Notes: generated from the sequence alone by a model not told the origin. Numbered from the stretch's first letter, positions 1 to 64,000 are shown. The stretch is DNA of 64,000 nt from an uncultured cyanobacterium (GCA_963749915.1 CAVVOP010000008.1:288001-352000); one strand, 5' to 3'. Made by a program: numbers and translations.

Positions 1-1944
1 CCTGATAAAATAGAAGAGTGCGAGATTTTAGTGGTAGGTGCGGGGTTAGCAGGAACGGCTACTGCCTATGAAGCGTTATTAATGGGTAAAACTGTTTGTT
101 TAACGGATATTACTGACTGGGTTGGTGGACAGATTTCTTCTCAGGGGACATCAGCATTAGATGAACGTAGGACTCAAAGACAAGAGCTATTTTTCCCTCG
201 TGGTTATTTGGAGTTGAGAAGCAATATTGAGAAATTCTACGGAAAATTAAATCCGGGGCAGTGTTGGGTAAGTGATTCTTGTTTTTTGCCTAAAGATGCC
301 AATAAAATTCTCGAAAATCAGTTAAAAGACGCGGCTAAGCGGGGCAGGGGGAAATTAAAATGGTTTCCCAATACCATCATCAAGGATTTAAAAATTGAAA
401 CTGTCACTAATGATGGCACAGGTAAGCAAATTGTCGAGGCGATCGCCATTCAACATGAACCGCAACCGAATACACCTCCTTTAAATACTGAAACCCTATC
501 CCAGGTAATCGAAGATGCCTATAGTTATAAGGACTCCGCTAGATTTAAAAAACGAATTATCAAATTTACGTCACCGAAAAATCCCAAAACACAGGGTAAA
601 GCAAATTGGTTTGTAGTGGAGGCCACCGAAACAGGGGAATTAATCGGTTTAACAGATATACCCTATCTTTTGGGCATTGATCCTCGTTCTGAATTAGAAC
701 CATCATCATCAAGTGAAAAACAAGATCCCTATTGTCCTCAAGGTTTCACTTATACTTTTGCTATGGAACAAACTGCCGAACCTCAACCGCAATCTGAGCC
801 GAGTTTTTATAAACAATATGAGCCATATTATAGCTATGAGTTGGAAAGATTGGCCAATTTTGACCTAGTTTATACCTATCGCCGAATTTGGAAAGCCCAA
901 AATAGCGAAACTGAGACTTTTAATGGTGTCAGCTTCACTAAACCCACAACCGGAGATATTTCCATGCAAAACTGGACATGGGGTAATGATTACCGTCCAG
1001 GTACATCAAAAGACAACTTAATCTACACTAGGGAACAACTACAGAAAACCGGACAATTAACCCCCGGCGGTTGGATGGGAGGCTTACGAACTGAAACCTT
1101 ATATAAAGCAGAACAAAACGCTCTCGGCTTCTATTATTGGTTAGTAGCAGGAACAACAGACTCCCAATTAGGTGACGGAGTTAAAGAACCGAACCCCAAC
1201 CAAAAATTTTTAACTGGGTTGGACTCTCCTATGGGTACTGTACACGGATTATCTAAGTATCCTTATATGAGAGAAGGACGCAGAATCATTGGGCGTCCTA
1301 ATTATTCCCAACCGGATGGTTTTATGGTCAATGAAATTGATATATCTCGCCGAAACTATCGAGATGAGTATTACCGTCAAACTCTCTCACCAGATCAATA
1401 TCGCCGTTTACAAGCTTTATTAGCCGGTTTGGAAGGATTTTCCGTATTAAGTGGTGAAGTTGCCCCCGATGATGTCAAAAATCGCAGTAGATCGACTATT
1501 TACCCCGATTCTGTGGGCATAGGACATTATGCCATCGATTTTCACCCCTGTATGACAGAAAGTCCCCATGAAAAACCCGGAAATACCGAGAGAAAAGGGG
1601 AAAGACGGGGACAAGGTCAGGCTTACCCCTTCCAAATCCCGTTATCTGCCATGATTCCCCAAAAAATCGACAATATGCTGGTGGCAGGAAAAAGTATTGC
1701 TACCAGTCATATTGCGGCGGCGGCTTATCGAGTGCATTCTTTTGAATGGTCGTCGGGTGCGGCGGCGGGTACTACAGCGTCTTTAGCTTTACAAAAAGGG
1801 ATTTTACCCTATGAATTTACGGAAGGTTTTGCCTTTAAAAATAAAAATTTACAGGAATTAAAGGCGACCTTAGAGAAAAATAACAACCCCACTAAATTCC
1901 CTAATACATCTATCTTTAACGATAATTGGGACGATTGGCAATAA
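1..1944 (+). CDS. FAD-dependent oxidoreductase (5' truncated by window edge)
   Basis: Frame is open from base 1 (PDKIEECEILVVGAGLAG). Has a Rossmann GxGxxG motif, REGRRI and YAIDFH motifs, and a C-terminal PFQIPL..MIP..NMLVAGKSI segment typical of this cyanobacterial family. Confidence 0.8.
   Translation, partial: PDKIEECEILVVGAGLAGTATAYEALLMGKTVCLTDITDWVGGQISSQGTSALDERRTQRQELFFPRGYLELRSNIEKFYGKLNPGQCWVSDSCFLPKDANKILENQLKDAAKRGRGKLKWFPNTIIKDLKIETVTNDGTGKQIVEAIAIQHEPQPNTPPLNTETLSQVIEDAYSYKDSARFKKRIIKFTSPKNPKTQGKANWFVVEATETGELIGLTDIPYLLGIDPRSELEPSSSSEKQDPYCPQGFTYTFAMEQTAEPQPQSEPSFYKQYEPYYSYELERLANFDLVYTYRRIWKAQNSETETFNGVSFTKPTTGDISMQNWTWGNDYRPGTSKDNLIYTREQLQKTGQLTPGGWMGGLRTETLYKAEQNALGFYYWLVAGTTDSQLGDGVKEPNPNQKFLTGLDSPMGTVHGLSKYPYMREGRRIIGRPNYSQPDGFMVNEIDISRRNYRDEYYRQTLSPDQYRRLQALLAGLEGFSVLSGEVAPDDVKNRSRSTIYPDSVGIGHYAIDFHPCMTESPHEKPGNTERKGERRGQGQAYPFQIPLSAMIPQKIDNMLVAGKSIATSHIAAAAYRVHSFEWSSGAAAGTTASLALQKGILPYEFTEGFAFKNKNLQELKATLEKNNNPTKFPNTSIFNDNWDDWQ
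439..446. repeat. HIP1 octamer GCGATCGC (example copy; recurs many times across the window)
   Basis: GCGATCGC here and at many other places, e.g. near 8417, 10145, 14927, 23434, 31459, 37943, 43843 and 59102. Hallmark of cyanobacterial genomes. Confidence 0.9.
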
Positions 1945-2082
1945 CAATTAAGAATTAACAATTCACTATTGACAATGAAAAAAGGGAATAAATAGTTGAC
2001 AGTTGATAGTTAATTAATTTTCTTCTAGTCTCCTAGACTTCCCTCTCTCCTAGTCAACCTGTCTCTGTCTTATGCCTTTGTG

Positions 2083-2196
2083 TTACTTGGATTCACCAGT
2101 GAGTTTTAATAAGAGAAAACCCCATGCTAAACCAACTAAAACAACTGTAAAACAAAGAATTGCACCGTTAAATAACATACTTTCAGCAGTCATCAT
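2083..2196 (-). CDS. petM: Cytochrome b6f complex subunit PetM
   Basis: Manual translation, absent from the ORF track: [37 protein letters not shown]. Single TM helix with the MTAESML...GLAWGF..LKL pattern of cyanobacterial PetM; AAGGAA RBS upstream. Confidence 0.9.
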
Positions 2197-2556
2197 CTTA
2201 TTTCCTTAACTATTTATATTTTCTTATTAGTTTATCAGAATATCAACGATCGTCATCAAATGATTGAATTACCAGAGGAGAAGAGGAGGGCTAGTTGATT
2301 ATTTTGATAATTGTTAGAGTTTTATGCTACATAAATAGTACAAATAGATCAGATCTTCTCAAAAATCCGAAGTTATTTTTGGCAAGTCCTTATTCGACCT
2401 CCTATTTAATTGCACAGGTCGGAAATTTCTGGATTTAAATATTGGATTTGACTTCTACCTTTTATTTGAGACCTAAACATTAACGGTACATTGTTATAAT
2501 TTGGCATAATTTTTTCTCAACACTTTAAGATTCTTGTTCAATAACTGTCTTGATTT

Positions 2557-3509
2557 GGTTGTGCATCAAATAACTGTGGGATAGCTGATTAAGTCATTCC
2601 AACTCCATCTCTCTTCAGTCAATCCCGCCCTCTGCGCTGCTGTCGTTCCTAACCGACTATTTTCCCAAATCCAATTGAAATAGCTGACCACTAACCTTGC
2701 CGTTACTTTCGTTTGCTCCCAGACCTTGGCAAATTTATTTTGTTGCCGATGCCATCTTCCTGTCTGTTGCCGGAGAATTCCATTAGTCCTCTCCAGCCTT
2801 TGGTTTCCTTTTTTACTGATCTGGTGCTCTATCTCCTCTGTTAATACCCTTTGATAACCCCTTAAGCCATCAGTATTCCAGTTTTGGCATTGGGTTTTTC
2901 CTTCTGTGGTCACGAGCATCTCCTCCAGAAGTTGATCCTTTCGTTTTCCTACACGAGCTGCCAGAATCAAGCCACTATCTTGAGCTAAACTAATTCCTAT
3001 CCAGCAATCCCCGGCTATTATTTCGTCTGGTTCGCATTGGCACTGTTTTGTCTTGGTGCGCGTTCCCTTGCGTCTTACGCCGACGCGGGGTCGCACCGCT
3101 TTTCGACAAATGACCACATTTCATCAGCGCTTACTTGTTCTGTTTCCACTTGTTGAACCTCAGCATTATGTATCATTTGAGCTTTTTGGCTAGCATCCCT
3201 AATCAAAGAAACTACGGTGCCGTAAGCCCTGCCACTGATTCGACTCACTCCTCTCAGGCTACTGCCTTCAGCATGAGATTGAAGAATGGTATGAACTTCG
3301 GCCGGATTGAGATGGCGGTTATAGTAAAGAGTCTCAAAATGTTCAGGAAAAGTTTTACCACAATGAGGACATTTATAACCCTGGTGTCCTTTCTCAGTTT
3401 TGCCATGTTTGTAAGCTTTATGGTGACCGCAGAGAAGACATTTCATAGAAATAAATAGAATACTACTTTTCTATCATACTCTCATCCCACAGATTTTTGT
3501 TTCACGACC
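2557..3509 (-). mobile_element. IS1-family insertion sequence (InsA 3075..3446 + InsB 2566..3117, -1 frameshift arrangement)
   Basis: InsA-like CxxC...CxxC zinc ribbon/HTH and InsB-like DDE ORF in overlapping frames. 26-bp imperfect terminal IRs GGTTGTGCATCAAATAACTGTGGGAT / GGTCGTGAAACAAAAATCTGTGGGAT. No clear TSD. Confidence 0.88.
3052..3099. repeat. ~48-bp GC-rich hairpin element inserted at the IS1 InsA/InsB junction
   Basis: CTTGGTGCGCGTTCCCTTGCGTCTTACGCCGACGCGGGGTCGCACCGC, with nested inverted repeats GGTGCG/CGCACC and GCGTC/GACGC. Sharply more GC-rich than the surrounding IS. Confidence 0.6.
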
Positions 3510-3634
3510 TTTATTTTGCCTCAGGGCAAACGCACACAAAACTTAACAAATTAGTAAAATAGCCCCAGCACCATCTACCTTAAAATAGGGTTGAGGTTTC
3601 GATACTTTAACTCCCTTGTCATGTTGTTAAAGCT

Positions 3635-5296
3635 ATGCTTCCAGACGATCTAGAATTATCCCTCTGTTCTGATTTGAGAACTTTGCAGCTGATTACAAAA
3701 AGTCTATTTGAGTTATATTTAAACAACTGCTACCAAGGCCGAGATCAATTATTGGCCTCAAAGGCTAAAAGAAGTTTATTCTATCTGCGCAAAACTGGCT
3801 CTCAAGAGTTTAGGGATGCCCTTTGTCAACAGTGGCAATGGTTTGGCGAAAAATCATATCAAACTGAATCTCGCTTTTTATTACATTACCTGTTTGGACA
3901 AAGAGATGAGATCACTCGTTTAGTACCTTGTTCTCAAAAAATAATAGCTTATGTTAAGACAGGTAATTTTGGGAATACGAAGGTAAGAGCCAAGGAATTT
4001 TTGTTAAATTTTCAGCAGTTAGTTCCCGGATTTAAATTTAGCGGCTATACCCATCACTCGAAAATCTGGAATCATTGTCGACTAGGTTGGGGCATAACCT
4101 CTAGTGCTGAATTTGAACAACTCTATTTTCAGGAATTAAACAGATGTCCTAGTCAAATTTCCCGTCGAGTTTATCTAGTTACGGGGAAAAAATATTATGA
4201 TGCACCGTCCCAAAAACAACCCCATCAACAAGAAGAACGGCAACAACAATTAACTATCATTGAGAAACTAGGAAGGCAACGAGAGGATTATCTGAGAAAT
4301 TCAGCCCAGGAAAAAATTTTGGCTTATCTCCATGACCAACCGAATTCCCTGACCCTAATGCTGAAAAAACATGGCTCGGAACTTTGGGACTTTAGCTTGA
4401 CTTTGCCAATGGAAAAACGCGAAAGTGTTCAGAGAACATTAACTTGGCTACTGGAAAATCCAGATATCCCGGTTCACTATGGAGCGGGAGAAAATACCTT
4501 AAGGCTAACTCCTCTAGGTATTTCCGTGGTTCAATTACCTCGCCAAATGCGCAAACATCTGATGCAAGGAAATTTGGAAGGAGATCTATCGGCTTGTCAG
4601 TTAGCATTGATGGCGGTAATTTGGGATATCCCCCCATTGAAATGGCGATTAGAATCAGAGGAAAATATTTGGCATTATTTAACCGAAGAAATCGGCCTAA
4701 AAAAATCACTGTTAAAGTTATTAATCTACGGTTTTAGTTATGGTGCCGCTTATTACTTAAAACGGACACCTTATCATGACGGAGATGGACTCTTAGGCAT
4801 CGTCGAAAGTTGGTTAGCAGAGCATCAACTTCCCATCGTAACGGAAGAAGTGACCAGGATTCTAAAAACTTTCCGCAGTTCTCCTGTGATCAAAGAACTA
4901 GTCAAAGCTAGGCGCAAGCATATGGTCCAATTGAAACAGAATCAAGGTTTTATTGACCCTTACGGGACTCATTGGCCGATGACCATCAATAGTAACGGCA
5001 AATCCAACGCTTATAAGTTATTAAGTATTGAAATGCAAGCCTGGGAATTTTGGTTGATGGAATCGGTCTATGATGTTTTAATTAGGTGGTCACAAGAAAG
5101 GCCGTCACAGGTAATCACCATTATTCATCAACATGATGGCTTAACTCTAAAATTAGCACAAAAAAGAATCAAACAGGATTTAATTAGAGAGATTGAAGCA
5201 TCATTAACCAATCGGACCATGGCTTGTACTCAATTAGGACTCAAAAGCCCAATCCCTGCTAAATTTGAAGTGGAATGGTTAAAGCCACAAATATAA
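3635..5296 (+). CDS. Divergent family-A (PolA-fold) polymerase-like protein, no recognisable exonuclease domain
   Basis: Motifs occur in PolA order: TLRLT..VVQLP..MR (cf. TGRLS..LQNIP..IR), motif A DLSACQLALMA (D317), motif B KSLLKLLIYGFSYG, GFIDPYG, EMQA, motif C HQHDGL (D501). Confidence 0.62.
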   Translation: MLPDDLELSLCSDLRTLQLITKSLFELYLNNCYQGRDQLLASKAKRSLFYLRKTGSQEFRDALCQQWQWFGEKSYQTESRFLLHYLFGQRDEITRLVPCSQKIIAYVKTGNFGNTKVRAKEFLLNFQQLVPGFKFSGYTHHSKIWNHCRLGWGITSSAEFEQLYFQELNRCPSQISRRVYLVTGKKYYDAPSQKQPHQQEERQQQLTIIEKLGRQREDYLRNSAQEKILAYLHDQPNSLTLMLKKHGSELWDFSLTLPMEKRESVQRTLTWLLENPDIPVHYGAGENTLRLTPLGISVVQLPRQMRKHLMQGNLEGDLSACQLALMAVIWDIPPLKWRLESEENIWHYLTEEIGLKKSLLKLLIYGFSYGAAYYLKRTPYHDGDGLLGIVESWLAEHQLPIVTEEVTRILKTFRSSPVIKELVKARRKHMVQLKQNQGFIDPYGTHWPMTINSNGKSNAYKLLSIEMQAWEFWLMESVYDVLIRWSQERPSQVITIIHQHDGLTLKLAQKRIKQDLIREIEASLTNRTMACTQLGLKSPIPAKFEVEWLKPQI

Positions 5297-5300
5297 TAGA

Positions 5301-5337
5301 AATTCAGAATTCAGAATTCAGAATTCAGAATGCAGAA
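5301..5337 (+). repeat. Heptamer tandem repeat (AATTCAG)n, STRR-like
   Basis: aattcagaattcagaattcagaattcagaatgcagaa between the polymerase-like ORF and recD2. Confidence 0.85.
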
Positions 5338-5366
5338 AAAAATTGATGATGGTCTAAGAGAAATAA

Positions 5367-7673
5367 ATGTCCCAGAACAACTCCAATTATCAACGCTCGG
5401 AAACCCTTACCGGAGTAGTGGAAAGAATCACCTTTTCAGCTCAAGATACAGGTTATACCATCGCCCGGTTACAAGTAGTGGGGGAAAAAGAATTACTCAC
5501 CATCGTTGGCAACTTTGCCAATCTACAACCAGGGCAAACTCTCAAACTTTACGGCTACTGGAAAAATCACCCTAAATATGGTTTACAGTTTTCGGTCTTA
5601 AATTACGAAGAAACCAAACCTGCTAATATTACAGGGATAGAAAAATACCTGGGTAGTGGCTTAATTAAAGGAGTAGGTCCAGTTACCGCTAAACGCATCG
5701 TTAAACATTTTGGCTTAGCAACCCTGAATATTATTGAAGAAAATAGCGAACGGCTGATTGAAGTCGAAGGTATCGGCAAAAAAAGAGTCACCATGATTAA
5801 GCGGGCCTGGGCCACCCAAAAGGTGATTAAAGAAGTGATGATTTTCCTCCAAGGCCATGGAGTTTCCACCACCTACGCCGTTAAAATTTATAAACAATAT
5901 GGACCACAAGGGATCTCCATCGTCACCGATAATCCTTACCAACTAGCTGATGATATTTATGGCATTGGTTTCTTAACCGCTGACAAAATTGCGGTAAATG
6001 TGGGGATATCACCTTGGTCAAAATTCCGTTATCGGGCCGGTATCTTATATGCCTTGGCGGAGGCGGGAGATCAGGGGCATTGTTTTCTTCCCTTCCCCGA
6101 ATTGGTCGAAGCTGCCCGAAAAATCCTCACCAATGACCAGCATCAAGCGGAAACTCAGGCCATCGAAGCAGTCATCACCCAGATGCAAAAGGAAGCAGAT
6201 TTAGTCCTCGATCATCAGGATACATCAATACCGTTATGTTATAAACCGGCTTTTTATTACAGTGAAGAACATTTAGCCAAGTTACTCCACCAGAAAATCA
6301 GCTCTCCCGCCCCGATTCCCCAACAATGGTTAGCTAACTGGTTAAATCAATTTACCGCCCAACATCAGATTCAGTTATCACCGCAACAATACCAAGCCGT
6401 ATTGATGGCCGGGAGTAATCGGGTCATGATCTTAACCGGTGGCCCAGGATGCGGTAAAACTTTTGCGACCCGTACCATCGTGGCCTTATGGCAGGCCCTG
6501 GGGTTAAAGATCGCCTTAGCTGCACCCACTGGGAGGGCAGCGAAACGGTTAGCGGAAATGACTGGGGTGGAGGCGAAAACCATTCATCGTCTTTTAGAAT
6601 TCAATCGTACTACTTTAGAGTTTAATCGCAATCAAGATGATCCCCTTCCCTATCAAGCCATCTGCATTGATGAGGCTTCGATGTTGGATTTATTCTTAGC
6701 CTATTCCTTGGTGAAAGCCATCCCCCCGGATTGTTATCTCTTACTGGTGGGGGATGTAGAGCAATTACCCAGTGTGGGCCCCGGAAATGTGCTCCAAGAT
6801 TTAATCGATTGCCAACAAATCCCGGTGGTGCGTTTAACCCAAATATTTCGACAGGCGGCAGCCAGTGGGATTATTCGCTCGGCCCATGCCATCAATCAAG
6901 GGCAATATCCCCCCTTGGAAAAGATCTCAGCTCAACCCCAAAGCGATTGTTTATGGCACAATGGCGGGACTGAACCAGAACATGGTTTACAATTAATCTC
7001 GGAGTTGATTACTGATTTTCTACCCCATCTGGGTGTTGACGTGCAGACTGATTTACAGGTGTTATCGCCGATGACGAGGGGATTAGTGGGGACGAGAAAT
7101 CTTAATCAAGTAATACAAGGTATTATTAATCCCCCGCAAAACGGCAAGGTTGAGTGGAAAAGGGGCGGTGGTATTTTGCGCGAAGGGGACCGGGTTATTC
7201 AACAGAAAAACGATTATGATAAGGAGGTGTTTAATGGTGATTTAGGGGTAATTAGGCGGATCAATACCGTGGAACAAGAGGTGCTGATTGAGTTTGATGG
7301 TCGGAAAATTGTCTATGATTATGGGGATTTGAATGAGATTAGTTTGGCTTATGCGGTGACAATTCATAAGTCTCAAGGTTCGGAATATCCTGTGGTGATT
7401 TTACCTTTATATATGCAGCATTATTTAATGCTATCGCGGAATTTGTTTTATACAGGATTAACTAGGGCGAAAAAACTAGCTATTATTATTGGCCAGGAAA
7501 AACCCATTAGTGTTGCGGTCAAACAGGTAAAAGATCGCTTGAGATATACTAAATTGAAAGAAAGATTGGTTAGTTTTGTCAAACAAGAGAAATATTCTCC
7601 TTTTTCTTCTGTTAATAAAATTGGCCAAAAAGTTGCTGAGAATAAGGCAAATTGGGACGAGAATATTAAATAA
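5367..7673 (+). CDS. recD2: ATP-dependent RecD-like DNA helicase (RecD2, SF1B)
   Basis: N-terminal OB-like region and HhH (YLGSGLIKGVGP, VEGIG), Walker A GGPGCGKT, APTGRAA, Walker B IDEASM, GD..QLPSVGPG, FRQ, TIHKSQGSE and YTGLTRAK motifs. Confidence 0.95.
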   Translation: MSQNNSNYQRSETLTGVVERITFSAQDTGYTIARLQVVGEKELLTIVGNFANLQPGQTLKLYGYWKNHPKYGLQFSVLNYEETKPANITGIEKYLGSGLIKGVGPVTAKRIVKHFGLATLNIIEENSERLIEVEGIGKKRVTMIKRAWATQKVIKEVMIFLQGHGVSTTYAVKIYKQYGPQGISIVTDNPYQLADDIYGIGFLTADKIAVNVGISPWSKFRYRAGILYALAEAGDQGHCFLPFPELVEAARKILTNDQHQAETQAIEAVITQMQKEADLVLDHQDTSIPLCYKPAFYYSEEHLAKLLHQKISSPAPIPQQWLANWLNQFTAQHQIQLSPQQYQAVLMAGSNRVMILTGGPGCGKTFATRTIVALWQALGLKIALAAPTGRAAKRLAEMTGVEAKTIHRLLEFNRTTLEFNRNQDDPLPYQAICIDEASMLDLFLAYSLVKAIPPDCYLLLVGDVEQLPSVGPGNVLQDLIDCQQIPVVRLTQIFRQAAASGIIRSAHAINQGQYPPLEKISAQPQSDCLWHNGGTEPEHGLQLISELITDFLPHLGVDVQTDLQVLSPMTRGLVGTRNLNQVIQGIINPPQNGKVEWKRGGGILREGDRVIQQKNDYDKEVFNGDLGVIRRINTVEQEVLIEFDGRKIVYDYGDLNEISLAYAVTIHKSQGSEYPVVILPLYMQHYLMLSRNLFYTGLTRAKKLAIIIGQEKPISVAVKQVKDRLRYTKLKERLVSFVKQEKYSPFSSVNKIGQKVAENKANWDENIK

Positions 7674-7860
7674 CAGCCCTTAAATATTATATCCTCCTTT
7701 TTTGAAATCTCTGAACATTTCTTCTATTCCCATTCTCTTAGAATAAGCTGATATTGATGAGGATAGGGAAGAGGGGGAAGAAAAATCTAATACTTCCCAC
7801 ACTCCCCACACTCCTCATCTCATAAAGTTTGACCGCCTAACCGAGCAGTATTGTGTATCA

Positions 7861-7902
7861 CCTCCACCAGAATGCTATTGTAAAAAACCTACCCCTGTGA
7901 GG
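7861..7902 (+). mobile_element. Isolated IS4-like terminal fragment
   Basis: caccagaatgctattgtaaaaaacctacccctgtgagg matches the reverse complement of the end of the IS4-like remnant at 40037-40075. Confidence 0.55.
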
Positions 7903-8108
7903 GTGTCCAGTGCCAGAGCAGTGGGCGGATTGAACCAGCTAAAGAGCATTAGGACAGCGACCCACAGGCTCGGCATTAACCAGCGCAAAATCGGGTAGAT
8001 CATCTTAGACATCCGCTTTAAACTTGCCATTCGTTTGATAGAAGGTGTGCTGTCCTTTTGTAGGGCAGCTTTTTGATCTTGGTCGGCTCGACTTTGAGCT
8101 TAGGTGGC

Positions 8109-8219
8109 TACTGGTCTGCCAATTTTGAAATGAGGGATAAAACAATCCTCCAAAATCCAAAATCCAAAATCCAAAATTATCCGTTCCCAGTCCCTCAAAA
8201 CTATCTTGACAGACCACTA
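8109..8219. mobile_element. MITE family A, copy 1 (inverted orientation)
   Basis: TIRs TACTGGTCTGCCAA / TTGACAGACCACTA with internal (CCAAAAT)x4. Near-identical to the copies at 29256 and 39832. Confidence 0.85.
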
Positions 8220-8364
8220 CATTGAGACCGGACAATCCGCTTGATCTGCATTGTCAGCGAAACAGACTATTCCCTGCTCCCAATCACCAAGAACCAGATT
8301 GAAGTAACGACCACCATCATAAATGTTAGCATCGTGTAGGGTCAGATCTAGCGAAGCTGTCACC

Positions 8365-8593
8365 AGGGGCAATCTAGCTCAAAAATATTGATATGTAAGG
8401 GTTGCAGATCTATTTTGCGATCGCTCTTTATCTAAAATATTGCAGGTTGTGACTACTTCCTACAATATTAGGAATTTATCAAAAAGTCAATTAGCTGAAA
8501 ATGATATAGGACATAGATTATAGCGATTATCAACTAGAATCTATTTTTACCGTCTCAAACACTGAAAACCGCAAAATTTTCTACATTGCCCCT
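8365..8593. mobile_element. Putative MITE / non-coding IS derivative
   Basis: 13-bp imperfect terminal IRs AGGGGCAATCTAG ... CTACATTGCCCCT around non-coding AT-rich DNA. Confidence 0.5.
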
Positions 8594-8663
8594 CATGTCA
8601 CTCTCGCCAGTTTTACCCCTTGTTGCAAGAAGATCGCAGATTATTAACTATAATTTGAAAATT

Positions 8664-9035
8664 ATGCTTTTACTTTACGTACTTTTAGGATTAGTGGCTG
8701 GGTTTTTGAGCGGATTAATTGGTATTGGTGGAGGAGTAATTATTGTTCCTTCTTTAATCTTTTTGTTTGGGTTTTCCCAACACGAAGCTCAAGGTACAAC
8801 TTTAGGTTTATTAGTTCCACCTATTGGTATCCTTGCTGCTTGGACGTATTATCAACAAGGATATATGGATGTAAAAGTCGCTGTTTTTATCTGTTTAGGT
8901 TTTTTGTTAGGAGGTTTACTAGGGGCAAAACTAGCAACTAGTTTATCTAATGTTTTTTTAGAAAAGGTATTTGGAATCTCTTTACTGCTGATTGCTTTAA
9001 AAATGATTTTTTCTCAACCAACAACGGGAGGATGA
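8664..9035 (+). CDS. Sulfite exporter TauE/SafE (TSUP) family permease, short form
   Basis: GLVAGFLSGLIGIGGGVIIVP...F..SQHEAQGT motif and hydrophobic TM segments. ATG at 8664 preferred over the upstream TTG. Confidence 0.85.
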   Translation: MLLLYVLLGLVAGFLSGLIGIGGGVIIVPSLIFLFGFSQHEAQGTTLGLLVPPIGILAAWTYYQQGYMDVKVAVFICLGFLLGGLLGAKLATSLSNVFLEKVFGISLLLIALKMIFSQPTTGG

Positions 9036-9180
9036 ATCTTCATGGATCGAACTCTTTGGTATTATGTTTATGTATAAATAATTTACACAGAAAGGCGATC
9101 GCTACGGTCGAGGGCATCGCTTAATAAACCTCATCATGAGAACTTAAATTAAGCGGCAAAATAGTCTCTTAATTTTTTGT

Positions 9181-10848
9181 TCAATCTCCTTCTGATAAAT
9201 TAAAGAAAATTGTGCCCCGCCGGACTCCGTTTTCCACTCCTTCACTGATGATTGTTAAGGATTGTAAATTATCAAATAAAGGTTTAGTCCCTAACTCAAC
9301 AATTTTAATCACGGGAAATTTTTTGGCAAGATAAGGTTCTAAGGGTTGCCATTTCAGATATAAATAACCATCGTTGTTACTGGGTAAAGCCCGAATTATT
9401 GATTGAAAATCCTTTGATTGTAATAAGTTTTGTTCAGGGTTGCTTAACGTATTATTTAAAACATTCACCGAGTTAGTTAAAATTTCATAGGAATCTTTCT
9501 GGGTATGTACTCCTTTTACCTGTGCTTCAAGACGTGAAAAATTATTTTCAGAAGTCGCAATTAATTTTGTCCATGCGGTAATCATATTCTTTTCTAAGGG
9601 TAATTTACCAACGCTTAAACCTCTATCTTTGGCAAGATTATCTAATTTGTCGGTTAATAATTCCTCTTGTTTTTCAGTGACAAATAACCAGTCCAATTCT
9701 TTGGTTACCTCATCAATTGATAAAGATAACCCATATTCACCTCTAACTTGGGAAAAAATATCTTCCGCAAAATCTAGTTTTAAAGATTCTTCTAAGGGAT
9801 GAATACCTTGATAAATTAATTGGGGTAAGGGATTATTATTGCCTAATCCTGTCTTGATTTGTTGCCAAAATGCCCCTAAATTTACCCCGCCTATGGAGAC
9901 AATACTGTTCTCCGGAATATAGGCTAAAGTTTGCGGAGGTATTGCTAAACTGGGGGGTTCATTTTCTTTCTTACTGACTCCAAATAAAGCGGTATGGGTG
10001 ACTAATCCTCGGGGGTTAAGGCTCAAAGATAGGGTTAGGCTTTCATTGATGAGGGGGGTTGCCACTTCTCCTTGATTCGTAATCCATGCGGAGGTTGCCG
10101 GCAAATTTAGATAAGCAATACTGACTTTTTTTGCCGTCAAAGAGGCGATCGCTTTTTGGTAAGCCAGATCATGTGCCAAATTAAGATCCACAGCTTGAGC
10201 ATTATTAATGGCTTCTTTCAATACCTGTAAATCATTGGCAAATAAAACAAAATTCGTCACCACCGCCGCCGCCACTTGCTTAATTTCTGTATCCGCTACC
10301 GTCGGGCGTTGATAAATTAAATTAACTCCCTTATACTGTTCAAAAATTAATTCAGCAGTATTAGAAAGCACTTGTTTTTGATAATAAGTTTGTAAAAATT
10401 CTCTTGCTAACTGAGGTGATTTATTTTTAGCTACCAACAAATATCCGGGTTTAACACCGTTATCAATATTGTGATCATAATCCAAGGATGTCACCGCCAA
10501 GGTAATTTCATCCCCCAACCAATTCCGTAAATCTTCTACCGAATTTACCTGAGCTTGAGATAGTAAATTTGTCCTTAATTGTTGAATAGCCTTTAAAACT
10601 CGTTTTTGTTCACGATTGGAAGGCAATAAGTTTGCCATAGTACCTAATTTATCAGGATTAATCAATAAAGACACCATTAAGGGCGACTGTTTTGGGATAA
10701 AAACGACTCCTTGAGGATTATTTTTGACTCCCCCTTTTGTGATGTAATTAGAGTACGTGCCTGAAAATAACCATAAACTAAATAAGGCGACCAAAATCAC
10801 CCCTACGACGACAATCACAATTTTAGGTACAGCGAAACGAGATTTCAT
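9181..10848 (-). CDS. DUF3352-like cyanobacterial membrane-anchored protein
   Basis: N-terminal TM anchor and WLGDEITLAVTSLDYD...PGYLL motif. Confidence 0.7.
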   Translation of the reverse strand: MKSRFAVPKIVIVVVGVILVALFSLWLFSGTYSNYITKGGVKNNPQGVVFIPKQSPLMVSLLINPDKLGTMANLLPSNREQKRVLKAIQQLRTNLLSQAQVNSVEDLRNWLGDEITLAVTSLDYDHNIDNGVKPGYLLVAKNKSPQLAREFLQTYYQKQVLSNTAELIFEQYKGVNLIYQRPTVADTEIKQVAAAVVTNFVLFANDLQVLKEAINNAQAVDLNLAHDLAYQKAIASLTAKKVSIAYLNLPATSAWITNQGEVATPLINESLTLSLSLNPRGLVTHTALFGVSKKENEPPSLAIPPQTLAYIPENSIVSIGGVNLGAFWQQIKTGLGNNNPLPQLIYQGIHPLEESLKLDFAEDIFSQVRGEYGLSLSIDEVTKELDWLFVTEKQEELLTDKLDNLAKDRGLSVGKLPLEKNMITAWTKLIATSENNFSRLEAQVKGVHTQKDSYEILTNSVNVLNNTLSNPEQNLLQSKDFQSIIRALPSNNDGYLYLKWQPLEPYLAKKFPVIKIVELGTKPLFDNLQSLTIISEGVENGVRRGTIFFNLSEGD

Positions 10849-11013
10849 CGGCAAGATCAAGACGAATGACTCTACATAATATATCACAGACTAGTGGTAG
10901 AGTTATTCAATCACTATTTTTAGTTTACCAAAAGGAGGAGATAATGAATTTTATAAATTAAGGATGTTAGACTTTAATGTTAACAACTAACTATCAATTA
11001 TCAATTATTCAAA

Positions 11014-12267
11014 GTGAATGAGACAAAAAATCTCGATTGGTTTCTCTTTACCTTAGTTATTGGCATCAGTAGCTTTGGTAGTTTAATTATTTATAGCACC
11101 CAGATTTACAAAAACGGGACTGATTGGCAAAGTCAATTAATTATGGTTGTAATTGGTTCATTTATATTAATTAGTTTATCTCAATATCGCTATGAATTGT
11201 TATTAAAATACCATTGGATCACTTATGCTATTACTAATACTCTACTACTAGCGGTGATTTTTGTGGGGAAAACCATTAATGGTGCTCAAAGTTGGATTAA
11301 TATAGCAGGTTTTCAGTTTCAGCCTTCAGAATTTGCCAAAGTTGGCTTAATTATCTCTCTTTCAGCTTTATTACATTATCGAGATGCCTCAAAACTACTT
11401 CATTTTCTCCCCGTTATGGCTACGGTTGGATTACCTTGGGTGTTGATTATGATTCAACCGGATTTAGGGACGGGATTAGTCTTTGGGGCAATTACTTTAA
11501 CGATGTTATATTGGGCAAATGCAAATCTGGGTTGGATTTTATTAATTTTATCCCCCCTTGTGTCTGCTTTTTTGTTCAATATTTTTTTACCGAGTTGGCT
11601 TATTTTCATCCCTGCCATGATTTTAATTGCATGGTTTACCTTACCCCCCAGATTTAAACATATTTGGGCTTTAGCCACTCTCACGGTCAATTACACCGCA
11701 GGAAAATTAGGAGATGTTCTCTGGCATTTATTACAACCCTATCAAAAAGATCGTTTAACTTTATTTCTTCAACCTGAAAAAGATCCCCTCGGCGGAGGTT
11801 ATCATTTAATACAGTCCAGAATTGCCATCGGTTCGGGTAAAATTTTCGGTAATGGTTTTCTTGACGCTACCCAAACTCATCTTAATTTTGTTCCTGAGCA
11901 ACATACTGACTTCATCTATAGTGCGATCGCCGATCAATTTGGCTTTATTGGTGCTATGGCGGTGATAATAATTTATTGGTTAATTTGTTGGCGTTTGGTG
12001 ATGATTGCCATGGAATCGAGAGATAATTTTGGGTCATTATTAGCTGTGGGGGTTTTAGGGATGATTGCCTTTCAAACCATTATTAATATAGGTATGACTA
12101 TGGGATTAGCACCCATTACGGGAATACCTTTACCCTTCCTCAGTTACGGTAGATCATCGTTATTGACAAATTTTATTGCCTTTGGCTTAGTGGAAGCAGT
12201 GGCAAACGCAAGAATTATGAAGTTACCTAAATCAAGACAAAAATATAGCAGCACAAAAAGAAGTTAA
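11014..12267 (+). CDS. rodA: Rod shape-determining protein RodA (SEDS family)
   Basis: GAQSWI, QPSEFAK, QPDLGT, GYHLIQSRIAIGSG, PEQHTDFI and GIPLPFLSYG motifs. Confidence 0.93.
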   Translation: MNETKNLDWFLFTLVIGISSFGSLIIYSTQIYKNGTDWQSQLIMVVIGSFILISLSQYRYELLLKYHWITYAITNTLLLAVIFVGKTINGAQSWINIAGFQFQPSEFAKVGLIISLSALLHYRDASKLLHFLPVMATVGLPWVLIMIQPDLGTGLVFGAITLTMLYWANANLGWILLILSPLVSAFLFNIFLPSWLIFIPAMILIAWFTLPPRFKHIWALATLTVNYTAGKLGDVLWHLLQPYQKDRLTLFLQPEKDPLGGGYHLIQSRIAIGSGKIFGNGFLDATQTHLNFVPEQHTDFIYSAIADQFGFIGAMAVIIIYWLICWRLVMIAMESRDNFGSLLAVGVLGMIAFQTIINIGMTMGLAPITGIPLPFLSYGRSSLLTNFIAFGLVEAVANARIMKLPKSRQKYSSTKRS

Positions 12268-12300
12268 GACAGATCAACGATTAAATTAAGATTTCAACTT

Positions 12301-13068
12301 TCAATCAATATTAACCCGTTGGGTAATCATTCTCATGCCGTCAGTGCCTATTAAAATGATTGAGTACCAATGATCTTCTTTTGTTAGAGGTAATTTAACA
12401 CGCTTAAAAATGCCCCCAGCCGATAAAGCTTCTAATTCTAGACTAGAAGGTTTGAGATATAGCGACGAATCGATTTTTTCCTCTAAAACTCCTCCCAAAA
12501 TAATATCTGAACCGATGGGATCTTGTAAAATAACATCAAAATCAAATTCTTCACCTGGACGGGCTTTTTCTGGTAAATTAATAGTTACCGCCGGCGGCTT
12601 TTCTCCCGTTATAACTTCATTCTTTTCCGCTAAAATTTTTTGTTTTATTAATTGGTTATTAACAAAATATTGTTCCGCTTTTATATCTGAACTGAGGGTA
12701 AATTTTTTTCCATTAATCTCATAATTACCTTGAATATTTGTGATAGTTTTAGCAACTAATTCGTCTTGATTTTGAGTCCATGATTCGATTGTCGTGGTGT
12801 ATTTTAAATCTTTATATTTTGACCATAATTTTTCTAAAGATGAGACAAAAGTTTCATAATTTAAGCCATCTTCAGTGGTAAATTTAGGGGAGATATTTTG
12901 CTCTATTAACTTTAAATCATGGTTATTAGCGGCTAAGTCTATCTTTGTTACCACCTCTAAAAGTTCTTTGGGAATATTATTAGATTGTGCGGAAACTTGA
13001 TTAAATTTAGTAAAGGTAAAGGTAAAACTTAAGATGAGTAAGAGAAAAAATTTAAGGCTTTTTTTCAT
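12301..13068 (-). CDS. Secreted conserved protein, NTF2-like N-terminal domain
   Basis: Signal peptide (MKK..VSAQ) and the C-terminal AGGIFKR motif of a conserved cyanobacterial family. Confidence 0.6.
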   Translation of the reverse strand: MKKSLKFFLLLILSFTFTFTKFNQVSAQSNNIPKELLEVVTKIDLAANNHDLKLIEQNISPKFTTEDGLNYETFVSSLEKLWSKYKDLKYTTTIESWTQNQDELVAKTITNIQGNYEINGKKFTLSSDIKAEQYFVNNQLIKQKILAEKNEVITGEKPPAVTINLPEKARPGEEFDFDVILQDPIGSDIILGGVLEEKIDSSLYLKPSSLELEALSAGGIFKRVKLPLTKEDHWYSIILIGTDGMRMITQRVNID

Positions 13069-13145
13069 GGTTTGATTATAGAAGACCATAGTTTAATATT
13101 TATATATTGTAAATAAAAATAAGTCGGCAAAATAAGAATTATAAA

Positions 13146-14513
13146 TTATTTCACAAAGCTATCCTCAAGAAGTAATTTTTCAGCATCATCACCCACACGG
13201 ATAGTAATATCAGAATCAATATCCCCCGTGGAAGAAGATTCTAATTCGCCAAAATTGATGGTGCGTTGAATGACTTGGGCTGAGTTATAATCTCCTTGTT
13301 GAACAATAATTTTCGTTATGGGGGTGGGATAAGGGGAATTGTGGGAGATATAAACATTGTTAAAACCATTTTCTGCTAAAAATGAGGCTAATTTTTCGGC
13401 TAATTTAGGATTAGGGGTAGCATTTTGAATCCCAATTTTAACACGATCAAAAGACTGATTATTTTTCGATGATGACGATTCGTTGCTAAGATATTGTTGC
13501 ATAATTTGTTGTGTATTTTTCGGAGAAGTTAGCCAATAACTGAGGGGATATTCTCTGGCACGACTTGCCTTTCCAGGTAACATTACCATGCGAATGTCCT
13601 GTCTATCTAAACTTAAACTATAGATGGCAAGGCTTAATATTTCTGATTGGGTTAAATCTGTATCAATTTCTTGTTTTAACAATTTAAGTGCTTGAGGTAT
13701 TTTGAAGATTGCTTGGGGAGATTGTGATTTTTCCCGTAACGCTGTAAGTAATATTTGTTGTCTTTGAACTCTGCCAATATCTCCTAAATTATCATTACGA
13801 TAACGGGCAAATTGTTCCGCTTGATCACCATTTAAGGTTTGTTTTCCTTCTTTTAAATCAATGTGCAACCCTTGCGTATCGTCATTATACTTCATGTCCA
13901 TCGGTACGTAAACCTCGACACCGCCGATTAAATCCACTAAATCTTTAAAGGCGTTAGTAGTAATTCTAATATGTTTATCAATAGTTACACCTTTTAAATT
14001 TCTTTGGATAACTTCTTTGGTGAAAGGTGTTCCACCTGTAGCATTAGCACTATTAATTTTATCGTAACTTCCGTTGGGCAATTGGACACGGGTGTCTCTG
14101 GGAATGGATAGTATTCTTAGGGAGTGATCATCAGGTTGAAACCGCACTAACAACATCGTGTCGCTACGTCCTGAAAATTGGTTGTCAGGATTTTTCTCAC
14201 TATATGGTACTCTATCAATACCCATCACTAAAATGTTAACAGGCTCTTGTAATTGCTGACTAAAAATCGAGGTAAAACCAAATTGTTTAAAGGCTTCTAT
14301 TTTTTCTAAGATAGGGCTAATATCCTTAGAAATTGGGCTTTTTAAGGCGACAGTCATGCCGATAAAACTAGAGACTGCGGCGGTAACGGTAAAACAACCA
14401 CCCCAAATAAACCCTTGTGGCAAAGGGGAAGATAATTTTTTGAGGAGGGTGGATTTTTTGTGGCCGTTAGACTTGCATGATTGACGTGCCGATTTATTCT
14501 TCAATTTCACCAT
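13146..14513 (-). CDS. LCP (LytR-CpsA-Psr) family protein with LytR_C domain
   Basis: NILVMGID, GRSDTMLL, SIPRDT, KINSA, RYR..GDIGRVQRQQ; C-terminal IQNAT...SDITIRVG. Confidence 0.92.
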   Translation of the reverse strand: MVKLKNKSARQSCKSNGHKKSTLLKKLSSPLPQGFIWGGCFTVTAAVSSFIGMTVALKSPISKDISPILEKIEAFKQFGFTSIFSQQLQEPVNILVMGIDRVPYSEKNPDNQFSGRSDTMLLVRFQPDDHSLRILSIPRDTRVQLPNGSYDKINSANATGGTPFTKEVIQRNLKGVTIDKHIRITTNAFKDLVDLIGGVEVYVPMDMKYNDDTQGLHIDLKEGKQTLNGDQAEQFARYRNDNLGDIGRVQRQQILLTALREKSQSPQAIFKIPQALKLLKQEIDTDLTQSEILSLAIYSLSLDRQDIRMVMLPGKASRAREYPLSYWLTSPKNTQQIMQQYLSNESSSSKNNQSFDRVKIGIQNATPNPKLAEKLASFLAENGFNNVYISHNSPYPTPITKIIVQQGDYNSAQVIQRTINFGELESSSTGDIDSDITIRVGDDAEKLLLEDSFVK

Positions 14514-14599
14514 TAATTTTTGCAGTTTTTATCTCTAATATTGATAGCATAATCTTTAATCAATTGCGTACTATTATCTCTTTATTTTGGTAAAAAAAT

Positions 14600-15661
14600 A
14601 TGAAAAAAACATTTGTACCAGTTATTTTAGCTGGAGGAAAAGGTGAAAGATTTTGGCCTTTGAGTCGATCACAACGTCCTAAACAATTTCTTTGTCTCGA
14701 TAGTAGTGGGAAAAGTTTGTTGGCAAATACTGCTGATCGTTTATTATCTTTAGCACAAGGGTGGGAAAATATTATCGTGATCACCTCCGAGTTATTAGCC
14801 GAAGGTGTCAAGGAACAGTTACCTCTATTACCCGATGATAATATTTTACTCGAACCCATGGGAAAAGATACGGCCCCGGCGGTGACATGGGCCAGTCTAT
14901 ATATTAAAAGTCATTATGGAGAAAGTGCGATCGCAGGTTTTTTCCCCGCTGATCATTATATTGGTAATCAAGAAGAATTTGAAAGAATCATTAAAACTGG
15001 TGTTAACTTTGCCATGGAAAACGAAGCCATTGTAACCTTAGGCATAAAACCTGATTATCCCAGCACCGGTTATGGTTATATTGAACAAGGAAAAATTAAA
15101 ACAGAAAAAGAGAATACCCCTATATATAAAGTAATCCGTTTCACCGAAAAACCTAATGAAGAAACTGCAAAAGAATTTATCGCGACGGATAGATATAGTT
15201 GGAATAGTGGAATGTTCATTTTTCAGGTTGGGGTTGTTTTAAGGGAATTAAGCAATTATGCACCGCAAATTTTACGACCATTACAAGAGAAGGGAAAATC
15301 AGCCTATCAACAGTTAGAAAGAATTAGTATTGACTATGCTTTAATGGAAAAAACTGCACTTACTTATATTATTCCCGCAGATTTTGCTTGGGATGACTTA
15401 GGAGATTGGAATGCTTTAGAAAGATTATTAACCCCTGAAAATAATAATGTGGTAGTGGGTAATCATATCAGTCAAGACACGAAAAACTCCATTATTTATA
15501 GTAGTCAAGAAAACGAGATAATTGTGACTATTGGTTTAGATGATGTGGTAATTATTAGAGATGGAAATGCAACATTAGTTGTCAATAAAAATCAAACTCA
15601 AGACATTAAAAAAGCCCTAAAAATTTTACAAGAAAGAAAAGATAGTCAAAATTTTCTCTAA
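14600..15661 (+). CDS. manC: Mannose-1-phosphate guanylyltransferase
   Basis: VILAGGKGERFWPLSR..PKQF, EP.GKDTAPA, PADH, TGYGYI, FTEKP, WNSGMF and W.DLG.W motifs. Confidence 0.92.
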   Translation: MKKTFVPVILAGGKGERFWPLSRSQRPKQFLCLDSSGKSLLANTADRLLSLAQGWENIIVITSELLAEGVKEQLPLLPDDNILLEPMGKDTAPAVTWASLYIKSHYGESAIAGFFPADHYIGNQEEFERIIKTGVNFAMENEAIVTLGIKPDYPSTGYGYIEQGKIKTEKENTPIYKVIRFTEKPNEETAKEFIATDRYSWNSGMFIFQVGVVLRELSNYAPQILRPLQEKGKSAYQQLERISIDYALMEKTALTYIIPADFAWDDLGDWNALERLLTPENNNVVVGNHISQDTKNSIIYSSQENEIIVTIGLDDVVIIRDGNATLVVNKNQTQDIKKALKILQERKDSQNFL

Positions 15662-15773
15662 TAATTTAATCCATAATTAAAATAATGATGTATAGTAAAA
15701 AACTATCAATTGTCATTATCAATTACCGACAATTTAGTATTCGGTACCAACTACCAACTGTAAACTATTAAAC

Positions 15774-17585
15774 ATGGATTTTTTAAGCAACATCTCTCCT
15801 ATTTTCATTACCATTACAGTTTTAATTGTCACCTTAATCGCATTTATCGCTGAATGGTTGCCGGTAGATTTAACTTCTTTATCGGTAGCTGTGGTATTAA
15901 TGCTTTTAGGGTTAGTTTCCCCAGATGAGGGAATTTCAGGCTTTGGTAACTCAGCCACTATCACCGTTATGGCAATGTTTATTCTCAGCGGGGGTGTGAC
16001 TAAAAGTGGTGTTTTAAATATTGTCAGAGATTGGTTGATTAAATTCGGAGGAAAAAATCCGAGTCAACAAATTTTCGTAATGGGAACTATTGTCGGGTCC
16101 ATTAGTGCGTTTATTAATAATACTGCAGTGGTAGCGATTTTTTTGCCCATAGTTGAGCAGTGGAGTAAACAAACTAAAGTTTCTGTTTCTAAGTTGTTAA
16201 TCCCCCTTTCCTATTCCACAGTTTTAGGGGGTATGATTACGGTTTTAGGTACATCTACTAACATTCTAGCTAGCGGTGTAGCAGTAAAATTAGGATATGA
16301 AGAATTTAATATTTTTCAATTTACCGCCTTAGGATTACCTACTTTTATCATTGGTTTAGTATATCTTTCTTTGGCCGCCCCGAAAATGTTGGCTGCTAGA
16401 AAACCGCCAGGAGGAGAATCTTTAAGTGAAGATTATGAGTTAAAAGAATATGTTAGTGAGATGATTATTCCTCCTAAATCCAGCTTAATTGGGCAAACTT
16501 TGCGCAGTAGTGAAATTCAAAGAAAATTTGATTTAGATATTTTAGAAATTATCCGTAATGATGAACATTTTCCGCCGCCTTTGGCTGATAAGGTTTTAGC
16601 TGTAGGGGATATTTTATTAGTTAGAGGTAGTCGAAATAATTTACTAAATATAAAAGATGAAAGAGGCGTTGAAATTCTGGCAGATTTTAAGTTTAACTCT
16701 GATAATTTGGAGAAGGAAAATAATGAAGAAGAAGAGAAAATCGCTGAGGTTTTAATCTTATCAAATTCTCGTTTAATTGGTTCAACTTTAAAAGATTTGC
16801 GTTTTCGTCAACGTTATAATAGTACAGTTTTAGCTATCAGAAGAGGACAAGAATTAATTAGGGAAAGATTAGGTAAAACCACTTTAAAATTTGGCGATTT
16901 ATTATTAATTCAAGCACCAAAAGAGAGTTTCATTGGTTTACAAACCACGAGAGAATTATTAGTTTTAGAAGAAAAAAATCGAGAGGGTTTAAGACAAGAA
17001 AAAGCCTTAATTGCTTTAGCTATTATTGTTGGTGTTGTTTTAATATCCGCCATGGATATTGTGCCGATTTTAACCGCCAGTTTAGCGGGAGTTTTATTAA
17101 TGGTGATTACAGGATGTTTAAAACCAGGGGAAATTTATGGGACAGTTAGATGGGATATTATTTTCTTATTGGCAGGGTTAATTCCTCTTGGTTTAGCAAT
17201 GGATAATTCTGGCACTAATCAATGGTTGGCCGATAATTTGTTAGGGGTAGCTGGTAACTTATCAGGATATTGGATTCTCGTGTTATTCTACTTTGCGACC
17301 TCGATGTTAACAGAGGTTTTATCTAACAATGCCGCAGTGGTTTTAATGATTCCTATCGCGGTGAAAATAGCTGAAAGTATGGGTTTAGAGCCTTTATCGT
17401 TCATGTATGTAGTAACGTTTGCAGCTTCTAATAGTTATTTAGCTCCCATCGGCTATCAAACTAATACAATGGTATATGCCCCTGGAGGTTATAAATTCCT
17501 AGATTATACTCGTGTTGGCCTTCCTCTCACCATTACGTTAACTCTAGTAACTCCTCTTTTAATCATGAAAATCTATGGCATTTAA
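15774..17585 (+). CDS. SLC13/DASS family permease with TrkA-C domains
   Basis: SAFINNT, GTSTN, two TrkA-C repeats, SNNA and PIGYQTN motifs; many TM segments. Confidence 0.88.
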   Translation: MDFLSNISPIFITITVLIVTLIAFIAEWLPVDLTSLSVAVVLMLLGLVSPDEGISGFGNSATITVMAMFILSGGVTKSGVLNIVRDWLIKFGGKNPSQQIFVMGTIVGSISAFINNTAVVAIFLPIVEQWSKQTKVSVSKLLIPLSYSTVLGGMITVLGTSTNILASGVAVKLGYEEFNIFQFTALGLPTFIIGLVYLSLAAPKMLAARKPPGGESLSEDYELKEYVSEMIIPPKSSLIGQTLRSSEIQRKFDLDILEIIRNDEHFPPPLADKVLAVGDILLVRGSRNNLLNIKDERGVEILADFKFNSDNLEKENNEEEEKIAEVLILSNSRLIGSTLKDLRFRQRYNSTVLAIRRGQELIRERLGKTTLKFGDLLLIQAPKESFIGLQTTRELLVLEEKNREGLRQEKALIALAIIVGVVLISAMDIVPILTASLAGVLLMVITGCLKPGEIYGTVRWDIIFLLAGLIPLGLAMDNSGTNQWLADNLLGVAGNLSGYWILVLFYFATSMLTEVLSNNAAVVLMIPIAVKIAESMGLEPLSFMYVVTFAASNSYLAPIGYQTNTMVYAPGGYKFLDYTRVGLPLTITLTLVTPLLIMKIYGI

Positions 17586-17680
17586 AACAATATCGATTAG
17601 CTTCCAAAATTTTATTGTGATAAACTGAAACCCTAATCCTAACAGGATTAGGAGCTGTACAGTGCCAAATTAAATGACCT

Positions 17681-18704
17681 CTAGTTTCCGCTAAATGAGA
17701 GCAAGAAGTTAACAAAAGTGCGATTACTAGATTCGGGGTAGGATTCTAGTTCATAATATGTAGATAGCTAAACAAATTGCCAGAGATGAGTGTATGCTAA
17801 TTGCCATCGAACAAACTCTACAAGCTTTACAAATTATTGTGCAAAGTGTACCAGTGGGGACGAATCTGGCTCTGATACACCTGATGTGGAGCATACTCAA
17901 TGGCTCATTTCTGAGTAGTCGAGGCGCAATTTTTCCCGCTCTGCAAGAAAGTGGCTTCTGCCCCGAGGAGATCAGGCGCAGTTGGCAAGCAATGCGTTAT
18001 GGTGCCTGGTGCATCGATGATTTGTTGCAATCATGGGGTGACTATGTACAGGAACGAGGGGAATGGCAAATCCATGAGTATGAAGGTTATAGACCGCTGG
18101 CAGTGGATTTAACAGCCTTTTGGCGTTTGCGTCTGAAAGGATGGATGGGCAAATATTTCAACGGCATAGCCAATCGTATGCTCAAAGGTATTGGTTTTGC
18201 CTTGGTGGTGGAAGTCGGACAGTTGGCAGGTGAGCGCCTACCCATCTCATCAGACTTTTTCTATCTGGGTCTTTTTTGACCCCCTCTACACCGTCAGTTC
18301 GTTTTTGCTCCAGAAAGTTGCCAGCGTCTGCCGGAACTGGCGATGTTAGTTGGCAATATTCTCAGTTATCTGGCGCTGGTGTTGCCTCCTATTCCCACAG
18401 GCTTCTGGGACCGCCGCCCACAAAAGACAACCGGGGGTTTACGTCGGGTCTTAGCCCGAACTGAGTTTCCCAAAGTTGACCTAAACAATGGGCAAATGCG
18501 AAAAAAGAATTCAGTGACAGCTCATTTGCCCAAAGGCATCGCTGCTCATCGATGACAAAAAGCACCCGAACTGGATCTCCCGCTCACCAAAGGTGCGCCT
18601 ACGGCGATCGCTTCTTGAGTCAACTAAATACTAAATAACAGGTGTTTTTGCTTCAGACCAGAGTCTGGATTGATTTTCTCATTCCGGATTTAGCGGAAAG
18701 TAAA
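17681..18704 (+). mobile_element. Internally deleted transposase element (ORF fragments 17794..18279 and ~18343..18555)
   Basis: Transposase-like N-terminal piece (LAVDLTAFWR) and C-terminal piece ([17 protein letters not shown]) joined out of frame. Inverted ends share TTTCCGCTAAAT / ATTTAGCGGAAA. Confidence 0.6.
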
Positions 18705-18734
18705 GATTTCTATTTTTGTCTAAATAAAATTTAG

Positions 18735-18882
18735 ATGCGTTTGCCCTGTTTGAGCTGCCGTTCGTTGTCCTTAATGGAATATTCTCCCAAATCCAATTAA
18801 AATATCTTACTACTAATCTCGCCGTCACTTTAGTCTGTTCCCAAACTTTGGCAAATTTATTTTGTTCCCGATGCCATCTACC
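18735..18882 (-). pseudogene. IS1 InsB C-terminal fragment
   Basis: GRWHREQNKFAKVWEQTKVTARLVVRYFNWIWEN is nearly identical in protein to InsB at 2566..3117 but diverged at the DNA level. Confidence 0.85.
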
Positions 18883-18909
18883 CCCCTCGAACATTTCTCA
18901 CATAAATCA

Positions 18910-18982
<73 letters not shown>

Positions 18983-19054
18983 TAACTTATGCCACTTATA
19001 TAATATAACGAACTTTTTTGGGATTGGCAAGAGTTTATCTGAAATTTTAAAAAA

Positions 19055-19425
19055 TAACTTTGTACCTTTTTCCCGCCCCGATGAATAACCTCGGACTTTG
19101 GGTGAAGGTGAAGAAGTGCCAAAAGTACGAATTATTCTTTTATAGTCTCTTTGCACTATACTAGGTGTGATTTTATCAGGCATTTTTTTCAGGTCATATT
19201 TTTGCCACTGTGGCACTACTTGTTTTGCTAAATTTCTGGTTGCCCACAAATTTACATAACTCAAAAATACTAATTCTACTCTCCTCTCTCCCATGACAAT
19301 TAACCTGTTCTTGAGCAATTTCACTATCAGTTGAACAACTACTAATTCGTTCAGTTGATAAAGGAATTGACCAATTATGTTGGGTTTTTTCATCATGAGT
19401 TAAATAAGTTAAAACTGAATATTTA
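19055..19425 (-). pseudogene. Degenerate transposase fragments
   Basis: Out-of-frame pieces WSIPLSTERISS and TPSIVQRDY.RII..FGT...PKVRG.SSGR.KG, typical of a cyanobacterial transposase family. Confidence 0.6.
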
Positions 19426-19785
19426 TGTCCCAAAGTAATCGGTTTTTGACCAAAAATCGGTGAGGGTTTATGAACAAACTCTCGGTCAATTAAAGTTGGA
19501 GACTGGAAAAATGTTAATTGGCTACGCTCGTGTTTCCACCGATGACCAAAATTTAGATCTGCAACGGGATGCTTTGCAGAAAGCTGGCTGTACGGAAATT
19601 TATGAAGACCGTCTCAGTGGACGATCAGCAGCAAGACCAGGGTTACAAAAAGCCTTAGAAGTACTGTTAATCATTACCTCAAAACCTGGGATTATGACCT
19701 TGATTCACTCAGGCAACCAAGTCCGGCTGTTCGTTTTTAAGCCACCCATAGTAACGAATGTTGGCAATTTGACCTGAGTCCCTGA
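19426..19785 (+). mobile_element. Transposon remnant: truncated serine resolvase joined to a DDE integrase-core fragment
   Basis: MLIGYARVSTDDQNLDLQRDALQKAGC..IYEDRLSG from ATG 19511. In another frame, TVNHYLKTWDYD...PAVRF*ATHSNECWQFDLSP* with nonsense codons. TGT-starting end at 19426. Confidence 0.7.
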
Positions 19786-19794
19786 CTGCCTGTT

Positions 19795-20065
19795 ATATTA
19801 GATTTAATTGTAAGTAGTGATGGCGATATTCCCTTATTTTTAAGAGTAGCAGACGGCAATGAAAATGATAAAGTAATGTTCGGAAAAATAGCAAAAGAAT
19901 ATAAATCAATGATAAATTTTGAAACGATGATGGTAGGAGATAGTGCTTTATATACAGAAAATAACCTCAAATTAATGAACGGAATGGAATGGTTATCGAG
20001 AGTTCCACTATCAATAAAAGAGGCTAAAAATTTGGTTTCAGAACTCTCATCATCTGACTTTACTC
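19795..20065 (+). pseudogene. IS1634-family transposase internal fragment
   Basis: ILDLIVSSDGDIPLFLRVADGNENDK..FG...VGDSALY..NL...WLSRVPLSIKEAK; homologous to 28722..29175. Confidence 0.82.
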
Positions 20066-20083
20066 GTAGCAGTAATAATGGAT

Positions 20084-21234
20084 CCCACATTCCGCACGTC
20101 AAACTGTATAAATTCAGATTACGAGGTTAGAGGTTGAACAGTGATTGACTACGACAAGAAATACTCAGTGATTAGTTCTCTAGCTTATAAAGAGAACTCA
20201 GATAAATTAGTAGAAAAATGAGCAACGTTTAAGGGATAATTAAATTCAGTTTTTAATTTAATTTTGGAAATGATATTTTCAGAAGATATACAAGTTCAAA
20301 CCATTAATCATTTAGGATTAATTGCTGGAGTTATAGATGAAATTGGGATTGAAGAAATTATTAACGATGCCCTCGGTATTGACGAGAGGGAAATCGTGAC
20401 AGCAGGTCAAATAGTCAAAGCAATTATTCTGAACGGATTAGGATTTATTTCTCGACCTCTTTATCTATTTCCACAGTTTTTTAAAGACAAAGCCACAGAA
20501 CATTTAATCGGAAAGTGAATTAAATAATCAAAAGAAAAAAACAAAAAAGAAAGAAGAAAAACTCGGAAAATTTTATCAAATTAGTGCTGTTTTAAAATCA
20601 GATTTAACCAAAATAACGGAATTTAAAAAAAGAGCAGGAAGATTTGTGTTAGCTACAAATAGATTGGATAAAAGTAAATTTAATTCTGATGAAATTTTAA
20701 TTAAGTATAAAGAGCAACAAGCCGCAGAAAGAGGTTTTAGTTTTCTGAAAGAGCCATTATTTTTTGCCGATAGTGTGTTTTTAAAAACCCCAAAAAGAAT
20801 CGAAACAATGTCAATGTTGATGGGGTTATGTCTGTTAGTATATTCTTTAGGGCAAAGAGAAATACGTCGCTTATTAAAAGAGAAAAAAATCGAAATAAAA
20901 AATCAATTAGGAAAACTAACGGAACGTCCGACGTTAAGATGGATATTTCAAAGTTTTCAAGGAATTCATTTAGTAATAAATAGAGGAAAAGAACAGATAG
21001 TAAATCTAACAAATGAACGAAAACTAATTTTAAGTTTTTTCCCAATTTCTTGTCATAATTATTATATTTTATCTGGATAACTTGATAACTTATTGGATTT
21101 AAGAGTCTAAATATTCTCAATTATAATACCATAAATAAAGAAGATATTGAGTATTATTACTTATATTTTGTCCAAAATAAGTTGCTTGGTTTTAATACTT
21201 TTATCATCTTACAAAGTGACCTGCGGAATGTGGG
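20084..21234 (+). mobile_element. IS1634-family element, internally deleted
   Basis: TIRs CCCACATTCCGCACGTCA / TGACCTGCGGAATGTGGG. N-terminal piece (INHLGLIAGVIDEIG, 20264..20518) and C-terminal piece (YKEQ..AERGFSFLK, 20646..21080); the middle is missing. Confidence 0.88.
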
Positions 21235-21269
21235 TTAATCCAAAAACTGGACAATTTTGGATAATAGAT

Positions 21270-21866
21270 TAGACCTCTTGCAAAATTGAATATCAGTTAA
21301 AATTAAGTGTCAAAATTTGTTAATGTAAGCGATCGCTTACTAGAAAAGTATAAGATTTGCTTATGAAATTAAAAAAAATAGAAAAATTACCACCAAAAAA
21401 GTTTAAGAGAAGGTTTGGAGTAACTAAAAAAACCTATGATTTATTAGTAGAAATAGTCAAAAAAGAAAAAACTAACGGCTGAAGAAAAAGCCAAGAATAG
21501 AGAAATAAATAAACAGAGAATTGTAATAGAACACGTAAATAGAAAGCTAAAAATATTTAAAATCTTGTCAGAACGTTATCGAAATAGAAGAAAAAGGTTC
21601 GGTTTAAGATTTAATTTAATTGCTGGCATTTATAATTATGAACTCCAAACAAAATCTATTTAACTATCTGAAAGTTTCCGATAATTATTATGGTTAATTT
21701 CTGATTTTTTTTCTATTAATAATTATTTTTTCTTGATTTTTGAGAATAACATAAGTATTTTTTATGCCTTAAGTCCTGATTCAACTAATTTTGACGATTT
21801 TTGTTTTTGGCGATCGCCCATTACAATTAGAATAATCATATTCATTTTATTTTTGCAAGAGTTCTA
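21270..21866 (+). mobile_element. IS5-like (ISL2-type) element, internally deleted
   Basis: TIRs TAGACCTCTTGCAAAA / TTTTGCAAGAGTTCTA. Pieces KFKRRFGVTKKTYD and RIVIEHVNRKLKIFKILSERYRNRRKRFGLRFNLIAGIYNYEL. Confidence 0.8.
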
Positions 21867-22059
21867 ATCTTGTCAATGTCGAAAAGCAAGAATTCAAAGA
21901 AACCATATTAATTGTGCAATTTTTGTGTGGTTAAGACTTAAACAAATAGCTTATTCAACGGGACAAACTGTTTATCAAATTAAACATGAATTACTTTCTA
22001 ATTATTTAAAAAAAGAATTAAAATCTCCTTCTATTAAAATGTCTTTTGCGTAAGTCCTG
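21867..22059 (+). pseudogene. IS701-like transposase C-terminal fragment and right end
   Basis: CQCRKARIQRNHINCAIFVWLRLK...YQIKH.LL..YL...L..P ending in TTTTGCGTAAGTCCTG. A further piece (NPKTGQFWIID) lies at 21235-21269, on the other side of the IS5-like insertion. Confidence 0.72.
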
Positions 22060-22115
22060 CTACAGCTAAATTAATTGTTATAGTTGATAGTGAAGTTGTA
22101 ATTAAAATTCACTAA

Positions 22116-24134
22116 TTGTCTATTCTCGAATCTCAGCCTATTTGGATTGTAGGCGATAGCTGTTGTGGTAAAACAACCCGTTTAGCCTCTCTGATGGTGA
22201 AATGGTTAGAAACATCATCTTTTCCTCAAAAGCCTTTAATTTTATGTGCCAATGGTGAAGGGAAAAAAATCCTGATAAATATACTCTTAAATTTGAATAG
22301 TAATAGTTATCAGACGAAAATAAGAACTCCTTTGGCATTGATGATGGAGGATGTGGTGCTTTTTTATCCCTTACTTTGTCAAGAACTAAATTTACCTTCA
22401 CAATTACCCCTCCGTTTGCGTTCAGAAACTGAACAGGAATTGGCGACTCAGCTATGGCAAACATCGTTGACCTCTGAATTGGTGGAGATATTTGGCGATG
22501 AATATAATTGTGTGCGGCGTATTTTAGATTTTTTGCAGTTAGCAACATCGGGAGGAATTTCTCCTGATAAAATTGGCCATCGCTTATTTCAATCTCACGT
22601 TATTAACACCAATAATAAAGAAAATATCACTAAATTAATTCAGCAATTAATTTTACAATGGCGTGAATGGTGTTTAGAAAGAGGTTTATTAAGCTATGGG
22701 TTGATTTATGAACTTTATGGACTTTATCTATTACCAAATCATCATTATCAATCTTATTTAAGGGATAATTATGAGGCTATTTTTGCTGATGATGTGGATG
22801 ATTATCCCGCCATTATGAAAGATCTGGGACAGAGGTTCTTAGAAGAGAAAAAATACGCTGCTTTTACTTATAATCAAAATGGCAAAATTTCTCTAGGTTT
22901 AAGTGCAGATCCTGAATATTTACAAAAATTAGCTATTTTTTGTCATCAAGAATCATTATTAATTAATCAGATAAATAGTTTAAGAGTTAAAGTAGAAATT
23001 CCTATTTTAGATATTATTAATCAGGGTTATTCCCAAGAAAAAATGTCCGATTATATTCAACATATTATTACTACTTCTAGGGGAGATTTATTAAATAAAA
23101 CCGCCGAATTTATTGTTAAATCCATTAAATCAGGGGAAATTCAAGCCGATGAAATAGCGATTATTGCACCTGGATTAGACGAAATTGCAAGACATACAAT
23201 TATTAATTATCTTGGAGATAACGATATTGAAGTTAAGCCGATAAATGAACAACGCCCATTAATTACATCTCCTTTGGTGCGTAGTATTCTCACCCTTTTA
23301 ATTTTACTATATGAGGGAAATGGTAGATTATTAGAAAAAGAAATGATCTCGGAAATGTTAGTCATTCTATCATGGGAAAATATTGATTTAGTGCGTGGTG
23401 GTTTATTAGCGGATTATTGTTATTTTCCTGATTTGCGATCGCCTAGTTTATTAGCAGTGGAATCTTTTTCTCGGTGGGATAGATTAACCCATCAAAGTTT
23501 AGAATCCTATAACCTAATTCGACAGTGGATTGATAACCATAAACAGAAAATCAACAACGGTCAAAATCATCTTTTGGCGGTAATTGATGACATTTTAGAG
23601 CATTTTTTTCTTAACATCGAGAATTTAAACTACAGTCAACTAAGCACTATTAGAGAATTTAGAGAAACTGCCCAACATTTTTGGGAAATACAAAAACGAT
23701 TAAAAAATCAAGATATTAACGATATACTAACTCAATTAATCGGTTTATTACGGAAAGGCACAATTACGGCTAACCCTTTACCGATGGCGATTATACCCCC
23801 TTTAGCCACCATCGAACCCAAAGCGGTGGCGATGTCATCTATCTACCAATATCGTTCCTGTCGTATTCATCACCGTTGGCAATTTTGGTTAGATGTAGGC
23901 AGTAATTATTGGAGTCAAAGTGGAGAATTATTAGCTTCACCCATCTTCTTAAAATCATGGCAACCTAGTCCTAACGCCCTCTCCGAGGATATAGAATCAG
24001 AAAATGAAAGAGTAACCAGAATAATACAAGATTTATTGGCGAGAGTAACAGAAAAAATCTTTCTCTGTTATAGTGAATTAGATGTCAAAGGTAGTGAACA
24101 AATAGGCAAATTATCCTCTTTGATTGATATATGA
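22116..24134 (+). CDS. Conserved cyanobacterial protein with degenerate UvrD/AddB-like P-loop helicase fold
   Basis: N-terminal G..CCGKTTRL, ADDVDDY (Walker-B-like), IAIIAPG and C-terminal L.RVTEKIFLCYS. Confidence 0.55.
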   Translation: MSILESQPIWIVGDSCCGKTTRLASLMVKWLETSSFPQKPLILCANGEGKKILINILLNLNSNSYQTKIRTPLALMMEDVVLFYPLLCQELNLPSQLPLRLRSETEQELATQLWQTSLTSELVEIFGDEYNCVRRILDFLQLATSGGISPDKIGHRLFQSHVINTNNKENITKLIQQLILQWREWCLERGLLSYGLIYELYGLYLLPNHHYQSYLRDNYEAIFADDVDDYPAIMKDLGQRFLEEKKYAAFTYNQNGKISLGLSADPEYLQKLAIFCHQESLLINQINSLRVKVEIPILDIINQGYSQEKMSDYIQHIITTSRGDLLNKTAEFIVKSIKSGEIQADEIAIIAPGLDEIARHTIINYLGDNDIEVKPINEQRPLITSPLVRSILTLLILLYEGNGRLLEKEMISEMLVILSWENIDLVRGGLLADYCYFPDLRSPSLLAVESFSRWDRLTHQSLESYNLIRQWIDNHKQKINNGQNHLLAVIDDILEHFFLNIENLNYSQLSTIREFRETAQHFWEIQKRLKNQDINDILTQLIGLLRKGTITANPLPMAIIPPLATIEPKAVAMSSIYQYRSCRIHHRWQFWLDVGSNYWSQSGELLASPIFLKSWQPSPNALSEDIESENERVTRIIQDLLARVTEKIFLCYSELDVKGSEQIGKLSSLIDI

Positions 24135-26597
24135 TTCTGTCTTCTCTGTGAACTTTTTTCTGCCTCCGAAAACAAATAGCCAAACCACGACGACAAACCA
24201 ATGAATTAAAACGATCACAAAAAGAGAACCAGTAAAATAATAAGCGATGGCACAAATAATACCTAACAAACCTGCCAAAGTAAGAAATACGGGTTGAAAG
24301 AAGGTGGGATTACCTGCTTTGTAAAAGGTAAGAGCACTTAAAGGATGATAAAGGATAAAAATAAAGACACTAATGACCGCCCAAATTAACCAACTAGAGG
24401 GCAAAGCCCTTTCTGTGGGATGGGGTAGCAAAAAAACCCTCATTAATATCTCTTCCCCTAAAGCGGGAAAAAAGAAGATCCTAATGCTACCCAGAATTCC
24501 TTGCTTAGTTAAGAATAAATTGGGAGTAAATAAAAGAAAATTAGTTTTAAAACCCAGAGGGATTGCGAAAGCACTATAGATTAGCAATAATATTCCGGTA
24601 ATTAACCAAGATTTCCCTGTTAAAGGGGCTAATAAAGAATTCACCAAACGAGCAAATAAGATGTTAACAACAGGATATTGACCAAATATAACTGTGGGAG
24701 CGACTGGTTCAATATTAGGGTCCTCTCCTCCTACTTGGTTAGTTCTTATAAACCAGAGGGATGCACCGTGATCGAGAAAAATGCGACTGATATCATCGTG
24801 ACCTTGTCGAGGTAACATGGTATTCCAGCTATCGATGGTATTCTTAAATGAGACTTGGTTGAATAAATTTCCATCTTTAATTCCAGCCAGATATTCCGCA
24901 TTGTCTTGCCAATCAGGACGAACAACTCCTCTGGGTGTTAAACTGTCTCGCAAGTCCATACCTAATTTAATAAATTCACTAAATTGTTTACTTTCATCAT
25001 CTTCAGGATTATTTGCGAACCATGCTTTTATTTCAGGATTCGCCAAAATTTGCAGTTTAAGCTGTTCAATAGCAATATAGAGGGCCTGATTTGAATCCTG
25101 AACACAGGAGGTTGCCGGAGTTATGGTTGACATCCCCGTTCCGTCACCAGTACGATACCTAGCTGTTATAACTTGAGCTTGTTTGAGTAATTCTCTGAGA
25201 AAATAAAAAGAATTCCCTTTAAATTCAATGGGTTCAGTAAAAGTGTCAAGTTTAATCATGACATCGGAAATAGGACGACTCCCTAACCATCCCCGTTGCA
25301 AATTGCCATTATATGCAGACCAATCCAGAGGACCTGAAATAATGGCATTAGGATTGTGTACATAAATTTGTTCATAAATAATTTCAAATTGTAACTCATG
25401 GGTAAAAGGATCGCGAATAACTTCTCCTAATCCATAGGCAAAATGTCCGGGAACAGTGCCAGCAAATACCGGATCTGGTATTTCTCCCCCAGTGCCTCCA
25501 AACAAGTGAATTACAAGGGTTTTATCTCCCTCTTGCCATTGATTAATCGCATTTTCCGAAGATGATGCCATTGGATTGAGCAAAACCGATTGAAAAGTTC
25601 CTTTGCGTTGAGGAGTATTTGCCCAGTTTTCATTTTTGATGTAATCAATGGCTTTTCCTTGGTCCAAAATTACTCCCTCAGGTTTTAGTTGCAATAAAGC
25701 TCTTGGTTTAAGGGATTGAACTGTAAAAATTCCTTGTTTATCTTTTGCTCCATAAATATACCATCCAGCTTTTCCGGCGGGAGAATTTGCCAAATTGCGG
25801 GAACTGGACATAAAACGCCCTTTATAATCCAAGGGTTGTTGAGGAATTCTGACCACTTCTTCTACTCCATCAAATTTACCTGTGCCTTGATTGTAGTGAC
25901 GTACTTGAAAATAATCACTAGGACAAGGTTTTTCCCCTGGACAGACTGGCGATTTTTGGTCAGGAAAAATTTCCCCTCCAGGGGCGACAATTTTAACCAA
26001 TCCATAAAATATTCCTGTCACTTGAATTGGCTCAAAATTCGTTAGCAGAATGGGGTTTTGCTGGTCATCTTTAGATAAAACAACGGATTCTAACCTTACA
26101 ATCATATCATTTTCAGGACGAGCACCCGCTAAAGATTGTAATGGACCAACCCGAGAACGCCCATCCAAACGGTTAGGAATCACATTTCCTTTACTTTCGT
26201 ACTCCTTCGCTTCTGGAGTGATATGGACATCCGTCGTAACGGCTTTTACATAAGATTCAGTGTAAGGAGTCTTATTCCAACCTAGTCGCACTTTTTCTCC
26301 AATTAAGGCTTCTGCTTCTGGGGGGGCATAGTATATTTCTATCCACACTGCATCTTGATTGTTGTCAAATAAAGGCTTTTTTGGCAAAATTAACCGTCCT
26401 ACCCAAGTTCCCGTTGGTTGATACAAAGACTTATCTACGGTTTGGCTTGCGGGATAATGAGTCAATTGATTAAATGAGACTTTTTGACTTAATTCATAAC
26501 TAGAAATAGTGTCCGCTTTAATGAACTGGGTCACTAAAAAGAAGATTAAAATAACCAAGAAAACAAGGGTAATTAAATTATTTTTGTAGTTAATCAT
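24111..26597 (-). CDS. CPBP/Abi (CAAX protease-like) family protein with large N-terminal soluble domain
   Basis: C-terminal TM region with EE..R, F..YH and H motifs (PALGEEILMR, FILYHP, LIHW); N-terminal signal/TM. Confidence 0.8.
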   Translation of the reverse strand: MINYKNNLITLVFLVILIFFLVTQFIKADTISSYELSQKVSFNQLTHYPASQTVDKSLYQPTGTWVGRLILPKKPLFDNNQDAVWIEIYYAPPEAEALIGEKVRLGWNKTPYTESYVKAVTTDVHITPEAKEYESKGNVIPNRLDGRSRVGPLQSLAGARPENDMIVRLESVVLSKDDQQNPILLTNFEPIQVTGIFYGLVKIVAPGGEIFPDQKSPVCPGEKPCPSDYFQVRHYNQGTGKFDGVEEVVRIPQQPLDYKGRFMSSSRNLANSPAGKAGWYIYGAKDKQGIFTVQSLKPRALLQLKPEGVILDQGKAIDYIKNENWANTPQRKGTFQSVLLNPMASSSENAINQWQEGDKTLVIHLFGGTGGEIPDPVFAGTVPGHFAYGLGEVIRDPFTHELQFEIIYEQIYVHNPNAIISGPLDWSAYNGNLQRGWLGSRPISDVMIKLDTFTEPIEFKGNSFYFLRELLKQAQVITARYRTGDGTGMSTITPATSCVQDSNQALYIAIEQLKLQILANPEIKAWFANNPEDDESKQFSEFIKLGMDLRDSLTPRGVVRPDWQDNAEYLAGIKDGNLFNQVSFKNTIDSWNTMLPRQGHDDISRIFLDHGASLWFIRTNQVGGEDPNIEPVAPTVIFGQYPVVNILFARLVNSLLAPLTGKSWLITGILLLIYSAFAIPLGFKTNFLLFTPNLFLTKQGILGSIRIFFFPALGEEILMRVFLLPHPTERALPSSWLIWAVISVFIFILYHPLSALTFYKAGNPTFFQPVFLTLAGLLGIICAIAYYFTGSLFVIVLIHWFVVVVWLFVFGGRKKFTEKTESYINQRG

Positions 26598-26649
26598 TGG
26601 CAAAAAATAGCTTTATTAAGTTTAAGAGACGAACAGACAACTACCTCAC

Positions 26650-26795
26650 CAATACTGCCAGGGATTTACCCGAAAACGACTCTCTGGAGGGTAATTTAGA
26701 ATTTACAATGTAGAATTTAAAATGTAGAATTAAACTGTTTCTTAATTCTTAATTTGCCTCACAACGTAAATTCTAGCCCTAACGGAGCAGTATTG
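26650..26795. mobile_element. IS4-type MITE with 10-bp target-site duplication
   Basis: Ends CAATACTGC ... GCAGTATTG, flanked by ACTACCTCAC (26640-26649) and ACTAGCTCAC (26796-26805), a 9/10 match. Confidence 0.75.
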
Positions 26796-26912
26796 ACTAG
26801 CTCACCATTTAACCACATTAATTTTTTGTGAAAAAAATAACTTGAACTTGCTAGGATCTACCCTCTTTTCCGCACATGAATTCACTTAAAATTTTAGATA
26901 ATTAATTATTTT

Positions 26913-26955
26913 TGTATCTTTATACACAGTTATCTCCTAGGGGGTTTGTTATGTT
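26913..26955 (+). promoter_or_regulatory. Putative NtcA-activated promoter
   Basis: TGTATCTTTATACACA (GTA-N8-CAC, TGT-N10-ACA), then exactly 22 nt to TATGTT (TA-N3-T -10 box), upstream of a nitrogen-scavenging gene. Confidence 0.55.
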
Positions 26956-26974
26956 ATATCCAACAAAAAAAGCA

Positions 26975-27098
26975 ATAAAGAAGGTTTCTAGGGTTCCGAT
27001 GTAAATACATGACTGGTCCGAGAGAAACGAGCTACTTACAATATTTTTTTTAGATAAGGATAAAGATAGCTACACGGAGGGAGAAAAGCCCGGGAGGA
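26975..27098 (+). promoter_or_regulatory. Guanidine-I (ykkC-yxkD) riboswitch
   Basis: Conserved blocks TTTCTAGGGTTCCG...GACTGGTCCGAGAGAAA and ACACGGAGGGAGAAAAGCCCGGGAGG, upstream of a guanidine hydrolase gene. Confidence 0.93.
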
Positions 27099-27134
27099 AG
27101 TGATGGTAATACTATCACTCTTCTGGGTTTTTTT
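27089..27134 (+). terminator. Riboswitch intrinsic terminator (expression platform)
   Basis: CCCGGGAGGAAGTGATGGTA-A-TACTATCACTCTTCTGGG followed by a T-run; overlaps the aptamer 3' end. Confidence 0.75.
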
Positions 27135-27169
27135 GTTGATCTATAAAACCAATTCAAGGAGAATATCAG

Positions 27170-27964
27170 ATGAGTAATCAACCAGAAAGCGAAGCTCAAA
27201 AAGCCCTGCAAAAGGAAAATCGACTATCCTTTACGGGGTGGCAACAGGAAGTACAAGACGGTTTAAACTATGGACTAGAAGCCGCTGACAGTATTAAAGA
27301 TCGGACTATTTCTACTTTCTCTCGTGGAGAATTACCCCATTATGCAGGTATCAACACTTTTCTAAAAGCACCCTATTTAGAGGATGTCAAAAAAGTGGGA
27401 GAATATGATGTGGCCATCGTCGGTGTTCCCCATGATTCTGGCACCACATACCGTCCTGGTACTCGTTTTGGGCCCCAAGGCATTCGTAAAATCAGTGCTT
27501 TATATACCCCCTATAACTTTGAGTTGGGGGTAGATTTAAGGGAACAAATCAAACTCTGTGATGTGGGTGATATATTTACCATCCCGGCAAATAATGAAAA
27601 ATCTTTTGACCAAATTTCCAAAGGCATTGCCCATATTTTCAAATCTGGGGCATTCCCCATCGTTTTAGGAGGAGATCATTCCATCGGCTTTCCTACTGTA
27701 AGAGGGGTTTGTCGTCATTTAGGAGATAAGAAAATCGGGATCATTCATTTCGATCGCCATGTAGATACCCAAGAAACAGATTTAGACGAGAGAATGCATA
27801 CTTGTCCTTGGTTTCACGCCACCAATATGAAAAACGCCCCTGCCAAAAATCTTGTGCAGTTAGGCATTGGCGGTTGGCAAGTGCCTCGTCAGGGAGTCAA
27901 GGTCTGCCGTGAAAGGGCGACGAATATTCTCACCGTTACCGATATTACGGAAATGGGCTTAGAT
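27170..27964 (+). pseudogene. gdmH: Guanidine hydrolase (agmatinase/ureohydrolase family), truncated by IS1634
   Basis: GVPHD..TYRPGTRFGP, GGDHS, HFDRHVD and ERMHTCPWFHA motifs. Native sequence stops at TEMGLD (265 aa), where the IS end CCCACATTCCGCA begins. Confidence 0.85.
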
Positions 27965-29175
27965 CCCACATTCCGCACGTCACTTTGTAAGATGATAAAA
28001 GTATTAAAACCAAGCAACTTATTTTGGACAAAATATAAGTAATAATACTCAATATCTTCTTTATTTATGGTATTATAATTGAGAATGTTTAGACTCTTAA
28101 ATCCCATAAGTTATCCAGATAAAATATAATAATTATGACAAGAAATCGGGAAAAAACTTAAAATTAGTTTTCGTTCATTTGTTAGATTTACTATCTGTTT
28201 TATTCCTTGATTTATTACTAAATGAATCCCCTGAAAACATTGAAATATCAATCTTAACGTTGGACGTTCCGTTAGTTTTCCTAGCTGATTTTTTATCCCC
28301 GTTTTTCTCTCCTCTAATAAGCGACGCACTTCTCTTTGCCCCAAAGAATATACTAACAGACATAACCCCAAAAACACATTGATATTGTTTCGATTCTTTT
28401 TGGGGTTTTTAAAAACACACTATCGGCAAAAAATAATGGCTCTTTCAGAAAACTAAAACCTCTTTCTGCGGCTTGTTGCTCTTTATACTTAATTAAAATC
28501 TCATCGGAACTAAATTTACTTTTATCTAATCTATTTGTCGCTAACACAAATCTTCCTACTCTTTTTTTGATTCGTTTATTTTAGTTAAATCTGATTTCAA
28601 AATAGCCGTAACTTGATAAGTTTTTCCCGATTTTTCTTCCTTCTTTTTCGATTTTTTCTTGTGATTATTTAACTCACTTTCTGTAATTTTTATATCTGTT
28701 ATGTGATGATATTTTAAAGTCTTATTCAGTCTCAAAATCTATCATTGATTTGTATTCTTTCGCTATTTTGCCGAAAACTGCTTTATCATTTTCATTGCCA
28801 TCTGCTACTCTTAAAAATAAAGGAATATCACCATCACTACTCACAATTAAATCCAAAATAAATTGTTTTAAATCTGGTCTATGGTCACGGGAATAACCTT
28901 TAATTATCTTAATTGGAATTTGATTAATTAACTCTAATTCTGCATTTTCTTTCACCAAGTTTTTGGTGATTTTTTCTTGACTATATTTCCCCTCTACTGC
29001 AAAAGATGTTGAATCCAAATGGGAAAAATTGATGTTGATGTCATATTTTTTTACTGTGGCTAAAGCAATGATTAAAAATAATGGAGATAATCCTTTCTCA
29101 TAAAGTTGATCCATTATTCTTCCAATTCTGTCATCATTCAAATGCGCTGGAAGTATTCCTTTCCCAATTAAATGA
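27965..29175 (-). mobile_element. IS1634-family remnant (right end, frameshifted C-terminus, internal fragment)
   Basis: End CCCACATTCCGCACGTCA; near-identical to the reverse complement of 20520-21234. Fragments 28111..28547 and 28722..29175 (HLDSTSF, GYSRDHRPDLKQF). Left end absent. Confidence 0.88.
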
Positions 29176-29255
29176 ATTCCCGATGAATTCCCAGTGATGT
29201 CCAGAAACATTTAACTTGGAGCTCAAACCTCAGTATCATTTCAGCACTCCACCAC

Positions 29256-29358
29256 TAGTGGTCTGTCAAGATAGTTTTGAGGGAATGTTTAGGATAATTT
29301 TGGATTTTAGATTTTGGAGAATCCTGCTATCCCTCATTTCAAAATTGATAGACCACTA
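29256..29358. mobile_element. MITE family A, copy 2
   Basis: TAGTGGTCTGTCAA ... TTGATAGACCACTA with CTAG at both junctions; three ATTTTRG units. Confidence 0.85.
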
Positions 29359-29408
29359 GTTTAAACTCCTTGTTAAGGAATATTGCCCATGGCTAGACAA
29401 TTTATTTT

Positions 29409-30299
29409 TTAACGGCGACGACCGCCGAAACTTCTTCTGCCGAAACTTCTTCTGACAGGGGCAGTACGACGATAGCCACTATTTCTATTACTACCGAAAC
29501 TTTTACTACTAGGTTGTCGGGCTTTATTTGATGTACTATTAGTTTTAAGATTACTAGATCCTACTCCTGATCCTGTTCCTTTGGTACTATTGGCGTTAAC
29601 CCTATTAATGCTATTACCTGAACTGTTTTTGATCGTACCTGTTGTGCGGATAGATTGACGATTTTTCTCCACTGAGGGTACAGCATTGTTATTAGTACGA
29701 TAGTTCTGGACTGCTTGATCATAACTATTGCCAACACCGCCAAAACCTGTTAAATTACCGCCTGAACGATACACCGGTGGAACATAATATTGCGGTCTAA
29801 ATAACATACTACCCAATGCTTGTCCTGCTAATGCACCGGCAAAGGGACTCCAGAAGTTTGATTGTTGTCTAACAACTACGGTTTCTTGTCGCCCTGTTTG
29901 AGCATTCGTAACGGTTTCGGTTTCATTGTGTATATACTCAATGCGGAAGTCTTCCGTAAGGTGCATAACTGCTTCGTTACCGTTAATTTCTACAAAAGTT
30001 TGTTGTCCATTTTTAATTTCTTCATCGGTTAACCTTGCCATTTGTAGGTTAGTTGTCCGAAAAACAGGGCTATTTCCTGGGGGAGTATTTAATAACATGA
30101 GGGTATATTCGCCGTCAACATCGTTAAAGGTAGCCTGTTGTACGGGATATTGTCCACTAGCTATATTATTTTTAGGAATGCTAGCATTATTAGTTAAAGT
30201 GGCGGGATTATTTGTATTTACACTATTAGAAGAACCACAAGCAACAGTACCAAAACTGAGGATTATGGTTAAAAAAATAGCTACAATTGGTTTCAACAT
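29409..30299 (-). CDS. Conserved hypothetical lipoprotein with Ser/Gly/Arg-rich tail
   Basis: Lipobox GTVAC; FWSPFAGALAGQALGSMLF segment; SFGRR tail. Confidence 0.7.
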   Translation of the reverse strand: MLKPIVAIFLTIILSFGTVACGSSNSVNTNNPATLTNNASIPKNNIASGQYPVQQATFNDVDGEYTLMLLNTPPGNSPVFRTTNLQMARLTDEEIKNGQQTFVEINGNEAVMHLTEDFRIEYIHNETETVTNAQTGRQETVVVRQQSNFWSPFAGALAGQALGSMLFRPQYYVPPVYRSGGNLTGFGGVGNSYDQAVQNYRTNNNAVPSVEKNRQSIRTTGTIKNSSGNSINRVNANSTKGTGSGVGSSNLKTNSTSNKARQPSSKSFGSNRNSGYRRTAPVRRSFGRRSFGGRRR

Positions 30300-30328
30300 T
30301 ATTCGCTTTATTTTCAAATTTGTTAATT

Positions 30329-30925
30329 TTACAACGGAATTAATTCGGGAAAATTGATTAGTATTTGATCTGATGTTAACTGTTCACCTAATCTAGCAGG
30401 GGAAAAATGAAGGGCGATCGCTCTATATTTATTCTTATAATTAAGACTAATAAGGGCTTTCAGTCCCTCAGTTAAGGCTTCTATATTGGCTAAATCAGTT
30501 TCAATTTCCGGAATTTCGCCTTCAAAGGCTACTGTGATCATAACAATTATATTGTCCGTTACAGGGAGGGATAAGGGTGTGTTTTCCTCTACTTGCTCTA
30601 AATCAGGTTGACTGAGATACCGTTGGGAGGAATCGGTAAATAACTCGGTGACAAAGTCCCCCGCATCGGCTTCATTCCAAAATACACCCCCCTCATTAGA
30701 GGCACTTTGCCAATAGGTTCGATACTGCAAGATCCCTTCGCAAGTATTCACTAAACATTCTCCCATCACTTCCATATCACCATCGGCATCCACGGCCATC
30801 CTTGCATTTTGGTTTAACACTCCTAATAATGGCGCTACTTCATTACCTTGTAAATGGATAAAAATTCTGGAAACTACATATCTAGTTTTACCTACAAACT
30901 GATTAAAGCGATCGGTTATACTCAT
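30329..30925 (-). CDS. DUF1517-like protein
   Basis: Conserved cyanobacterial protein (YVVSRIFIHL.G, W.SA.NEG.VFW.E, ELFTDS..RY, FPELIPL). Confidence 0.65.
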   Translation of the reverse strand: MSITDRFNQFVGKTRYVVSRIFIHLQGNEVAPLLGVLNQNARMAVDADGDMEVMGECLVNTCEGILQYRTYWQSASNEGGVFWNEADAGDFVTELFTDSSQRYLSQPDLEQVEENTPLSLPVTDNIIVMITVAFEGEIPEIETDLANIEALTEGLKALISLNYKNKYRAIALHFSPARLGEQLTSDQILINFPELIPL

Positions 30926-30993
30926 AATAATTGATAGTTGATAGAGACAATGGTCAATAAATAGGCAATGGATAACCCCGAACTCGTAGTTAG

Positions 30994-31836
30994 TTATTTA
31001 CGAACTAATAACACAGGACAATTTGCATTTACTCGAATATAGTCAGATAAAGAAGTACCTAATAAACGGTCCAAATCAACTAAATTTTTGGCAATAGAAG
31101 GACGGCGATCAGGTGATCCTAATAATAATAAATCAATGTTTTTTTCTTCCGCTAATTGACAAATTTGTTTCCCTGGTCTGCCTCCAGTTACGATACATTT
31201 AGTATTAATACTCATGCGTTTGGCTTTCATGAAAGCCGGTGCTAAAATGGGGTTCTGTTCCATTTCGACCCTGGATAACTCTAAATCCGCACTCATATCG
31301 GGATTAACTCTAACTAAGTATAACTCTGCCTCTCCATAGTCTCTGAGTATCTGCAAAGTTAATTCTAGGGCATAATTTGCCGCCTCGGATTTGTCTAAGG
31401 CTAACATAACCCGTTTAATTTTGCGTACATAGATGTCATCTTTCACCAATAACATGGGGCGATCGCTAAGTTGAAATACATATTGACTGACAGAGTTTTC
31501 TAAAAAAGATTCTAAACGAGTTAAACCCCTAGAACCCATTAGAATAAGATCAGCATTAACCTCTTGAGCTGTATTGCACACTGTATCTTTAGGATCACCT
31601 TGTTTTAAAATAGTAGAAACTTTTACAGGATCAATATTGACATTTTTGACGATATCTGATAGAACTTTGCCGCCTTCTTCCCATTTTGCCGCTAAAGCAT
31701 CGGCGGAGACCTGAGGGGGTATGACATGAAGAATAGTAATTTCACTATGCTGGAAAGCAGGAATATCTAACAACATCTTCAACATTTCCTGAGTGTGGCC
31801 ATTGCCGGAATCCGCATATAAAATTTTATCTAACAT
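30994..31836 (-). CDS. Universal stress protein (tandem USP domains)
   Basis: GDPKDTVC..ADLILMGSRG..SVS and DLLLLGS...CPVLLVR. Confidence 0.9.
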   Translation of the reverse strand: MLDKILYADSGNGHTQEMLKMLLDIPAFQHSEITILHVIPPQVSADALAAKWEEGGKVLSDIVKNVNIDPVKVSTILKQGDPKDTVCNTAQEVNADLILMGSRGLTRLESFLENSVSQYVFQLSDRPMLLVKDDIYVRKIKRVMLALDKSEAANYALELTLQILRDYGEAELYLVRVNPDMSADLELSRVEMEQNPILAPAFMKAKRMSINTKCIVTGGRPGKQICQLAEEKNIDLLLLGSPDRRPSIAKNLVDLDRLLGTSLSDYIRVNANCPVLLVRK

Positions 31837-32060
31837 ATTTTTCAACGGTAATTTTAATTAAAGATCTTTATCTCTAAAATACAGCGATTAGTCACCGCGG
31901 AATTTAACATTTTGTAACGAGTAATCCTGAAAAAGACCCTGGTATTGTTGACTATCCCCTATTCCTCATTCCCCCAGTTCTGCAAAGAAATAGATCACAA
32001 CCTCGAGGCCAAAAAAAAATAGTTGCTTAAAAAACAGTAACTTATTATCATGGTTAGTGA

Positions 32061-32238
32061 AAAGCTACCACGTTGGTGACTGCCAATCAAGTTTTTTGAT
32101 CTATACTTGAGTTATAAGGAAACTAACAGAGTTCTTGTAGTAGTAAACCGAGCATTTGTACTCGGAAACAGAAACAGAAACGTTGGTGTCCACCTGGTCA
32201 TCCAGGTCATAAACTGAGGTAAAACGGCGTGGTGGTTT
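32061..32238 (+). ncRNA. ssrS: 6S RNA (SsaA/6Sa)
   Basis: ~180 nt with terminal stem AAAGCTACCACGTTG / CGGCGTGGTGGTTT, and the 3' block CACCTGGTCATCCAGGT...GAGGTAAAACGGCGTGGTGG characteristic of cyanobacterial 6S RNA. Confidence 0.85.
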
Positions 32239-32328
32239 AACTCAATGCACAACTGACGACAATTTACAATTAATTTTGACGATAAATGTGCAAGTTAAAT
32301 GTCATAATTATCTGTTGTTCATTGCATA

Positions 32329-32799
32329 ATGAGTTTAGAAGCAATAAAGATTAAGAATCTCACAGAGAAAGAATTAGATCAAGTATTGGAATTAGATGAT
32401 CTTTGCTTTGGTGGTTTATGGAGTTTTGACGGTTATAAACAAGAAATTGAAAGTCCAAATAGTTGTTTATTAATTCTTACGACAAATATTGGAAAAATCG
32501 AAAAAGTCATCGGTTTAGGTTGCTTTTGGTCAATTCTTGACGAGGCACATCTGACTATCTTAGCCATTCATCCTAATTTTCAAGGGCAAGGTTTGGGCAA
32601 GTTATTGTTAGGTAAATTATTAAAAGAAGCAGAGAATAAAAGTTTACAAAGGGCAACGTTAGAAGTAGGAGAAAATAATAAAGAAGCCTTAAATTTATAT
32701 CAACAATTTGGCTTTAAAGAGGCAGGAAGGAGAAAAAAATATTATAAAAAAACGGGAGAAGATGCCTTGATTTTATGGAAGAAATTTTCATCTACTTAA
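32329..32799 (+). CDS. rimI: Ribosomal-protein-alanine N-acetyltransferase
   Basis: ILDEAHLTILAIHP..QGQGLG, ATLEV...N..A..LY..FGF...GRRKKYY...GEDALILW. Confidence 0.88.
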   Translation: MSLEAIKIKNLTEKELDQVLELDDLCFGGLWSFDGYKQEIESPNSCLLILTTNIGKIEKVIGLGCFWSILDEAHLTILAIHPNFQGQGLGKLLLGKLLKEAENKSLQRATLEVGENNKEALNLYQQFGFKEAGRRKKYYKKTGEDALILWKKFSST

Positions 32800-32986
32800 A
32801 TTTATCAATATTTATATTATTGATTTTTTATACAAAAAATAGAGTGTTAGCTGATCGCCGGGAGATTATTGAAGACAAAACTGATATGATAATAAAACCA
32901 TTAAATTTAGAATATATTTTTGTGAAATCAACCTGACATCAATTACAGTCTCAGTGAAATTGTTAATGACAAAGACGAACGAATAG

Positions 32987-35146
32987 ATGAAAATCAAAAA
33001 CATTAAGAATCTCATCCCTATATCTACTCTCCTTATTATCATCATTGGAATTGTCGGTGCAACATTTTTAACCCCAAAGTTAATAAAAATGTTGGATGAC
33101 ATCGTAATTTCTACCTTTCAAGAAAAGCCAGAGTATAGACTAGATGGACCCTCTGAGGTTTTGCCCTTGGCGGATATTCCCCCCAAGGAACGTCAAACGG
33201 CTTTGGAGGCCATCGCCAATCAAGAAAAACCCTCACTAGATAGAAGTAGGGCCAAATTTTTATTGGCATCGGATATACTAAGAGGCGATTTTGATGGTGC
33301 AAAAGCCTTAAGTTATCTCAAAAATTTAGAGAAAGAATACCCAATCTTAGCCCCTTATATTTTATTACGACAAGGAAGGAGCTATGAGTTAACAAACGAT
33401 ACCAAAAAAGCTCAAGAAATTTGGTTAAAATTAGTCAATGAATATCCGCAAGAATTAGTTAGTGCCGAAGCCTATTATAAACTTGGTAATTATGAACCTC
33501 AATATTGGCAAGAAGCTATTAAGAAGTTTCCTCAATATCCTCGTACCCATGAAATTGCTCGCAAATTATTAGAAAAAGATCCCCAACAAAAAGACTTATT
33601 GTTATTGTTAGCAACCTATGATTTATCCCCTCAAACAACCCCAATTTTAGATCGATTAGTTAAAGAATTTAGCAAAGAATTACAGTCTCCTGAATGGGAT
33701 ACTATCGCCAACAATTACTGGCAAAACGGCAACTATTTAAAAGCGGCCCAAGGGTACCAAAAAGGTACATCTACCCCCGAAAATTTATACCGCATTGCTA
33801 GAGGTTATCAAGTATCAAACAAACAAACTGAAGCAAAAAGTTTTTATCTAAAATTAGTCAGTGAATTTCCCGACGCATCGGATACGGGGTTAGCATTAAG
33901 AAGATTGGCGAATCTTACTCAAGGGGATGAGGCTTTATCCTACCTCAATAAAGTCGATAAACGATTCCCCGAACAAGTGCCTAAAGCTTTAAGTCAGAAA
34001 GCTAGTATTTTAAGCCTTTTAGGTCGATTTTCAGAGGCAACCCAAGCTAGAAATCAGTTATTACAACAATATCCCCACTCTGATGAAGCCGCAAATTATC
34101 GTTGGCAAGTGGCACAAGAATTTGCAAGGGATAATAATCTAGTAGCGGCATGGCAATGGGCACAACAAATCACCGTTGATAATCCTGATAGTGATGTTGC
34201 ACCAAAAGCCGCTTTTTGGGTGGGTAAATGGGCTCAAAAATTAGGACAGAAAGGGGAGGCTGAAAAGGCTTTTCATTTTGTATTGCAAAGATATCCTCAA
34301 TCATATTATTCTTGGCGATCAGCTGTGGGACTGGGTAAAAACGTGGGGGATTTTACCACTATTCGCAGTTTACCATTAAAAGTAGAAATGCCCAATACTC
34401 GACCAATTCTCCCCGCTGGTTCTAATATGTTTAAAGAATTATTTTTATTAGGGGAAAATCAAGAAGCCATTGATTTATTTGCAGGAGAAACAGGTGATAC
34501 ATCAGAGTTAACCGTATCACAACAATTTATTCAAGGATTATTAAAACAAATTCAAGGAAAAAATTTACAAGGAATTAATACTATTTGGAGTTTAAAAAAT
34601 CGGGATAAACCCGAAGATTACCGAGAATGGCAAATGTTGCGCCATAGTCCTGAATATTGGCATGGTTTATTCCCCTTTCACTATGAAGATTTAATCGTCA
34701 AATGGTCCCAAGAAAGAAAACTTAATCCCTTTTTAGTGGCTTCTCTTATCCGTCAAGAATCAAGATTTGAGAAAGAAATTAAATCCCCTGTAGGTGCAAC
34801 AGGATTAATGCAAATTATGCCCGATACAGGAAAATGGATTGCACCGCAAATCAATCTCAAAGACTACTCCCTCACCGATCCCAATGATAATATTAGAATG
34901 GGTACATGGTACTTAGATCATACCCACGAGACCTATAACGGCAATTCTTTACTCGCTGTCGCTAGTTATAATGCAGGACCAGGCAATGTTGCCAATTGGG
35001 TAAAACGCTACAATCTCAAAGACTTTGACGAATTTGTAGAAAATATCCCTTTCCCGGAAACTAAAGGTTATATTGAGTCAGTTTTTGCCAATTACTGGAA
35101 TTATGTAGAATTATATGATCCTCAAATACGAGAAAAAATAGATTAG
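32987..35146 (+). CDS. slt: Soluble lytic murein transglycosylase with TPR repeats
   Basis: IRQESRF, S.VGATGLMQIMP.T, ASYNAGPG and ETKGY motifs; TPR-like N-terminal region. Confidence 0.9.
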   Translation: MKIKNIKNLIPISTLLIIIIGIVGATFLTPKLIKMLDDIVISTFQEKPEYRLDGPSEVLPLADIPPKERQTALEAIANQEKPSLDRSRAKFLLASDILRGDFDGAKALSYLKNLEKEYPILAPYILLRQGRSYELTNDTKKAQEIWLKLVNEYPQELVSAEAYYKLGNYEPQYWQEAIKKFPQYPRTHEIARKLLEKDPQQKDLLLLLATYDLSPQTTPILDRLVKEFSKELQSPEWDTIANNYWQNGNYLKAAQGYQKGTSTPENLYRIARGYQVSNKQTEAKSFYLKLVSEFPDASDTGLALRRLANLTQGDEALSYLNKVDKRFPEQVPKALSQKASILSLLGRFSEATQARNQLLQQYPHSDEAANYRWQVAQEFARDNNLVAAWQWAQQITVDNPDSDVAPKAAFWVGKWAQKLGQKGEAEKAFHFVLQRYPQSYYSWRSAVGLGKNVGDFTTIRSLPLKVEMPNTRPILPAGSNMFKELFLLGENQEAIDLFAGETGDTSELTVSQQFIQGLLKQIQGKNLQGINTIWSLKNRDKPEDYREWQMLRHSPEYWHGLFPFHYEDLIVKWSQERKLNPFLVASLIRQESRFEKEIKSPVGATGLMQIMPDTGKWIAPQINLKDYSLTDPNDNIRMGTWYLDHTHETYNGNSLLAVASYNAGPGNVANWVKRYNLKDFDEFVENIPFPETKGYIESVFANYWNYVELYDPQIREKID

Positions 35147-35242
35147 TAAGTTGGTTTGCTAGTGTTTATCCTCTTGGGTTATCAGAGGCGATGGCTTTTG
35201 TGGATAAATGGGCTAGTAATTTTTAGTTAGAACTCATCAAAA

Positions 35243-36199
35243 ATGTCTAAAATAGTTACCTATAGTCCTGCTTTCACCATTGTGCCGACTTATGAGTGTT
35301 TTAATCGTTGTAGCTATTGTAATTTTAGGACTAATCCTCATAACAGTCCTTGGTTAGAATTAAATAAGGCTAGAAATATCTTAGGGAATCTTGAGGGCAA
35401 AGGAATTATCGAAATTTTGATTTTAAGCGGTGAAATTCATCCTCAATCTAGCCGAAGACAGCCTTGGATACAAAGAATTTATGATTTAGGAAAATTAGCT
35501 TTATCCATGGGATTTTTGCCTCATACCAATGCGGGGGTGTTAAGTTTCCAGGAGATGTCTTTACTGAAAAAGGTTAATGTTTCTATGGGATTGATGTTAG
35601 AGCAGTTAACCCCTAATCTATTAAATACTGTCCATCGTCATGCACCCACCAAAATTCCTGAAATAAGGTTACAACAATTAGAATGGGCTGGTATGCTAAA
35701 AATTCCTTTCACTACCGGCATTCTTTTAGGTATTGGTGAGACTTTGGACCATCGCATTGAAAGTTTAGAGGCGATCGCAAAAATACAAGAAAAATGGGGG
35801 CATATTCAAGAAGTTATTTTACAACCCTATTGCCAAGGCACAGAAGAAGAATTACAAAAAGAATCTCTTAGTCAATCAGAAATTTTGGAAATAATTACCA
35901 TCGCCCGCGATATTTTACCAGAAACCATAACTTTACAAATACCACCTAATTTAATCGATAGTGAAGAAACATTATTAAAGTGTTTAGATTTAGGAGTGAG
36001 AGACTTAGGAGGGATTGTACCCAAAGATGAAGTAAACCCCGATTATAGTCATCAAAACTTAGAAATCTTAGCAAAAATTCTCAGTAAAGCTGGTTGGGAA
36101 TTAAAACCTCGTTTACCCGTATATCCTCAATATTATTCTTGGCTATCGACTTTAAATCAAATAGGAGTGGTATTCTGCCAATTTTATAAGAAGATATAA
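35243..36199 (+). CDS. cofG: FO synthase subunit CofG (radical SAM)
   Basis: VTYSPA.TIVPTYECFNRCSYCNF, FLPHTNAG, IPFTTGILLGIGET, HIQEVILQP and LQIPPNL motifs. Confidence 0.9.
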   Translation: MSKIVTYSPAFTIVPTYECFNRCSYCNFRTNPHNSPWLELNKARNILGNLEGKGIIEILILSGEIHPQSSRRQPWIQRIYDLGKLALSMGFLPHTNAGVLSFQEMSLLKKVNVSMGLMLEQLTPNLLNTVHRHAPTKIPEIRLQQLEWAGMLKIPFTTGILLGIGETLDHRIESLEAIAKIQEKWGHIQEVILQPYCQGTEEELQKESLSQSEILEIITIARDILPETITLQIPPNLIDSEETLLKCLDLGVRDLGGIVPKDEVNPDYSHQNLEILAKILSKAGWELKPRLPVYPQYYSWLSTLNQIGVVFCQFYKKI

Positions 36200-36231
36200 T
36201 ATTAAATCGTTACACTGTAAATATTAAATTT

Positions 36232-37896
36232 ATGATTTCTTCGAGACTTATTCGCCTTATTCATCCCGTCAGCGTTGGAATTCTAAGCACTTTAGTGACT
36301 TCTCTTCCAGTCAAAGCGGCTGAAAAAATTTATTTAACCTATGGTCCCGTAAAGATGTCAGTAAAAGTAGCCTCCTTAGAAACTTTTGCTAAAGACGGCA
36401 CAATCAATAAAAATTTAGAATTTTATCTCAAATCCACCAGTCCAGAACAAAGAGAACAATTCCGTGAAGCATTGAACAAAAAAGTTGACATTAATCCTGT
36501 AATGTTATCTCGTTTTTTCAACACCGATATTGGAGAGGACATTCTACATCGTTTTGGCAAAGGTATTACGATTCCTGGAGGACGTAATGGTGAATATGCT
36601 TTACGAGGTGCTCTTGTCACAGCGGCTTTGGATTCAGATGGACTGACTTTATTAGGTGTATTACAAAATTTCCCTGTGGATATGCAGTTACAAGGAGAAA
36701 GGATTCTCGGACTTGTCAAAGAAATAGATAAGGTAGTTAAGGCAACAGTCGCCTATACAGAAGTAATGGGTGAGTTATCAACCACAGAAGCAAAGTCTGA
36801 TCCTCCAGTGGATTTTAATCAACTCCCTGACATCCGACAACCCGGAGAATTTGGTTTTCAAAAAGGGATCTTAAACCTCACCGATAGTAAACGCAATCGT
36901 AGCTTTTATGTTATTCTCTACAAACCCCAACAATGGCGGTCAGGTAAAACCCCTGTGGTCGTTATCTCTCACGGTTTAGCATCCAATCCTGAGAGCCTTG
37001 AAGATGTCGCCCAACATTTAGCTTCCTACGGCTACGTTGTTGCCCTGCCCCAGCATCCCGGCAGTGATACAAAACAAGCCAAAGACTTACTGGAGGGCTA
37101 CTCAAGGGAAGTTTTTGACTTAAACGAATTTATTGATCGCCCTCAAGACATCACCTTTGTTATTGATGAATTAGAACAGCGCAATCAATCTGAATTTGAC
37201 GGACGTTTGGATTTAGAAAATGTAGGAGTTGGTGGACATTCCTTTGGCGGATATACAGCTTTAGCCGTTGCTGGTGCAGTCATCGATTTTGATTATCTCC
37301 AAAAAATTTGCGATCGCGATTATGGAGCATTAAATACATCTTTGTTACTTCAGTGTAGGGCTTTAAGCCTACCCCGTGAAACCTATAAGTTCCGAGATAA
37401 TCGGGTTAAAGCAGTATTGGCAGCAAATCCAGTTAACAGTGGTATTTTTGGAGAGAAAGGCATAAGCCAGATTCAAATTCCTGTGTTTTTCCTTAGCGGT
37501 AATTATGATCCTGCCACTCCTGCTGTCTTCGAGCAACTCCGTTCTTTTATCTGGTTGACCAATCCGAGCAAACATCTTGTTCTTGCTGAAGGACAAGCAC
37601 ACGTGGACTTCTCCGACTTAGATGCAGGAGTTACTCAAGTATTGGATTCGGTGCCAAGTTTGACATTACCTGAACCAAGTCTACTTAAAAGCTATCTCCA
37701 TCCCATCGTGCTTTCATTTTTCGAGGTTTATATTGCCAATAACCAAAGCTATCAACCCTATTTAACTTCCTCTTATACAAACTTTCTTAGTGAGAATGAG
37801 AAATTCAAAGTGTATATGATTGGTATTGCCTCTGAACCGGCTTTAAAACAAGCGATTATGGAATTTAATGCAAAAGAAGGATCCATCGCCCCTTAA
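36232..37896 (+). CDS. Alpha/beta hydrolase with N-terminal DUF1400
   Basis: Signal + AAEKI.L.YGP; PVVVISHGL; GHSFGG nucleophile motif. Confidence 0.85.
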   Translation: MISSRLIRLIHPVSVGILSTLVTSLPVKAAEKIYLTYGPVKMSVKVASLETFAKDGTINKNLEFYLKSTSPEQREQFREALNKKVDINPVMLSRFFNTDIGEDILHRFGKGITIPGGRNGEYALRGALVTAALDSDGLTLLGVLQNFPVDMQLQGERILGLVKEIDKVVKATVAYTEVMGELSTTEAKSDPPVDFNQLPDIRQPGEFGFQKGILNLTDSKRNRSFYVILYKPQQWRSGKTPVVVISHGLASNPESLEDVAQHLASYGYVVALPQHPGSDTKQAKDLLEGYSREVFDLNEFIDRPQDITFVIDELEQRNQSEFDGRLDLENVGVGGHSFGGYTALAVAGAVIDFDYLQKICDRDYGALNTSLLLQCRALSLPRETYKFRDNRVKAVLAANPVNSGIFGEKGISQIQIPVFFLSGNYDPATPAVFEQLRSFIWLTNPSKHLVLAEGQAHVDFSDLDAGVTQVLDSVPSLTLPEPSLLKSYLHPIVLSFFEVYIANNQSYQPYLTSSYTNFLSENEKFKVYMIGIASEPALKQAIMEFNAKEGSIAP

Positions 37897-38139
37897 GAGT
37901 GTGTTCGAAATTTTTTTTGGGCGGGTATCAAAAGTATCAAGGGCGATCGCTAAAATTTTGGTGAGTGTGGTTTTAGCGGTGATTTTAGGAATATTAATAC
38001 ATTGATTAATCCATCAACGAAAAAAGATCGCCTTTCAAATTGGCGATCGCTACATAATATTTAATCACTGGCCCTCCTAGGCCGAAAAGGTCATTTTTTC
38101 CTGGCTTTTTGATCTACTGAGATTTAAGCATCTGTGAGA

Positions 38140-38835
38140 TTAAGCCTCAACAGACTGCTTTTTGGAAGATTTACTTTTGAATAAACCACCAAAACCTAAA
38201 GCCAATCCAGTACCTAAAATGGTTAAAGGTTCGGGTATAGCGGCAACACTAGAAGTAACAGTACCGAGAGACACAGGAGAATTCGCACCAGATACACCTA
38301 GTTGGAATGTACTCGAAGCAGCAGTTATATCTCCTTGATACGCCCAAAAAGCAGAGCTAAAGCAAGTGTCACATAACTCTATTTCCGCAGAAGCACCACC
38401 TTTAATACCCTCAAACTGAGTACCGGCTCGGAAAGTCAAGAATAAATCATCACTGCCATCAACATCAAAAGTGAATGTTTCGTCTTCAGTGAGCGTATAA
38501 AGCCATGGGTTGGAAAAAGTACCAGTTCCTGACCCCGTATAGGTAAAGTCAAGAGATTCAAGAGGACCGACAAAGGTGTATGGCTGACTATCGCCGGCTG
38601 CCAAACCTAAACCGGCGAAACTACCGGTAGCATATAAGGTTGATGCAGGAGTGTTTATTCCTACAGAAAAATCCTGTGCACCAATCGCACTTAAAAAGTT
38701 ATCCCCTGTAAGGACAAAGCCAATATCTCCACCGGCTAATTCTAAAGATTGAGCTGGAGCAGAAGCCATCATTACGGAGGTAACAGTAGCCGTAGCGGCT
38801 AGGGGAATTACGGAGAGAGAAAATAATCTATTCAT
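38140..38835 (-). CDS. PEP-CTERM sorting domain protein
   Basis: Signal peptide; C-terminal IPEPLTILGTGLALGFGGLFKSK. Confidence 0.9.
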   Translation of the reverse strand: MNRLFSLSVIPLAATATVTSVMMASAPAQSLELAGGDIGFVLTGDNFLSAIGAQDFSVGINTPASTLYATGSFAGLGLAAGDSQPYTFVGPLESLDFTYTGSGTGTFSNPWLYTLTEDETFTFDVDGSDDLFLTFRAGTQFEGIKGGASAEIELCDTCFSSAFWAYQGDITAASSTFQLGVSGANSPVSLGTVTSSVAAIPEPLTILGTGLALGFGGLFKSKSSKKQSVEA

Positions 38836-39153
38836 TTTTTAAGGTTTTCCTACTTTATTTACACTTACGTGTCAACGTATAAATACTATAACAAAAATTT
38901 TGATTTTGGCAAGGGACTTCCCAAAACTTTATCTTGATTTGCCTTTTCTGTAAAGTTTATAACCTTTACAGAATCGATATATTAGAACTTTACACAATCT
39001 TTAAAAAAGAAATAACACAATCAGAGAAAAGAATTGTATAGTGATAGATGAAGTTCTCTATTTAATTTTTGTTTAAGTAGAATTACTGGTTAACTCTTAA
39101 ATAGAAATACTGATCAAGAGATTCGTAGTCGATAACAAAGAGGTACAGGCACC

Positions 39154-39834
39154 ATGCTTTTTTCAGATAGCAAATTAGTAAACCAACATTCTTCCTTTGA
39201 AGGAGTTACTGACTTTTATTCTGTCGTTCATATTTCTGCCCATAGCAAGATTAAAAGATTTATTGACATTATCGGTTCGTTAGTGGGTTTGTTTATTACC
39301 GCACTGATTTTTATCCCCATGGCGATCGCCATAAAATTAGATAGTGAGGGGCCTGTTTTCTATCGTCAAATCCGTTGTGGATTACTAGGGGAAACTTTTT
39401 GCATCTGGAAATTCCGTTCTATGTATTCTGATGCGGACCAAAGAAAGCATTTAGTCGAAAATCAAGCCAAAGGTCATATATTTAAAAATGACCAAGATCC
39501 GCGTATTACTAGGGTAGGGAGATTTTTACGAAAAACTAGCCTAGATGAATTTCCTCAATTTTGGAATGTGTTAATGGGTGATATGAGTTTAGTAGGAACT
39601 CGTCCCCCAACCTATGATGAAGTTAAACATTATGATAAACATCATTGGCTACGCTTAAGAGTTAAACCTGGTATAACTGGAGAATGGCAAGTCAACGGTC
39701 GATCTTTGGTAGATGATTTTGAAAAAATTGTATCTTTAGATTTAGACTATCAAAGAAAATGGTCTGTGTGGTATGACTTACGTTTAATCCTCGAAACCAT
39801 CAAAGTTGTTTTTCACCGTAAAGGTGCACACTAG
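39154..39834 (+). CDS. Bacterial sugar transferase (priming glycosyl-1-phosphate transferase)
   Basis: KRFIDI, KFRSM, DPRITRVGRFLRKTSLDEFPQFWNVL.GDMSLVG.RP and KPGITG motifs. Confidence 0.92.
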   Translation: MLFSDSKLVNQHSSFEGVTDFYSVVHISAHSKIKRFIDIIGSLVGLFITALIFIPMAIAIKLDSEGPVFYRQIRCGLLGETFCIWKFRSMYSDADQRKHLVENQAKGHIFKNDQDPRITRVGRFLRKTSLDEFPQFWNVLMGDMSLVGTRPPTYDEVKHYDKHHWLRLRVKPGITGEWQVNGRSLVDDFEKIVSLDLDYQRKWSVWYDLRLILETIKVVFHRKGAH

Positions 39835-39949
39835 TGGTCTGTCAAGATAGTTTTGAGGGACTGGGAACGGATAATTTTGGATTTTGGATTTTGGATTTTA
39901 GATTTTGGAGAATCCTGCTATCCCTCATTTCAAAATTGCTAGACCACTA
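39832..39949. mobile_element. MITE family A, copy 3 (begins at the TAG stop of the sugar transferase)
   Basis: TAGTGGTCTGTCAA ... TTGCTAGACCACTA with CTAG at both junctions; five ATTTTRG units. Confidence 0.85.
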
Positions 39950-40036
39950 GTACTTTGACAACTTTGTTTTGAAGGATAAACAGAAGATTAAAAACTCAAA
40001 CAAAAAATCTTCTCTCCCAACTCCCACCGCCCTTCT

Positions 40037-40445
40037 CCTGACAAGGGTAGGTTTTTTACAATAAGTTCTGGTGAGGGAGAGACAAGGAGGACAAGGAAGG
40101 AAAGTAGACAAGGAAGAGAGAAATCGAAGATTAAGAAGTATTAACCATAAAAGATGATTGTGGAAATAAACCCTTTAAGGATATACCTTTGCCACAGAGC
40201 AAATCGGCAATAATGTTAATTAATCCTTGCAAAAAACAAGAAATATTCCGATTCATTTTCTTTAACTCTGATTTTGGCTGAACTTCATCATGAGCAATTC
40301 CTTTATCTTTAAGACTTTCCTGTAGATTTCGCTGTTGATCACTACCCATGGTCACTGTCCATAAAGTAGCTACAGCCATTGCTAACCATAGTCTTTCTGC
40401 TCTGGCTGGTTCTCTCAATCTGGTTTTATGCCATTGCCATCCATG
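40037..40445 (-). pseudogene. IS4-like transposase C-terminal fragment with right end
   Basis: GWQWHKTRL.EPARAERLWLAMAVATLWTV...ISCFLQG; end AAAAAACCTACCCTTGTCAGG. Confidence 0.7.
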
Positions 40446-40483
40446 TTTGACCAGTCTTTGAGATACTTATTTTGTAACATGAA

Positions 40484-40909
40484 TCAACCAATTAACCAAC
40501 TTTGGGGAGAATTAATCATTTTTACTAATCCGCTTAAAATTTGATTGTATGTACTATATAACTCTCGTCCTTGTTCCGTAGATATATAGTCACATTTAAC
40601 TGCAAATTTAAGCCAAACTTGGGTTTCTGCTGCTTCTGCTTCACAATCATTTAATTTGGCTACAAATGATGCTTGATACCTTCTTTTCCTCCAGGCTTCG
40701 GCAAAATTCGCACAAACAGAGCGAGACGAACGACGAATTTGGTCTGTAAGAGAATATCTTTCTTCCACAGGAAACTGTTTGGATAATTCAAAAATACTCA
40801 TAGCTGCATTAAACCCTTTTTGATAGATAACTAAATCTTCATGAGTTTTAATAGTTCTTTTTTCTTTTTCTCCCTTGTCCACTTTTCCCCCTTGTCTGCC
40901 TTGTCTCAC
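40484..40909 (-). CDS. Four-helix-bundle protein (23S rRNA intervening-sequence protein family)
   Basis: HEDL.IYQK, FP.EERYSLTDQIRRSSRSVCAN.AEAW.KR and EAEAAETQVWL motifs. Start codon uncertain. Confidence 0.9.
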   Translation of the reverse strand: MRQGRQGGKVDKGEKEKRTIKTHEDLVIYQKGFNAAMSIFELSKQFPVEERYSLTDQIRRSSRSVCANFAEAWRKRRYQASFVAKLNDCEAEAAETQVWLKFAVKCDYISTEQGRELYSTYNQILSGLVKMINSPQSWLIG

Positions 40910-41009
40910 CTTATTTTATCGTTAATGTAAAAAACCTACACTTGTGAGAGGGGAAAGACTAGGAGATTGAGAGAAGAGAAGTATCTTCTCTGAAGTGGGA
41001 ATCCCGAGC

Positions 41010-41411
41010 TCATATTGCTAATTGTTGAGATTCTTTTTTCAACATCTCCAATAAGCAATGATTTTGGGCTTGTTGTGCAAGTTTGATTCTTCTCTCTAAA
41101 TTCTGTCTCAAATTTTCTAAATGTAATTGTTCTAAAGTGGATTTTGCCACGGGATGAGCAATGCAAGAATGAGGTGAGATCACTTTCAAAGGAGTTTCGC
41201 TATTAGTCGTCATTGCGGGGATCATATTAGGACAAGTGCTATAAGCAACGCCACGATAGTTAAGACCAAATTTAGGTCGTAGTTGAGGGACGTGTCTTGG
41301 TAATTTATACTTCCTCTCATTTCCTCTATATTTGCCGGTGATGTCACTTTCCTTCATTTCCAGTAAAGAAGTTTCCGATTGATATTGAACACCACGATAT
41401 TTCAATTTCAT
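41010..41411 (-). CDS. DUF4278 domain protein
   Basis: MKLKYRGVQY, GKYRG, L.YRGVAY repeats; C-terminal NLERR...A....LL.ML..E. Confidence 0.82.
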   Translation of the reverse strand: MKLKYRGVQYQSETSLLEMKESDITGKYRGNERKYKLPRHVPQLRPKFGLNYRGVAYSTCPNMIPAMTTNSETPLKVISPHSCIAHPVAKSTLEQLHLENLRQNLERRIKLAQQAQNHCLLEMLKKESQQLAI

Positions 41412-41590
41412 ATTATTTACCCCTAAAGTAATTTACAAATTTTATTCAGAAAAGATTTTCAAAATAGTTCTTGATTTCTGTATCCATTGTGACATTTTTA
41501 CCAATTAATGTAAAGAGGATGTAAGGAAAACTTAAAATTTGAGTGCAGAGTTGTCGGAAAGGGCAAAAAAATCTTAAAAGAGAAGTATTG

Positions 41591-41636
41591 TACTTATTAC
41601 TCTTCCCTCACAGTAACCTTTTCGGCACGTTTCCGA
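41591..41636 (+). repeat. 46-bp dispersed repeat, copy 1
   Basis: TACTTATTACTCTTCCCTCACAGTAACCTTTTCGGCACGTTTCCGA; 42/46 identical to 44433..44478. Confidence 0.75.
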
Positions 41637-41811
41637 GCAGTCTTGGGTGGGGAAGTTACATTGATCATCAAAAATATTGGGAAGGTGCCAAAATATCAGC
41701 CTTCATGATAATGAGTAAAGGAGCAAATTGGTTGATGTCCACGGCAGAAATCGAGTAGAATGCAGTAGTTCAAGATCTTAAAATCGAGTTCTTATATTTA
41801 ATTAATATTTC

Positions 41812-42504
41812 ATGGAGACGCAAGAAATTAGCGATATTTTCTCTTTATTTCATAACCTGAATACAGAAACCTTAGAATGGGTTGTTTCTATGGGTGACAG
41901 TGACTATTATGAATCAGGAGAAGTGATTATTGCCGAAGACGACTGGGGAAAAGCTATCTATTTAATAGTTTCGGGATGGGTGAAGTTGGAGAATATCTAT
42001 ACGGAAGAAACAGTGACAGTGGAAATTATCGGCAAAGGTGGCTGTGTGGGAGAAGCTGGAATTTTAAGTAGTCTCAATGGTAACAGTCGAGTAGTTGCGA
42101 TTTCTGCGGTGGAAGTATTAACTATTTCCGCCCAAAGATTTTTACAAATATTATTCCGAGATTCTCAAATACAAAACCGTTTTTTAAAATTAATGGTAAG
42201 TCGGGTTACGGAATATCAAAAATATTGTCAATTTCATCGTCAGACAGGGAAAGTAAGATTAGCTACTGTTTTAATTTCCCTTGCCGATAAATATGGTGAG
42301 GTAACAGAAAAAGGTATTAAACTTTATGATTTTTTCCTGCAAGATTTAGCTAATTTAGCACAATTAAGTTTAGAAGAGTGTGGTCAAATTATGAGTAAAT
42401 TGGAAAACAAGGGTTTAATTTGTATAAAATCTGATACTCAGAGTCTTTATATTTCTAATATTAAACAATTACATCATATTATCGGTAAATTAGGCAATGA
42501 ATAA
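41812..42504 (+). CDS. Crp/Fnr family transcriptional regulator
   Basis: cNMP-binding-like region (YLIVSGWVKL, GEAGIL, R..A) and C-terminal HTH (QDLANLA.LS.EE). Confidence 0.82.
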   Translation: METQEISDIFSLFHNLNTETLEWVVSMGDSDYYESGEVIIAEDDWGKAIYLIVSGWVKLENIYTEETVTVEIIGKGGCVGEAGILSSLNGNSRVVAISAVEVLTISAQRFLQILFRDSQIQNRFLKLMVSRVTEYQKYCQFHRQTGKVRLATVLISLADKYGEVTEKGIKLYDFFLQDLANLAQLSLEECGQIMSKLENKGLICIKSDTQSLYISNIKQLHHIIGKLGNE

Positions 42505-42558
42505 TTAATTAACAGTTGCTTATTATCTTACTTATTACTGGTTATTTTATATTAAAAA

Positions 42559-44304
42559 ATGAATAAATTAAGTCCGAATATCCATTACTTTGTCTCGATG
42601 TCATGTCCAGGATCTCATTTATTTGAAGTAACTTTAAATATTGAAAATTGGCAAGAAAAAACCTTAGATTTAAAAATGCCTGTGTGGACACCGGGATCCT
42701 ATTTAGTAAGGGAATATTCTCGACATTTACAAAATTTTACTGCTCATAATACCAAAAATAAAAATAATTTTAAATGGAAAAAACTAGCAAAAAACTATTG
42801 GGTTATTAATACTGAAAATCAAGCAAACATAACTGTAAAATATCAAATTTATGGTAATGATTTAACCGTCAGAACTAATCATTTAGATGCTACCCATGGT
42901 TATTTTAACGGGGCAGCATTATTTTTTTATCTACCCAATTATGAAAATTTTCCCTCAAAAATTACCATTAACTTGCCTCAATCTCATTGGCAAATCACAA
43001 CATCCTTACCAACAATATCTTCATCACAAAACACTTTTTTAGCCAAGAATTTTGATACTTTAGTTGATAGTCCCTTCGAAATTGGCACACAAAAAATTTA
43101 TGATTTTCAAGTCGATAATAAACCTCATCAATGGGTGATTTGGGGGGATGGTAATATTGAAGCCGAAAAACTGATTAAAGATACACAAAAGATTATCAAA
43201 ACCGAAGAGAAAATATTTGGTAGTTTACCCTATGATAATTACTTCTTTTTATTGCATTTATCCGCTAGTGGTTTTGGTGGGTTGGAGCATAAAAATTGTT
43301 GTGTGTTAAACTACCCCCGTTTTGCCTTTAAAAAACCAGAAAAATATAATCGCTTTATCCAATTAGTAGCCCACGAATATTTCCATCTTTGGAATGTCAA
43401 AAGAATCCGCCCTAAAGCTTTAGAAAGTTTTGATTATGACCAAGAAAATTATACAACGTCTTTATGGTTTTCCGAAGGTACAACCAGTTATTATGACATG
43501 ATTGTTCCCTTAAGGGCTGGTATTTATAATCGTCAAACATTTTTTGAGTTATTAAGTAAAGATATTAGCCAATATTTAACTATTCCGGGTAGGAATATTC
43601 AGCCTTTGAATGAATCAAGTTTTGATGCTTGGATTAAATTATATCGTCGTGATTCTTACAGTAATAACTGCCAAATTTCTTATTATTTAAAAGGGCAATT
43701 ACTAACTCTGCTGTTAGATTTACTCATTAGAAACAATAGTGATAGTCAAAAATCTTTTGATGATGTCATGAAGGAAATGTGGCTAAAATTTGGACAACAA
43801 GAAATCGGTTTTACTCCTGAACAATTAAAAGCAGAAATAGAAGCGATCGCCAGTACAGATTTAACAGAATTTTTCCACTTATATTTAGATACAACTACTG
43901 CCTTACCCTTCAATCAATATTTTGAACCTTTTGGCCTAAAATTAGAGCCACAAATAGACAACAATATACCACCCTATTTAGGCTTCAATATCCAGAAAAA
44001 AAATGGGACGGAAGAAATAACCTTTGTGGATGCTAATTCCCCAGCAGGAAAAGCCGGAATTGATGCTGAGGACCAGTTATTAGCTATCGATGGTTTTCAA
44101 GTCACCATAGATAATCTAACAGATAGATTACTAGATTATCAAGCCAATGACACTATCAAATTAACTTATTTTCATCAACAACAATTAAAAACCGTAGACA
44201 TAAAATTGGCCTCTGCACAACCTTCTAGTTATCAAGTAAAAATAATAGATAGTCCGAACCAAAAACAACAAGAAATGTTAGAGAAATGGCTTTTTAACAA
44301 TTAG
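42559..44304 (+). CDS. M61 family metallopeptidase with PDZ domain
   Basis: MPVWTPGSY, GGLEH, AHEYFHLWN (HExxH), EGTTSYY; C-terminal PDZ (SPA.KAGI). Confidence 0.92.
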   Translation: MNKLSPNIHYFVSMSCPGSHLFEVTLNIENWQEKTLDLKMPVWTPGSYLVREYSRHLQNFTAHNTKNKNNFKWKKLAKNYWVINTENQANITVKYQIYGNDLTVRTNHLDATHGYFNGAALFFYLPNYENFPSKITINLPQSHWQITTSLPTISSSQNTFLAKNFDTLVDSPFEIGTQKIYDFQVDNKPHQWVIWGDGNIEAEKLIKDTQKIIKTEEKIFGSLPYDNYFFLLHLSASGFGGLEHKNCCVLNYPRFAFKKPEKYNRFIQLVAHEYFHLWNVKRIRPKALESFDYDQENYTTSLWFSEGTTSYYDMIVPLRAGIYNRQTFFELLSKDISQYLTIPGRNIQPLNESSFDAWIKLYRRDSYSNNCQISYYLKGQLLTLLLDLLIRNNSDSQKSFDDVMKEMWLKFGQQEIGFTPEQLKAEIEAIASTDLTEFFHLYLDTTTALPFNQYFEPFGLKLEPQIDNNIPPYLGFNIQKKNGTEEITFVDANSPAGKAGIDAEDQLLAIDGFQVTIDNLTDRLLDYQANDTIKLTYFHQQQLKTVDIKLASAQPSSYQVKIIDSPNQKQQEMLEKWLFNN

Positions 44305-44411
44305 AGATTAGGGTCGGCAATCAATCAATGCCCAATACTGCGAGGGTTTTGGAAAATACCAATGTGGTCGAGGTTAAGGCAGAAGGCAGAAGGTAATAAA
44401 TTCGTGTCACC

Positions 44412-44442
44412 TATTACTTACTTATTACTTATTACTTATTAC
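44412..44442 (+). repeat. Heptamer tandem repeat (TTATTAC)n
   Basis: tattacttacttattacttattacttattac; the same unit recurs at about 58694-58710. Confidence 0.75.
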
Positions 44443-44478
44443 TTTTCCCTCACAGTAACCTTTTTGGCAAGCTTCCGA
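44433..44478 (+). repeat. 46-bp dispersed repeat, copy 2
   Basis: TACTTATTACTTTTCCCTCACAGTAACCTTTTTGGCAAGCTTCCGA. Confidence 0.75.
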
Positions 44479-44566
44479 ATCTGACACCACGATGTCATAA
44501 ATGTCTAAGTCTCCAGTTAAATAAAGCATTTGGGACATTTTCTTTAAGCCCTGTGAATAATACAGA

Positions 44567-45049
44567 TTAAGGACAATTAAGAGTATCAATGGTTTTTCTA
44601 CCAGTAACAGGGTTACTGCCACTAGCCATTTTACATAATAATTCTTCCACATCAGGACGCAAGATTACATCGGTAAAATCTGCCCCTTCAATATTGGCTT
44701 TTTCAAATTTAGTGTTAGTAGCAAAAGCCCCTTCAAGAATAGCATTATGGAGATTCACCCGTGTCATCCTTGCAGAATCTAATACCGCATTAGTTAAATT
44801 AGCACTTTCTAAATTTGCAGAATCCATATTAGCACCGAAAAAACTAACCCCTTGTAAATTCGCATTGCTTAAATTGCTACTACGGAGATTAGCCTTATTA
44901 AAAGTTGATCCTACCAAATCTTGTCCAGAAAAATTACTCTCAAATAAATCTCTTTTGGTGTAATCTAATGCTTGTACAGGATTAACGATGGTGATAAAAC
45001 CGATCATTAATGCCAAACTCAAACCAATTAATTTTAATAAAATCATCAT
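44567..45049 (-). CDS. Pentapeptide repeat protein (lumenal/periplasmic type)
   Basis: Signal peptide; A(N/D)L.. pentapeptide repeats; C-terminal LC..A.G.NPVTGR.T.DTL.CP. Confidence 0.9.
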   Translation of the reverse strand: MMILLKLIGLSLALMIGFITIVNPVQALDYTKRDLFESNFSGQDLVGSTFNKANLRSSNLSNANLQGVSFFGANMDSANLESANLTNAVLDSARMTRVNLHNAILEGAFATNTKFEKANIEGADFTDVILRPDVEELLCKMASGSNPVTGRKTIDTLNCP

Positions 45050-45220
45050 GATTATTTTCAAGAATATTTTCTTTTAATAAATAGTAACTACTAGTCTATC
45101 AAGATAGAAACGAGGAACAAAAGTTGTAAATTTTTCGATCATCCTCCGATTCCCTGACATTCAGCAGTCTTATTTGTATAAAATGTACTTGACAAAGTCT
45201 CCAGACCGATGACAGGGAAT

Positions 45221-46594
45221 TTAAACTTCCATGGTTTCTTTCTCTTTTCCTGTCACTAAGTCGGGATAATGTTCATGATTAAAGGATTCATTCATTAAGT
45301 TTTTCTCGCTTATTTCCCCTGTAATTAATCTTGCACCCCTACCTCTAGTTAGATAATTCCACCCCCACTGAAGCATTACCACTAATTTATTATCAAATTC
45401 GATTAAGTAGTAAATGTGTGCAAATACCCACACTAACCAAGCCAGAATTCCTGATAATTTAACAAATTCTAAGTTTGCCACCGCATGATTATCACCGATT
45501 ACAGCTAAACTTCCTTTGTCGATATATTGGAAAGGTGCCATGGCTTTGCCTTTAATTTTTGCTTTAATGTATTTTGCCATATATTGCCCTTGTTCCATCG
45601 CCACTGGTGCAATGCCGGGCAGGGGTTTATTATCTTGATGAGAAAAATTAGCCAAATCCCCCACTACAAAGATATGAGGATGATCTTTGATGCTTAAATT
45701 TGGTTCAACCATAATTCTACCTGCCCGATCAGTTTGTGCGTTAGTTTTTTTGGCGATAACTCCCCCTAAATCAGAGGCCTTCACCCCTGCTGCCCATAAA
45801 ATTGTCCTAGCTTTGATGATTTCCTCTTCTTCCCCATAACGGATATTCACCCTACTCTTCTGAATATTGGTCACCATGCGATTAGTTAATACCGTCACCC
45901 CCAAATATTCAAGGGATTCCTGGGCCTTTTGGGATAAGTCTTGGGGATAGGGCGGTAAAATCCGATTCAGTCCCTCAATTAACAAAATTTTCGTTTTCGT
46001 GGTATCTATTTCCTGAAAATCGTCTTTGATAATCTTATGGGCAATTTCGGCGATGGCACCGGCTAATTCCACTCCTGTAGGGCCACCACCGACAATAACG
46101 AAAGTCAACCATTCTTGTTTTTCTTCAAGGGAAGAAACTTTTTCCGCTTCCTCAAAAGCAAGGAAGATTTTACGACGAATATCAAGGGCATTTTCAATAC
46201 TTTTTAAGCCGGGAGCGTAATTTTCCCAATGTTCATTCCCGAAGTAGTGATGACTTACCCCAGTACCAATGATTAAATAGTCATAGTTTAAGATACCCTC
46301 ACGCATAATAACCTGTTTTTGTTCGGGGTTTATATCTACTACTTCATCTAAGACAACATGAGTATTCTCATTTCTGCCGACAATTAACCGTAAAGGAGAA
46401 CAAATTTCCGCCGGGGATAAACTACCCGTAGCTACTTGATATAAAAGAGGTTGGAAAAGGTGAAAATTGCGTTTATCAATCAAGGTTACTTTCACGGGTG
46501 TATTGCCTAACTCTTTAGCGGCATATAATCCTGCAAAGCCTCCTCCTACTATCACCACATGAGGTTGATCAGATTCCTTTTGAATATTATACAT
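45221..46594 (-). CDS. Type II NADH dehydrogenase (NDH-2)
   Basis: VVIVGGGFAG, HLFQPLLYQVATG, VIVGGGPTGVELAG, WAAG and GDLA...PG.APVA..QG motifs. Confidence 0.9.
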   Translation of the reverse strand: MYNIQKESDQPHVVIVGGGFAGLYAAKELGNTPVKVTLIDKRNFHLFQPLLYQVATGSLSPAEICSPLRLIVGRNENTHVVLDEVVDINPEQKQVIMREGILNYDYLIIGTGVSHHYFGNEHWENYAPGLKSIENALDIRRKIFLAFEEAEKVSSLEEKQEWLTFVIVGGGPTGVELAGAIAEIAHKIIKDDFQEIDTTKTKILLIEGLNRILPPYPQDLSQKAQESLEYLGVTVLTNRMVTNIQKSRVNIRYGEEEEIIKARTILWAAGVKASDLGGVIAKKTNAQTDRAGRIMVEPNLSIKDHPHIFVVGDLANFSHQDNKPLPGIAPVAMEQGQYMAKYIKAKIKGKAMAPFQYIDKGSLAVIGDNHAVANLEFVKLSGILAWLVWVFAHIYYLIEFDNKLVVMLQWGWNYLTRGRGARLITGEISEKNLMNESFNHEHYPDLVTGKEKETMEV

Positions 46595-46796
46595 AATCAA
46601 TATGAGCTATAGAGTATTACTGATTTAACTAGTTTAAATACTAGATTAGAGGATTAAATTAGACTTTGAAGTAATCAACCATACATTTTAAGACGAGTCA
46701 GTCAGGATTCACACACAAAAATTTTTTGAACAATAATGACAAAAATTTGCAATAATGTTAGTATAGTTTAGAATTTAATAATAAAAAAGGTTTAGG

Positions 46797-46982
46797 ATGT
46801 ACGTCTGTATTTGTAACGCTATAACCGAAAAAGATATTCATAAAGCTGTAGAAGAAGGAATTTCTACCCTAGAAAAACTCTCGGAAGTAACCTCTGTTTC
46901 CAAACATTGTGGTTGTTGTGCAGATCATGCTTCTAAAGTTTTACAGGAAGTGATCATTCGTCGTACAGCCATTAGCAATTAG
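46797..46982 (+). CDS. bfd: Bacterioferritin-associated [2Fe-2S] ferredoxin
   Basis: MYVCICNAIT...CGCC (C-x-C ... C-x2-C) in 61 aa. Confidence 0.88.
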   Translation: MYVCICNAITEKDIHKAVEEGISTLEKLSEVTSVSKHCGCCADHASKVLQEVIIRRTAISN

Positions 46983-46987
46983 GGACA

Positions 46988-47037
46988 CCAATTTTGGAAT
47001 GAGGGATAGGAGAATTCTCCAAAATTATCCGTTCCCA
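46988..47037. mobile_element. MITE family A, partial copy
   Basis: CCAATTTTGGAATGAGGGATAG...CTCCAAAATTATCCGTTCCCA matches the interior of 8109..8219; TIRs lost. Confidence 0.65.
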
Positions 47038-47156
47038 TGGTCTAGCTGAGAGCTTGGGACATCAAAACCAAGATTAATCCCCATAATGCAACGGGAATGA
47101 CTATCAATTATTTTCATGTTTGCTCTTATTTCTATATAATTACTTTATTAATACAA

Positions 47157-47196
47157 AAAGACAATGAAGTGAAAAAGGTTTCACGTCCTTGTCTTT
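47157..47196. terminator. Hairpin between convergent bfd and fasciclin genes
   Basis: AAAGACAA..GTGAAA-AAGG-TTTCAC..TTGTCTTT. Confidence 0.45.
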
Positions 47197-47230
47197 GCTA
47201 ACTAAAACCTATTCAGTTTTCAAAAATTAA

Positions 47231-47785
47231 TTATTTAGAAGGTATAATTACTTTATCAATAACGTGAATAACACCATTGCTTGCATTGATGTCAGCTTTC
47301 ACTACTTGGGCGTCATTAACTTTAACCCCCTCACCAAGTTGAATATTTACGTCACTTCCTTCGACGGTAGTTACGTTACCTGCTTTTAGGTCGGTGGACA
47401 AAACAGCATCAGCAACAACATGATAAGTCAGAATCTTGATTAATACCTCCTTATTCTCTGGTTTAAGCAACTCCTCTAAAGTTCCTTCTGGCAAAGCAGC
47501 AAAGGCTTCATCTGTAGGGGCAAAAACGGTAAAAGGACCGTCTCCTTCAAGTACAGTTACTAAATCAGCTGCTTTTAAAGCTGCGATAAGTGTGTTGAAA
47601 GAACCTGCTGAAGTCGCAATCTCCACAATTGTTTGCTGATTTTCAGCTGCCACTGTTTGAGATTGTTCGGCAGCTTCCTTGTCAAGAGAATGATTCATTC
47701 CAGCCATTACAGCAGTACTCGAAATGGTGCTTACGAGAGTAAGGCTACTAACTAATAATTTAATCGATTGGGAAGAGTTAAACAT
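47231..47785 (-). CDS. Fasciclin (FAS1) domain protein
   Basis: Signal peptide; [20 protein letters not shown] and NGVIHVID motifs. Confidence 0.93.
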
Positions 47786-47930
47786 GCTAAAAAACTTTTT
47801 CGTTATTGTTTAAGAAGTAAAATGCTCGAGGCAATTATTCTTAGTGTAACAAAATAATAAATTTTTATAAAGATTTATTACGGGATTCTTTACAAAATGG
47901 GACCTATCCATAATAATCAGGAAATAAGTT

Positions 47931-48003
47931 ATGGAAAATACTCGTCTTCAATCAAGGAATGAGTTGTGCTTCTTGTGCTTCTAAAATTGAACAAGCGATC
48001 GCA
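47931..48003 (+). pseudogene. Heavy-metal-associated (HMA) domain fragment, frameshifted
   Basis: ATG MENTRLQ, frameshift, then GMSCASCASKIEQAIA (GMxCxxC motif); sequence then breaks off. Confidence 0.7.
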
Positions 48004-48074
48004 TCTGAAGTGGGTAAGATGCAAAGTGCAAGAAAAAAAACAATCAAACTGCCAACCAGATGAAATAATGGGGG

Positions 48075-48128
48075 AATGGATTGGAAAATGACTTAATTAG
48101 CTATCCCACAGTTATTTGATGCACGACC
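48075..48128 (+). mobile_element. IS1 right-end fragment
   Basis: AATGACTTAATTAGCTATCCCACAGTTATTTGATGCACGACC matches the reverse complement of the IS1 end at 2557-2600. Confidence 0.85.
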
Positions 48129-48206
48129 CCCTGAATCAAGAATTGAGAATCAATATTTGTTAGAATAATAGTATATAAACCCTAAATCTGTTGAGGAGGT
48201 CATGTC

Positions 48207-48338
48207 ATGAAATCCTACAAACGACTTTACGAAAAACAGGCTCAAAAACGAGTATTTCCCAAATCTGTTCGTACCACCGAAAAACTTTTTAAACACCGTG
48301 ACAGGGGCGTTCATCCTGGACGAGTAAAGGCTTCTTGA
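48207..48338 (+). CDS. Putative small basic protein (43 aa)
   Basis: GAGGAGG RBS, then MKSYKRLYEKQAQKRVFPKSVRTTEKLFKHRDRGVHPGRVKAS*. No family recognised. Confidence 0.35.
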   Translation: MKSYKRLYEKQAQKRVFPKSVRTTEKLFKHRDRGVHPGRVKAS

Positions 48339-48970
48339 TGCGGAAATATGAGGCAGGGGTACTCCCGAGGGTAGGTTTTTAATATTTCGGTGAAGGTGAG
48401 ACAAGGAAGCTTAGAAGACAGATGAACAAGGAAGATAGTATGAACGAAAAACAGTCTTTTCAACGATCCTTGTAATACCTATAACCGGACTCCACTTATA
48501 AAGAAAGATGGATGGAAAGAAAGGGATCTTTTTCGGCGTCGAATCTCACCGTTCGCTCATTTTACAACTGAGTTGCTTGATAAAGAAGCTGAATTATTGG
48601 GGTGTAAATTTTTTTTAGTCTAAACTAGGAACGTCAAGATGGGCAGGAAAAGGTGGCAGTTATCGAACCATTCAAAGATTTTTTCACGGCCTAAAGAATT
48701 CGCCCACTCTTCTGGGGCTATTTTTTTGTGCCCATTGCTTTTGTCCAGGAGAAGCTTGTGCTTTGCGGTGAGGATGAATTAGTGACAACTAAATCAGGCT
48801 AATGGATAGGATTATAATCATTGAATAGAGTTATAAATGGTCTATGAATAGTGCTAAGCATTTTAGGATTGCTATATTTTTTGATATTTTCTAGCTTGCC
48901 ATAGTACCCTTTATGTTAAATTAAGATGGTTTTCCCCATTTTTTATTTATTTTAACATTTGTAATGAGTT

Positions 48971-49534
48971 ATGTTTTGGCTTAATTTAACTATTTTTTTG
49001 TTATTTTTCCCCACTAGTTTAGGATTGTTATGGCAATCCTTTACTCTAAATAATTTATCAGATCAGTTAATATCTTTTGCCTTCTTTTTATTTTCTTTAG
49101 AACAAGCAAGAATGGCTATTATTGACCTAAAACCATGTTTATTTGATAAAAATAAACTTCAAAAATCAGTTTATATAAATTTTTATATAGTAATTTTTAC
49201 TACTTTAATTATAGAATTATATGGTTTTTATTTAGCTTTATTTTCATTAGGATGGGGGGCAATATTTGTTTTAATTAGTCAACTTTGGTTTAATTGTTTC
49301 GCACAAATTAAAGTAACAGAAACGGAAAATGTCATGATTCAAGATTATACTTTTTCTGACAAAATAATCGTTTTATCTGCTGATGTGATCGCTTTAATAT
49401 TAATGAGTTTGTGGGTGATGAATTTTTATCCTCTAACCATTGCTTTGGGAATGTTGACTATTACCTTAACCTTTGGGACTCTTAAATATGGTGGATTTGT
49501 GGTGGGAATGAACCCAAAGACCTCAAAAAATTAA
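48971..49534 (+). CDS. Hypothetical membrane protein
   Basis: 187 aa with multiple TM segments; EQARMA..DL and SQLWFN motifs. Confidence 0.65.
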   Translation: MFWLNLTIFLLFFPTSLGLLWQSFTLNNLSDQLISFAFFLFSLEQARMAIIDLKPCLFDKNKLQKSVYINFYIVIFTTLIIELYGFYLALFSLGWGAIFVLISQLWFNCFAQIKVTETENVMIQDYTFSDKIIVLSADVIALILMSLWVMNFYPLTIALGMLTITLTFGTLKYGGFVVGMNPKTSKN

Positions 49535-49567
49535 TCATGGTAGGATTTTACTCAAAGCTGTTGCAGT

Positions 49568-51046
49568 CTAATTATTAATTGTTACTTGCTGATTGCCGTA
49601 TAAAATGACAGTAGCTTGGACTTCACTCCAACGGGTGATTAAATTAGGTTGTAAACCAAAAATAATTATTAAAAAAGCGAGAAGTAACGCTGGTATTCTT
49701 TCACTCCATAAAACTTTCGGTAAATTACTTAATTCTGGAGTTAAGCGTCCAAAAAATACTTTGTTTACCATTAATAAGAAGTAAACTGCCGTTAATCCTG
49801 TGCCGATTAAGCATAATAAAGTAGGGATGGGGAAAATAGGAAAACTACCTCTAAATACAAGAAATTCCGAGATAAAACCTACCATGCCGGGAATGCCAGA
49901 ACTAGCCATTACTGCCACAATCATTAAGCTACCCGTGACGGGTAAGCCTTTTTCGGGGTTGAGTAAACCTCTTAAATAATCCACGTCTCGACTGCCGGTT
50001 TTTTTATAAACGATCCCAACGAGAATAAATAACATCGCGGAGATTAAACCGTGACTTATCATCTGTAAAATGGAGGCATTTAAACTAAGTCTGGTAGTTG
50101 CCGCCGCTGCTAATAATATATAAGCCATGTGGGCAATAGATGAATAGGCCACTACTTTTTTCATGTCTTTCTGGGCGATGGCACAAGTCGCACCATATAA
50201 AGCACTAATCGCCGCTAAAATTGCCAAGTAAGGTGCTAGAATTACCCATGCGTCTCGGAAGAAACCGATACCGAACCGTAATAAGCCATAAGTACCAAGT
50301 TTAAGTAATACTCCAGCCAACAGGACAGATACAGGAGTACTGGCTTCCACGTGTGCATCGGGTAGCCAAGTATGGAAGGGAAAAATAGGGATTTTAATAA
50401 ATAAACCGATTAGAAGGGGGATTAATAGTAATAATTGGCTATTTACCGTTAAAGAATGGGATTTTAACGGCTCAAATGCAAAGGTAGATTCGCCACTTAA
50501 CCATACTAGACCTAAAAAGGAGATGAACACTAAAAATCCTGATAAGACGGTATAGAGTAGGAATTTCATGGCGGCATAACCTCTTTTTGCCCCCCCCCAG
50601 ACGGCAATGAGGAAATATAAAGGTACAATTTCTATTTCATAAAAAAGGAAAAATAACAGTAAATTTTGTGCTAAAAATGCCCCAGCTACTCCTCCGCTTA
50701 ATAGTAAAATCATGCCATAATAAAAACGAGGGCGTTGTATATCTTTAGGGGTGATATAAAGAGCAATTAGAGTTAATAAACTATTAAGACATAGAAGAGG
50801 AAAAGATAAGCCATCTAGGCCTAAGTTATAGTCCAAACCTAACCAGCTTAACCAGATAAAACTTTCGCTAAATTGTAAGCCTAAAGAGTCGATTTGAAAA
50901 TTTAATCCTAAAATAATATTAAGAAGACAAATTATTCCTGCTATTATTAAAGCAATATTGCGATAAATTAAGGTATTTTTAAAACTAGGTGAAAAACAGA
51001 TTACTATAGTGCCAATTATAGGAATCCAAATAAATGAACTAAGCAT
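49568..51046 (-). CDS. ndhD4: NDH-1 subunit NdhD4 (constitutive CO2 uptake)
   Basis: NuoM-like ([22 protein letters not shown]); directly downstream of an NdhF4-type gene. Confidence 0.82.
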   Translation of the reverse strand: MLSSFIWIPIIGTIVICFSPSFKNTLIYRNIALIIAGIICLLNIILGLNFQIDSLGLQFSESFIWLSWLGLDYNLGLDGLSFPLLCLNSLLTLIALYITPKDIQRPRFYYGMILLLSGGVAGAFLAQNLLLFFLFYEIEIVPLYFLIAVWGGAKRGYAAMKFLLYTVLSGFLVFISFLGLVWLSGESTFAFEPLKSHSLTVNSQLLLLIPLLIGLFIKIPIFPFHTWLPDAHVEASTPVSVLLAGVLLKLGTYGLLRFGIGFFRDAWVILAPYLAILAAISALYGATCAIAQKDMKKVVAYSSIAHMAYILLAAAATTRLSLNASILQMISHGLISAMLFILVGIVYKKTGSRDVDYLRGLLNPEKGLPVTGSLMIVAVMASSGIPGMVGFISEFLVFRGSFPIFPIPTLLCLIGTGLTAVYFLLMVNKVFFGRLTPELSNLPKVLWSERIPALLLAFLIIIFGLQPNLITRWSEVQATVILYGNQQVTINN

Positions 51047-51151
51047 AGATTAACAAATGAGTAATTAGCAATTAAAGATTTAAAATTATTAAACTTTTAG
51101 CAGAAGTCACAAAACTTTCAATGGGAAGATAAATGAAGAAGAACAGTTAAT

Positions 51152-53044
51152 TTAATAAACTGATGACCAGTAGTTGATAATATTTTCCCATTGGCCACTT
51201 AAAATTGACCACATTAATAAACTGACGCCGATGATAATAGTTAGAATATAAAATTGTGATTGTCCAGAGGTGTTATATTTAAGGGCACTACCGCTAAAAA
51301 CCGTTGCTAAACTCACAAGGTTAACTACTCCATCAATAATATAACGATCGCACCAATTAGTAAATTTGGCTAAATTAGAGACAAAAGCCACCACCGTAAA
51401 CTGGTAGATTTTATCAAGGTAAAAATCGTAGGCTAAAAGATCCTGAATAACACGAATAGACTTTTGTACAGGACGATTCCATGCTCTTCTTAAAGGAATA
51501 AAAGCACCAATTAAGCAACCAACCGCCCCAGAAGCCATAATTAACGGTAATCCATAATTAGCGACGGCAGTAGTATTATTAATGATGGGGGTAAGAGAAC
51601 TTAGCCACAGAGAATAATTTAAGGGTAAAAAAGGAGCACTTAAAGTAATGATAGTCAGTGCCACCATGGGTACAGCCATTTGCCAAGGTACTTCGGGGGC
51701 GCGACGACTTTTTTGTTGTGGTTTGCCGAGAAAAACTAAACGAAAAACTCTCATAAAATTCACGGCATTGACGAAATTAACTATTAATAAAATAGTCAAT
51801 AACCACCAAGTAACCCCTAAGTTACCATTAAACCAACGACTAAAAGTCATTAACATTCCCAAAGGTAATAACGCCACAATTCCTGCACTGCCTGTCATAT
51901 AGGCGACAGTAGTTGCCGGCATTTTTGACCAAAGTCCCCCCAATTCGGTAATATTTTGAACAGTAGTTGTTAAAATGGTGGAACCAGCACTCATGAATAA
52001 TAAAGCCTTTGCTACCCCATGAGTGAATAATATCAGGAAGGCAATATCTACATGACCCAAACCCACAGCGATAAAGACTAAGCCTAAATAGGCACTGGTA
52101 GAATGGCATAAAGTACGTTTGAGATCAATTTGTGCTAAGGCAATTAATGAACCACCGATGGCGGTAATTGCACCAATGACAATTAAAGTATCTGCCACCA
52201 CAGGGGATAAGCGAAAAACAGGCTCTAATTTTATTAGTACATAAGCACCAGCAGAAACTACGATTGAATTACGCATAATACTAGCTGGACTAGGTCCTTC
52301 CATCCCCTCATCAAGCCAGAGATTTAGAGGGAATTGAGCACATTTGCCGATAGGTCCTGCAATTAAGGCTAAACCGATTAAAGTTGTCGTAAAAATCGTT
52401 AAAGGGGCAGTTTCTGCCCAAGTTTGGAGTTGTGAAAAACTCAATCCAGCACCGTCACTAGAAAGTGCCACAATACCCATAAGTAAGAGAATGTCTCCCA
52501 CTCGTTTTGTTAAAAAAGCATCCCTAGCAGCGGTGACAACTAACGGTTGTGCATACCAGAAACCCACTAATAAATAAGTAGACAGGGTGAGTAATTCTAA
52601 TAAACCATAACTGAGTAACAGAGAGTCACTTAAAGCAATGCCCCCCAAAGCACCCTCAAAAAAGCCCATTAGGCCAAAAAACCGAGCTAATGCCCAATCT
52701 TTTTCCATGTAGCCTAATGCAAATACTTGGGCGAGAAGACTAATGCCTGTTACTAATTGTAATGCTCCGGCACTAACAGGAGAAATTTCGATAGTGAAAG
52801 ATAAATCTAATTCGGCAATGCTAAACCAGTGAAAAACGAGACTTTGAGTAGGTTTTTGCCAAATATGGCTATAAACGATACTATCATGGATAAAAGATAG
52901 TAATGTCATAAAAATATTTATATAAGCGGCTGGTCGTGGCCCTGTTCTACGAATAAAACCTAACGCCCAAGGCAGACTAAAAATAGCCCCTAATAAACCA
53001 TAGAAGGGTATTAACCAAATATACTGTACTAAAAAATCTATCAT
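51152..53044 (-). CDS. ndhF4: NDH-1 subunit NdhF4
   Basis: LPW.LG.IRRTGPRPAAY N-terminus (F4-type); GKCAQFPL.LWLDE.MEGP motif. Confidence 0.85.
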   Translation of the reverse strand: MIDFLVQYIWLIPFYGLLGAIFSLPWALGFIRRTGPRPAAYINIFMTLLSFIHDSIVYSHIWQKPTQSLVFHWFSIAELDLSFTIEISPVSAGALQLVTGISLLAQVFALGYMEKDWALARFFGLMGFFEGALGGIALSDSLLLSYGLLELLTLSTYLLVGFWYAQPLVVTAARDAFLTKRVGDILLLMGIVALSSDGAGLSFSQLQTWAETAPLTIFTTTLIGLALIAGPIGKCAQFPLNLWLDEGMEGPSPASIMRNSIVVSAGAYVLIKLEPVFRLSPVVADTLIVIGAITAIGGSLIALAQIDLKRTLCHSTSAYLGLVFIAVGLGHVDIAFLILFTHGVAKALLFMSAGSTILTTTVQNITELGGLWSKMPATTVAYMTGSAGIVALLPLGMLMTFSRWFNGNLGVTWWLLTILLIVNFVNAVNFMRVFRLVFLGKPQQKSRRAPEVPWQMAVPMVALTIITLSAPFLPLNYSLWLSSLTPIINNTTAVANYGLPLIMASGAVGCLIGAFIPLRRAWNRPVQKSIRVIQDLLAYDFYLDKIYQFTVVAFVSNLAKFTNWCDRYIIDGVVNLVSLATVFSGSALKYNTSGQSQFYILTIIIGVSLLMWSILSGQWENIINYWSSVY

Positions 53045-53196
53045 TCCTTCTTTTTAAGATATCGATCCTCAAAACATAATGGATCAATCTTATAGCAATC
53101 TGTTAACCGATCGTAGGATTCTCTATAAAAGATCCTAATATAGCGATCTAAAGACTAACTAAAAACCGAGGTAAAAATTTCCTTAATTAATATTTT

Positions 53197-53898
53197 TTAC
53201 ACTAAATGACGGTAAACATTAATAGGAATTCCCGTGCGTTTTTTTACATCTAATAAAGACTGATATTGTCCTTTTCGTTTTCTTTCTAAAACAATTTTTA
53301 TAGCACTTTTTTCATCAATACTATGACCCATCAATTCTTCCACAGAAAGAGTATTTAATCTACGCCAAGAAACATCAAATTCTTTTCGTAAATCATAGCC
53401 AAAAACTATTAGAGGTTCAATACGTCTTAAAACATTTTCGGGAATACCCACCACATCTGATAACTCATCAATATCGGTAAAAATATAGCCCTCACGTCTT
53501 AAAGAATCAATATCATTAGCATAAATAATGGATAAACCTAATTGATAAACTATATCATCTTTGGAACAATTATTAATATCAACTTGTCCTCGGTTTTCTG
53601 CCATTAATTGTGCTATTTTTGTAGAAGGAATTAAGACTCCTTTTGGTGCTGTTTTTATTAGATAATTTGGTTTAATTTTAAAGGCAATAAAAATTTGACT
53701 AATCCAGATTAAATATACTGATGAGGGTATTAATGATGATAAAAGAATAGAACCCAATGTTAATCCCCCGCCGATAAATAACCATGAATTTGTTTTTGCT
53801 TTCCATCCGGCATAAACGAGAGAAATTCCTCCAAAAATTGGCAAAAACGACCACCATAGCCATTGTGGATTTTTGTCAAACCAGTTATTATTAGACAC
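53197..53898 (-). CDS. Membrane-anchored helix-hairpin-helix (ComEA-like) DNA-binding protein
   Basis: N-terminal TM helices; VDINNCS..D....LGL and a second HhH-like LN..S.EEL...I...R...G.Y.SL. Confidence 0.7.
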   Translation of the reverse strand: MSNNNWFDKNPQWLWWSFLPIFGGISLVYAGWKAKTNSWLFIGGGLTLGSILLSSLIPSSVYLIWISQIFIAFKIKPNYLIKTAPKGVLIPSTKIAQLMAENRGQVDINNCSKDDIVYQLGLSIIYANDIDSLRREGYIFTDIDELSDVVGIPENVLRRIEPLIVFGYDLRKEFDVSWRRLNTLSVEELMGHSIDEKSAIKIVLERKRKGQYQSLLDVKKRTGIPINVYRHLV

Positions 53899-53924
53899 AG
53901 TTAATTATTTTTTTCATCTATAGT

Positions 53925-54263
53925 TTATAGTTTATCTAACAATTTTCTTCTTTTTGATTCATATTCTTCTGCGGTTATAATACCTTGATCGTAAAGTTTT
54001 TTTAGTTCAGTTAAAGCAGTAATACTGTTTGTTGGAAAAGAAATAACATTATTACTATTATTATATTGTGCATTAAAAGCCTGATCTGACATTAATACTA
54101 AACCAAGAAAATCAAAAATTGCTAATAAAGCCGGAATAAAAGTCCAACTAAAGATTAGATACATAAGTCCTGCAAAATTATGACCTAAATAAAATTTATG
54201 AATGCCGAAAGCACCAAAAAAGAAAGTTAAAATTATCGCTACTACTTTATTTTTTAATTCCAT
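53925..54263 (-). CDS. TM2 (NINE) domain + SHOCT domain protein
   Basis: KNKVVAIIL.FF.G.FGIHKFYLG; C-terminal L.ELKKLYDQGIITAEEYE.KR.KLL. Confidence 0.88.
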   Translation of the reverse strand: MELKNKVVAIILTFFFGAFGIHKFYLGHNFAGLMYLIFSWTFIPALLAIFDFLGLVLMSDQAFNAQYNNSNNVISFPTNSITALTELKKLYDQGIITAEEYESKRRKLLDKL

Positions 54264-54331
54264 GTTTTTTATTTATTCAATTATCTCAGAATTAGGGTGA
54301 TATAAAAATTTTTATTCATATATTTTAAAAA

Positions 54332-54580
54332 TTATTCACTAGTAAATCGACAGTTTTTATTTTTATATTTTCTCAATTTTAAGAAAATGGAGTATGAACC
54401 AATTATAGCCGTTTGGATTTCTAATATTATTAGATAATGTCCAATAAAATAATTGACTTCTATCAAGGAATTCAAGGAAAAAACCAACAACCCCAGCACA
54501 AGGAAGGGGATTAATTGCCACTGGCGATAAGATGATAATAATGATAGATGGTTTGATGATTTAATGATTTTCATAATCAA
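54332..54580 (-). CDS. Small hypothetical membrane protein
   Basis: 82 aa with two hydrophobic segments; co-oriented upstream of the TM2 gene. Confidence 0.4.
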   Translation of the reverse strand: MIMKIIKSSNHLSLLSSYRQWQLIPFLVLGLLVFSLNSLIEVNYFIGHYLIILEIQTAIIGSYSIFLKLRKYKNKNCRFTSE

Positions 54581-54962
54581 TTTATGATGTTGATGTTTTT
54601 TTGGCGTTGCTGATGTGATGTATGAGATAAAATAATTAAGATAACAAGATTGATTATATCCTTTGCGTCCTTGGCAGATACTTATTCCGACATTGACTTA
54701 GCAACCTTATCTATCATTATATTGTAATTAAAATGTTAACAACAACCCACTCAACTTGTAAAGATTTATGAAGTCTTCTCAAAAATTTCTTATGGATAAA
54801 TTAAGTCTGTTTTCACTTAAGTGTTGTTTTCCGAATATATATATTTTCAAATTTAAGGAGAGAATTATATAATTATCAGTGTGGGTTAAATATATTTTTT
54901 CTTTAACTGACAAAATTAACTATTTATTATTCTAATTTATCTTAATTATTAAGCTCAAAATT

Positions 54963-55835
54963 ATGGCAAAAAGTTATTTTATTAGTAGTAGTCAAGACTT
55001 AGAAAAAGTTTATAAAGCAACCATCTTATGGTTTAAAGGTAAACAATATGAGGTAGAAGGAACGAAAAAACAAGACGTTTATTTAATTCAAGCTAGAAAA
55101 ACAGGCACAATTAGAACTTTGTTAGGCACAAATTTGGCCTTTAAAATTCAGATTTATTTTTCTCAAGATAGTCTGATTAATAATAAAGAATTTATTGTCG
55201 AAGTTAGCAGAGGAAAATGGATTCAAAATATTGCAGGTGCAGGTTTTGCCGGTTTATTTACTGGTGGATTAACGGTTTTAACCGGCATTGCTGGTGCGGG
55301 TTGGGGATTAGTCTTAGAAAATGAGTTAATTTCTTATCTGGAAAATGATCTTAATTTTAAACGAGTGACTACAGATATTCCTAACACTAATACTAATAGG
55401 AATAATCAAGATATTTTGTCGATTAATAATAACTCCCCTTCAATGAATGTGGTGAAAAATACAGATCAAAAACGTATTGTAGAAGAACTGGAAGCCGAAA
55501 TTAATAAGCTAGAAATTGCTTTTACAGATGAAATTTTAACGGAAGCTGAATTTACGAGAAAAAGGGCTATTTTGGAAAAAAAAATTGATGATTATGAGGT
55601 TAATTTCGTCATTGAAGAAAAAATTGCTAAATTACAAGATGCTTTTTCTCAAGGGATCTTAGATCAACTTGAATATGAAGAAAAAGTTAATGAGTTAGAA
55701 GCTAATATGAGAGAAAAAATTTTACAAGAAAGACATTTACAAAGAAATAAAACAAAAATTATTAAGTTAAAAGAGGCTTTAAATAATGGGGTTATCACCA
55801 AAGAAGAATATCAACGAAAAATTTCTAATTTGTAA
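54963..55835 (+). CDS. Protein with Gly-rich hydrophobic hairpin and three SHOCT-like repeats
   Basis: AGAGFAGLFTGGLTVLTGIAGAGWG; repeats KL..AF...IL...E(F/Y)..K and KLKEAL.NGVITKEEY.RK. Confidence 0.7.
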   Translation: MAKSYFISSSQDLEKVYKATILWFKGKQYEVEGTKKQDVYLIQARKTGTIRTLLGTNLAFKIQIYFSQDSLINNKEFIVEVSRGKWIQNIAGAGFAGLFTGGLTVLTGIAGAGWGLVLENELISYLENDLNFKRVTTDIPNTNTNRNNQDILSINNNSPSMNVVKNTDQKRIVEELEAEINKLEIAFTDEILTEAEFTRKRAILEKKIDDYEVNFVIEEKIAKLQDAFSQGILDQLEYEEKVNELEANMREKILQERHLQRNKTKIIKLKEALNNGVITKEEYQRKISNL

Positions 55836-55885
55836 AAATAAATCTCTTAGGTCTGTAGTCAGGAGTGTGGGAGATGTCTATTTAT

Positions 55886-56479
55886 TTACCATCCCGTAAT
55901 AGCGGGGGTATCGAGTAAGGTTTGATTGTGATTCTGTGTTGATGAAGTTAGATTATCTTCCGCTTCCCTGACCTCAATACAAAAAGTTGCCGTATTAAAA
56001 CCGCCAAAACGTTGTACGGTGCTGGTTCTCATGCGAATGTCGTCCGTTACAAACCAAAATCGCTCATGGATAGTCATAGTTTCATACTCGGTGGTTAAGA
56101 TTAAGGCATCTTCATGGTCTAAATAATACTCTCCCGCTACTGGCACTATTTCCGCATAGCCTCTTTCTCTCAATAATCTTCCTTGTCGAGGATTGTCGGC
56201 AGTAGGAATTAAAGCAAAAACTGTCTCACCTTTATGATCTTCATTTTCTTTGTCCCATTGCATTGCACCATCCCATGTGACATAAGAACCCCCAACAGAT
56301 AATTCTGGCTCAAAGGAGTGCATTTGACAAATTTTCACTATTTTCGGATCATCTTTGCTCAATGTCTTTACTTTAATCTGTGATCCTCCCGTTTCCGCTC
56401 TTCTAAAGGGTAAGTGATGGGTTGTACGTTGCGATCTCCATTTTCCGGCACTATTTTGAAAAAAGGTTAAACCATCCAT
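55886..56479 (-). CDS. cpcS: Phycobiliprotein lyase CpcS/CpeS family
   Basis: FFQ.SAGKWRSQRTTHHLPFRRAE, LLRERGYAE, ERFWF and ATFC.E.R motifs. Confidence 0.88.
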   Translation of the reverse strand: MDGLTFFQNSAGKWRSQRTTHHLPFRRAETGGSQIKVKTLSKDDPKIVKICQMHSFEPELSVGGSYVTWDGAMQWDKENEDHKGETVFALIPTADNPRQGRLLRERGYAEIVPVAGEYYLDHEDALILTTEYETMTIHERFWFVTDDIRMRTSTVQRFGGFNTATFCIEVREAEDNLTSSTQNHNQTLLDTPAITGW

Positions 56480-56727
56480 AGAATATATTTAAAAAGTTTT
56501 GATATCTGTAAGTTATCTTACCATGATTTATGACGCGAACGCTGGGTAAATTAAATAGTATATTAGTTCTGTATTACTGACCTGCACCCCTGCAAAATAT
56601 AGGTTATATCCTCCAAAGAAAAAGTTTAGGACTACCAGTATTTTTTTCAGAGCATCAGTGTTATTATTAAGCGGATATATGCTATCGAGTAAATATCTTT
56701 ACTAATTAATTCTATTGATTTAGCAAA

Positions 56728-57390
56728 ATGTTCAAAAAAATACCTCAAATCTTTCTTGCCGGAGTGACATCTTTGACCTTTATTTCCAGTGCTATAGCAC
56801 AAACATTTACTGATGTTAAAGGGGATGTTTATGAAACGGAAATAGAAAAAGCGACGGAATTAAAAATAATTGCCGGTTTTCCCGATCAGACTTTTCGTCC
56901 TAATCTTCCTGTTACCAGAGAACAGGCCGTTTCCATGATTATTGACGCATTAGAAACATTGACAGACCTCGATTTAAAGGAAAAACCCATAAGGACCGTA
57001 CGTCCTTATTTAGATGTGGACAAAGATCGTTGGAGCTACGATAAAATTACATGGTTTCAGTGGAACATTCAACCTGAAGGTTCATTTACGGGGAATTTCC
57101 GTCCAGATCAATACGTCACGAGATCGGAACTGGTTGACTTCCTAAGAAGATCCTCTGAATTTTTACAGGTTAAGATGGGCAAATCTTCTTTTTTAACCCC
57201 CACCACTGAAGAGATAACATTTTCCGATGTTTCAGGTTATGAGTTACAGTTAACCCGTCAAATGTCTGCATATTGTAAGATTGCCTCTCCCCTAAATGAG
57301 AAGGGAACTGAATTTGCACCTACTCAAGTTGCCAACAGAAATTATACTGCTGCAGCTATTGTCAGAATGCTGGATTGTCTAAAGAAATAA
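56728..57390 (+). CDS. S-layer homology (SLH) domain protein
   Basis: Signal peptide; FTDV...IAGFPDQTFRP..PVTREQ, FRPDQYVTRSE and FAP...ANR repeats. Confidence 0.85.
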   Translation: MFKKIPQIFLAGVTSLTFISSAIAQTFTDVKGDVYETEIEKATELKIIAGFPDQTFRPNLPVTREQAVSMIIDALETLTDLDLKEKPIRTVRPYLDVDKDRWSYDKITWFQWNIQPEGSFTGNFRPDQYVTRSELVDFLRRSSEFLQVKMGKSSFLTPTTEEITFSDVSGYELQLTRQMSAYCKIASPLNEKGTEFAPTQVANRNYTAAAIVRMLDCLKK

Positions 57391-57415
57391 TATATATTTA
57401 TTCAATTAAGTGGTT

Positions 57416-57503
57416 ATACCAAGTTGCGTACTGATTCTGTAACGTTCAATTTCGCTCAAGTCAAGTTGTTCGGTGAGTAAGGATTTTGGACACAACTTGG
57501 TAT
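57416..57503. mobile_element. Small MITE-like element (88 bp)
   Basis: Terminal IRs ATACCAAGTTGCGT / ACACAACTTGGTAT in a convergent intergenic gap. Confidence 0.6.
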
Positions 57504-57524
57504 TACAATCAAATTTGGTATTCA

Positions 57525-58655
57525 TCATGGTGATGGAGGGGAATTTAACTTAACTAAAGACTGTAAAAAAATCAAGCCACTATAGAGCTGAAAAGCATTA
57601 TCCCAGATATTTTCTTCTCGGTGAAAAAGGTTAATATGAGCCTTAACTTGTTTTAACATTTCAGGAAATTGCGTCACTCCTTCACCAAATAAAGTAAAAT
57701 CTGACCACAAAGGTTTATTAGGAATTTTATCAGCAAAAAACCTCACTAAAATTTGCCATTTTTCCTTTGACGTTTTTTCTTCTGTTGTGATACTGAAACC
57801 TTGCTCAAAGTTATAAAAATTATCACTAAATCTGAGAATTAAATTCTGAGACATTAAATGCAAATCGTAACATTGTGCATAGTCAAGGGTAGATTTTTTT
57901 TTCTGAGGTTTCCCTCTGGCATCCAAATGTAACGTTAACTCAAAAATAGGAATTAAACCCTGTACTTTATTATTAATATCGTCCCATTTAAAGATAATTT
58001 CTTTTTCTTTTTCTGTGTCATCTTCTGCCATAATGATAACTTCTTCATCATCCTGAATGATATACTTTACTTGATAAACCTGCATTTGATTGACATCTTT
58101 AATAGGATGACAAAAACAAGAAATATTTGCTTGAGAAAACTCCGATTGCCAATAATTTAATTCGCCTAAATTACCAGTTTTATATAGCCGCCAACTACGA
58201 GTTGGAATTTGTAAAGTAGCAGTATAATTATCGATGTCCAAAATTTTGGCTAACTTCGGGGCTAATATTTTTTTCTCATCTATGGTTACAGGTTCTAAAA
58301 TTAAGACAGCTAAATCTTCATTATTTTCCATAGTTTTAAACTTTTTAAGTTTTAGCTCTTTGTCTTGCTTTTTTTGTTTATCTTCTTCCTCTTTTTTCTC
58401 TTTATTTATTAAAACTATTCTTTCGATGCCATCACGAATTAGTTTAATTAATTTAGGTTCTGGAAATATAGTATCCTGAACTATCTGCCTATAATTTATT
58501 TCTGCTTGAGTAAAATTACCCTCTTTTTCAATAATTAATGTTTGATAATATTTGATCCATAAATTGTCGTGATCTTTCATCACTAACTGATTTAAAAGCT
58601 CTCGAGCCTGAGCATAATTTTTGTTATCAATGGCTAGGTTTACTTCTTCAAACAT
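57525..58655 (-). CDS. Conserved hypothetical protein with N-terminal TPR-like region
   Basis: TPR-like helices, then LQIP.RSWRLY..G and C-terminal WDNAFQLYSGL.F. Confidence 0.65.
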   Translation of the reverse strand: MFEEVNLAIDNKNYAQARELLNQLVMKDHDNLWIKYYQTLIIEKEGNFTQAEINYRQIVQDTIFPEPKLIKLIRDGIERIVLINKEKKEEEDKQKKQDKELKLKKFKTMENNEDLAVLILEPVTIDEKKILAPKLAKILDIDNYTATLQIPTRSWRLYKTGNLGELNYWQSEFSQANISCFCHPIKDVNQMQVYQVKYIIQDDEEVIIMAEDDTEKEKEIIFKWDDINNKVQGLIPIFELTLHLDARGKPQKKKSTLDYAQCYDLHLMSQNLILRFSDNFYNFEQGFSITTEEKTSKEKWQILVRFFADKIPNKPLWSDFTLFGEGVTQFPEMLKQVKAHINLFHREENIWDNAFQLYSGLIFLQSLVKLNSPPSP

Positions 58656-58696
58656 TTTGGATAATTAATAGTTAATTAATAGTTAATTAATAGTTA

Positions 58697-59425
58697 TTAC
58701 TTATTACTTATTTCACCAACGGCAGCAATCAAAGACATAGCCATAATTGGTGCGGTAATAGACCTCAAAATTCTTTTTCCTAAAGACACTTCTTGAAAAT
58801 TACAGTTGATCGCCTTTTGAATTTCATCGGTAGTCCAACCCCCTTCGCAACCAGTAGCGATCACAATTTGGGAGGGTGAGTTAGATAAATCCCTCCTCAA
58901 AAAATCCAGTAAATGAGGTGCAGAAGTACGAGCTACTGCGATATACTTACGAATATTAATGTTCCTCACGGTGGTTAAAGCCTCAAAAATAGATAAAGGT
59001 TGGGCAATATAAGGGACTATTTGTCTTTCTGATTGCTCCGCAGATTCTACGGCTATTTTACGCCATCTTTCTAACTTATTTTCACTGGGTTTTAATAAAG
59101 TGCGATCGCTGATTACCGGTTGCAACTGATTAACACCCAATTCCGTGGTGCAACGAACAATATCTTCAAAACCCTTACCTTTAGGTAATGCCACCATCAA
59201 AGTGACACAAGAAAGCAACTCCCGATTTTCTTCAAGAGAACCAATAATTTTACCACCGTGAGGGGTTAATTTTACCAGCCAACAGTTACCTTTACCATCC
59301 ATAGCGATGAAATTTTGCTCATTATTCAATCTAACCACCCGACGCAAATAATGTTCTTGCTCTGAAAAAAGGTTAATCAGAGTATCCTGTTTTTGACTGG
59401 TATTAATAACTAAACGATATAACAA
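58697..59425 (-). CDS. rsmE: 16S rRNA m3U1498 methyltransferase
   Basis: HYLRRVVRL, TELGV, E.AEQSER, G.EGGW...E and LG.RILR..TA motifs. Confidence 0.92.
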   Translation of the reverse strand: MLYRLVINTSQKQDTLINLFSEQEHYLRRVVRLNNEQNFIAMDGKGNCWLVKLTPHGGKIIGSLEENRELLSCVTLMVALPKGKGFEDIVRCTTELGVNQLQPVISDRTLLKPSENKLERWRKIAVESAEQSERQIVPYIAQPLSIFEALTTVRNINIRKYIAVARTSAPHLLDFLRRDLSNSPSQIVIATGCEGGWTTDEIQKAINCNFQEVSLGKRILRSITAPIMAMSLIAAVGEISNK

Positions 59426-59599
59426 ACTAATTAAAATATGGGCTAATTTGATTGATTTTTTACTGTGAAGGTATTTTACCCAAAGTTTTCCCGAAAAATA
59501 TCATCTTGACCACGATTGTTAACTTTTACTTGGCAATCTTTACAAAACTTAATATAATAGTCTAAGAATCACTAAGTATAAATTACTATTAGTCTGGTC

Positions 59600-61183
59600 A
59601 TGATTAGTTTAGAATTTCCTTGGCTTACAGCAATCATTCTCTTTCCCTTAATAAGTGCCCTTGCTATCCCCCTAATTCCCAATAAATATGGGAAAAACGT
59701 GAGAAATTATGCCCTTATCGTTGCTTTAACTAACTTTTCTTTAACTATTTACGCTTTTTGGCAAAATTACACCATCAGCAGTGCCGATTTTCAATTACAA
59801 GAATCCTATGGTTGGCTTCCTCAAATTGGCTTAAATTGGGCAGTAGGAGTTGATGGTTTATCCATGCCTCTAATTATCTTATCAGGGTTTATCTCTACCC
59901 TGGCTATCCTTGCATCATGGCAAGTGCAACAGAAATCAAAATTGTATTTTTTCCTATTATTAGTTTTATCTAGTGCTCAAATCGGTGTTTTCGTTGCCCA
60001 AGATTTATTATTGTTCTTCATCATGTGGGAATTGGAATTGGTTCCCGTTTATTTACTAATATCCATCTGGGGTGGAAAAAAACGCCTCTACGCCGCCACA
60101 AAATTTATTCTTTATACTGCGTTAGCCTCGATTTTTATCCTCGTTGCTGGTTTGGCTATGGCATTTTACGGGGATAACTTCACCTTAAACATAGCAGAAT
60201 TGGGCATCAAAAACTATCCCATCGCCTTGGAAGTTTTCGCCTATGTGGGATTTTTGATCGCCTTCGGTGTCAAATTGCCTATTTTCCCATTGCATACCTG
60301 GCTGCCAGATGCCCATAGCGAAGCCTCAGCGCCCGTTTCGATGATTTTAGCGGGGGTTTTGTTGAAAATGGGAGGTTATGGCTTGATCCGCTTTAATATG
60401 GAGCTTTTACCCGATGCCCATATAAAGTTCGCACCCTTACTCATAACTCTGGGAGTAATTAATATAGTTTACGGTGCATTTACCGCCTTTGGACAAACTA
60501 ATCTTAAACGTCGTCTGGCTTCTTCCTCCATTTCTCACATGGGATTTGTGTTAGTGGGTATTGCTTCCTTTACCGACTTAGGCTTAAATGGGGCAATGCT
60601 ACAGATGTTGTCCCATGGTTTAATTGCCGCCGCTTTATTCTTCTTGTCTGGTGTTACCTACGAAAGAACTCATACCTTGATGATGGATGAAATGGGAGGC
60701 ATGGCGAAAATCATGCCGAAAACCTTTGCTTTATTCACCGCCGCCTCCATGGCTTCTTTAGCTTTACCTGCCATGAGTGGCTTTGTCAGTGAGTTAACGA
60801 TTTTCTTAGGGATTGTCCAAAGTGATGCTTATAGTTCAACTTTTAAAGTTGTTATCGAATTATTAGCCGGAGTTGGCTTAATTTTAACGCCCATTTATTT
60901 ACTCTCCATGTTAAGGGTCGTTTTCTACGGTAAACAAGAAGCCTGTTTAAAATTAGAAGGCTTTAATCTTGATGCCAAACCCCGTGAAATTTTCATTACG
61001 GCTTGTTTAATTTTACCTATTATCGCCATCGGTTTATATCCGAAATTGGCCATGGATAGTTATGATCTTAAAACAGTGGAAGTCGCTAGTAAAGTTCGAT
61101 CATCTTTTGAAATTATCGTATCTAAATCTCAGGATAATTTTCCATCCAACTTAATCATTGCAGATTCTGATTTGAATGATTAA
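59600..61183 (+). CDS. ndhD2: NDH-1 subunit NdhD (NdhD2-like clade)
   Basis: NuoM-like: [44 protein letters not shown]. Paralog number inferred from the SAPVSM motif. Confidence 0.72.
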
Positions 61184-61317
61184 TCATCCACGGTAGAGTC
61201 CCAATAATGTTCGGTTAAGGAAATATAATTGTCGGTGAAGGCAGAAGGTAATAGACTCGTGAAAATTCTAGGTATGGGTTAATAATATATATTAACCCTC
61301 CTCAATTTATTTATTGT

Positions 61318-62019
61318 TTAATTAAAGTGAAATAATAAAAACTCAGTGTTTTCTTGACATGATTTTAAAGTTAGTTTATTTTCTTCTTTAATTGCCATCC
61401 CATCACCAGCTTTTAACATTTTGTCGTTGACATTTAATTCTCCTTTAACTAACTGAATCCAACCGTAATCCTTATCTTTTAATTCATATTTGATTTGTTG
61501 CCCATTGTCTAATATTGATCCAAAGAAATCTAAGTTTTGATGAATTTTTAACGAGTTTTCTCTACCATCACGGGAAGCTAATAAGCAAAGTTTACTCTGT
61601 TTTTCTTCTTGAGAAAATGATTTTTGTTCATAACTGGGGGTTAAATCTTTTGTGTCTGGGGTAATCCAAATTTGCAATAAATGCACTGGTTCTCTACGGG
61701 AATGATTATATTCACTATGTCGGACACCAGTACCGGCAGTCATTCTTTGCACTTCTCCTTGAGGAATCGTCGCTGTATTACCAATACTATCTTGATGTTC
61801 TAACTCACCTTCTATGACATAGGTAACAATTTCCATATCTCTATGTCCATGAGTACCAAAACCCTGACCGGGTGCAATAATATCTTCATTAATAACTAAT
61901 AAATTCCCAAAACCCATATATTTAGGGTCGTAATAATTACCAAAAGAGAAAGTATGTTTTGTGTCTAACCAACCAAAGTTAAAGTTTCCTCTTTCTACGG
62001 ATGGGCGAATTGTAATCAT
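61318..62019 (-). CDS. Pirin family protein
   Basis: GWL.T.HTFSF..YYDP, GFGTHGHRDMEIVTY, MTAGTGVRHSE and LLQIWI motifs. Confidence 0.93.
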   Translation of the reverse strand: MITIRPSVERGNFNFGWLDTKHTFSFGNYYDPKYMGFGNLLVINEDIIAPGQGFGTHGHRDMEIVTYVIEGELEHQDSIGNTATIPQGEVQRMTAGTGVRHSEYNHSRREPVHLLQIWITPDTKDLTPSYEQKSFSQEEKQSKLCLLASRDGRENSLKIHQNLDFFGSILDNGQQIKYELKDKDYGWIQLVKGELNVNDKMLKAGDGMAIKEENKLTLKSCQENTEFLLFHFN

Positions 62020-62157
62020 TTTCTTTTCCTCTCATTTGATGATATTTTTAACTATAACAATCTAATATAAAAGAAGCATTAAAGTTTTATCTACTTTTTC
62101 TATTTCTTTTTTCTTTTAATCATCAACTAAAACAATAATTATTGTATTATTAAGACT

Positions 62158-62640
62158 ATGAAAAGACGCACTTTTTTTACTATCACTTTTTCCGCTTTGC
62201 CTATTATTTTTAGTATTAATCAAACCAAATCTTCTACAGATAAACCGCAAAAAATCTCTTTATCCGATGCACAATGGAAGAAAAAACTTAGTGCGGAACA
62301 ATATCAAGTATTGAGAAAAGAAGCCACTGAAAAACCTTTCTCTAGTACTTTAAATGAGGAAAAAAGAAAGGGAATTTATACTTGTGCAGGGTGTGATTTG
62401 CCTCTCTTTAATTCTACTACTAAATATAATAGCGGTACTGGTTGGCCTAGTTTTTATGATACTATCGCCAATGCTATTGAAACAAAAAAAGACTTTAAGT
62501 TAGTCATTCCACGCACTGAATATCATTGTGCTAGATGTGGTGGCCATCAAGGTCATGTATTTAATGATGGACCAAAACCTACAGGAAAACGCTATTGTAA
62601 TAATGGTATAGCCTTAAAATTTGTTCCCGAAAATAGTTAA
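62158..62640 (+). CDS. msrB: Peptide-methionine (R)-S-oxide reductase, with Tat-like signal
   Basis: MKRRTFF N-terminus; VLR.EATE.PF, SGTGWPSF, GHQGHVF.DGP.PTG.RYC.N motifs. Confidence 0.93.
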   Translation: MKRRTFFTITFSALPIIFSINQTKSSTDKPQKISLSDAQWKKKLSAEQYQVLRKEATEKPFSSTLNEEKRKGIYTCAGCDLPLFNSTTKYNSGTGWPSFYDTIANAIETKKDFKLVIPRTEYHCARCGGHQGHVFNDGPKPTGKRYCNNGIALKFVPENS

Positions 62641-62734
62641 CACTTTCAAGAAACAGATTGGGGAAAGGGAGAATGAGAAACAAGAATTAAGGGGACTTTT
62701 CCCACAATAACTCGAATTTACTTCTTTTTTCTTA

Positions 62735-62768
62735 ACCTAAAACCTAAAACCTAAAACCTAAAACCTAA
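62735..62768 (+). repeat. Heptamer tandem repeat (AACCTAA)n
   Basis: aacctaaaacctaaaacctaaaacctaaaaccta upstream of leuB. Confidence 0.85.
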
Positions 62769-62829
62769 CAAACTTAGGTCCGAAATAGCTTATGATTATA
62801 GGTTGTCCAAAAACATATGAGTATCGATA

Positions 62830-63915
62830 ATGACGAATAAATATTCTATCACCTTATTACCCGGCGATGGTATTGGTCCAGAAATTATGGCTGTCACCGT
62901 CAGAGTATTAAACGTAATTGCCCAACAATGTGATTTAGAGTTTAAATTTCAAGAGGCTTTGATTGGTGGGGCGGCCATCGATGCTACAGGCAAGCCTTTA
63001 CCTCCAGAAACCGTTGAGATGTGTCGTCAAAGCGATTCTGTGTTGTTGGCGGCTATCGGTGGTTATAAGTGGGATAATTTACCCCGTGAACAACGACCAG
63101 AAACGGGGTTATTAGGCATTCGTGGTGCTTTGGGATTATTCGCCAATTTACGTCCTGCTACTATCTTACCTCAATTAATTGATGCTTCTAGTCTTAAACG
63201 GGAAGTCGTAGAGGGAGTTGATATTATGGTGGTACGAGAATTAACGGGCGGTATTTATTTTGGACAACCGAAGGGTATTTTTAGCTCAGAAACTGGAGAA
63301 AAACGGGGCGTAAATACGATGGTTTACAGCGAGTCGGAAATTGATCGCATTGCGAAGGTAGCTTTTGAAACGGCGCAAAAACGTCAAAGGCGACTATGTT
63401 CAGTAGATAAAGCGAATGTTTTAGATGTATCTCAATTATGGCGTGATCGTTTAATTAAAATGTCGGCGGAATATCCCGATGTGGAGTTAACCCATCTGTA
63501 CGTTGATAATGCGGCAATGCAATTAGTACGCAATCCCAAACAATTCGATACCATCGTCACGGGTAACTTATTCGGCGATATTCTTTCCGATGCGGCGGCT
63601 ATGTTAACTGGTAGTATTGGAATGTTACCCTCCGCCAGTTTAGGTAGCCATCGCCCCGGACTATTTGAGCCTGTACACGGTTCAGCACCTGATATTGCCG
63701 GGCAAGACAAAGCCAATCCCCTCGCTCAAGTTTTAAGTACGGCTATGATGTTACGTTATGGCTTAAATGAGCCTGTGGCTGCTGGTAAAATTGAAGAGGC
63801 AGTGTTAAAAGTCCTTGATTTAGGCTATCGCACGGGGGATATTATGTCAGAAGGATGTAAACCTGTGGGATGTCAAGAAATGGGTAAAATTTTATTAAGT
63901 GTTTTGGGATCTTAA
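62830..63915 (+). CDS. leuB: 3-isopropylmalate dehydrogenase
   Basis: [40 protein letters not shown] and [12 protein letters not shown] motifs. Confidence 0.97.
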
Positions 63916-64000
63916 TTTGTGTTGAACAATACAGCTAATTCTTATGTACAATAGACTGGGAAGAGCGAGTGAGAGATAATAACTTCCTTTTATGCTTAAT

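Follow-up and report, generated by a model that had tools for sequence, protein, structure and literature searches.

The window that was analysed, a stretch of 64,000 nucleotides from an uncultured cyanobacterium, holds a small polymerase gene followed by a recD2 helicase gene, with IS elements on the left and multi-copy repeats on the right. The features are:

2557..3509, minus strand: IS1-family element (insA 3075-3446, insB 2566-3117)
3522..3559, plus strand: truncated left terminus of another resident IS, 75 bp ahead of the polymerase start codon
3635..5296, plus strand: intact gene for a minimal family-A polymerase-like, TV-Pol-like protein of 553 aa
3788..4129, plus strand: N-terminal domain, ~aa 52-165, winged-helix-like in the whole-protein model
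4220..4459, plus strand: thumb helices, aa 196-275 (model helices 196-217, 223-233, 239-254 and 259-274)
4502..4504, plus strand: R290 in the beta-hairpin ahead of motif A, conserved in 126/126
4583..4600, plus strand: motif A, with catalytic D317 and with Q322 at the site of the ribose-excluding Glu of Pol I
4703..4744, plus strand: motif B (O helix), with K357, K361, Y365, Y369 and G370
5126..5143, plus strand: motif C, with catalytic D501 (125/126) and G502 (124/126)
5301..5330, plus strand: short run of tandem heptamers between the two genes
5367..7673, plus strand: intact recD2 of the type of cyanobacterial plasmids, an SF1B helicase of 768 aa
7686..8219, no strand: mosaic of multi-copy repeats resident in the genome (7686-7756, 7759-7900, 8108-8219)

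Translation confirmed both open reading frames of the initial annotation and the gap of 70 bp between them, in which no further ORF is found; upstream of the polymerase there is only an IS end. The six family-A motifs that had been read from the polymerase were recovered in the order claimed, with D317 and D501 in place. These motifs exceed chance, as a profile of 126 family sequences matched Klentaq over palm and fingers (E 3.4e-7). The structure model of the 553-aa ORF (pLDDT 87.6, pTM 0.85) matched 6vdd (Z 18.5, rmsd 3.6 Å, 303 residues), reached Z 17-18.5 over ~300 residues with Pol I and T7 DNA polymerases, and gave E 8.6e-9 in Foldseek. The proposed family-A fold, with thumb, palm and fingers, was thus retrieved by structure and profile searches alike. 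Conservation was read from 126 aligned relatives; in the underlying alignment (A2) 27 of the 149 other listed relatives had been dropped by length (fragments or proteins of ~600 aa or more), and P0001 was left out as near-identical to the query. Within this set both aspartates proved conserved (D317 in 126, D501 in 125). Position 322, whose register at the ribose-gate site is set by the Klentaq alignment, is Gln in 115, His in 10 and Glu in one, while motif B keeps K357 in 122, K361 and Y365 in all 126 and G370 in 125. Among three close relatives, the region from motif A to B is 90-94% identical and the thumb 72-78%. The reported absence of exonuclease domains also held, as none appeared in the model or in Pfam scans, and the part ahead of the thumb is only ~190 aa long. 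Longer proteins with a fused domain were sought in the range of 1023-2920 aa, and none turned up, a result of little weight. The ORF is a genuine but much reduced relative of DNA polymerase I and, given its modelled fold and conserved catalytic residues, very probably encodes an active enzyme.

The N-terminus of 280 aa that the initial annotation had set apart was too long, as it includes the thumb. The PolA structural match begins around residue 206-217, and the extra domain is therefore limited to ~aa 48-190. It is modelled as helices with short strands, at a pLDDT of mostly 82-97 with one block at 65. Its matches are to the winged-helix proteins VbrR, CssR, ScpA, PurR and RepE (Z 4.4-5.9; for RepE, 2z9o, Z 4.9 and rmsd 4.1 over 94 aa), all of them weak and below Z 8, the range that the structure-search tool calls common. 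No usable Atlas match and no convincing PDB sequence match were obtained for this domain. These weak matches suggest a winged-helix-like domain, and for this putative domain the chances of binding an origin appear about even.

The polymerase had been called an orphan, which it is not: 688 representatives matched at E<=0.001, and, clustered at 50% identity, the family numbers 688 clusters or more, across many phyla. The ORF itself had no match in Pfam, PHROGs or PADLOC, and in NCBIfam a single weak one far below the cut-off. The Pfam model DNA_pol_A detects 9 of 96 family members at E<=0.01, the present ORF not among them, and PHROGs none of the 96. Its own clade is set apart, with 78-87% identity within (the three closest relatives, P0002-P0004) and at most ~31% outside. 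Loci of this close clade were sought in genome, metagenome and viral contigs, and none were found. When the G164 protein and P0129 were each used as a single query, viral contigs gave nothing and no phage record came up, and with P0129 genomes gave nothing either. Three weak genome matches (E 7e-5 to 4e-4, 120-165 profile positions), two of them in frames of ~1000 aa, were set aside as ordinary Pol I. The polymerase is present in one of seven genomes of the genus, which bears out the horizontal origin that had been proposed. The family was also considered as a common plasmid initiator (Rep); it occurs in only one of 72,556 plasmid records, a Deinococcus megaplasmid, and is therefore no such initiator.

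Among described systems, the protein resembles the TV-Pol family predicted in 2008 by Iyer, Abhiman and Aravind (PMC2579912), whose bacterial members are mostly uncharacterised by experiment. The features given there, which recur here, are a length of 400-600 aa; a minimal core that consists of a two-helix thumb, a hairpin with an invariant Arg (R290, 126/126), a palm with two Asp and the fingers; the absence of a nuclease domain and the presence of an extra N-terminal domain; and neighbours such as a lambda-type integrase, resolvase, KilA-C and restriction operons. The family as a whole shows the integrase, resolvase or IS transposase neighbourhood of the TV-Pol subset with N-terminal domains, whereas this copy has IS neighbours but no recombinase within ~40 kb. 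The family appears to depart from the published description in several respects. The TV-Pol fingers motif RxxxK is here basic-xxx-K, as KxxxK (K in 122, R in 3 and Q in 1 of 126); the N-terminal domain, predicted there to be all-helical, has strands here and, from weak matches, a winged-helix-like look; and the D5 helicase link of another TV-Pol subset was not seen in this family, with no D5-type helicase gene among 134 scanned neighbours of homologues. Against the family of MAP_030, a protein of Microcystis phage Ma-LMM01, the family profile gave an hhalign match of 94% (E 1.3e-7) that spans every motif. The kinship is a distant one, with hmmsearch giving E 0.53 inside the phage genome, and no alignment was obtained between the two N-termini. 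MAP_030 is presumably the Ma-LMM01 member named in PMC2579912.

Primer-independent synthesis has been shown experimentally for CCPol-MP-Cch2 of SCCmec and PolA-SSB primases (PMC7581432; bioRxiv 10.1101/2022.12.02.518924), and according to PMC7581432 CCPol was, as of 2020, the only TV-Pol with biochemical work behind it. Like the present protein, CCPol is an A-family core carried by a mobile element, and it may serve as a model for the mode of action. According to the same sources, CCPol is a near relative of Pol I in which E710 and F762 are retained, where this family has Gln or His and Tyr, and it needs a separate OB-fold protein and shares an operon with a helicase, whereas neither partner is conserved among the annotated neighbours here. 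Pol I and T7 DNA polymerase have the same thumb-palm-fingers fold, but at 12-15% identity. Pol I furthermore has exonuclease domains and discriminates ribose through E710 and F762, in contrast to this ORF, with Q322, Y365 and neither 3'-5' nor 5'-3' exonuclease. With T7-like enzymes the ORF shares a Tyr at motif B position B3 (PMC10201439). The gate raises the question of a small, T7-like single-subunit RNA polymerase that would transcribe element genes from a promoter read by the winged-helix domain. Gln or His occupies the ribose gate in 125 of 126 sequences, and the RNA polymerases of T7, mitochondria and N4 are weak fold matches (Z 5.6-8.5). The fold is nevertheless much nearer to DNA polymerases (Z 17.9 for Klenow against 8.5 for T7 RNAP), the profile matches Pol I, Pol theta and T7 DNA polymerase with no RNA polymerase among the 34 listed, and the T7, mitochondrial and N4 virion chains matched are of 832-1095 aa against 553 aa here, so that we consider an RNA polymerase very unlikely.

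A functional theme emerged from the neighbourhoods of homologues, where integrases, resolvases, HTH and antirepressor genes are the usual neighbours. Of 24 genome, plasmid or viral loci, 18 had a tyrosine integrase or serine recombinase; the share was 15 of 21 where both flanks reach at least 3 kb and 9 of 15 once profile-building loci were removed, as against only 16 of 53 metagenome loci, which are mostly short. All of these are raw counts, uncorrected for the rate at random loci. The recombinases were Pfam-confirmed at 11 loci, and a KilAC antirepressor adjoins the homologue in three. At locus L077 a UvrD-type gene lies 1.4 kb upstream on the opposite strand. ORFs with a Walker A motif lay no more than 3 kb away in just 3 of the 77 loci, and among annotated neighbours no conserved small partner gene, helicase or fixed effector was seen. 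Replication or priming of a mobile element, one of the functions first put forward, is the likeliest function given the relatives beside integrases or resolvases (the 15 of 21 well-flanked loci), and we hold a role in element replication to be likely. The anti-phage role that had also been suggested, in which the polymerase, alone or with RecD2, would yield a nucleic-acid product or signal upon infection, draws on restriction-modification genes in 3 of 23 scanned loci (L067, L069, L078), a Pycsar-like pair in one of the 23 (L068) and the DUF499 gene beside the recD2 of genome G410; beyond the few restriction-modification and Pycsar neighbours nothing positive came to light for it. PADLOC 2.0 matched no family for the polymerase and six relatives, its matches to RecD2 were helicase-domain matches, no fixed effector partner was found and the usual neighbours are of the kinds given above; moreover, PMC2579912 attributes the restriction operons near TV-Pol elements to hot spots of integration. 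An anti-phage enzyme therefore seems most improbable.

The surroundings in this genome are dominated by resident repeats. The IS1 that had been noted on the left stands, on the evidence of 26-nt terminal inverted repeats (2557-2582 and 3484-3509), a Pfam transposase match (PF03400, E 1e-6) and a 98% copy on the same contig (C8:889213-890166). It is a resident multi-copy IS outside the module, and reading its flanks by eye revealed no target duplication. The IS end at 3522..3559, which we take to be ISAs1-like from the look of the transposase, has 10 exact 21-nt copies in the genome, only one of them within the window. One copy carries a 380-aa open frame with the partner end 1452 nt away, and three have a partner end ~207 nt away. 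A composite transposon was considered and rejected, as no partner for the 3522 end lies in the window or within 2.5 kb and IS1 lacks a target duplication. On the right, where IS ends and MITEs had been claimed for 7.8-8.6 kb, 7686-7900 and 8108-8219 are multi-copy repeats (7, 11-20 and 29-37 other genome matches for 7686-7756, 7759-7900 and 8108-8219), and 8250-8600 is nearly single-copy. No recombinase was found on C8:250-340 kb, that is, within ~40 kb of the polymerase, and no origin-like repeats were seen beside the pair. Base composition of the module is not diagnostic: in GC3, among 1635 long ORFs, the polymerase ranks at the 78th percentile and recD2 at the 93rd, and the absence of HIP1 sites from the 4.3 kb has a probability of 0.23. 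Scans for promoters and terminators did no better than chance, with no terminator-like site between the two genes. In run X1, of which 37% was read, depth over the module was 8-30 outside repeats and 9.2-11.2 kb was nearly uncovered, figures that carry no weight here.

RecD2 matches TIGR01448 over its whole length (864.5 bits against a cut-off of 500, profile positions 1-713), and its best 30 plasmid matches are all cyanobacterial and 61-64% identical, on plasmids of Nostoc, Synechocystis and Acaryochloris. Unlike those copies, this one is chromosomal (on a contig of 940 kb) and lies behind a polymerase. The initial annotation had proposed that the two genes form a coupled system, and the co-occurrence check, named there as a refuting test, speaks against it. 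No recD2 was found at 77 homologue loci, a scan in which 110 aa of recD2 would be detected at E 4e-35. These loci represent 68 clusters at 90%, 68 of them have at least 400 bp downstream, and they come mostly from one subgroup (by the patterns of alignment A3), ~20-30% identical and none of the own clade; L066 had been dropped, as the profile found no member there. Conversely, the polymerase family was found in none of 33 genomes, 28 of which hold recD2 or pieces of it, by a search that recovered the family in G000, G098, G139 and G164, and it was near none of 29 other cyanobacterial recD2 loci in genomes and none of six on plasmids, where the upstream genes differ in all six.

There is also the reading that this cyanobacterial lineage recruited a plasmid RecD2 as the 5'-3' helicase of a clade-specific working pair, like CCPol-Cch2 or TV-Pol-D5. 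Both genes are intact on one strand with a short gap in which no terminator-like site was seen, and a contig of run X1 from a near-identical strain (5063-6335, 9 differences) retains the adjacency, with 21 gap letters over the spacer that are probably three fewer repeat units. The polymerase clade is distinct, and helicase and polymerase partners are said in PMC2579912 to replace each other in mobile elements. The null counts above speak against such a pair, as do the missing recombinase and origin-like repeats and the nearest recD2 genes: the copy in G410 (78-80% identical, adjoining the DUF499 gene) has no polymerase gene within 700 bp upstream, recD2 genes at 78-82% identity stand without a polymerase both in G410 and on contig C21 of the genome under study, there as a fragment, and DNA likeness to G410 begins 11 bp ahead of the recD2 start codon. 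The literature searched, with most subscription journals outside it, held no PolA-like and RecD pair with primer-independent synthesis, and work on RecD2 in cyanobacterial plasmid replication held none of this kind. A working pair is accordingly regarded as unlikely. The recD2 that adjoins the polymerase is common plasmid cargo with no fixed neighbour, and since it is no regular companion of this polymerase family the two genes are most likely a remnant of mobile DNA and no new two-gene system.

Based on the above, we favour, with moderate confidence, a minimal family-A polymerase, predicted to be active, of a widespread TV-Pol-like family on small integrative elements and temperate phages, stranded beside recD2. 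It is probably the primase-polymerase of an integrative element or phage, now between IS scars and next to a plasmid-type recD2. The element would first excise, after which the N-terminal domain would bind its origin or template; the PolA core would then make a primer, possibly with ribonucleotides in view of the Gln or His at the ribose gate, and extend it, and host enzymes would complete replication. De novo priming is a plausible but tentative part of this scheme, a little short of even. Here the gene would have lost its element, given IS scars on both sides and no recombinase within ~40 kb; polymerase and recD2 most likely joined on mobile DNA and were then stranded in the chromosome. A bolder version appears rather improbable to us. 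In it a single chain would act as initiator, primase and polymerase, with a Rep-like winged-helix domain that finds the origin and an opened-gate PolA core that lays RNA or mixed primers with no primase, SSB partner or helicase of its own, an intermediate that links DNA polymerase I with the RNA polymerases of T7 type, and this clade would also have recruited RecD2 into a two-gene SF1B replisome.

The pair itself is probably of little weight, and it is the family that matters, with its at least 688 clusters, of which Pfam missed 87 and PHROGs all 96 of the 96 members scanned. A natural PolA with a Gln/His gate and a fused putative DNA-binding domain offers a direct test of the 2008 priming prediction and bears on how DNA- and RNA-making members diverged within the superfamily, and the family might be a source of a compact polymerase that needs no primer, or of a new replicon. 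It is a large and unnamed family, whose members mobile elements probably use to start their own DNA copying.

The two genes that the initial annotation had paired are both intact in the window, where the polymerase ORF of 553 amino acids (3635-5296, + strand) is followed after a gap of 70 bp by recD2 (5367-7673, + strand), which scored 864.5 bits against TIGR01448 (cut-off 500). The window lies within a 940-kb contig (C8) of a genome (G000) totalling 4.69 Mb, and we infer from the gene content and the HIP1 octamers (3.4 per 10 kb) that it belongs to a cyanobacterial chromosome. The polymerase gene is single-copy in this genome, and its product matched no Pfam entry, and no NCBIfam entry in any meaningful way. 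The label 'orphan' did not hold, as a search run without a word index matched 688 representatives at E<=0.001, of which 178 passed E<=1e-10. Three close relatives, its own clade, are 78-87% identical; among the matches listed, those outside its own cluster show 24-38% identity and are mostly 430-600 aa long. A strong family match was present in 4 of 401 sampled genomes of the phylum, G000 counted among them, and homologue loci came from Cyanobacteria, Bacteroidetes, Verrucomicrobia-type bacteria, Armatimonadota, Patescibacteria, Chloroflexales, Gammaproteobacteria and Deinococcus. The nearest Atlas clusters are unnamed, and in the top two of them Uroviricota is the most frequent phylum.

Judged by predicted fold and motif residues, the ORF is a real family-A polymerase, on which profile and structure searches agree. 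The family profile A2 (126 sequences, made up of the query together with 3 close relatives and 122 of the other 149 listed proteins) matched Klentaq from the Arg hairpin through the last strand (E 3.4e-7), followed by Pol theta and T7 DNA polymerase. The AlphaFold model (pLDDT 87.6, pTM 0.85; pLDDT under 50 at aa 1-11 and 31-45 only) matched family-A polymerases with Z 16-18.5 over about 300 residues. Both proposed catalytic aspartates are conserved in A2 (D317 126/126, D501 125/126), as are R290, W346, K361 and Y365 (all invariant), E471 and G370 (125/126 each) and K357 (122/126), figures that are biased upward because members were picked by likeness to the query.

The alignment with Klentaq places Q322 at the motif A Glu and Y365 at the motif B Phe. 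Of the 126 A2 sequences, 115 carry Gln at the former position, 10 carry His and a single one carries Glu; at the latter, all 126 have Tyr. According to the accessible part of PMC7581432, E710 and F762 exclude ribonucleotides in E. coli Pol I and are retained by CCPol, in contrast to the 553-aa polymerase; a Tyr at the motif B position also occurs in T7-like enzymes (PMC10201439, in part). From the changed gate residues we infer, in a testable way, that the sugar gate may be relaxed in this family. That the protein would be a small RNA polymerase seems very improbable, Klenow having scored Z 17.9 in the wide structure search versus Z 8.5 for T7 RNA polymerase.

The N-terminus, initially put at 280 aa, turned out shorter: the thumb of the model starts near residue 196, so that the extra domain spans about aa 48-190. 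The domain's matches, all weak, were to RepE, a plasmid initiator (94 residues within model 52-158 at Z 4.9 and rmsd 4.1 A), to VbrR, CssR, ScpA and PurR at Z 4.4-4.7, and to two chains of proteasome type at Z 5.0-5.9. The title of the ScpA chain names a winged helix, and the matched RepE, VbrR, CssR, PurR and proteasome-type chains are presumably winged-helix domains. A winged-helix-like N-terminal domain is a lead, since the Z scores fall in the tool's 'common' range and were taken from the whole-protein model.

The proposed coupling of polymerase and RecD2 found no support at the level of the family. We compared 77 homologue loci (53 from metagenomes and 24 from a set of genomes, a single plasmid and a single viral contig; at 90% identity they form 68 clusters), which extend at least 400 bp downstream in 68 cases and at least 1500 bp in 51. 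A local RecD2 profile, which detected 110 aa of a relative's RecD2 at E 4e-35, recovered recD2 at E<1e-4 in 0/77 of these loci, none of them from the query's own clade. Below E 0.1 there was one match, at L077, to an oppositely oriented UvrD gene. That locus is the only one with helicase-type neighbours, namely this UvrD with Topo zinc ribbons (5664-8537) and a HerA/TrwB-like ATPase of 1711 aa (12071-17203), likewise opposite to the polymerase. Conversely, 29 other recD2 loci gave no match to the polymerase profile within 1.5 kb. A profile search that gave positives in the phylum sample also failed to find the family in 33 whole genomes, of which 26 carry recD2, 2 carry pieces of it and 5 are kin. 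Six plasmid recD2 loci likewise gave no match, the genes upstream of recD2 differing from one plasmid to the next. The best 30 plasmid matches of the window's RecD2 were all cyanobacterial (61-64% identity).

The distribution of recD2 is patchy (27/151 genomes of the order); within the genus its DNA occurs in 3/7 genomes and the polymerase in 1/7, G000 only. Upstream of the nearest recD2 (G410, 78-80% identity) no ORF of 100 aa was seen within the 700 bp examined. This G410 gene is divided between two contigs (L025, L026), a brief run of low complexity sits at the break, and a DUF499 gene of 1150 aa faces it. In G000 itself, recD2 fragments without an adjoining polymerase (C21:294224-294836, 82%; C2:7490-7660, 68%) point to earlier entry and decay of recD2-bearing DNA. 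One contig of sequencing run X1 crosses the junction of the two genes (5063-6335; 9 differences, 21 gap letters), though it derives from a near-identical strain. A working pair specific to the clade is conceivable, albeit rather unlikely. No publication on a pairing of a PolA-like protein with RecD2 turned up in our literature search, an absence that means little as the pair itself is unconserved.

The neighbours of the homologues connect instead to mobile DNA. As raw counts, a tyrosine integrase or serine recombinase was present in 18/24 genome-type and 16/53 mostly short metagenome loci, in 15/21 loci whose two flanks both reach 3 kb or more, and in 9/15 once profile-building loci were left out. 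Pfam confirmed integrases, resolvases, excisionase-type HTH proteins and KilAC antirepressors among 134 neighbours, and showed neither a primase nor a D5 helicase there. Restriction-modification and Pycsar genes were few in this set, and an anti-phage enzyme appears the least probable of the readings. In G164 and G098, two of the four phylum genomes with a strong match, the polymerase gene is flanked by an integrase and a KilAC antirepressor, then by a further block that by appearance comprises phage head genes; two genes scanned from it had no Pfam match. Related prophage-like elements of cyanobacteria (L005:7799-18395, L006:7045-19295) combine integrase, polymerase, KilAC antirepressor and an unannotated block. 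At three loci (L068:4077-4851, L074:1574-2788, L076:8022-9236) a cassette upstream of the polymerase combines a gene for an FtsK-gamma domain with small genes and a divergently oriented Cro-like HTH gene.

Among known kinds, Pol I and a CCPol-MP type primase were rejected as the identity of the polymerase. It would work like TV-Pol and is probably a member in the broad sense. As far as the accessible part of PMC2579912 describes TV-Pol, the two share size, a minimal core, nuclease absence and neighbours, but appear to differ in KxxxK here versus RxxxK, in the N-terminal domain with strands and in the absent D5 link. The same part places TV-Pol in phage Ma-LMM01. The Ma-LMM01 gene MAP_030 (L086:4749-6293), annotated as hypothetical, has the motifs in order and adjoins two transposase genes. 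Its family matched A2 with probability 94% (E 1.3e-7), and its gate position is His (6/6 aligned relatives). MAP_030 would be the member meant in PMC2579912, which may bear on membership.

The following features were located around the pair:

2083-2193, - strand: 36-codon ORF, found by eye, presumably petM
2557-3509: IS1, with a 98% copy elsewhere in the genome
3522-3559: terminal 38 bp of another resident IS (apparently full copy at G000:C21:762682)
18910-18982: tRNA (above Rfam gathering score)
26977-27098: guanidine-I riboswitch (above Rfam gathering score), ahead of ORF 27170-28042
32059-32242: 6S RNA (above Rfam gathering score)

The ORF at 2083-2193 is conserved across the host family (DNA identity 77-90%), marking the left flank as host DNA; this flank is followed by IS1, the 38-bp end, 75 bp and the polymerase start codon. 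For the second IS, which we take to be ISAs1-like, there are also three derivatives shortened to about 220 bp. In one contig of run X2 the letters upstream of 3510 differ from the window, which weakly hints that IS1 arrived later. Multi-copy repeats on the right extend to 8219. The genes of the two flanks lie far apart in relatives (in G407, for instance, at 3.53 Mb and at 0.30 Mb), so that an empty site is undefinable. Between 250 and 340 kb of C8, searches with local profiles turned up neither an integrase or resolvase gene nor a KilAC gene.

The most likely reading, to which we give reasonable credence, is that the polymerase gene served to start the replication of a temperate phage or an integrative element and is now stranded. 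The N-terminal domain would bind the origin or template, and the PolA core, itself evident, would prime, by analogy with CCPol, and then extend. Host enzymes would complete replication, given that helicase and primase genes are absent from the relatives' neighbourhoods, and recD2 would be a neighbour acquired on mobile DNA. The L005 and L006 elements are good candidates for an intact polymerase-bearing element, and the value of the finding lies in the polymerase family rather than in the polymerase-RecD2 pair.
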